A stretch of 32,000 nt of DNA, taken from positions 21,740 to 53,739 of the forward strand of contig JBHLMI010000018.1 in assembly GCA_048938295.1 (NCBI GenBank), read 5' to 3'. Shown here one piece after another: positions 1 to 32,000 of the stretch. The translations under genes and the position numbers were made by a program. The first letter of the stretch is position 1. Every line of letters begins with the position of its first letter. This DNA is from Promethearchaeota archaeon (GTDB taxonomy: Archaea > Asgardarchaeota > Hermodarchaeia > Hermodarchaeales > Hermodarchaeaceae). Under the pieces are notes generated by a model, which saw only the letters and a program-made list of their open reading frames with translations, was not told the DNA's origin and did no database searches.

Positions 1-110
1 TTTCAGAGAGCTTCTCCGGGCTAGTTTTGATTTTTGATCCCGAACATTCCATGATTGCCAAGAAACTCAACATCACTAAAGATGGGGAATACGCTCTCCA
101 AGTCCGTTAG
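1..110 (+). CDS. spt4: Transcription elongation factor Spt4 (RpoE''), 3' end only, truncated by the window start; not in the ORF track
   Basis: Frame starting at nt 3 reads SESFSGLVLIFDPEHSMIAKKLNITKDGEYALQVR* (TAG 108-110), the typical Spt4 C-terminus. Canonical position upstream of DUF359-rps24e-rps27ae. Confidence 0.85.
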   Translation, partial: SESFSGLVLIFDPEHSMIAKKLNITKDGEYALQVR

Positions 111-119
111 GTGAAATAG

Positions 120-695
120 TTGGCTGCCAAGCAGCTGCGACAAAATACCCTTGTACTCCCCGACCATCTTCGTCAATCACTCCAAGGACCGAAAGGCGAG
201 CTGTTCTCCCGAACAGACTTAGGCGCGGCAGAAGACGCTTGCGCTTATATTCGGAAACACAAGCTAGCTCCCGTCATCGCGGTTGGTGACTTGGTCTCGA
301 TTAATCTAGCGAAGGTCAACTGCCAAGCCACCCTGTCTATTCTGGATGGAAAAACAAAGCGCAATGATCCTGTGGAATTTTCCCTAACAACTGATGTCAC
401 CTTTACAGCAACAAATGCTGCTGCTGAAATTCGTCCTGAGGTATGGATTGCCATCGAACTAGCCCTCACTGCTGGTCAATCTGGCAAAACTGCGAAACTC
501 TTAATAGAGGGCGAAGAGGACCTAACGGCACTGCCCGCAGTGGCACTTGCACCCTCTGGCTCAGCCGTTGTATACGGGCTTCCCAATCAGGGCATAGTTG
601 TCATTAAGGTCGCGGCAGAGCACAAACAGGCAGTAAACGCAATCTTACAAGAAATGGTGCAAAAAGATGAAAATCAAAATCGAAGAGAAAAATGA
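120..695 (+). CDS. DUF359 family GTP-dependent dephospho-CoA kinase
   Basis: Motifs VIAVGDLVS, ILDGKTKR, IEGEEDLTALP and VVYGLPNQG. TTG start with GGTGA 5 nt upstream. Conserved synteny. Confidence 0.85.
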   Translation: MAAKQLRQNTLVLPDHLRQSLQGPKGELFSRTDLGAAEDACAYIRKHKLAPVIAVGDLVSINLAKVNCQATLSILDGKTKRNDPVEFSLTTDVTFTATNAAAEIRPEVWIAIELALTAGQSGKTAKLLIEGEEDLTALPAVALAPSGSAVVYGLPNQGIVVIKVAAEHKQAVNAILQEMVQKDENQNRREK

Positions 696-1137
696 CAATG
701 CGCTCCTTCAGCGTCAGGAAATTACTTTCTTAATTGATCATACGGGAACTGCGACACCTCCTCGCGTTGATGCCCGTGCAAAACTTGCTGCTATGCTGAA
801 TTGCAAAGAAGATCAACTCTATATCATTAAACTTGTTGGACAATATGGCCAATCCATCTCTCAGGGCTATGCTCATCTTTATCCTTCAAAAGAAGCTGCC
901 GAAACGCAAGAACAGACGTACATCAAAAAACGAAATGGCGCTGAAGAGGCTACACAGCCACCCGCCATGAAAGTAGCCAAACCTGCGGCCAAAGAGAAGA
1001 AAGAAGAAGCCCAAGAGGCATCAAAAGAAAAGGCTGAAAAGCCACTAGAGCCGCTTAAAAAGAAGGAAGATGAAAAGCCCAAGCGAGAAGAGGACAAAAA
1101 AGAGAAACCTCGGGCAGAGAAAAAGGAAGGGTCATAA
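667..1137 (+). CDS. rps24e: 30S ribosomal protein eS24 with a long Lys/Glu-rich C-terminal tail
   Basis: N-terminal about 90 aa match eS24 (NALLQRQEI, TPPR, GYAHLY). Synteny with rps27ae. Confidence 0.9.
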   Translation: MKIKIEEKNDNALLQRQEITFLIDHTGTATPPRVDARAKLAAMLNCKEDQLYIIKLVGQYGQSISQGYAHLYPSKEAAETQEQTYIKKRNGAEEATQPPAMKVAKPAAKEKKEEAQEASKEKAEKPLEPLKKKEDEKPKREEDKKEKPRAEKKEGS

Positions 1138-1170
1138 TTCGATTCAAGAATTAATAAAAGGTGAAATCCG

Positions 1171-1353
1171 ACGACAAAGACACACAAATATTACTCTGTT
1201 GGAAAGGATGGAAAACTCGAACGTAAACGCAGGTCATGTTCACGCTGCGGTGAAGGCACCTTCATGGCAGAACATGCCAATCGGTTCCACTGTGGCCGTT
1301 GTGGGTTTACAGAATATAAGCCCTCAAAGAAGAATGAGGGGAAAGAAACTTAG
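1171..1353 (+). CDS. rps27ae: 30S ribosomal protein eS31 (S27ae), probably ACG-initiated; not in the ORF track
   Basis: Reads (M)[59 protein letters not shown], with a C4 zinc finger. An in-frame TGA at 1162-1164 leaves no ATG/GTG/TTG before the conserved part. The start coordinate is inferred from SD spacing. Confidence 0.9.
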
Positions 1354-1438
1354 ACACGACGACCCACTTACACTTTGGTGGTTTATCAGGGTCACGTCAT
1401 GTGGCACATAACTTGTTTTTAGGTGTGGTTAGGTCAAG

Positions 1439-2425
1439 ATGGTTGTTCTAGGTATTGAAAGCACAGCACATACCTTCGGTATCGGTATAGTAGATAGCAC
1501 AGGTCAAATTCTCGCCGATGTAAAGGCGGTATATTCTCCCCAAGAAGGTGGGATTCATCCTCGAGAAGCAGCCGAACACCATCAAGTCTATGCACTACAT
1601 GTGTTATCTGAAGCATTCACTCGGGCTAAGATTTTCCATAATCAGGTGAATGGAATCGCGTTTTCACAGGGACCTGGTCTTCCTCCTGCACTTCGTGTAG
1701 GTGCCGTTTTTGCACGGAGTCTTGCTACAAGCCTTGGCGTTCCTCTAGTCGGTGTCAATCATTGTGTTGCCCACATCGAACAGGCTCGGTTCTTCACAAA
1801 AGCCGACCACCCGCTAGTTATCTATTTATCTGGTGGAAATACACAAATAACTACGCTGATAGCACAGCGGTATCGAATTTTCGGGGAAACTTTAGACATC
1901 GCTTTGGGTAATATGCTTGATATGTTTGCTCGGGAAGCGAATCTGAAACACCCTGGTGGACCAAAAATCGAGCAACTAGCCCTTCAAGCGAAGAATGGCT
2001 ATCACGAACTACCATACACGGTGAAGGGTATGGACCTGGCTTTTTCCGGATTGTTAACAGCGTCAAAGCAGCTGCTTTCACAAGGCGTTTCCCTTGAAGA
2101 AGTCAGCTATAGCCTTCAAGAAACGGCGTTTTCAATGATAGCTGAAGTAACTGAGCGAGCCTTAGCCCACACACAACGAAAGGAACTGATAGTCACTGGA
2201 GGAGTTGCAGCCAATGCCCGGCTCAAGGAAATGCTCCAAATCGTAGCAGAAGAGCAATCGGCTCGATTTGCCTCAGTTCCCCGAAAATACGCTGGGGACA
2301 ATGGATCTATGATTGCATACAACGGCTTGCTCCTCCTTCAAGCAGGTAAACGAACCGCCATCTCTGAAAGCCGAACCCAACCTAAATGGCGTCTTGATCA
2401 GGTCGATATACCGTGGGGGGCGTGA
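1439..2425 (+). CDS. kae1: KEOPS catalytic subunit Kae1/TsaD (t6A transferase), stand-alone
   Basis: LGIESTAHT, GGIHPREAAEHH, NHCVAHIE, LSGGNT, GETLDIALGN, GDNGSMIA. Confidence 0.97.
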   Translation: MVVLGIESTAHTFGIGIVDSTGQILADVKAVYSPQEGGIHPREAAEHHQVYALHVLSEAFTRAKIFHNQVNGIAFSQGPGLPPALRVGAVFARSLATSLGVPLVGVNHCVAHIEQARFFTKADHPLVIYLSGGNTQITTLIAQRYRIFGETLDIALGNMLDMFAREANLKHPGGPKIEQLALQAKNGYHELPYTVKGMDLAFSGLLTASKQLLSQGVSLEEVSYSLQETAFSMIAEVTERALAHTQRKELIVTGGVAANARLKEMLQIVAEEQSARFASVPRKYAGDNGSMIAYNGLLLLQAGKRTAISESRTQPKWRLDQVDIPWGA

Positions 2426-2432
2426 ATCTATT

Positions 2433-3074
2433 ATGTCACAATTACTTGCTAAAGGGGCAGAAGCCACACTCTACCTAGAAGACTTCTACGGGTATCCTTC
2501 TGTCCGCAAATACCGTCGACCTAAACCCTATCGGCTCCCCCAATTAGATGCCAAACTACGCACTGATCGGACAATCCGTGAAGCACGATCCCTTGCTGCT
2601 GCACGTCAGAGTGGTGTTGCTACTCCTGTTCTCTTTCAAGTTGATCTAGAGAATGCGACCATAATCATGGAATACATTGCTGGGCAACGAGTTAAGGAAC
2701 AGGTTCCTATCTTGAAGAAAGCCAAGCGGCGTCGGGTATTCAAAAAAATTGGCGAAGCTGTCGCCCGTTTACACTTGCATGAGATGACTCATGGGGACTT
2801 AACGACCTCGAACTTGCTGCTGGGGCCATCACATCTCATCTATTTCGTTGATTTTGGGCTATCAACGGTCACAAATAATATCGAAGACTTTGGAACAGAC
2901 CTTCATCTATTACGCCGCGCTCTTCTGAGCACTCATCACACACACTGGGAAGACTGTTATAAGGCAGTCCAAGAAGGATACAGCGAGACCTTCGGAAATA
3001 GAAGCAATGAAGTTTTCCGCAAGGTCGAAGCAATAGAAAGCCGTGGACGCTACATCACAGAACGAATCCGGTGA
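2433..3074 (+). CDS. bud32: KEOPS kinase/ATPase Bud32
   Basis: KGAEA, RTIREAR, HGDLTTSN, DFGLS. The true start is taken as ATG 2433; the track extends the ORF into kae1. Confidence 0.95.
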   Translation: MSQLLAKGAEATLYLEDFYGYPSVRKYRRPKPYRLPQLDAKLRTDRTIREARSLAAARQSGVATPVLFQVDLENATIIMEYIAGQRVKEQVPILKKAKRRRVFKKIGEAVARLHLHEMTHGDLTTSNLLLGPSHLIYFVDFGLSTVTNNIEDFGTDLHLLRRALLSTHHTHWEDCYKAVQEGYSETFGNRSNEVFRKVEAIESRGRYITERIR

Positions 3075-3079
3075 ACCAC

Positions 3080-3658
3080 ATGACACAGCGACCGCTCCTC
3101 TTTGTCACTGGAAATAAAAATAAATTCGCTGAAGCCCAGCGGATTACGAAGCGTGCAGGGATTATAATTGAGCAATTTCACGATCGACCGACTGAAATCC
3201 AATCGAGTTCTCTGCATAAGATAGCCCAACACAGCTGTGAAGTGGCGTTACATCAGCTCAAGCGTCCCCTGTTTGTTGAGGATGCCGGGTTGTTCATCTA
3301 CCAACTCAATGGTTTCCCCGGGCCTTATTCTTCGTACGTTTTGAAGACCCTTGATAATGCAGGCATTCTCAAGCTTATGCAAACTGAGAAAAATCGTGTC
3401 GCCGTATTTCGCAGTATTATAGCTTACGGAGAACCAGACCGGGAAATTCAACTCTTTGAGGGGGAAACCATGGGAACAATATCACGGCGTATTCGCGGCA
3501 CTGAATGGGGGTTTGATCCAATTTTTATCCCCGATGAAGGCGATGGCGCTACCTATGCTGAAATGCCAGATGATATGAAAAACCGGATCTCTCACCGAGC
3601 CAAATCGTTGGCTAAATTTGTCAATTGGTATCTGACTTATGGTTCTGCAACCACATAA
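3080..3658 (+). CDS. rdgB: Non-canonical purine NTP pyrophosphatase (RdgB/HAM1, ITPase)
   Basis: FVTGNKNK, VEDAGL, GFPGPYS, GFDPIFIP, SHRAK. GGTGA 5 nt before ATG 3080. Confidence 0.95.
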   Translation: MTQRPLLFVTGNKNKFAEAQRITKRAGIIIEQFHDRPTEIQSSSLHKIAQHSCEVALHQLKRPLFVEDAGLFIYQLNGFPGPYSSYVLKTLDNAGILKLMQTEKNRVAVFRSIIAYGEPDREIQLFEGETMGTISRRIRGTEWGFDPIFIPDEGDGATYAEMPDDMKNRISHRAKSLAKFVNWYLTYGSATT

Positions 3659-3684
3659 TAGAGATACAATTAAATACCGTTGTC

Positions 3685-3752
3685 GATTCCTGCTCTCCGG
3701 TGCTTAGCGTCTAAGAACCTATTGAAGCAGGAATCTCTCATCACCTTGGTGA
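3685..3752 (+). promoter_or_regulatory. Structured leader/inverted repeats upstream of rps15
   Basis: GATTCCTGCT (3685-3694) is the exact reverse complement of AGCAGGAATC (3726-3735). Inner CTTAG/CTAAG stem. TCAC-CTTG-GTGA hairpin (3741-3752) over the SD. Confidence 0.45.
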
Positions 3753-3758
3753 AATCTA

Positions 3759-4214
3759 ATGGCTCGAATGCATTCCCCTCGAAAAGGAAAATCTCATTCC
3801 AAACGTCCAATCCGCCTCGAAACTCCTGATTGGTGTCAACGGACACCAGAGGAAGTTGAAGAGCTCGTAACTACGCTAGCCAAGGAAGGTCATCAACCCT
3901 CCATGATTGGGTTAAAACTCCGAGACCAATATGGGATTCCCCTAGTGAAGGCGATCACCGGTAAGACCATTACTCAGATTCTTAATGAAAATGAGCAATC
4001 ATTACGCGTACCTGAGGACCTTTTCCATCTCATTAGTCGAGCCGTTACTCTGCGAAGGCACCTTGAAGATGCGAAAAAGGATTTACACTCTCAATACGGA
4101 CTTCGATTAATTGAGAGTAAAATACGACGCCTAGTGAAATATTACCGTCGACAGGGTGTTCTCCCTCAAGACTGGAAATACACGCCAGAGCAAGCTGCGC
4201 TCCTCATTCGCTAG
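3759..4214 (+). CDS. rps15: 30S ribosomal protein uS15 (S15/S13e)
   Basis: [44 protein letters not shown]. Confidence 0.98.
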
Positions 4215-4240
4215 GCGCAAAAGGCTATTGGCTGATTTCC

Positions 4241-5737
4241 TTGACCCGTGACTTGGAACGTCTTTTAGAAACCGCAGATTCGGCGGCAAGCCGTATCAAC
4301 GACTGGATTGAAGCCAATGAACCAATTTTTGTGACTTCTCACCTAGATGCAGATGGCCTATCTGCTGCAGGCATTATCGGTTCCACGTTAACTCGCCGAA
4401 ACACTCCTTTCCAATTACGAATCGCCCGTCAACTCGATGATGTCTACTTATCAGAAATTTCCGGGAAGGGCTGTAACCACTACATCTTCTGTGACCTCGG
4501 GAGTGGACAGTTACCACAAATTACAAAGGTAGTAGGCGATGCGGAGATTATCATATTAGATCATCATCCTCCCGGATCGATGAAGGTTCCTTCTAATATC
4601 CGCCAAGTGAATCCGCATGAGTGTGGATTTGATGCCACCTACGAAATCTCCGGTGCAGGAGTTGCCTATCTCGTCTCCCGCCACCTCGGCGGCTCAAATG
4701 AAGATCTAGCGGCATTAGCGGTGGTAGGCGCTTTAGGTGATGTTCAAGATCGTGGAAAGCAACACGACTTTGTCGGATTAAACAAAGAAATCATCGTTGA
4801 AGATGCCATCGCAGCTGGCGTCATCGATCGATCCATTGATCTGCGAATCTTTGGACGAGAAACCCGACCAATCCATATCGCCTTACAATACACAAGTGAC
4901 CCTTACATACCAGGGATTAGCAACGATGCCGAAGGGGCTTTGAATTTTTTAGCTGATCTCGACATTGATCTCCGTGAAGGTGATGAGTGGCGTTCAATCG
5001 CCTCCCTCTCCAAAGACGAAAAGCGGAAACTCAACTCATCGCTTGTCACCTATATGCTCAAACAGAATATTCCACCACGCGAAGCCCAATCACTGATTGG
5101 CGTAGTATTCACACTCCTTCAGGAAGAGAAGGGGAGCTATCTTCGTGACGCTCGCATGTTTTCCACTCTGCTCAATTCCACAGGACGCTCCAATCAAGGC
5201 AGCATTGGCGTTGCCGTGTGCATGGGTGATCGAGGTGCCCTTCTTCGAAAGGCTGAAACTATCCTCAAAGAATATCGGGAACAACTCGCCTTGGGCCTTC
5301 AATGGTTAACTGATGATCCTACAGCGATTAAGAAACTGAAACTCATTCAAACCTTTCATGCTGAAGGTCGTGTTCCTGACACCATCGTGGGCTCAATTGC
5401 TGGTATGGCATTGAACGCACGGCTGATCGATTGGACAAAACCAATTATTGCCTTTGTGTATTCTCGAGAAGGACATGTCAAGGTCTCGGGGCGCACAACA
5501 CGACAAATCGTAGAGGCTGGAGCAGACCTCGGCGAAGCCATGTCACAAGCCGCTGAAGAAATCGGTAGCGGAGCGGTCGGTGGTGGACACAACATTGCTG
5601 CAGGCGCAACGATTCCGCGAGGCCAAGAAGAGCGATTCTTGGAGATAATTGAACGCATTCTCCGGAAACAAATGGGGCGAATGAAAGAGGTGACTCCTGA
5701 CTCAGAGGAGAGTGCGAATGAGGAAACAATTAAATAG
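4241..5737 (+). CDS. RecJ/Cdc45-like DHH-DHHA1 phosphoesterase (GAN-like)
   Basis: SHLDADGLSA, CDLGS, LDHH, ISGAG, GALGD, KVSGR, GGGHNIAAGA. Canonical rps15-DHH-rps3ae synteny. Confidence 0.88.
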   Translation: MTRDLERLLETADSAASRINDWIEANEPIFVTSHLDADGLSAAGIIGSTLTRRNTPFQLRIARQLDDVYLSEISGKGCNHYIFCDLGSGQLPQITKVVGDAEIIILDHHPPGSMKVPSNIRQVNPHECGFDATYEISGAGVAYLVSRHLGGSNEDLAALAVVGALGDVQDRGKQHDFVGLNKEIIVEDAIAAGVIDRSIDLRIFGRETRPIHIALQYTSDPYIPGISNDAEGALNFLADLDIDLREGDEWRSIASLSKDEKRKLNSSLVTYMLKQNIPPREAQSLIGVVFTLLQEEKGSYLRDARMFSTLLNSTGRSNQGSIGVAVCMGDRGALLRKAETILKEYREQLALGLQWLTDDPTAIKKLKLIQTFHAEGRVPDTIVGSIAGMALNARLIDWTKPIIAFVYSREGHVKVSGRTTRQIVEAGADLGEAMSQAAEEIGSGAVGGGHNIAAGATIPRGQEERFLEIIERILRKQMGRMKEVTPDSEESANEETIK

Positions 5738-5799
5738 CCGAGTCTGATTTTGCCCTTCACGCTTCACGAAAGCGACTATCCTTCAAAAGGTAACGAACC

Positions 5800-6393
5800 A
5801 TGAGCCGACAATCTCGAGTTCGCGATAAGTGGCGCGAAAAACACTGGTATACAATGGTGGCCCCCTCCTCCTTTGGAAATATAGAAATTGGGGATACCCC
5901 TTCAGGCAACGCTAAAACCCTAGTGGGTCGTAAAGTGGAGACCACACTCTATGCCATCTCAGGCGACTTTAATCAAATCCATATCAAACTCTACTTCCAG
6001 ATCAATGAAGTAAAAGGTGATAAAGCCTACACCCACTTTTCTGGTCATGATTTCTCTCGTGACTATCTCCGCAGCCTCGTCCGCCGAGGAAGCAGCCGCA
6101 TCGATGGTATATTTGATGTCACAACCAAAGATGGCTACCAGATTCGAATTTATGCCATAGCCTTTCCAGTTCGCCGCGCCAAAGCAACGCAACAATCTGC
6201 TATTCGTGAAGTCATGGAAAAAGTTATTACAAAACGCGCAAAACGCCTTAACTTCGATGCCTTCATCCAAGAATGTGTTCTTGGTAAAATCGGTAGTGAC
6301 ATCTACAACAAGGCGAAGACCATTTTTCCACTGCGAAAAAGCGAGATCCGAAAAAGCAAGTTACTCACCCAACCGGCCGCAGCGGCTAGCTAG
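5800..6393 (+). CDS. rps3ae: 30S ribosomal protein eS1 (S3Ae)
   Basis: RDKWREKHWY, GRKVETTL, DYLRSLVRRGSSRIDG, IFPLRKSEIRKSK. Confidence 0.97.
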   Translation: MSRQSRVRDKWREKHWYTMVAPSSFGNIEIGDTPSGNAKTLVGRKVETTLYAISGDFNQIHIKLYFQINEVKGDKAYTHFSGHDFSRDYLRSLVRRGSSRIDGIFDVTTKDGYQIRIYAIAFPVRRAKATQQSAIREVMEKVITKRAKRLNFDAFIQECVLGKIGSDIYNKAKTIFPLRKSEIRKSKLLTQPAAAAS

Positions 6394-6641
6394 ACTCAGT
6401 CGCCATTTGCAGAGTAAGGTTCCATTCTTCCATGTGTTGGTTATAAGAAGCGATAATACCACCTTTAAGCGCGCGCATGTTATGGAGATATTAGCCGCTT
6501 TTTATACAACCTTGAAATCAATTCTCTGACTTAAGAATGAGGTTTGAAAGTAAGGGCTTTAGAGCGAGCCTGGCTTCTTTTTTTGAAGCGATTTAAAACA
6601 GTATTCTACGAAAGCTGACCGGTAAGGCTTATTAATAATAG

Positions 6642-6956
6642 ATGCGCCAAGTGGCTAGGGTCTGGCTTACTATGTTTGCTCGAACACTCCAGCGGCAGGG
6701 TTTTTGGAAAGCCCGAAATGTAGAGAACGAATCCGGGCGGCGGATCTTTCTGAAGCATGATCTGTACCTAGGTGGTATCTACGTGGAGGTAATGAACCGT
6801 GTTGCGGTTCTCCGGATTACCGAGTTAGGGATCGTTCGTGTCTTCAAGCGAGCTAAAGCTCTCAGAACATTCTTAGCGGAGCTTGAAGCCATGAAAGGTC
6901 GGATTGCGGTGGAATCACCTTCCCTCCATTCCCTTGTACAGCTCTCCAGCGAGTAG
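6642..6956 (+). CDS. Small hypothetical protein (start may be ATG 6672)
   Basis: Non-overlapping ORF with protein-like composition. TATA-like TTATTAAT at 6629-6636 and a T-rich tract after the stop. No family recognised. Confidence 0.55.
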   Translation: MRQVARVWLTMFARTLQRQGFWKARNVENESGRRIFLKHDLYLGGIYVEVMNRVAVLRITELGIVRVFKRAKALRTFLAELEAMKGRIAVESPSLHSLVQLSSE

Positions 6957-7109
6957 ACGCCCGTTTCCTTTCTTTCATTGTATCATGTTCCACATTGGGG
7001 TTACTCCTCGAATTCCATTCAAGGCAGAATATTTTTGTAGCGTTGCTTCTGGGCTAGAGGGAAAACCATTATGTCTTAACCTTTGAAGACACCGAAAGGT
7101 GAAAAGAAA

Positions 7110-8669
7110 ATGCCGCTGCAATTTCGGGAGCGCAATGTTGTGAAGAAAGACTGGCGAAAGGTTCAGCTGCGTATCGCATTGTGTTATCCGAACGTGTATC
7201 GTGTTGGCATGACGAGTCTTGCTGTGCAGTTATTGTATGCTCAGTTCAATGCTGATCCAGCGGTTGCGTGTGAGCGAGTCTTTTATGTTCCAGGGGAGGC
7301 GCCTCGGTCGCTTGAGTCGGGGCAGCCTCTTTCTGAGTTTGACGTGGTGGCGTTTTCTCTTCAGTTTGAAACCGATTTCGTCCATGCAGTTGAGATGCTG
7401 GTTCGATCAGGAGTTCCACCGCTGGCAATAAAGCGAAAGCGTCCTTGGGTGTTGGTTGGAGGTCCCTGTGCCCTTTCGAATCCCTTTCCTCTCCTTCCTT
7501 TCATCGATGTGGTACAAGTTGGAGATATTGAACCGGTCTACACCCAGCTGCTCGATGCCCTTCTCAATACTAAATCCCTTGAAGATCTGAATGTCCGGTT
7601 GGATAACCGCTTTTTATTATCAGAAAGGGCTCAAGCGACGCGAGCCTATATCGCTGATCTTGATTCAGCGTTTCATCCTACTTGTCAAGTGTTACCGGAC
7701 CCGCCATTTCCTGCAGAGCTTGAACCGACCTTTGGGCAGAGCCTTTTAGTTGAAATTTCTCGGGGATGTGATCGACGCTGCAACTTTTGTATGACTGGCT
7801 ATCAAAATAGTCCGTGTCGCGAACGCACATTGAGTACGCTGAATCGCCTTATCGATGAAGGAACCCGGTGCACCGTAGTAGATAAGGTAGCTTTGTTGGC
7901 CTCAGGATTTATTGACCATTCAGCACTCATCCCACTTCTTACAGCGATTGTAGATGAGGGGCATCAACTCTCTGTTCCTTCACTTCGCGCTGATCTCTCA
8001 GATCCGGAAATTCTTCCACTGATTTTCCAAGGTGGACAACGCACGCTTACCTTTGCTCCCGAGGCGGGCTCAGAGCACCTTCGATCGCTCATCGGAAAAT
8101 CTATCCCCGATGACACCTTTCTGCAGGCTTTTGAATTCGCATTGGATGCAGGCTTTTCACAGTTCAAACTCTATTTTATGGTGGGGTTGCCCACCGAGAC
8201 CGATGATGATGTGGCTGCGATTTACGATTTTTGCCTTCGGTTACTAGCCTTAGCTGACAGGAGTCATCGTATCCACGTGAGCGTGTCACCTTTCATCCCT
8301 AAACCGCATACTCCATACCAATGGTTGGGTTTAACCCCGCTTAAAATATTGAAGAGGCGACTGCAAATTCTGGAAGGTCTTGGTCGTTATGGACGCATCC
8401 AACTTGACTTGCCTAATCCTCGATGGGCGGTTATACAAACCGTCTTATCTCGGGGGTCAAGTGAACTAGCTCCATTGCTACTTGAAGTAGCACAACATGA
8501 TCAAATTACCGCGGGTACATGGCTCCAAACCGGAAAACAACTCGGATTGAATCTCGAATCCCTGGCAACCGCTGATTACTCTACGGATACGACATTTAGT
8601 TGGGAAAGAATCGATGTGGGCATCAATCGCAATATTTTATTGCGACGGTTTAGGAATCTTGACCAGTAA
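7110..8669 (+). CDS. Radical SAM Fe-S protein with an N-terminal B12-binding-like domain
   Basis: CxxxCxxC motif (GCDRRCNFC), YPNVYRVGMTSL, VLVGGPC, FAPEAGS, LYFMVGLP, PFIPKPHTP. GGTGA SD before ATG 7110. Confidence 0.85.
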   Translation: MPLQFRERNVVKKDWRKVQLRIALCYPNVYRVGMTSLAVQLLYAQFNADPAVACERVFYVPGEAPRSLESGQPLSEFDVVAFSLQFETDFVHAVEMLVRSGVPPLAIKRKRPWVLVGGPCALSNPFPLLPFIDVVQVGDIEPVYTQLLDALLNTKSLEDLNVRLDNRFLLSERAQATRAYIADLDSAFHPTCQVLPDPPFPAELEPTFGQSLLVEISRGCDRRCNFCMTGYQNSPCRERTLSTLNRLIDEGTRCTVVDKVALLASGFIDHSALIPLLTAIVDEGHQLSVPSLRADLSDPEILPLIFQGGQRTLTFAPEAGSEHLRSLIGKSIPDDTFLQAFEFALDAGFSQFKLYFMVGLPTETDDDVAAIYDFCLRLLALADRSHRIHVSVSPFIPKPHTPYQWLGLTPLKILKRRLQILEGLGRYGRIQLDLPNPRWAVIQTVLSRGSSELAPLLLEVAQHDQITAGTWLQTGKQLGLNLESLATADYSTDTTFSWERIDVGINRNILLRRFRNLDQ

Positions 8670-8699
8670 TAGATCACGATCCTGGTTCGGGACCATATT

Positions 8700-9140
8700 A
8701 TGGTATCGAAACGAAAAGAAACCAAGAAAGAAAAGACTCTAGCTCCATCGGAGATACCTAATGAAGCTGAAGAGGGAACGGATCCTGAGTGTGAGGATTT
8801 ATCTGAAAAGATCTTAGAGCGTCTACCACACCTGGCAAACGAGGTAAAATCCTCTGGACCCGGTGTCCGAGTTGGGGGGGTACGGTGGGAAGAGACAGAT
8901 CGAACTCGCCAACCGGTAAAGATAGGAGAAAACCGGTTTTCTGGGCATTCACCAGATGTGATTGATTTTATACGACGTTGTTCCTCCGAGGATGAAGCCT
9001 TGGAAATCATCAACTTCTTAGAAAGGCGGGGCGAAATCAAAACCCATCATGCTAAAGAGCTTCGGGACCAATTGCGACGTCGTGGTGTGCGAAGCTTTGG
9101 AACCCAAAAAAGATGGGGCCATTATGAACGCGAGGGCTAG
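8700..9140 (+). CDS. DUF2095 family protein
   Basis: PDVIDFIRRC..EDEALEIINFLERRGEI...LRRRGVRSFG pattern. Confidence 0.75.
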   Translation: MVSKRKETKKEKTLAPSEIPNEAEEGTDPECEDLSEKILERLPHLANEVKSSGPGVRVGGVRWEETDRTRQPVKIGENRFSGHSPDVIDFIRRCSSEDEALEIINFLERRGEIKTHHAKELRDQLRRRGVRSFGTQKRWGHYEREG

Positions 9141-9141
9141 C

Positions 9142-10350
9142 TCAGTGAGTGGCTCCTGCTGCCACGATGCGGACAACATCGTTGGCTTGTAGTTCATAAT
9201 TTTCAGCTACACGTTTTTTGGTTCGGGCATCAAGGGCATGGATGAAAGTATCTCCTAACTCAGTGTGGATTTTGTAGGCAAGTTGTCGAGCGGTGGTTCC
9301 TTTGGGAACCAGATAGACATCCGGAAGGACGTTGCCATCATGATCTGAGAGCTTTCCCGCATCTTCAACCGGATAGACTGGAATGAGTTGAAGGACGTCG
9401 AAGACCACCGTATTCAAGACTTGTTGAACCCCCGTTGACCCATACCGGTCCAAAATCTCTGATTGTAATCGTTGTAATTGAGATTGCTCCTTCTCTCCTA
9501 GCTCATTGGGAGCTAAGATCTCGAAGCGAGATCCGCCTGGTTGATAGGAAATAATGCCTTTTTCACTCAGATTACGGAGTATAAATTCCCCTGCGGCAGT
9601 ACATGGAATCACAATTTCATCAGTGAGTTCACGTAGCGCCTCCAAGTGGTGGGCAGCCATTGGGCGGTCAATTTTGTTCGCTGCAATTACCATAGGCTTT
9701 GCGCGTCGTCGTAGATAACTTACAAATCTTTCAAGCTCCTCCTCCGTCCATTCGGTTGGTTTCGTGGTTGGCAGTTCAGCATCGAGAATGGCGTTTTTAA
9801 TCACCTGCTCGCTAATTTGAAGTCCTGAGAGTCTTTCAGCTAGCAGGGTACTGATTTTCAGTTTCTCCGTTTCAGCTGTCCGTGAAATTCGCCGCCAGTC
9901 TCGTTGCAGAATTTGGACTAGCCACATGGTGATTTCTCGTTCAAGAAACTCAACATCCTGACGGGGATCCCAAGTTCCGGGTTCTACATCCTGCCCCTCC
10001 GCATTCAAGGACCCTGATGTATCTATGACATGGATGAAGGCATCCGCGCGACTTAGGTCACTAAGAAACTCGTTACCTCGGCCCCGTCCAAGGTGGGCAT
10101 CAGGAACAAGGCCTGCAACATCTAGCATATCGATGGGGATAAGGCGGACCCCCTCGCGGCATACCGAATTCTTGGCATTGCAGGTAACCTCAAATTCCTG
10201 ACAAAGGCAATCGACGCGAACATAGGCAGTTCCTGGGTTCGGGTCGATAGTGGTGAATGGGTAGGCTCCCACCTTAGCCGCGGTTCGACAGGCTGCATTC
10301 AAAAACGTACTCTTCCCCGAAGAAGGTTTTCCAACAATTCCAATCAGCAC
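9142..10350 (-). CDS. ychF: YchF/OLA1-family translation-associated ATPase/GTPase (Obg superfamily, C-terminal TGS domain)
   Basis: GKPSSGKST, YPFTTIDPN, DVAGLVPDAHLGRGRGNEFL, ANKID, AYKIHTELG. Start taken as GTG at 10350 with GGAGG SD; the track overextends to 10482. Confidence 0.92.
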   Translation of the reverse strand: MLIGIVGKPSSGKSTFLNAACRTAAKVGAYPFTTIDPNPGTAYVRVDCLCQEFEVTCNAKNSVCREGVRLIPIDMLDVAGLVPDAHLGRGRGNEFLSDLSRADAFIHVIDTSGSLNAEGQDVEPGTWDPRQDVEFLEREITMWLVQILQRDWRRISRTAETEKLKISTLLAERLSGLQISEQVIKNAILDAELPTTKPTEWTEEELERFVSYLRRRAKPMVIAANKIDRPMAAHHLEALRELTDEIVIPCTAAGEFILRNLSEKGIISYQPGGSRFEILAPNELGEKEQSQLQRLQSEILDRYGSTGVQQVLNTVVFDVLQLIPVYPVEDAGKLSDHDGNVLPDVYLVPKGTTARQLAYKIHTELGDTFIHALDARTKKRVAENYELQANDVVRIVAAGATH

Positions 10351-10475
10351 AACATATCGCCTCCATGGACTAATAATAACGATAACAAATAAATGACAGC
10401 GATTGCTGCATTGGCAGATAACAATCCATCCCAATGAAAGGAAAAACATTGTGAAATGAAGGTTTGGTGAAACAC

Positions 10476-11408
10476 ATGACAAAGGTCCGCATTTTGGTAG
10501 CAGATCCTATACACGAAGATGCTGTCAAAGAACTCCAGAAAGTTGGATTTAACCTCGATCTTCAGCCAGATATCGCTCCCAATCAATTACTGAAGTCGAT
10601 TGAAGGGTATGATGCAATCATCGTTCGGAGTCAGACGAAGGTAACGAAGGAAGTGATTGAAGCTGGCACCTCATTGAAAGTGGTTGCTCGTGCGGGTGTG
10701 GGATTAGACAATGTAGATATCCAAGCCGCAAAGGAGAAAGGAATTACAGTTGTTAACTCCCCAGAAGGCCCTTCGGTGTCTGTCGCCGAGCTTGTCTTCG
10801 CTTTGGCGCTTAATGTGCTTCGCAAGATTCCGTATGCAGATTCAGGAATTCGCCGGGGTGAATGGCTCAAGAAAACGAGTAAAGGTGGAGAAATGCGAGG
10901 TCGCCGTATGGGTATTTGGGGGTTTGGACTCATTGGTGAAGAAGTGGCAAAACGGGCAATAGCCTTTGACATGTCTGTATATGGGTTTGATTTAGTACCG
11001 GAGCGTATTGAAGCGATGAAACGGCTAGGTGTCAAGTATGTACTCGTGGAGGAGCTCCTTTCAGTATCTGACATCCTCACGGTGCATGTTCCCTTAACAC
11101 CGAAGACTCGGGGGCTCGTTGGTGAGAATGAACTAAAAACCATGCCCAAAGGTGCAATATTAATCAACACGGCACGTGGTGGAATCGTTGACGAACAGGC
11201 GCTCTATCAAGCTTTAGTTGATGGTCACTTGGGTGGCGCGGGGATTGATGTTTTCACTGATGAACCTCCATTTGATAATCCGCTTTTACAAAAACTGGTT
11301 GCCCTTCCTAATGTGGTGTCAACGCCACATATCGGAGCGCAGACAGAAGAAGCTTCCCGAGCCAATTCGGTGATTATTGCTAAGAAATTAATGGCTATCC
11401 TCAAGTAG
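10476..11408 (+). CDS. serA: D-2-hydroxyacid dehydrogenase / D-3-phosphoglycerate dehydrogenase (short form, no ACT domain)
   Basis: ARAGVGLDNVD, GIWGFGLIG, HVPLTPKT, LINTARGG, DVFTDEP, TPHIGAQT. Substrate specificity not established. Confidence 0.8.
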   Translation: MTKVRILVADPIHEDAVKELQKVGFNLDLQPDIAPNQLLKSIEGYDAIIVRSQTKVTKEVIEAGTSLKVVARAGVGLDNVDIQAAKEKGITVVNSPEGPSVSVAELVFALALNVLRKIPYADSGIRRGEWLKKTSKGGEMRGRRMGIWGFGLIGEEVAKRAIAFDMSVYGFDLVPERIEAMKRLGVKYVLVEELLSVSDILTVHVPLTPKTRGLVGENELKTMPKGAILINTARGGIVDEQALYQALVDGHLGGAGIDVFTDEPPFDNPLLQKLVALPNVVSTPHIGAQTEEASRANSVIIAKKLMAILK

Positions 11409-11473
11409 TAGCATAACAATTTTATAGGGAATGGCGTTTCGCTATCCCTAATTATGCGGAGGCATATACCTCA

Positions 11474-12049
11474 ATGTATAAGCACATTAGCGAACTTTAT
11501 GCGAGCCCGGATAAAGAATTGAAAGACCTTATTCGTACACGGCTTATTGAGTGGCGAAAAGAACCTGCAACGACCCGAGTTGATAAGCCAACGCGAATCG
11601 ACCGGGCTCGTCAAATTGGGTATCGGGCCAAACAGGGTTACATTGTGGTACGCCAACGCATTCCTCGCGGATCTCGACGGAAACCCCGACCTATTCGGGG
11701 TCGCAAGCCCAGAAAGCTGGGAACTGTCAAGATTACCCCGGGGCGCAGCCGTCAATGGATTGCTGAGGAGCGGACCGCTAGAAAGTATCCGACCCTACGT
11801 GTCTTGGGATCTTATCATGTTGCCGAAGATGGAAAAAATCTCTGGTATGAAGTAGTGCTCGTTGATCCTACGCATCCTGCCATACAGGCTGATCCACGAA
11901 TCAGCTGGATCTGTGACCCCACTCACAAGGGGCGTGTTTTCAGGGGATTAACTCCTGCTAGCAAGACATCTCGTGGGCTACGCCATAAGGGTACAGGTGC
12001 GGAGAAACTGCGTCCCAGTATTGGAAAATACGGGCGACGTGGAAAATAG
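11474..12049 (+). CDS. rpl15e: 50S ribosomal protein eL15
   Basis: RLIEWRKEP, PTRIDRARQIGYRAKQG, QWIAEER, WYEVVLVDP, RVFRGLT. Confidence 0.98.
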   Translation: MYKHISELYASPDKELKDLIRTRLIEWRKEPATTRVDKPTRIDRARQIGYRAKQGYIVVRQRIPRGSRRKPRPIRGRKPRKLGTVKITPGRSRQWIAEERTARKYPTLRVLGSYHVAEDGKNLWYEVVLVDPTHPAIQADPRISWICDPTHKGRVFRGLTPASKTSRGLRHKGTGAEKLRPSIGKYGRRGK

Positions 12050-12082
12050 CTGTAAACGAGTCTTTTTGGAGAGTGTGTAATC

Positions 12083-12541
12083 GTGGCCGCAACAGAAAGC
12101 GGACCGATTCGACTAACTGTGCAAGCCTCTGTCCAAGCCACCGAGAATGCTGAAAAAGTCAAAAAAGCGATTGAAAATCTCTTTCCTGCAGACCTTAGAA
12201 GCACACTAAAATTCAATAAAACGAATCTTCAGGGACACTATCATAATCCCATTCTTCGCCTAGAAACGCAACTAAGCCAACGCGACCGTATTGAAAGAAC
12301 TTTAGCTTCAATTGGCCAGTCATTATCATCAGGGGATCGCGCTCAACTAGCGCGAACATTTTCTTCTCGCATCGACGAAAAGGGCGGTCTTTTCATCCGG
12401 TTTGACAAACAAGAGGCTTATGAAGGACGAATTCGCATAATTCACCGCGGTGATTCGATTCGCATGGTCATTCGGTTTTCGGGCCGAAAACCCTCAGTAA
12501 ACCAGCTTGAGCATCACTGCCGACAGTTCCAACTCATCTAG
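12083..12541 (+). CDS. DUF54/COG1325 putative RNA-binding protein of the exosome superoperon
   Basis: ATENAEKVKKAIENL, GHYHNPI, LFIRFDKQEAYEG. Position between rpl15e and rpp30. Confidence 0.8.
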   Translation: MAATESGPIRLTVQASVQATENAEKVKKAIENLFPADLRSTLKFNKTNLQGHYHNPILRLETQLSQRDRIERTLASIGQSLSSGDRAQLARTFSSRIDEKGGLFIRFDKQEAYEGRIRIIHRGDSIRMVIRFSGRKPSVNQLEHHCRQFQLI

Positions 12542-12553
12542 GATCGGGACAGA

Positions 12554-13240
12554 ATGTCTGCATATGACTTCCACATTCGATTACCCCCACAACCAGAAAT
12601 GGCGGAGGTCCAACTCCTTCAAAAGGTAGCAGCGACATTAGGCTTTGCTGGACTAGCCATCGAAACATCCAAAGCGCTTACTAATGGTACAGTGCATGAA
12701 AAGCTAACGATTTTTCGTCGAGTAACGCTTGTTCCTCGAAGTACTGCACGACTACGCGCTCAGGTGAACAAACAGACAAAAGATGCAGATCTCCTTGTAA
12801 TTCATGGCCGCTCAAAACCGATTTGGCTGGTAGCCGCTGAGATACCCGCTGTTCACATGGTGATGGCTAAAGAAATTGAAGATTTCATGGTAATCGATTC
12901 TCAAACTGCCCGAGCAATGGCAAATCAGAACAAACCCGTGGAAATATGCCTGCACAAGCTGTTAGTCCTGAAGGGCGCTATTCGGTCTCGATTGATGCGG
13001 GTTATGAACTCAGCCATGGACCATTTAGGACGAGCCGATTGCCCACTAATATTGACTTCAGGCGCCAGTGGTGCCTATGAGCTTCGTTCTCCCCAAGACC
13101 TGATGGCACTCAGCTACCTCGCATCAGTCCCGGAGAACCTAGCCAAGACTGCCATGCGGCAGGAGTCAAAGGCCCTTGTTTCAGCAATTCGCCATTCAAC
13201 TAGCGCCCACCCAGTGGGGCAAATCGGGAGGGAAAAGTAA
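12554..13240 (+). CDS. rnp3: RNase P protein subunit Rpp30
   Basis: Divergent, but has YDFH at the N-terminus and LILTSGA..YELRSPQDL near the C-terminus. Adjacent to pop5. Confidence 0.75.
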   Translation: MSAYDFHIRLPPQPEMAEVQLLQKVAATLGFAGLAIETSKALTNGTVHEKLTIFRRVTLVPRSTARLRAQVNKQTKDADLLVIHGRSKPIWLVAAEIPAVHMVMAKEIEDFMVIDSQTARAMANQNKPVEICLHKLLVLKGAIRSRLMRVMNSAMDHLGRADCPLILTSGASGAYELRSPQDLMALSYLASVPENLAKTAMRQESKALVSAIRHSTSAHPVGQIGREK

Positions 13241-13242
13241 CG

Positions 13243-13599
13243 ATGCGGCTTCGCCAACGCTATCTCGCTATCCGACTCCTCACCCCTCAGAAACTTCCCT
13301 CTGAACCTACTTTCCGAAACGCAATTTGGACTCAACTCCAGAGACTATACGGCGAACTCGGTGTGAGCCGGATTGGCTTCTGGTTAACAGCTTACCATCC
13401 TGAAAAACAGAGTGCTGTTATTCGCTGTCAACATACGCAGGTGCGTCCACTACGTGCGGCACTTGCAACAATTCGCCAAATTGATTCGATGCCTTTACTA
13501 ATTCATGTGGTTGGAGTCAGCGGCTCTATTAAGAAGGCTTTGGCTTTTCTCCCCGAAGTTAACCCACAGCACGTCGTGCGTCCTCGTAAGCATCGTTAG
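13243..13599 (+). CDS. rnp2: RNase P protein subunit Pop5 (Rpp14/Pop5)
   Basis: RLRQRYLA, LYGELG, AVIRC, VVGVSGSIKKA. Confidence 0.88.
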   Translation: MRLRQRYLAIRLLTPQKLPSEPTFRNAIWTQLQRLYGELGVSRIGFWLTAYHPEKQSAVIRCQHTQVRPLRAALATIRQIDSMPLLIHVVGVSGSIKKALAFLPEVNPQHVVRPRKHR

Positions 13600-13731
13600 A
13601 CGCGAAAGACTATGCCAAAACAGATAAAACACGCCTTGTCATCAGGATGACCGGGGTTCAGTGAAGCACCGCCGCTCCAAACCGAGCCTTGTGCTATGAC
13701 GATCTCGCGACGAGCCGAGAGCCCCCGCCTT

Positions 13732-14169
13732 TTATTCTGGTACGATATCGATTTCGACGGATATCAGGAATCCTTGCCACAGCTGATAGGCTTTCATCCG
13801 GAACCGCAGTCGGTTCCTGCCGTCAATGACCCAAACGCAAGGGTTGTACTCCATGAATAACAAGTCGCTTCCTGAGGGTTCCGGAGGCGCTGGGTGTGAA
13901 TGGTATATCCCCACCTGCTCCAAGCCCTCTTTCGCAGCTGCAGTGAGAATGCAATATTGATGTTCAGGATCGATTTCGAAGGCAGAGACGGACTTGGCAA
14001 CATTAACAGTTTCAACGACACGGGTCACCTTCGCGATGAGACGGTGTTCTGTATAGATACCTAGTAGGAGTGCGCACCCCTCTTTGGGCCATGCCCGTCG
14101 TCGAATCGCGTATAACTGCCGACGATGCAACGGCGTTAACTGAATCCGGGCGACGCGGGGTAAATTCAT
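13732..14169 (-). CDS. JAMM/MPN+ (M67) metalloprotease
   Basis: Catalytic Glu in PKEGCALLLG, FEIDP, and metal motif GIYHSHPAPPEPSGSD. ATG 14169 lies 22-28 nt from a TTTTAAG box, consistent with a leaderless transcript. Confidence 0.88.
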   Translation of the reverse strand: MNLPRVARIQLTPLHRRQLYAIRRRAWPKEGCALLLGIYTEHRLIAKVTRVVETVNVAKSVSAFEIDPEHQYCILTAAAKEGLEQVGIYHSHPAPPEPSGSDLLFMEYNPCVWVIDGRNRLRFRMKAYQLWQGFLISVEIDIVPE

Positions 14170-14256
14170 AGGTGAACCTACAGCCAAAGACTTAAAAGCT
14201 TCTCACCTTTTGAGTCATCGCATCTCAGGTCACCCGACTCGAGGTTGCAACTGGCG

Positions 14257-14637
14257 ATGTCAAAGAACAGCTCACAAGAACAGCGCTTCATGCGTCGAAG
14301 TATGATCATTAGTGCAGTTGCCATCGCCCTCTTCAGTATACTAATTGCTCTGATGGTTTTACGGTGGGGTCCAGTCGGTCCATTTCTGGCCTTCATTGGG
14401 CCAGTTATTTCTGGCGTATTAGCGATTTTGGTAATGGTTCTGATTTTCATTGGGTTGGTTATTCTGTTTGGCAATCTGCGAGAATATTATGGTGAAGCTG
14501 TTGGTTGGTTCGAAATCTTCGTCTTCTTGATTATTGTCGTCGTTATTGCGTTCGTCGGATTCAGTTGGCTTCATGCCCTTCTCACTGGGCTCCTTTGCAT
14601 CGGCGTCATATACTATCTCCACGCAGCTCAAGACTAA
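14257..14637 (+). CDS. Hypothetical membrane protein with about 4 TM segments
   Basis: Four hydrophobic stretches. Fills the gap between JAMM and psmA. No family recognised. Confidence 0.65.
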   Translation: MSKNSSQEQRFMRRSMIISAVAIALFSILIALMVLRWGPVGPFLAFIGPVISGVLAILVMVLIFIGLVILFGNLREYYGEAVGWFEIFVFLIIVVVIAFVGFSWLHALLTGLLCIGVIYYLHAAQD

Positions 14638-14680
14638 GTGACCTTCCGAGTTCGCAAATCGGATTCTGTCAATAACAAGA

Positions 14681-14688
14681 TTTTAAAG
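14681..14688 (+). promoter_or_regulatory. Putative TATA box for psmA and downstream genes
   Basis: TTTTAAAG with a purine-rich upstream flank, about 100 nt before the psmA start. Confidence 0.4.
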
Positions 14689-14786
14689 GTGCTTTACCTA
14701 ATCGGCAAACCTGCAAGACTAATGTAAGAGTAAGAGGGCTTTCACTAAACTCTCTTCTTATTCAGTGTTTATGGAGGACCCCCTCA

Positions 14787-15494
14787 TTGTTCGGTGATAC
14801 ACAAAGCTATGACATTGCTCTGACCACATTTAGTCCTGAGGGACGCCTATATCAGGTTGAATACGCCTTTGAGGCGGTTCGAAAGGGTACTCCGATTCTC
14901 GGAATTCGTGGTTCAGACGGTGTGATATTAACCGCTGCTTTGCGCAAGCATGTTCTTCAAGAACCAAACCATAACGACAAAATCTTCACCTTAGACGAAT
15001 CAATTGGCACGGCCATCGCAGGCCTATCTGGCGATGCGCGTTCACTTGTTCGGTATGCCCGAGAGCTTGCGCAAATCAATCGCTTAACCTTCGCTGAACC
15101 TATTTCCGTAAAAGCACTGAGTAAGAAACTCAGTGATCACATACAATCATATACACAACAAGGCGGAACTCGTCCTTTTGGAGTATCTATGCTTGTAATC
15201 GGTGTCGATTCCGCTCCACAACTCTACCTCGTTACCCCAATCGGTGTTTTCTGGAGCTATAAGGCCTATGCAGTAGGAAATGCAGCTGACCAGATGAACA
15301 CGGTGCTGGAAAAGGAATATTCTCCCTCGCTTACTGTTGATGAAGCGTTGCAGCTGGCCGTTCGGATTCACAAGGAAACATCACCTGCCCCTATTCAACC
15401 TAGTGGGCTGTTAGCAGCCAAAATTACCGCCGCCGATAAGAAATTCGTCATCCTTGATGAACAATCCGTTCAGCAACTGATGGATTCAAGTTAG
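14787..15494 (+). CDS. psmA: Proteasome alpha subunit
   Basis: YDIALTTFSPEGRLYQVEYAFEAV, AGLSGDAR, GGTRPFGVS. TTG start after GGAGG. Confidence 0.96.
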   Translation: MFGDTQSYDIALTTFSPEGRLYQVEYAFEAVRKGTPILGIRGSDGVILTAALRKHVLQEPNHNDKIFTLDESIGTAIAGLSGDARSLVRYARELAQINRLTFAEPISVKALSKKLSDHIQSYTQQGGTRPFGVSMLVIGVDSAPQLYLVTPIGVFWSYKAYAVGNAADQMNTVLEKEYSPSLTVDEALQLAVRIHKETSPAPIQPSGLLAAKITAADKKFVILDEQSVQQLMDSS

Positions 15495-15514
15495 TTTGGA
15501 AAAAGGTGTTTAGT

Positions 15515-16255
15515 ATGTCTGGGTTGGGTGGAATGCGTGGCGACAAACGGGTCGATTTGGGTGATGCGGCAATAGCTCGATTAGACACCCATGGACATCG
15601 GTTTGAGCTCATCGTTGATCCGAAATTAGCTTGGAATTTTAAACAAGGTAAAGAGGTCGACGTCCGCGAGATTCTCCAGGGTGAGACAGTCTTCGAGGAT
15701 GCGTTACGAAGCAAGAAGGCGCCACTAGAAACCTTAGAGGACGCTTTTGGGACCACTGATGGGCTTGAAGTTGCTCGCATCATTCTCAAAAAAGGCTCGC
15801 TCCACCTTACAACTGAACAACGACGCGAGATGGTTGAGAAGCGCCGTCGCCAAGTGATAGATATAATAGTCCGTAACTCGATTAACCCCAAGACTGGACT
15901 TCCGCATCCTCCCACTCGCATCGAATCGGCAATGCATGAGGCGCACGTTATCATTGATTCCACCCGGACGGCGGAGGACCAAGCCCGAGATGTCGTCAAA
16001 GCGCTCCAACCGATCATTCCGATTCGAATGGAAATTCAGCAAATTGCCATCAAGGTCCCTCCTGACTTTGCCCCCAAGGCTTACGGCATTGTAGAGCAGA
16101 AAGGGCATATTGCCAAAGACGAATGGCAAAAAGATGGGTCTTGGATTGCCATCGTTGAGGTGCCAGCGGGTCTCCGAGGGGAACTGATTGACTCTCTTAA
16201 CAATCTTACCCGCGGTCGAGCAGAAATCAAGATCTTAAAAAAGGAAACAATGTAG
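15515..16255 (+). CDS. sdo1: Ribosome maturation factor SBDS/Sdo1
   Basis: HRFELIVDP, AFGTTD, LHLTTEQRR, INPKTGLPHPPTRIE, EVPAG. Confidence 0.95.
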   Translation: MSGLGGMRGDKRVDLGDAAIARLDTHGHRFELIVDPKLAWNFKQGKEVDVREILQGETVFEDALRSKKAPLETLEDAFGTTDGLEVARIILKKGSLHLTTEQRREMVEKRRRQVIDIIVRNSINPKTGLPHPPTRIESAMHEAHVIIDSTRTAEDQARDVVKALQPIIPIRMEIQQIAIKVPPDFAPKAYGIVEQKGHIAKDEWQKDGSWIAIVEVPAGLRGELIDSLNNLTRGRAEIKILKKETM

Positions 16256-16269
16256 GAGGCTAACCTCAC

Positions 16270-16980
16270 GTGTCAATCCATTTTGAACAACAAGATATTG
16301 TCGTTCCTGGACAGCTCCTCGCTGAAGGCGACTTTCGCACAGGTGAAGGGGCCTATATGGAACAAGAGAAAGTATACGCCTCGGTAATTGGTTTGGCGAA
16401 AATGAAGGGCAAAACGGTTTACGTAGTTCCCTTGAAAGGACAATATATTCCGAAACCCAGAGATATCATAATTGGAAATGTTATCGAAGTAACCTTGAAT
16501 GGGTGGCTTTTAGATTTTCACTGCCCATACCCCGCAATGCTTCCAGTCATGCATGCCCTATCTCGACGCGATGCCACACACGCCAAGGACGATCTCCGAA
16601 GATACTACGATGTTGGTGAAACAGTGGTTGCTGAAATCATTGCAGCAGACCGAACACGAGATCCCCTTGTTACCACCCTTGGTCGCGGACTGGGGAAGGT
16701 TCATGGCGGAGTATTAATGAACATAATCCCTACTCGCGTCCCCAGGCTCATTGGAAGGAAGGGCTCGATGATAAACATGCTCAAATCTGAACTACAAGTC
16801 GATATTGTTGTAGGGCAGAATGGAATTGTTTGGCTGAAAGGGAATCTTGCGCGAATGGATATTGCGCAGGAGGCAATTCGTCAAATTGAACGTGAAGCTC
16901 ATACCAGTGGATTAACCGATCGCGTTCGAGACTTCATAACAGCAAAACTCGCTGAACAAAACGGTGAAAAGAATGAGTGA
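16270..16980 (+). CDS. rrp4: Exosome RNA-binding cap subunit Rrp4 (S1 + KH)
   Basis: IVVPGQLL, YIPK.RDIIIG, PTRVPRLIGRKGSMI, VGQNGIVW, EAHTSGLTDRV. Confidence 0.95.
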   Translation: MSIHFEQQDIVVPGQLLAEGDFRTGEGAYMEQEKVYASVIGLAKMKGKTVYVVPLKGQYIPKPRDIIIGNVIEVTLNGWLLDFHCPYPAMLPVMHALSRRDATHAKDDLRRYYDVGETVVAEIIAADRTRDPLVTTLGRGLGKVHGGVLMNIIPTRVPRLIGRKGSMINMLKSELQVDIVVGQNGIVWLKGNLARMDIAQEAIRQIEREAHTSGLTDRVRDFITAKLAEQNGEKNE

Positions 16981-17902
16981 TAAGAAAGCTGAAGCAAAAC
17001 AGCCACTGATAGATGCCAAGGGGCTCCGTACAGACGGCAGAAAGCTTGATGAGCTCCGACCAATCCGCTTAGAAGTTGGCTATCTCAGTCGGGCTGATGG
17101 ATCCGCTTACATCGAACACGGTAAGAATAAAATTGTAGCCGCAGTGTACGGACCTCGCGAACTCCATCCCAGACACCTTGCCCAATCAGATCGGGCACTT
17201 CTAAGGGTAACCTATCGTATGGCCACCTTTTCTGTATCAGATCGAAAACGTCCGGCTCCAAGTCGTCGAGAACATGAAATCTCTATGGTGCTACGCCAAG
17301 CTCTTGAACCCCTGTTATTTCTCAAAATGTATCCTCGTGCCGCCATCGATGTATTCATCATGGTCTTAGAGGCTGATGGGGGTTCACGATGTGCCAGTGC
17401 CACAGTAACGTCTTTGGCTCTTGCAGATGCAGGAATTCCCATGCGTGGCCTCGTCGCAGGTTGTGCTGTTGGAAAAATCGATGGTAAAATAGCTGTGGAC
17501 TTGAACGATATTGAAGACAAAATCGGGGATGCCGATATTCCTATCGCTATGTCCTCAGATCGCGGAGAAATTACTCTCCTCCAAATGGATGGGAAACTTA
17601 CTCCTGCTGAATTTGCCCAAGCCATTAATATGGCTGAAAACGGCATTCATCGGATTCAAGAAATGCAGAAAGCGGTTTTGCTCGAAAAATACGCGCAAAT
17701 TCGTGAAACAATCGGTGATGAACCTACCGCTCCTCCAGAAGACGAGGTCTCTGTTGAAGAACCTGCCACGGAGTTTGTTGAAGAGCCTGATAAGCCAAAG
17801 AAGCGTACGAAACGCATGAAGAAGGAAGCAAGGGAAACAAAACCCAAAACTCCCAAAAAGAGCACGCGCTCGAAAACAACGGAAGCCGAAGCCAAGAAGT
17901 GA
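16973..17902 (+). CDS. rrp41: Exosome core subunit Rrp41 with a long charged C-terminal tail
   Basis: RTDGRKLDELRP, ADGSAYIEHG, VYGPRE, ADGGSRCA, DIEDKIGDADIP, LLQMDG. Confidence 0.96.
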   Translation: MSDKKAEAKQPLIDAKGLRTDGRKLDELRPIRLEVGYLSRADGSAYIEHGKNKIVAAVYGPRELHPRHLAQSDRALLRVTYRMATFSVSDRKRPAPSRREHEISMVLRQALEPLLFLKMYPRAAIDVFIMVLEADGGSRCASATVTSLALADAGIPMRGLVAGCAVGKIDGKIAVDLNDIEDKIGDADIPIAMSSDRGEITLLQMDGKLTPAEFAQAINMAENGIHRIQEMQKAVLLEKYAQIRETIGDEPTAPPEDEVSVEEPATEFVEEPDKPKKRTKRMKKEARETKPKTPKKSTRSKTTEAEAKK

Positions 17903-17908
17903 TTAGAA

Positions 17909-18697
17909 ATGGACATAGTAACAGAAATTGAACGCGAACAGATTCTAGCCCTGTTAAGAGAAGGGAAACGCATTGACGGACGAGGTTTTGATGATGTCCG
18001 CCCAATCAAAATTAAATTAGGGCTTATAACTAAAGCTGAAGGCTCAGCTGAAGCTTGGTTAGGAAATAGCCGTGTATTAGCAGGTGTAAAAATCCAGGTT
18101 GGGAAACCATTCCCCGACACTCCTAATGAAGGAGTTGTAATCACCTCATCAGAACTTTACCCCATTGCATCTCCCACATTTGAACTTGGACCTCCCGATG
18201 AACAGTCCATCGAATTGGCAAGAGTCGTTGATCGAGGAATCCGCCATTCAAGCGCCATCAACCGAACTGATCTGTGCATCAAGGAAGGTCAACATGTCTA
18301 CATGGTGTTGTTGGACCTGTACATATTAGCTGATCATGGGAACCTCATCGATGCCGCCTCCATCGCTGGAGTTAGCGCCTTGAAAGATACAAAGTTACCC
18401 AAGGTCAACATTCCCGAAGGTGGTGAAGCTGAACTCCTGGAAGACACCATTCCACTCAAAATGGGTCCTCTCCCACTAACTCTGACTTTTGCCAAGATTG
18501 GTGACAGTATTATCGTTGATCCAAACCTTGCAGAAGAAAGAGTGATGGATGCCCGCCTCTCCATTGCCATCGATGGTGACGACACGATTGCATCAATGCA
18601 AAAATGGGGATCCAGTCCATTTACTCGGCAAGAAGTTATTGACTGCGTTGAACGTGCTAGCAAAATTGTTAAAAAGATACGCAAACAGCTTCCCTAA
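17909..18697 (+). CDS. rrp42: Exosome core subunit Rrp42
   Basis: [62 protein letters not shown]. Confidence 0.96.
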
Positions 18698-18711
18698 AGG
18701 TGAGTAATCTA

Positions 18712-18987
18712 ATGGGACGAACGAAAAAAGTAGGCACTGCAGGGCGCTTTGGTGCCCGGTACGGTGTTACCATCCGTCAGCGTGTCGCAAAGATTGAGGC
18801 TAATATGAAGGTATTGCACAAGTGTCCTAGCTGCCAAACGAAGGCAGTACGCCGCGTGTCAACAGGCATTTGGAGCTGCCGCAAATGCGGATATACCTTC
18901 ACCGGTGGAGCCTATAGCCCTGCCACGGACGCCCAGAAGATACTCCGCTCTTTCCGTGAACGCTCGGCTAGCCGGCGAACAAAGTGA
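18712..18987 (+). CDS. rpl37ae: 50S ribosomal protein eL43 (L37ae)
   Basis: [34 protein letters not shown]. Confidence 0.97.
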
Positions 18988-19544
18988 TAGCCATCGGCAC
19001 TACTCGAAAACCCACCCAACGTATTCGTAGCTTCATTAAGGAACTAAACCGTGTCATTCCAGGTTCGATACGATTAACACGCGGAAAACAAGCCTTTGAC
19101 GAATTCTGCGAATCAGCCTTCAGTCAAAGTGCCACTCGTATACTACTCGTAGGTGCATTTCATGGGAACCCAGGTCGTATCGGCTTCTTACATCATTCTC
19201 AAGATACCTGGGAGTTTCAACCACCAACGATAATCCTAAAATCGGTGCAACTCCTCCAGGACCAAAAAAACCAAACACCACGCACTATCAAACGCCTAGT
19301 TGTACTTGCCGACACTTCCTATGATCAAAACAAAGCCACTATATTAGCCAAAGCCCTTGATGTACCTTGTGTTAATCGCGATACACTACCAAGCATTTCA
19401 AACAAAATAGCGATCTTACGTGTAGCATTATCCCGCTACAAAGTCATGGATTTTGTTACACCAGATGAAACCCATCTCCTTGGTCCTGCTCTGCGAGTGA
19501 AACACTACCTGAACCGTTCCATGGGGGAAGCGAAACGGTGGTAA
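18984..19544 (+). CDS. Brix-domain ribosome biogenesis protein (Imp4-like)
   Basis: [26 protein letters not shown]. Canonical position after rpl37ae. Confidence 0.8.
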
Positions 19545-19807
19545 ACTCCCCATCTTATACACTGACCATCACCCTGCATCTTGAAAACGTGCGCAACAAG
19601 GCGGTTATCTGGTCCGCCCTAGAACCGGAATTGTCGTCGATAGATTCAAAAAGAGTCACGCTTCACAATAAGTCCAACACAACTGAAATCGTGTTTCACC
19701 TTACAGCCTCAGATGTAAATGCCCTTCGCGCGGCGGCCACGTCGCTGATGCGATTATATTTGGTGGCTGATGGTGTGCACCAACTGATGGTGAAAAAAAA
19801 TGGGTGA
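19538..19807 (+). CDS. pcc1: KEOPS subunit Pcc1 family protein
   Basis: ALEPE, ASDVNALRAAATSLMR. Synteny Brix-pcc1-pfdB. Confidence 0.85.
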   Translation: MVNSPSYTLTITLHLENVRNKAVIWSALEPELSSIDSKRVTLHNKSNTTEIVFHLTASDVNALRAAATSLMRLYLVADGVHQLMVKKNG

Positions 19808-20165
19808 AGAGCTTCCACCGCGTGTTCGTCAGCAGCTTGTACGGGTTCAGCAAACACGTGATAGTCTACAATACGTTACAGCCTTACTGCTTCAGGTTAA
19901 ACAGCAGCTCGCTGAAAATAAAAATGCTCAAGAGCAGATAAGTGGATTGACCGACAAAAGCGTGATCTATCAAGCCTCTGGACCACTACTCTTTAAAACT
20001 ACAAAGACCAAGGCGACCAACTCTCTAAAAGAGCAGATTGAGGCGCTTGAGCTACGTGTAAAATCCCTTGAAAAACAGGAAACCCAATTACGCAAACAAT
20101 ATGATACTCTCCAAGAAACTCTTCGAGGCATGCTTGGGCAACCTGGTCCCGCTCCTGCTGGCTAG
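19800..20165 (+). CDS. pfdB: Prefoldin beta subunit
   Basis: ELPPRVRQQL, coiled-coil heptads, IYQASGPLLFK, LELRVKSLEKQE. Confidence 0.92.
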   Translation: MGEELPPRVRQQLVRVQQTRDSLQYVTALLLQVKQQLAENKNAQEQISGLTDKSVIYQASGPLLFKTTKTKATNSLKEQIEALELRVKSLEKQETQLRKQYDTLQETLRGMLGQPGPAPAG

Positions 20166-20189
20166 TCTCTGTCGCTGACCTTTCCGCCC

Positions 20190-21260
20190 TTGAAACCGAT
20201 TATTCAGATGGCGGGAGTTTTCTTGAAACAACTCAACCCTTCCTTGTTCCTTAGTACGTTGTTGGAGAAGACTAAGGATTCAGTGGCTTTAGTCTTGCAT
20301 CAAAGTGCTGACCCTGATGCAATCGGCAGTGCTGCAGCATTAGCCCAACTGCTATCGCAGCAAGCTCAGATTCGTTCACAGATATTCGCAGAAAGCTTGA
20401 ACCGCTCTGCCAACAACATTGCCACTTTTTTCCATATCGAACTCGGATCCCCCGAGGCGCTCGCACAACACTCAACTATCGTATTGATCGATCTGAACAA
20501 TTTTGAGCAATTAGGTGATCTTACCTCACACCTGCCACAAAAAGGGGCCACAATATTTTGTATCGATCATCACACGCCTCACAAAGATCTCCCCCAATTG
20601 ACGAACTACCTGCTTTATAATGACCAAATCCGGTCCACAGCTGAACTCATCTTGTTTCTCTGGGAGGCAAGTACCCATAAACCAAGTGCAGATACGGCTA
20701 CACAATTAGCCTGTGGCCTGGTTTACGATTCACGACACTTTCATATCGCTATGAAAAATACCTTTGAGCACTTTCTCAGCTTGCTGCAATATGGTGCTGA
20801 TTATGAACGGGTGCTCGCACTATTATCAACCCCGTTGGACAAATCCGAACGCATCGCTCGCCTGAAAGCGACTCAACGCGTAGTGTTATACGATGAGTTT
20901 GGCTTGCTTATAGCCGCGACGAAAATTCGCTCCTATGAGGCTAGCGTGTGCAGAGCCCTCATCGGCCTTGGGGCTGATATTGCCATTGCTTGTGCTGATA
21001 AACGCGATGAGGTTCGAATCAGTGCCCGGTCGAATTTATCCGTGAACCAGGAAACAGGTCTTGACTTGGCACGGGATGTCATGGAACCCCTAGGAGAAAT
21101 GATTGGCGGTGCTGGTGGTGGTCATCCTTCTGCGGCTGGAGCAAATGGTGTAGCCTCCAGTGACCATGCTCTGGGACTTGCCCTCCAATTGATTCGGAAA
21201 GCTCTAAAAGCTCATCCGACTGAATTTCAACCGGCTTCCGATCAAGGTTCTGATAGGTGA
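20190..21260 (+). CDS. DHH/DHHA1 family phosphoesterase
   Basis: HQSADPDA, IDHH, STAE, RISARS, GGGHPSAAGANG. Conserved neighbour of pfdB. Confidence 0.85.
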   Translation: MKPIIQMAGVFLKQLNPSLFLSTLLEKTKDSVALVLHQSADPDAIGSAAALAQLLSQQAQIRSQIFAESLNRSANNIATFFHIELGSPEALAQHSTIVLIDLNNFEQLGDLTSHLPQKGATIFCIDHHTPHKDLPQLTNYLLYNDQIRSTAELILFLWEASTHKPSADTATQLACGLVYDSRHFHIAMKNTFEHFLSLLQYGADYERVLALLSTPLDKSERIARLKATQRVVLYDEFGLLIAATKIRSYEASVCRALIGLGADIAIACADKRDEVRISARSNLSVNQETGLDLARDVMEPLGEMIGGAGGGHPSAAGANGVASSDHALGLALQLIRKALKAHPTEFQPASDQGSDR

Positions 21261-21266
21261 CATACT

Positions 21267-22106
21267 GTGAGCATTGAAATTAACCGGCTGTCCTTCACCT
21301 ATTCAGGCTCTGACACGAAGGTATTAGATGATATCTCACTTTTCATTCCCCAAGGCGCGTTCGTTGCCCTCGTCGGGCCAAGTGGGTGTGGGAAAACCAC
21401 ATTAGCTCGTTGTCTTAATGGTCTCATTCCCCATTTTCACCCTGGGGATTTGGAAGGTACTGTCCTCGTCCAAGGATTGAACTCGCAAGAGCATCAAGCC
21501 CATGAACTCGCCCAGAAAGTAGGACTAGTGTTTCAAAACCCGGAAAACCAGTTGGTTGCTCCCACAGTGGAACGCGAATTGGCGTTCGGACCTGAGAACC
21601 TTGGTGTTCCTCGTGACGAAATTCGTCAGCGAGTAGAGATCCTGCTTCGCCAGAATAATCTCTTAGAACTGCGCGATAAAGCACCCTATGAGCTCTCCGG
21701 AGGTGAACAACAACGAGTTGCCATCGCCGCGATTCTTGCCCTTGAACCCGATATACTGGTGTTAGATGAACCAACGGCGAATCTTGATCCCTTATCAGCA
21801 TACGAGATCCTTAACCTTATAGCAAAATTGAATCAAGAAATGAAAATCACTGTCCTTCTCATTGAACACCGATTGGAACTCGTGTTGCCTCATATCCAAG
21901 AGCTCATTGTTCTCGATAATGGGAAACTCCTGGCGATGGGACCTCCTGCTGAGGTCTTCAACAACCCCCAGGTCTCTAGAGTTGGTGTAGCTATCCCCCG
22001 ACTGATCCAGCTAATGAAGCAACTCGATAACCCGCGAATTCGTGCAACGACGCCCCTTTCCGTTGACGAGGCAATTGGCACCATACTCAAGGAGGTACGA
22101 CGGTGA
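21267..22106 (+). CDS. ecfA1: ECF transporter ATPase A1
   Basis: GPSGCGKT, VFQNPENQ, LSGGEQQR, LVLDEP. Confidence 0.9.
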   Translation: MSIEINRLSFTYSGSDTKVLDDISLFIPQGAFVALVGPSGCGKTTLARCLNGLIPHFHPGDLEGTVLVQGLNSQEHQAHELAQKVGLVFQNPENQLVAPTVERELAFGPENLGVPRDEIRQRVEILLRQNNLLELRDKAPYELSGGEQQRVAIAAILALEPDILVLDEPTANLDPLSAYEILNLIAKLNQEMKITVLLIEHRLELVLPHIQELIVLDNGKLLAMGPPAEVFNNPQVSRVGVAIPRLIQLMKQLDNPRIRATTPLSVDEAIGTILKEVRR

Positions 22107-22930
22107 TTCTGTTCAAACAAGTCGGGTTTGAATATGAACCTGGCAGGCCAGTTCTTCAGAATATCAACCTCGAATTAGAACCTGGCCAAGTTGTAGGTCT
22201 CATGGGGGAAAATGGGGCAGGAAAAACCACCTTAGTGAAGCACATCAACGGCCTACTCAAACCCACGACCGGTGCCGTGTATGTAAATAACGTCGATACA
22301 CGGGACACTTCAACAGCCCAGTTAGCCAAAACAGTCGGACTGGTTTTTCAGAATGCTGACCATCAACTTTTCGCAGATACCTTACAGTCGGAGGTGGCCT
22401 TTGGATTACGAAATCTGGGTTTTTCGAAAGAAGAGGTAGACAAGCGAGTAGCCCAGTATCTGAAACTATTCGAACTTACTCGCTACGAAGATCAATCTCC
22501 CTTTCTTCTCAGTGGAGGCGAAAGAAAACGTTTGGCTTTAGCATCTGTACTCTGTGTTGAACCGAAGGTCCTCATATTAGATGAACCCACCCAGGCCCAA
22601 GATGCCCTGCAGAAAGACAAGCTGCTCAACTTCATTGACTCCTTCCGAGATCCCGATCACATCCTACTACTAGTCACTCATGATGTGGAGTTTGCCATCC
22701 GTGCCGTCGACCGGCTGCTCATCCTTTCAAACGGGCAGTTGATTGCAGATGGGGCCCCTCACCAAATCCTGGGTACCCCGCTTCTCTTGGATCGGGCTCG
22801 TTTATTACCACCGCAACTCACACAGTTTGCCTATGAAATGGCGAGGCAATTTCCCCAGTTCCCTACCAATGTAACCACTCTTGACGAAACTGTCGAGGCA
22901 GTGAATCAACTAATTAGGAGTAGAAGGTGA
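22103..22930 (+). CDS. ecfA2: ECF transporter ATPase A2
   Basis: GENGAGKT, VFQNADHQ, SPFLLSGGERKR, LILDEP. Confidence 0.9.
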   Translation: MILFKQVGFEYEPGRPVLQNINLELEPGQVVGLMGENGAGKTTLVKHINGLLKPTTGAVYVNNVDTRDTSTAQLAKTVGLVFQNADHQLFADTLQSEVAFGLRNLGFSKEEVDKRVAQYLKLFELTRYEDQSPFLLSGGERKRLALASVLCVEPKVLILDEPTQAQDALQKDKLLNFIDSFRDPDHILLLVTHDVEFAIRAVDRLLILSNGQLIADGAPHQILGTPLLLDRARLLPPQLTQFAYEMARQFPQFPTNVTTLDETVEAVNQLIRSRR

Positions 22931-22936
22931 ACTAGC

Positions 22937-23716
22937 GTGGCTGCGATATTCGAAGCTTTCCGATTCAAACAAAAAAACACCTTCATGCATGGCCTAGATC
23001 CCCGGACCACCTTCTTCATGGCTGTCACCTTCTCTATCATCGGCATGCTCTTTCTCCAAATTATCCCTCTCCTCATCGTATTTCTCTCCATGGTTCCTTT
23101 CATTTTGCTTGCCCGCTCTACTCGGCAATGGTTCAAAAGCCTTCAAGGACTTGCTATTCTTGCCGGGTTCATTCTGCTCATCAATTCGTTCTTCATCTCC
23201 TTCTCGTTCGCTGTCTCAACGGTGCTCCGATTGGTCGTCCTGATGACCGCCTTTTCCCTCTTCTTTCTCACCGTTCATCCCGATGATTTCGCACTAGCCC
23301 TCATCAAAATGCATATCCCCTATGAATTCGCCTTTGCCTTCTCCATGGCGGTACGCTATGTGCCCACCATTGCCACTGAAACAGAAACAATTCGAGATGC
23401 CCAGATGTCACGGGGGTTAGAACTAGAACGGGGCAACATCTTGCAAAAAGTACGCAACTACATTCCCATCCTCATCCCCATCATTGTCAGCTCCATTCGT
23501 CGGGCACTGCAAGTCGCTGAAAGCTTGGAATCCCGCGCCTTTGGGTCTACGACCAAACGAACTAGCCTGTATGACTTGTCACTTCGAAAACGCGATTACG
23601 CCATGCTCCTCCTCACTACATTAGCTCTCATTTTTGCCCTTTATGTGGCCTTTGTGGTACGCATTCAATTCCCCTTTTTGCTACCCGATTGGTTTTTCTG
23701 GAGCCTTCCCTTCTAA
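22937..23716 (+). CDS. ecfT: ECF transporter transmembrane T component
   Basis: LDPRT, several TMs, AQMSRG and LESRAF X-R-X motifs. Confidence 0.92.
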   Translation: MAAIFEAFRFKQKNTFMHGLDPRTTFFMAVTFSIIGMLFLQIIPLLIVFLSMVPFILLARSTRQWFKSLQGLAILAGFILLINSFFISFSFAVSTVLRLVVLMTAFSLFFLTVHPDDFALALIKMHIPYEFAFAFSMAVRYVPTIATETETIRDAQMSRGLELERGNILQKVRNYIPILIPIIVSSIRRALQVAESLESRAFGSTTKRTSLYDLSLRKRDYAMLLLTTLALIFALYVAFVVRIQFPFLLPDWFFWSLPF

Positions 23717-23755
23717 TCGCATTAGGAATATCCCCATCAATGGTGAAAACATCAC

Positions 23756-24355
23756 ATGTCTCCTCTGCTTGTGCAGGAAGTATTCGTTGGCACCGAATCG
23801 CACCAAGTGGGTGTCTTTGGGTTTATTCGGTCCACACCATTGATACCTGAAACAATAGCTAGGCTCACCAAGCAATTCGAGTCCACTCATCGGGTGACGC
23901 TGCAACTCGTAGATGCCGATAAGGTCGCAGGTCCAGATCATTTACTCTTTGCCACCCTTCATGCGTACACTGCGTTCCATCACAAGACTAATCGTGCTTC
24001 TACCCTTGCCATGGAAATTTTACGATTTGCTGCCGCACAACGCCAAATCACAGAAGCGTTGAGTCAAATAGGCGTCTCTAGTTCTACCTGCCGATTCGGC
24101 GGAGTATTGACTAATTCAGAGACTACCTCCCTAGAAACGGCATACCACGGTTTCTTATCCGATGTTGAGGGAGCCGATGATACATCGGTCTTAGAAATTA
24201 CTACTGAACGCAAAGAACAAATTATCCGCGAAGCGTTTCAAATCCGTGAGGATGAATTAGTGGCAATTAGTCCATCTATGAAGCCTGAAGATCGAAGGCA
24301 GGCACTGAAAAAGACCGTCTACGACCACTGCGCCCTTCTCGCCATCTCGCGTTAG
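23756..24355 (+). CDS. cgi121: KEOPS subunit Cgi121
   Basis: QLVDADKVAGPDHL, EILRFAAAQRQITEALSQIG. Confidence 0.85.
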   Translation: MSPLLVQEVFVGTESHQVGVFGFIRSTPLIPETIARLTKQFESTHRVTLQLVDADKVAGPDHLLFATLHAYTAFHHKTNRASTLAMEILRFAAAQRQITEALSQIGVSSSTCRFGGVLTNSETTSLETAYHGFLSDVEGADDTSVLEITTERKEQIIREAFQIREDELVAISPSMKPEDRRQALKKTVYDHCALLAISR

Positions 24356-24900
24356 GGACGACGAAGGGTTACACTCTCTTCTTTACGTAGCAAGGCAAGA
24401 CCCGTGACTGGCCCGAGGATTTCAACCGCAACAATCCACTCATACTCTTCCAAATCTACTTTTCCAGGGAATTGAATGGCGATTTCATGCAAGAGTTTCC
24501 TGCGATCTAGCCTGGTATCCCGACGGTTAAGGTTCACGCGGAACTTTGCTTCTTCTGGCATCTGTTTTGCCAGCTCTTTACTGCCGTCACGAATCGCCTC
24601 CAAGGTGCTGGTAACGACGAGGTCGATGGGGTGGATTTTCAGCAAATCACGCACAATCCATGGCATTTTTTTCACAAGTTGTCCAATACGCATGACAAAG
24701 GCGTGGGGGTCTCCCTCGTGTTTCGCAACAACCAGACAAGAAATGCCTGTTAGTTTGCACCATTCCAGGGATCCAAGTTCTGGGTCGTCGTCGATTATTC
24801 GCCGAAGTTCTTGGCAGCTTTCTGCCTCTTGGAATTGACGACAGGATAACAACAGGTTGAATTGATTGTTGACGGATAGCATACGGCTCAAGGGGTGCAC
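24352..24900 (-). CDS. Stand-alone THUMP-domain protein (Tan1/THUMPD1-like)
   Basis: FNLLLSC..FQE..SCQE, KIHPID, FRVNLNRR, KVDLEEY..IVAVEILG. Start could be about 24882. Confidence 0.8.
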   Translation of the reverse strand: MHPLSRMLSVNNQFNLLLSCRQFQEAESCQELRRIIDDDPELGSLEWCKLTGISCLVVAKHEGDPHAFVMRIGQLVKKMPWIVRDLLKIHPIDLVVTSTLEAIRDGSKELAKQMPEEAKFRVNLNRRDTRLDRRKLLHEIAIQFPGKVDLEEYEWIVAVEILGPVTGLALLRKEESVTLRRP

Positions 24901-24945
24901 GTATCTATTTTTAAGTCTTCAGGAACCAAAACTTTGTCGCCAGAA

Positions 24946-25590
24946 TCATTTATCTTTTCTCGCCTTTAAGAAGTGGGCAAGGTTTCCTCTGGTTACGACG
25001 CCTTCACGGACGAGTTGTGGGGGGTCGACTGTGCAATTAATGATTGTGGAGTCCTTCGAATGCTGAGTGGGTCCTGCGTCCAGAATGAAATCCACAAGTC
25101 CTCCTAAATAGGCGGCGGCAGCCTCAGCTGTGCGTGGGCTAGGCTTGTTCGAGGTGTTGGCACTGGTCCCAATGATTGGATATCCAGTAGCCTGTATTAT
25201 CGCCAAAGTCACAGGATGGTTGGGAACACGGACCGCAAGTGAATTCTGAGGGCCCAAAATCCCCGCAGGATACTCGTGATGAGATGGTGCAATGATGGTC
25301 AGGGCTCCTGGCCAAAACTGCATTGCTATTCTCTCAGCTAGCGGAGGAAGCCTAACAAGCTTTCGGACTTGGACTAGGCTAGCAGCCAGCAGTGGCATAC
25401 CTAATTTATCTGTTCGCTGTTTCACGTCGAGAATTCGTTGCACAACTATCGCCTCTGACGGATTTCCCGTTAAGCCATAAGCTGTATCTGTGGGGAGCAC
25501 AATGATTTGTCCCTTCTTGATGCGAGCAGCGACTTCTTGAATAAGGTTTAGATCCAGGTTTTCGGGGTCAATGGTATGACTCCTATTCAT
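24946..25590 (-). CDS. tsaC: L-threonylcarbamoyladenylate synthase, single-domain TsaC/YrdC type
   Basis: LPTDTAYGL, KQR, FWPGALT, AVRVP, GTSANTS, DSTIINC. 214 aa, with no Sua5 C-terminal domain. Confidence 0.93.
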   Translation of the reverse strand: MNRSHTIDPENLDLNLIQEVAARIKKGQIIVLPTDTAYGLTGNPSEAIVVQRILDVKQRTDKLGMPLLAASLVQVRKLVRLPPLAERIAMQFWPGALTIIAPSHHEYPAGILGPQNSLAVRVPNHPVTLAIIQATGYPIIGTSANTSNKPSPRTAEAAAAYLGGLVDFILDAGPTQHSKDSTIINCTVDPPQLVREGVVTRGNLAHFLKARKDK

Positions 25591-25653
25591 TTTTCAATTG
25601 CCACCACCAATGTAGAAGACGTTCTAGCCTAAAACCTGTTCGAGGCACAATCT

Positions 25654-26661
25654 TTGCAAGGAATTATTCTAGCCAGTGGACGCGGCGAACGTTTCTGGCC
25701 GCTGACTGCGTACACTCCCAAGCCTCTACTTCCCCTGGTCAATCTCCCACTCCTTGAACATCTCCTATCTGCCCTTTCCGAAGCTGGGTGTACTGAAATC
25801 TATGTCAGCATCGGATATGCCGCAGACCAAACGTATGATTTTCTCTCCACCATAGAACTTCCCTCGGCCATTACGCCAGTGCTGGCTGAAGATTGGGAAC
25901 ATGGACCCTTTGCCTCCTTTCAAGCTGTGCTCCCTTATCTGTCCACTGACGAACCAGTCATACTCGTTCCTACTGACTTGTATGTTTCTCCCCAGGATTT
26001 GCACCTTCTCATATCGACGTCTTCCCCCATGGCGTTGCTCTTTGATCCTCAGAAGAAACAAGCTGGTTCCCAAGTAACGATGAACAGATCCAATCAGATA
26101 ACTGAACTTACCCAATCGCAGTCAATTCTTCCTGAAGCTTTTCCCAATCTACCTGCACTTCGGGCGATGCCTAACTTCTTAGACCAACCATTGCCCGAAG
26201 ATCTGAACTTCTCCTTCACAGTTTTTACGGTACTACAACATTGGCTTGCGGAGGGGGGTCAAATTCAAGGCATACCTACTACAACTTTAACTTGGGCGGA
26301 TATTGACACCCCACATGATTTGGTACGTTTGAATCACCACCTCTTAACGGATGGATGGCCACCTTACCAACACCCTCCTGGTATGTTAGTCCCGAAGGGA
26401 AAATCTTTGGAAGGACCATTAGAAACTGCGAATTTAGCTTTGGGGCCTCATTCACAAATCCACGGGCCTGTGCTTTTGGGAACCCACATTCAAGTAGGTG
26501 AGAACTGTCTCATTCGAGATGGATCTACTCTTGGGAACCACACGGTCATAGAGGCTAATTCCGAACTCGCCCAATGTATCACCCTCGCACACACCCAGGT
26601 TCCCTCCAATGTTGATTTACGTGCTGCAGTGCTAGATGCGCATGGAAGTATCGTTCATTGA
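25654..26661 (+). CDS. Nucleotidyltransferase (GT-A NTP_transferase domain plus short left-handed beta-helix tail)
   Basis: ILASGRGERFWPLTAYTPKPL, WADIDTPHDL, hexapeptide-like C-terminus. Substrate unknown. Confidence 0.8.
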   Translation: MQGIILASGRGERFWPLTAYTPKPLLPLVNLPLLEHLLSALSEAGCTEIYVSIGYAADQTYDFLSTIELPSAITPVLAEDWEHGPFASFQAVLPYLSTDEPVILVPTDLYVSPQDLHLLISTSSPMALLFDPQKKQAGSQVTMNRSNQITELTQSQSILPEAFPNLPALRAMPNFLDQPLPEDLNFSFTVFTVLQHWLAEGGQIQGIPTTTLTWADIDTPHDLVRLNHHLLTDGWPPYQHPPGMLVPKGKSLEGPLETANLALGPHSQIHGPVLLGTHIQVGENCLIRDGSTLGNHTVIEANSELAQCITLAHTQVPSNVDLRAAVLDAHGSIVH

Positions 26662-26667
26662 AACTAA

Positions 26668-27306
26668 ATGGATGCGAGAAAAATGCCCTCACGATTTCGC
26701 CTGCGACGGGTATTCGGTCCCTTGGTGCGGTTTCTAGCCCGGGGCTTCATTCGTCTGAATATCTCACCAAACTGGATTAGCGCGATGGCCTTTTTCTTTG
26801 CTTGCGTAGCCACGCTTTTTCTCATTCTATATCAGTGGGTTATCATCTACGGTTTGCTGGTTTTTGTTGCTGGATTATTAGACGGCGTGGATGGTGAAGT
26901 GGCACGGCAAACTGATCGCGCTTCTCAAGCTGGCGGCTTTCTTGATTCGGTGCTTGATCGTCTTGCCGACGTGATAGTGCTTGTTCCTTTTCTCTGGCTG
27001 CCCAATCCCTTTCCGGAATGGGGACTAAGTTGGTGGTGGGTCACCACCGCGATAATTGGGGTCATTCTGGTCAGCTATGCACGTAGTCGGGCACAAGCAG
27101 CTGGTGTGACAGATACCGATGTTGGGCTTGCTGCCCGCTCCGAACGCCTGTTTATTTTAGTCCTCGCCAGTTTACTTTCCTTCTTTTATCCTCCCATATT
27201 GTATCTGGGGCTCATCGTAGTGGCGATTTTAAGTCATCTCACAGTGGTGTACCGTGTCCTCTATTACCATCGCCAACTTGCCAGAGTAGATACTCCAAAA
27301 CCTTAA
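26668..27306 (+). CDS. CDP-alcohol phosphotransferase, archaetidylinositol-phosphate-synthase/PgsA-like
   Basis: Signature DGVDGEVAR..GGFLDSVLDRLAD. SYARSRA..GV...VGLAARSER as in PIP/AIP synthases. Confidence 0.88.
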   Translation: MDARKMPSRFRLRRVFGPLVRFLARGFIRLNISPNWISAMAFFFACVATLFLILYQWVIIYGLLVFVAGLLDGVDGEVARQTDRASQAGGFLDSVLDRLADVIVLVPFLWLPNPFPEWGLSWWWVTTAIIGVILVSYARSRAQAAGVTDTDVGLAARSERLFILVLASLLSFFYPPILYLGLIVVAILSHLTVVYRVLYYHRQLARVDTPKP

Positions 27307-27336
27307 ACCAGACAACATCATGGTGCATATTTTGCT

Positions 27337-28062
27337 ATGTCAGACTCCATTTCAGTTACTCATAGCTCTGGTCCGGAAGCACTTGCTGCCGCAGTCACCC
27401 AAAGCCACGTTATAGTGCTGGTCGACGTTCTTCGCGCTAGCAGCACTATCGTCACTGCCCTCGCCAACGGGGCTTCTAAAATCATTCCGGTCCCCACTGT
27501 TGAAGAAGCCCGTGAACGAATCTATCATTATCCAAACGGATTTCTCGCAGGAGAGAGAGCTGCTCATCCACCCACCGGCTTTGATTTTGGCAACTCACCA
27601 CGTAGCTTCCTCACCAATCGTATCAAAGGACATCCCATTATTCTTACCACCAGTAATTTCACCCGAACCCTTGGCAAACCTCCTGGGACTGCAACAATTC
27701 TTGTTGGCGCGTTTCTGAATATTGACCATGTGGCAAAGACTGCCCGGTACCTTTCAGAAAAAACAGCACAGCCAATATCAGTCATTTCAGCAGGAAGTAT
27801 GCATGGAGTGTCCACCGAAGATGACTTCACCTCATATCACCTCATTATCCGGATTAACGATCCGGAAGGGCCTCCCGCTTATGCTGATATTGGAGACTTA
27901 GCCCGTGAACTCCTTGTGAGTCGTCACGGCAGTCTCCTCGTGCGAGCAGGTTATGAAGATGATATCTACTTTTGCGCTCAACCAAATAGGTATAATCTAA
28001 CTCCCATTCTTCAGGATGGAGGCTTTGTCCCTTTTTCCTTTGAAATGAAAATACACGAGTAA
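27337..28062 (+). CDS. ComB (2-phosphosulfolactate phosphatase) family phosphatase
   Basis: VDVLRASSTI, LAGER, FDFGNSP, LTTSN, EDD. No coenzyme M genes nearby, so the substrate is uncertain. Confidence 0.85.
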   Translation: MSDSISVTHSSGPEALAAAVTQSHVIVLVDVLRASSTIVTALANGASKIIPVPTVEEARERIYHYPNGFLAGERAAHPPTGFDFGNSPRSFLTNRIKGHPIILTTSNFTRTLGKPPGTATILVGAFLNIDHVAKTARYLSEKTAQPISVISAGSMHGVSTEDDFTSYHLIIRINDPEGPPAYADIGDLARELLVSRHGSLLVRAGYEDDIYFCAQPNRYNLTPILQDGGFVPFSFEMKIHE

Positions 28063-28079
28063 TGTTCTTCGAGTAGTTA

Positions 28080-28120
28080 CTTGTGGAAAATCGGGGTTTT
28101 TGTCGCTGATTTTTCACAAG
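28080..28120. repeat. 13-bp near-perfect inverted repeat (possible terminator/processing hairpin or operator)
   Basis: CTTGTGGAAAATC (28080-28092) and GATTTTTCACAAG (28108-28120) pair with one G-U. A related copy GATTTCCACAA lies at 28212-28222. Confidence 0.5.
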
Positions 28121-28291
28121 ATGTGTTTCGAAAACAGCAAAATTTCCTACCAGTAAACATCAGCGAAGACAGGGTATAAAATTGTTCAATGACCTAGTAT
28201 TAGATGCTACTGATTTCCACAAATCAATGCTACGTAGCTGAGAAAAAAGACTTGGCAAATCATTCGAACGCCAGGGGAGGTAGCGGCTAAT

Positions 28292-30514
28292 ATGAAGGAA
28301 GCCCGGAAAAGGTCCGGCCTTCATATCGTGTATGCAATAATAGGTCTAGCAATCCTGCTCAATGGAATAGTTGCGCCATTTCCATTCAGCAATCTACACG
28401 GTAGTCCATCTCCTCAAACTCTGACCTCTTATTGGCTAATTTACTTTCTTGATACTGGATTTCACCTCCCCCTTAAGGCGATGCAAACACCGATAGATCA
28501 AGCAACTCCTTTTGCGCAATTAAGTTGGATGCAACACCATAGTTGGCAAAACTGGGATAGTCGAACAACGTTTGGTGTAACCATTGAACAGGGGTTGCTG
28601 CAAAGAGAAATTTTGAATTTTACTCAAATTACGCCTGAACCCATCCAGGTAGTCGTAGAAGATTATGATCCTGCCAGTTGTCCCTTTGAAGATTATATAT
28701 GGACAGATGAAGAATCATACATGGGCTTTCGCATTAATGGCTCTGATCCGGTACGTGTTGATGGTTTTTGGATATACCTTCGAGGCGAATCGCAAGGAAT
28801 CTTCCGGTACCGCGTGTATGGAGCTCAACCTGGAACTAGTGCGGCCACATTTGTTAACACCTCTGCTCCACTTACCGACTGGATTGAAGTACCGATATCG
28901 CCAACCCTCGAACCAGGCGATGAATACTGGTTTTGGATCAACACCAATGAAACTGAGCTAGTACTCAATCCCCTTGAAACCTATACTAACACCTTTTATT
29001 TTGGACTTGCTCGCGCCTTTGGAGCCACAACTGATACCCGAATTAACTGGGTATACTGTCGGGATGATGCAAATCCCGATGAAGAAGATGAGGGCGACTG
29101 CTATGGGCGTTTCGGCTCATGGTCTTATCGAACCCGCGATCTCTTCCTCAACGTGTCGATACTGCCCTACAATCATTACGTTTACCCAACAGAGATTGAC
29201 ATGAAAGTAAATGGCAATATTATTCGCGATCTTAGTTCCCCCGCACATGGAGTGTGGGACAGTGAAACGTATCAGCCCCCTCTTCAAATCAATGGTGCTC
29301 CTCGCGAATACCACGTTATGGTGATCTGGCCAGGCTTTTATCAATGGCCGGTTCGGTTCGATGTACAATGGGCTGGTACTTTCCTTGATGAAATTTCCAT
29401 CTTCTCGGGACCGAGTTATGGCTATTTAGACGTGAACTGGGTAGTCACAATGATAGTTGATTTTCCTCCTGACATCGGCAATCAAACCATACTCCTCAGT
29501 CTTCCGCTTGATTGGACAGCCATACGAATCACTCGCAACACCCTCGATTATAGCGAATGGATACTAAACGATACACTTCTGTGCATCACGAATGCAGAAG
29601 ATGGGCTCTGGCATGTGTACTGTAGTATTCCCATGTCTCCCTTGATACTCTATGGGGGGCTACTTTTCTGGATCGCGTTCTTTATCATTTTAGCCCTTTT
29701 AATATCCTTCATGTTTTATCACCAGAAAATCTTCTTACCTCAACAGCGCCTTTACCGCCACCGGCTCCAAGCGCTGGTTGATTCATTCAATGATATTCAC
29801 AAAATACGACGAATACTGGTAATCCATAAGGAAACCGGTCTGTGCTTACTTGATCCAATCGTCGATCACAAAATGAGAGCTAATTTAGTAAGTGCTCTAA
29901 TTCAAGCCATCACCGCCTTTGGCGTAAACCTCACTGAAACCGAAGAGACGGCGGATCTAATTGATGATACGGCTTCACTTCAGCAAATCACCTATCGGGA
30001 CTTCCATATCATCGTCCATGATGGCCAATACACACGTAATGCTCTCATTTTCAAACAGCCCCCCAGTAGCCTGATAGATAAACGCCTGGCAGAATTTACC
30101 CTGCGCTTTGAGGAACGATACCAGGATGTGCTTGAAAACTGGGTCGGGCGATTAAACATCTTTGGCGATGCCATCGATCTGGTTGACGAATACCTGTTCA
30201 TTTCCCTGCGATTGCCTCACACTCTATACTCCGATCAAGTTACTATCTCGTCGCTTTCTCAATCAGAACGCGTTCTTTATGAGCAAGCGAAAAATCTCAA
30301 TGCGGACGGCAGTAACTTCTTCATTAGCGAGTTAGTCGATCACTATCTCCGTGAAAAAGGGGTAGACCGAATCGAGGTATTTGACGCCCTGTTCAAGTTA
30401 AGAGAAAAAGGAATTATTGTCCCTATTCACACAGAAATTCCGTACGAATTTAGCAGCAATGCTGTCTTGAATAACGGACCTGGATTACCGGCGCATCCAG
30501 GTAACCGTGCCTAA
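28292..30514 (+). CDS. Receptor-like membrane protein: signal/TM, large ectodomain, TM, longin-like domain, C-terminal winged-helix-like domain
   Basis: Hydrophobic aa about 9-30 and 451-476. Aa about 505-636 read ILVIHKETGLCL..NLVSALIQAITAFG..QITYRDFHIIVHDGQY..ALIF..L.EF..RFEERY...L..W.G, a longin-like pattern recalled from Asgard proteins. Terminal LSQSERVLY..FISELV..VFDALFKLREKGII. Confidence 0.7.
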   Translation: MKEARKRSGLHIVYAIIGLAILLNGIVAPFPFSNLHGSPSPQTLTSYWLIYFLDTGFHLPLKAMQTPIDQATPFAQLSWMQHHSWQNWDSRTTFGVTIEQGLLQREILNFTQITPEPIQVVVEDYDPASCPFEDYIWTDEESYMGFRINGSDPVRVDGFWIYLRGESQGIFRYRVYGAQPGTSAATFVNTSAPLTDWIEVPISPTLEPGDEYWFWINTNETELVLNPLETYTNTFYFGLARAFGATTDTRINWVYCRDDANPDEEDEGDCYGRFGSWSYRTRDLFLNVSILPYNHYVYPTEIDMKVNGNIIRDLSSPAHGVWDSETYQPPLQINGAPREYHVMVIWPGFYQWPVRFDVQWAGTFLDEISIFSGPSYGYLDVNWVVTMIVDFPPDIGNQTILLSLPLDWTAIRITRNTLDYSEWILNDTLLCITNAEDGLWHVYCSIPMSPLILYGGLLFWIAFFIILALLISFMFYHQKIFLPQQRLYRHRLQALVDSFNDIHKIRRILVIHKETGLCLLDPIVDHKMRANLVSALIQAITAFGVNLTETEETADLIDDTASLQQITYRDFHIIVHDGQYTRNALIFKQPPSSLIDKRLAEFTLRFEERYQDVLENWVGRLNIFGDAIDLVDEYLFISLRLPHTLYSDQVTISSLSQSERVLYEQAKNLNADGSNFFISELVDHYLREKGVDRIEVFDALFKLREKGIIVPIHTEIPYEFSSNAVLNNGPGLPAHPGNRA

Positions 30515-31150
30515 CTCGGTAACAAAAATGCAGGGCAAATCAAACTCAATCGCCAGTTGATACAGGGCTAGGGCACACACTTTCCCGCCTCCTGTCACGT
30601 CGACGAGAATGGCATACTCTCGAATCAAATCCTGGGAAAGGCGGTACACCAGCTCATACATTTTGCCCAAATCATGGACGAAGATATCTTCGGGCACCTC
30701 ATGGAGCACCTTATCGGGGGTTACCCCGCTTAACCGTCGCCTTGCGGTTTCTTCAATGAAATAATGGTATTTCTCAGGGCGAAACGAGGTTTCGGCACGA
30801 ATCCGTTTCGGCACCGCCTGCAACACGCTCGGGTCTTCCCCAATGGCTCCGATATAAGCCACGGGGGCGGTCACTCCCAGGACCCGGCGGACACTTTGGA
30901 TTTCATGGGGAACTAATCGAGCTGCTTTCTCTTTCCCATCACGAAACCGTTCAATTAATCCATTATTCTCCAAGTGTTGCAGATTAAAATACAGCATAGC
31001 ATCGGACACTTCATCCACGGATTTGGAAACCCGACGGGCGATGGCCGCCCGCAGCACCAGCCCGGTCTGGGGACCGTCTAAGAGATTGCGGAGGATAATT
31101 CTCCGTGCTTCGACGCCACCGATGACGCGTCTAACTTTACCCTCAGCCAC
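30485..31150 (-). CDS. wHTH-CARF protein (putative nucleotide-responsive transcription regulator)
   Basis: N-terminal wHTH-like segment RRIILRNLLDGPQTG..LYFNLQHLENNGLIER. C-terminal Rossmann/CARF pattern VAYIGAIGEDP, RPEKYHYF, ILVDVTGGGKVCALAL, PCIFV. Confidence 0.75.
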   Translation of the reverse strand: MAEGKVRRVIGGVEARRIILRNLLDGPQTGLVLRAAIARRVSKSVDEVSDAMLYFNLQHLENNGLIERFRDGKEKAARLVPHEIQSVRRVLGVTAPVAYIGAIGEDPSVLQAVPKRIRAETSFRPEKYHYFIEETARRRLSGVTPDKVLHEVPEDIFVHDLGKMYELVYRLSQDLIREYAILVDVTGGGKVCALALYQLAIEFDLPCIFVTELGTVTWMRR

Positions 31151-31237
31151 TCTCTACCACCATGGATGTACTGTTCTCTCTTATGTTAAGCGTTCCCAGA
31201 ATGCCGGGTGCAACACTAAAACCCTGCAAAGCCCTGC

Positions 31238-31245
31238 ATATAAAT
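31238..31245 (-). promoter_or_regulatory. Putative TATA box for the wHTH-CARF gene
   Basis: Minus strand reads GCATTTATATGC, about 90 nt upstream of GTG 31150. Confidence 0.4.
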
Positions 31246-31294
31246 GCCTCGTCGCTGCAACTCTTCTCCTAGACGAGTTTGCGATTTAATTCAA

Positions 31295-31326
31295 CATCTC
31301 TATCACTGATAACGTTGATAGAGATG
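31295..31326. promoter_or_regulatory. Perfect 11-bp inverted repeat (candidate operator) between the divergent CARF and actin promoters
   Basis: CATCTCTATCA-(CTGATAACGT)-TGATAGAGATG. Confidence 0.55.
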
Positions 31327-31347
31327 ACTGCAAAAAGTGCCTCAATC

Positions 31348-31355
31348 TTTAAAAG
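31348..31355 (+). promoter_or_regulatory. Putative TATA box for actin
   Basis: TTTAAAAG about 110 nt upstream of ATG 31465. An alternative CTTTTAAAC lies near 31422-31430. Confidence 0.35.
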
Positions 31356-31464
31356 TAAAATTCGAAGTGCTACAACTGGGAATACAAAGACCAGCCTGGG
31401 AAGTATTCCAGCTGACTTACCCTTTTAAACCAAACCCCCCCTTCGAAGGAGATGAACCTAACCA

Positions 31465-32000
31465 ATGGCAGAAGAAGAAATGGTCACCGCCAAACCCTTG
31501 GTGGTTGACAACGGCACCGGCCTTAGCAAAAACGGCTACGCCGGTGAAGACCAGCCACGCAGCGTGTTCCCCACGCTCATCGGCTACCCCAAGTATCCCG
31601 CCTACATGACCGACGTCGAACACTACACTCGCGAATACTACATCGGCGAAGAAGCACTCCAACTCCGAGGTGTCCTGAAACTCGTCTATCCCATCGCCCA
31701 CGGCCAAATCACCGACTGGCCCGCCATGGAAAAGATCTGGCACTACACCTTCTACAACGACTTACGCGTCGACCCCACCGAACACCCGGTCCTCCTTACT
31801 GAGGCCCCACTGAACCCACGCGCCAACCGCGAAAAGATGGCCGAAATCATGTTCGAAACCTTCAACGTCCCAGCGATCTACGTGGCCATGCAAGCTGTCC
31901 TCAGCCTGTACGCCTCCGGACGCACCACCGGCCTCGTCGTCGACTCCGGCGACGGCGTCACCCACATCGTCCCCATCTACGAAGGCTTCGCCTTAACCCA
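31465..32000 (+). CDS. Asgard actin (Lokiactin-type), N-terminal 178 aa, truncated by the window end; not in the ORF track
   Basis: [146 protein letters not shown]. Carries the actin hallmark motifs, with an AGGAG SD-like element upstream. Confidence 0.98.

Follow-up and report, generated by a model that had tools for sequence, protein, structure and literature searches.

The window, a stretch of DNA of 32,000 nt, belongs to a genome of Ca. Hermodarchaeota, which makes the Asgard label of the sequence-only reading more precise; the nearest genomes include Ca. Hermodarchaeum yapensis. It contains a cluster encoding S24e, eS31/S27ae, Kae1, Bud32, a HAM1-type NTPase and S15. The conserved archaeal neighbourhood rpoE-S24e-S27ae-kae1 is present here, with Rpo7 adjoining upstream on the contig, and the gene order is that of the archaeal cluster with S24e-S27ae-Kae1 (PMC10833476). 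The upstream neighbour of eS31 in this cluster is rps24e (eS24; 667..1137, plus strand; PF01282, 87 bits), and the downstream neighbour is kae1, encoding the tRNA t6A synthase (1439..2425, plus strand; PF00814, 259 bits); the rps15 (S15) ORF lies further downstream (3759-4214, plus strand) and matches PF08069 and PF00312. At 2313-2430 the frames of Kae1 (1439-2425) and Bud32 overlap or abut as separate ORFs, with no fusion, and the likely start of Bud32 is an ATG near 2433 (MSQLLAKGAE...).

Between S24e and Kae1, eS31 occupies an intact open frame of 62 codons (1165-1353, plus strand), which reads TGA (1162-1164) AAT CCG ACG (1171-1173) ACA AAG and so on to TAG (1351-1353). The frame matches PF01599 with 71 bits (cut-off 22.3) over profile positions 1-44 of 44, and encodes a C4 zinc ribbon (CSRC...CGRC). 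It is closed upstream by the in-frame TGA, itself part of a Shine-Dalgarno (SD) motif AGGTGA (1159..1164, plus strand), while the earliest in-frame ATG, GTG or TTG comes only after the first CxxC, at the Met of FMAEH, so that no canonical start yields an intact zinc ribbon. The sequence-only reading from which this work started had described the same intact frame, the same upstream stop and the same lack of any ATG, GTG or TTG up to the zinc finger, and the profile match and the reading of the frame bear it out. The proposed initiation codon is the ACG at 1171..1173 (plus strand), 6 nt past GGTGA, from which the coding sequence would extend over 1171..1353 (plus strand; 60 codons plus TAG). 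No second copy of eS31 exists in the 2.5-Mb genome.

The motif AGGTGA is complementary to the 16S rRNA 3' end GGATCACCTCCT (contig C48), and ahead of eS31 the alignment of the 17 species that have the gene shows no variation in AAGGT and almost none in GGTGA. Throughout this genome, GGTGA followed by 5-7 nt stands ahead of first-in-frame starts of the canonical kinds (90 ATG, 32 TTG and 27 GTG); TTG is a frequent start codon across the genome. Within the window the comparator for SD spacing is the start region of rps15 (3748..3761, plus strand), where ggtgaaatc-ta-ATG equals the ggtgaaatc-cg-ACG of eS31 (1160-1173) in nine nucleotides and in spacing. The match had been noted before and is exact, although its AATC part is a coincidence because it is not conserved in relatives, which keep the SD core and the spacing only; the identity past the SD motif was therefore dropped as a meaningful signal. 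The 9-mer ggtgaaatc occurs three times in the window against 0.34 expected, the third copy (28458-28466, minus strand) being antisense within a long plus-strand ORF, where it starts nothing. No conserved RNA structure was found round the eS31 start by RNAalifold (0 pairs) and single-sequence folding (z = +1.08), and an A-rich, unstructured start region fits an accessible site. A promoter of its own for eS31 in the A/T-rich stretch 1150-1159 was also considered and dropped, this stretch not being conserved in relatives.

The class Hermodarchaeia is represented by 19 species genomes, which fall into two genera of a single family, and the eS31 gene is present in 17 of them, with all zinc ligands retained in 17/17. 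The codon homologous to 1171-1173 is ACG in 12 of the 17 species and ATG in the other five, with no other codon found; several studies and several assemblers lie behind these genomes, and the species are related, so that these counts are not independent of one another. In all 17 the ACG and ATG codons share a single alignment column, 5-6 nt past (A)GGTGA, which places ACG in the start register as had been proposed for this genome. The first and third bases at this register are invariant and the middle base is only C or T, while the codons that follow vary freely (ACA, TCA, CCA or AAA, then ACT, ACC, CCA, CCC or CCT). In 9 of the 12 ACG species no canonical in-frame start exists from the upstream stop to the conserved domain.

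The same codon was found outside the species genomes. Hermod-type eS31 loci on JGI and other metagenome contigs have ACG in 10 of 11 cases and ATG in one, and for two species identical eS31 start regions were recovered from three or four independent assemblies each, from separate samples. In a set of another 166 eS31 loci, which covers Hermod-type sequences along with other Asgard classes, Bathyarchaeia, Methanomassiliicoccales and further groups, only the 15 Hermod-type loci are without a canonical start, and all 15 have ACG; about 140 eS31 loci from other archaea have a canonical start in every case. Some of the non-Hermod eS31 proteins (Asgard loci L021 and L023; metagenome loci L040, L042 and L043) carry long N-terminal extensions rich in Lys, Arg and Glu; these occupy tens to over 100 residues before the zinc ribbon and are reminiscent of eukaryotic eS31, with its N-terminal extension or fusion.

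These data bear on the simplest alternative, also raised in the sequence-only reading, namely that position 1172 carries a C only through an error of sequencing or consensus, the true codon being ATG. One change at that base, a T misread as C, would suffice, and five related species do have ATG; however, ACG recurs in 12 species genomes and in 10 independent metagenome contigs, including near-identical ones from different samples, and was seen at no non-Hermod eS31 locus. Rather than a singleton among relatives with ATG, the codon is the prevailing state of the class, and since it is found in so many independent assemblies a consensus error is excluded for the class; for position 1172 itself we give it next to no chance. 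Initiation at ACG is, by contrast, the reading that the comparison favours.

The frame might also be entered without an ACG start, by read-through from S24e, by a frameshift from the GTG within GGTGA, or by reinitiation at another codon. Here S24e and eS31 share a frame and the TAA stop of rps24e lies only 33 nt before the ACG, while in species G007 and G017 a spacer shorter by 1 nt brings the GTG of GGTGA in frame. Nevertheless, two stops (TAA and TGA) separate the S24e and eS31 frames in this genome, and the spacers differ among species by lengths that are not multiples of three (26 nt in G003, for example), so that neither the shared S24e frame nor the GTG frame is conserved; nor is any other start-like triplet conserved near the eS31 start. 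Entry of this kind is thus highly improbable as an account of the class. In species G002 a GTG directly precedes the ACG, and in G002, G007 and G017 a canonical start is therefore formally available, which counts against the reading of ACG as the start codon.

A further possibility is that the ACG species carry eS31 as a pseudogene in decay, its protein being dispensable or replaced, as the absence of a canonical start and the silence of gene callers might suggest. The frame is, however, open in every species, without a second copy and with the zinc ligands all kept, and dN/dS among the ACG species has a median of 0.08, at a median dS of about 1.5, i.e., with synonymous sites saturated. Such values indicate that eS31 is expressed and subject to strong purifying selection, and decay of the gene is exceedingly improbable. 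They also bear on the codon itself: of the Thr codons in this genome ACG is the least used (14%), and ACA, ACC and ACT are absent from the eS31 start register in all species with the gene, so that at this degree of synonymous saturation the G of ACG is held by a constraint other than the coding of Thr. The ACG codon is thus conserved beyond what its amino-acid meaning would need. Overall, a working eS31 gene whose initiation codon is the ACG at 1171-1173 is the likely reading of this locus, and we hold it with good, though not complete, confidence.

On a species tree built from S24e, Kae1 and Bud32, the backbone of which is poorly resolved, about five changes between ACG and ATG are needed (fair range 4-5), and the species with ATG are scattered over the tree. 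Of the sister species G003 and G004, the closest pair, the former has ATG and the latter ACG, behind an identical ggtgaactctg. To take ACG as the ancestral state of the class would be the more parsimonious reading, though not a proven one.

Two other core genes of the class, both on the contig that continues upstream of the window, present a similar picture. Rpo7 (rpoE'; contig C9:21010-21612) lies some 730 nt ahead of the window and lacks a canonical start; the codon 7 nt past GGAGG is ATC in 14/14 gene-bearing species of the genus and ATT, CTG and ATT in the sister genus (loci L187-L203), and reading Rpo7 from this codon places the beginning of the SHS2 domain at residue 9. Three species have an ATG two codons upstream of it, only 1 nt past GGAGGC. 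For Cbf5 (contig C9:3315, some 18.4 kb ahead of the window), the codon in the start register, 9 nt past GGAGG, is CTG in seven species, GTG in ten and ATG in one (loci L210-L227), the DKCLD domain running from residue 4, and the CTG species are exactly the well-supported clade that holds this genome. The start state of Cbf5 thus shifts between GTG, CTG and ATG within one class; the cbf5 gene has an intron that introduces a stop, and the comparison of this gene rests on a shorter piece of it. The putative registers of Rpo7 and Cbf5 are supported by where their Pfam domains begin, and with eS31 at least three core genes of the class are, to judge from these registers, placed on near-cognate codons.

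Such starts are the exception and not the rule in this genome: a crude genome-wide scan (SD motif, 5-9 nt, then the codon, first in frame and followed by a long open frame) found ACG and other near-cognate codons behind SD motifs at background level, without excess. Pervasive near-cognate use was accordingly dropped as a claim. Nine further ACG candidates from the scan look like noise, with the exception of one long ORF on the minus strand of contig C35, where GGAGG and 7 nt precede an ACG at 18810 that opens a 394-codon frame, whose first canonical start comes 48 codons later; this ORF could be a further gene with an ACG start, or a transposase-like one read in the wrong register.

The near-cognate codons of Rpo7 and Cbf5 also help in judging whether the eS31 mRNA could be edited from C to U, ACG becoming AUG. 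In plant chloroplasts, ACG start codons are restored to AUG by C-to-U RNA editing, and the eS31 pattern is like that of chloroplast genes in that a genomic ACG stands where relatives have ATG and the two toggle among lineages. Editing would explain why the register permits ACG and ATG only, and could likewise turn the CTG of Cbf5 into UUG. However, the chloroplast process needs organellar machinery not known in archaea, and we know of no description of C-to-U editing of mRNA in archaea. The ATC and ATT of Rpo7, moreover, cannot be converted to a canonical start by C-to-U changes, so that a second mechanism would still be needed. We consider editing very unlikely, and take ACG as the codon that is probably itself read.

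The steps of such a reading may be outlined as follows. AGGTGA would pair with the 3' end of the 16S rRNA and position the small subunit, so that the ACG, 6 nt downstream of the SD motif, would occupy the P site; ordinary Met-tRNAi (anticodon CAU) would then read ACG with a C·A mismatch at the middle base, and the product would be a 60-residue eS31 starting with Met. The initiator tRNA gene of this genome (C47:76913-76990) combines a normal anticodon (CAU) with the A1:U72 pair and an anticodon stem rich in G-C, and among the 20 tRNAs recovered with ARAGORN, an incomplete set, no special initiator tRNA was found, the normal CAU form being the only one. aIF1 is present in 17/19 genomes of the class, starts at ATG and is ordinary-looking, so that its loss or oddity was rejected as a source of permissiveness; by the same token an ordinary aIF1 does not explain permissiveness, and this counts against the ACG reading.

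In E. coli, initiation at ACG reaches 0.1-1% of that at AUG (10.1101/063800), and Sulfolobus aIF1 rejects non-cognate codons, AUU among them (PMC4705826). The weakness of ACG in the former and the stringency of the factor in the latter make a weak codon on a stoichiometric ribosomal protein surprising. Given the E. coli figure, we infer that this lineage would either be far more tolerant, or that its eS31 output would be deliberately low or compensated; the weak codon may conceivably tune that output, as the sequence-only reading suggested. The near-cognate codons of Rpo7 and Cbf5 suggest an initiation apparatus permissive enough for ACG, and very probably, on the comparative evidence, the ACG-bearing archaea of this class do start eS31 at ACG, their ribosomes presumably using the codon with Met-tRNAi. 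A bolder proposal would be that Hermodarchaeia, and perhaps Asgard archaea more widely, accept ACG, AUC/AUU and CUG much as eukaryotic ribosomes do, that the ACG of eS31 has been selected as a throttle or sensor coupling its synthesis to the state of the initiation machinery, and that ATG variants are recurrent but confined to shallow branches; we regard this proposal as speculative and, taken as a whole, unlikely.

Eukaryotic and viral ACG or CUG starts are read by Met-tRNAi, e.g., those of AAV VP2 and of the Sendai virus C' protein. The eS31 codon resembles them in lying in the start register and in being read, presumably, by a normal initiator tRNA with a middle-base mismatch, and archaeal aIF1, aIF1A and aIF2 are factors of eukaryotic type (near-cognate initiation in eukaryotes is reviewed in PMC4705826). 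In contrast to the eukaryotic cases, it is placed by Shine-Dalgarno pairing and not by scanning and Kozak context, and it would be the sole start of an essential ribosomal protein, class-wide, where the eukaryotic codons serve alternative isoforms. Bacteria provide a second comparison, with the AUU starts of infC (IF3) and pcnB (PMC4705826; PMC5499595). Like these, the eS31 start is SD-led, conserved, weak, located on a translation-related gene and mishandled by gene finders. The AUU of infC is tied to autoregulation, as IF3 discriminates against it, while eS31 is without a known link of this sort and aIF1 has an ATG start here. Nor are we aware of any evidence for a role of eS31 in the choice of start codons in archaea.

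With canonical archaeal SD-led initiation (PMC7531240) eS31 shares the SD motif, the spacing and the operon context of ordinary genes such as rps15, whereas its ACG stands outside the AUG, GUG and UUG that reviews give as the only archaeal start codons (PMC7531240, PMC4705826). Literature searches for ACG and other non-canonical starts in archaea, Asgard and Hermodarchaeota returned nothing relevant. Near-cognate initiation is in itself well known, in eukaryotes and, with AUU, in bacteria; its class-wide occurrence as ACG on an archaeal ribosomal protein appears, to judge from these searches, to be new. A class-wide ACG on an essential ribosomal protein, together with AUC, AUU and CUG on Rpo7 and Cbf5, would extend the set of archaeal start codons, and would do so among the archaea nearest to eukaryotes; in eukaryotes themselves, initiation at ACG and CUG is established. 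The sister-species pairs with ACG and ATG also provide natural variants with which archaeal initiation assays could probe the stringency of start-codon choice.

The consequences for annotation are more immediate. ACG is, as far as we are aware, not among the start codons of NCBI table 11, and callers limited to ATG, GTG and TTG lead to genomes of the class being scored as lacking eS31, as had been anticipated from this genome alone. In a collection of 5.8 billion proteins the Hermod-type eS31 entries derive from the ATG species only, with the addition of G002, whose protein was called from the GTG preceding its ACG; no other ACG species has a called eS31 there. Gene finders of this kind thus miss eS31 in most Hermodarchaeial genomes and truncate the other near-cognate genes, and calls missed or truncated in this way distort ribosomal-protein inventories, marker-gene sets and presence/absence comparisons among Asgard lineages. 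In the window, an ATG-started ORF of 113 codons in another frame (1070-1411, plus strand) runs over the end of S24e and all of eS31, and might be reported by a gene caller instead of eS31, as a spurious 'hypothetical protein'.
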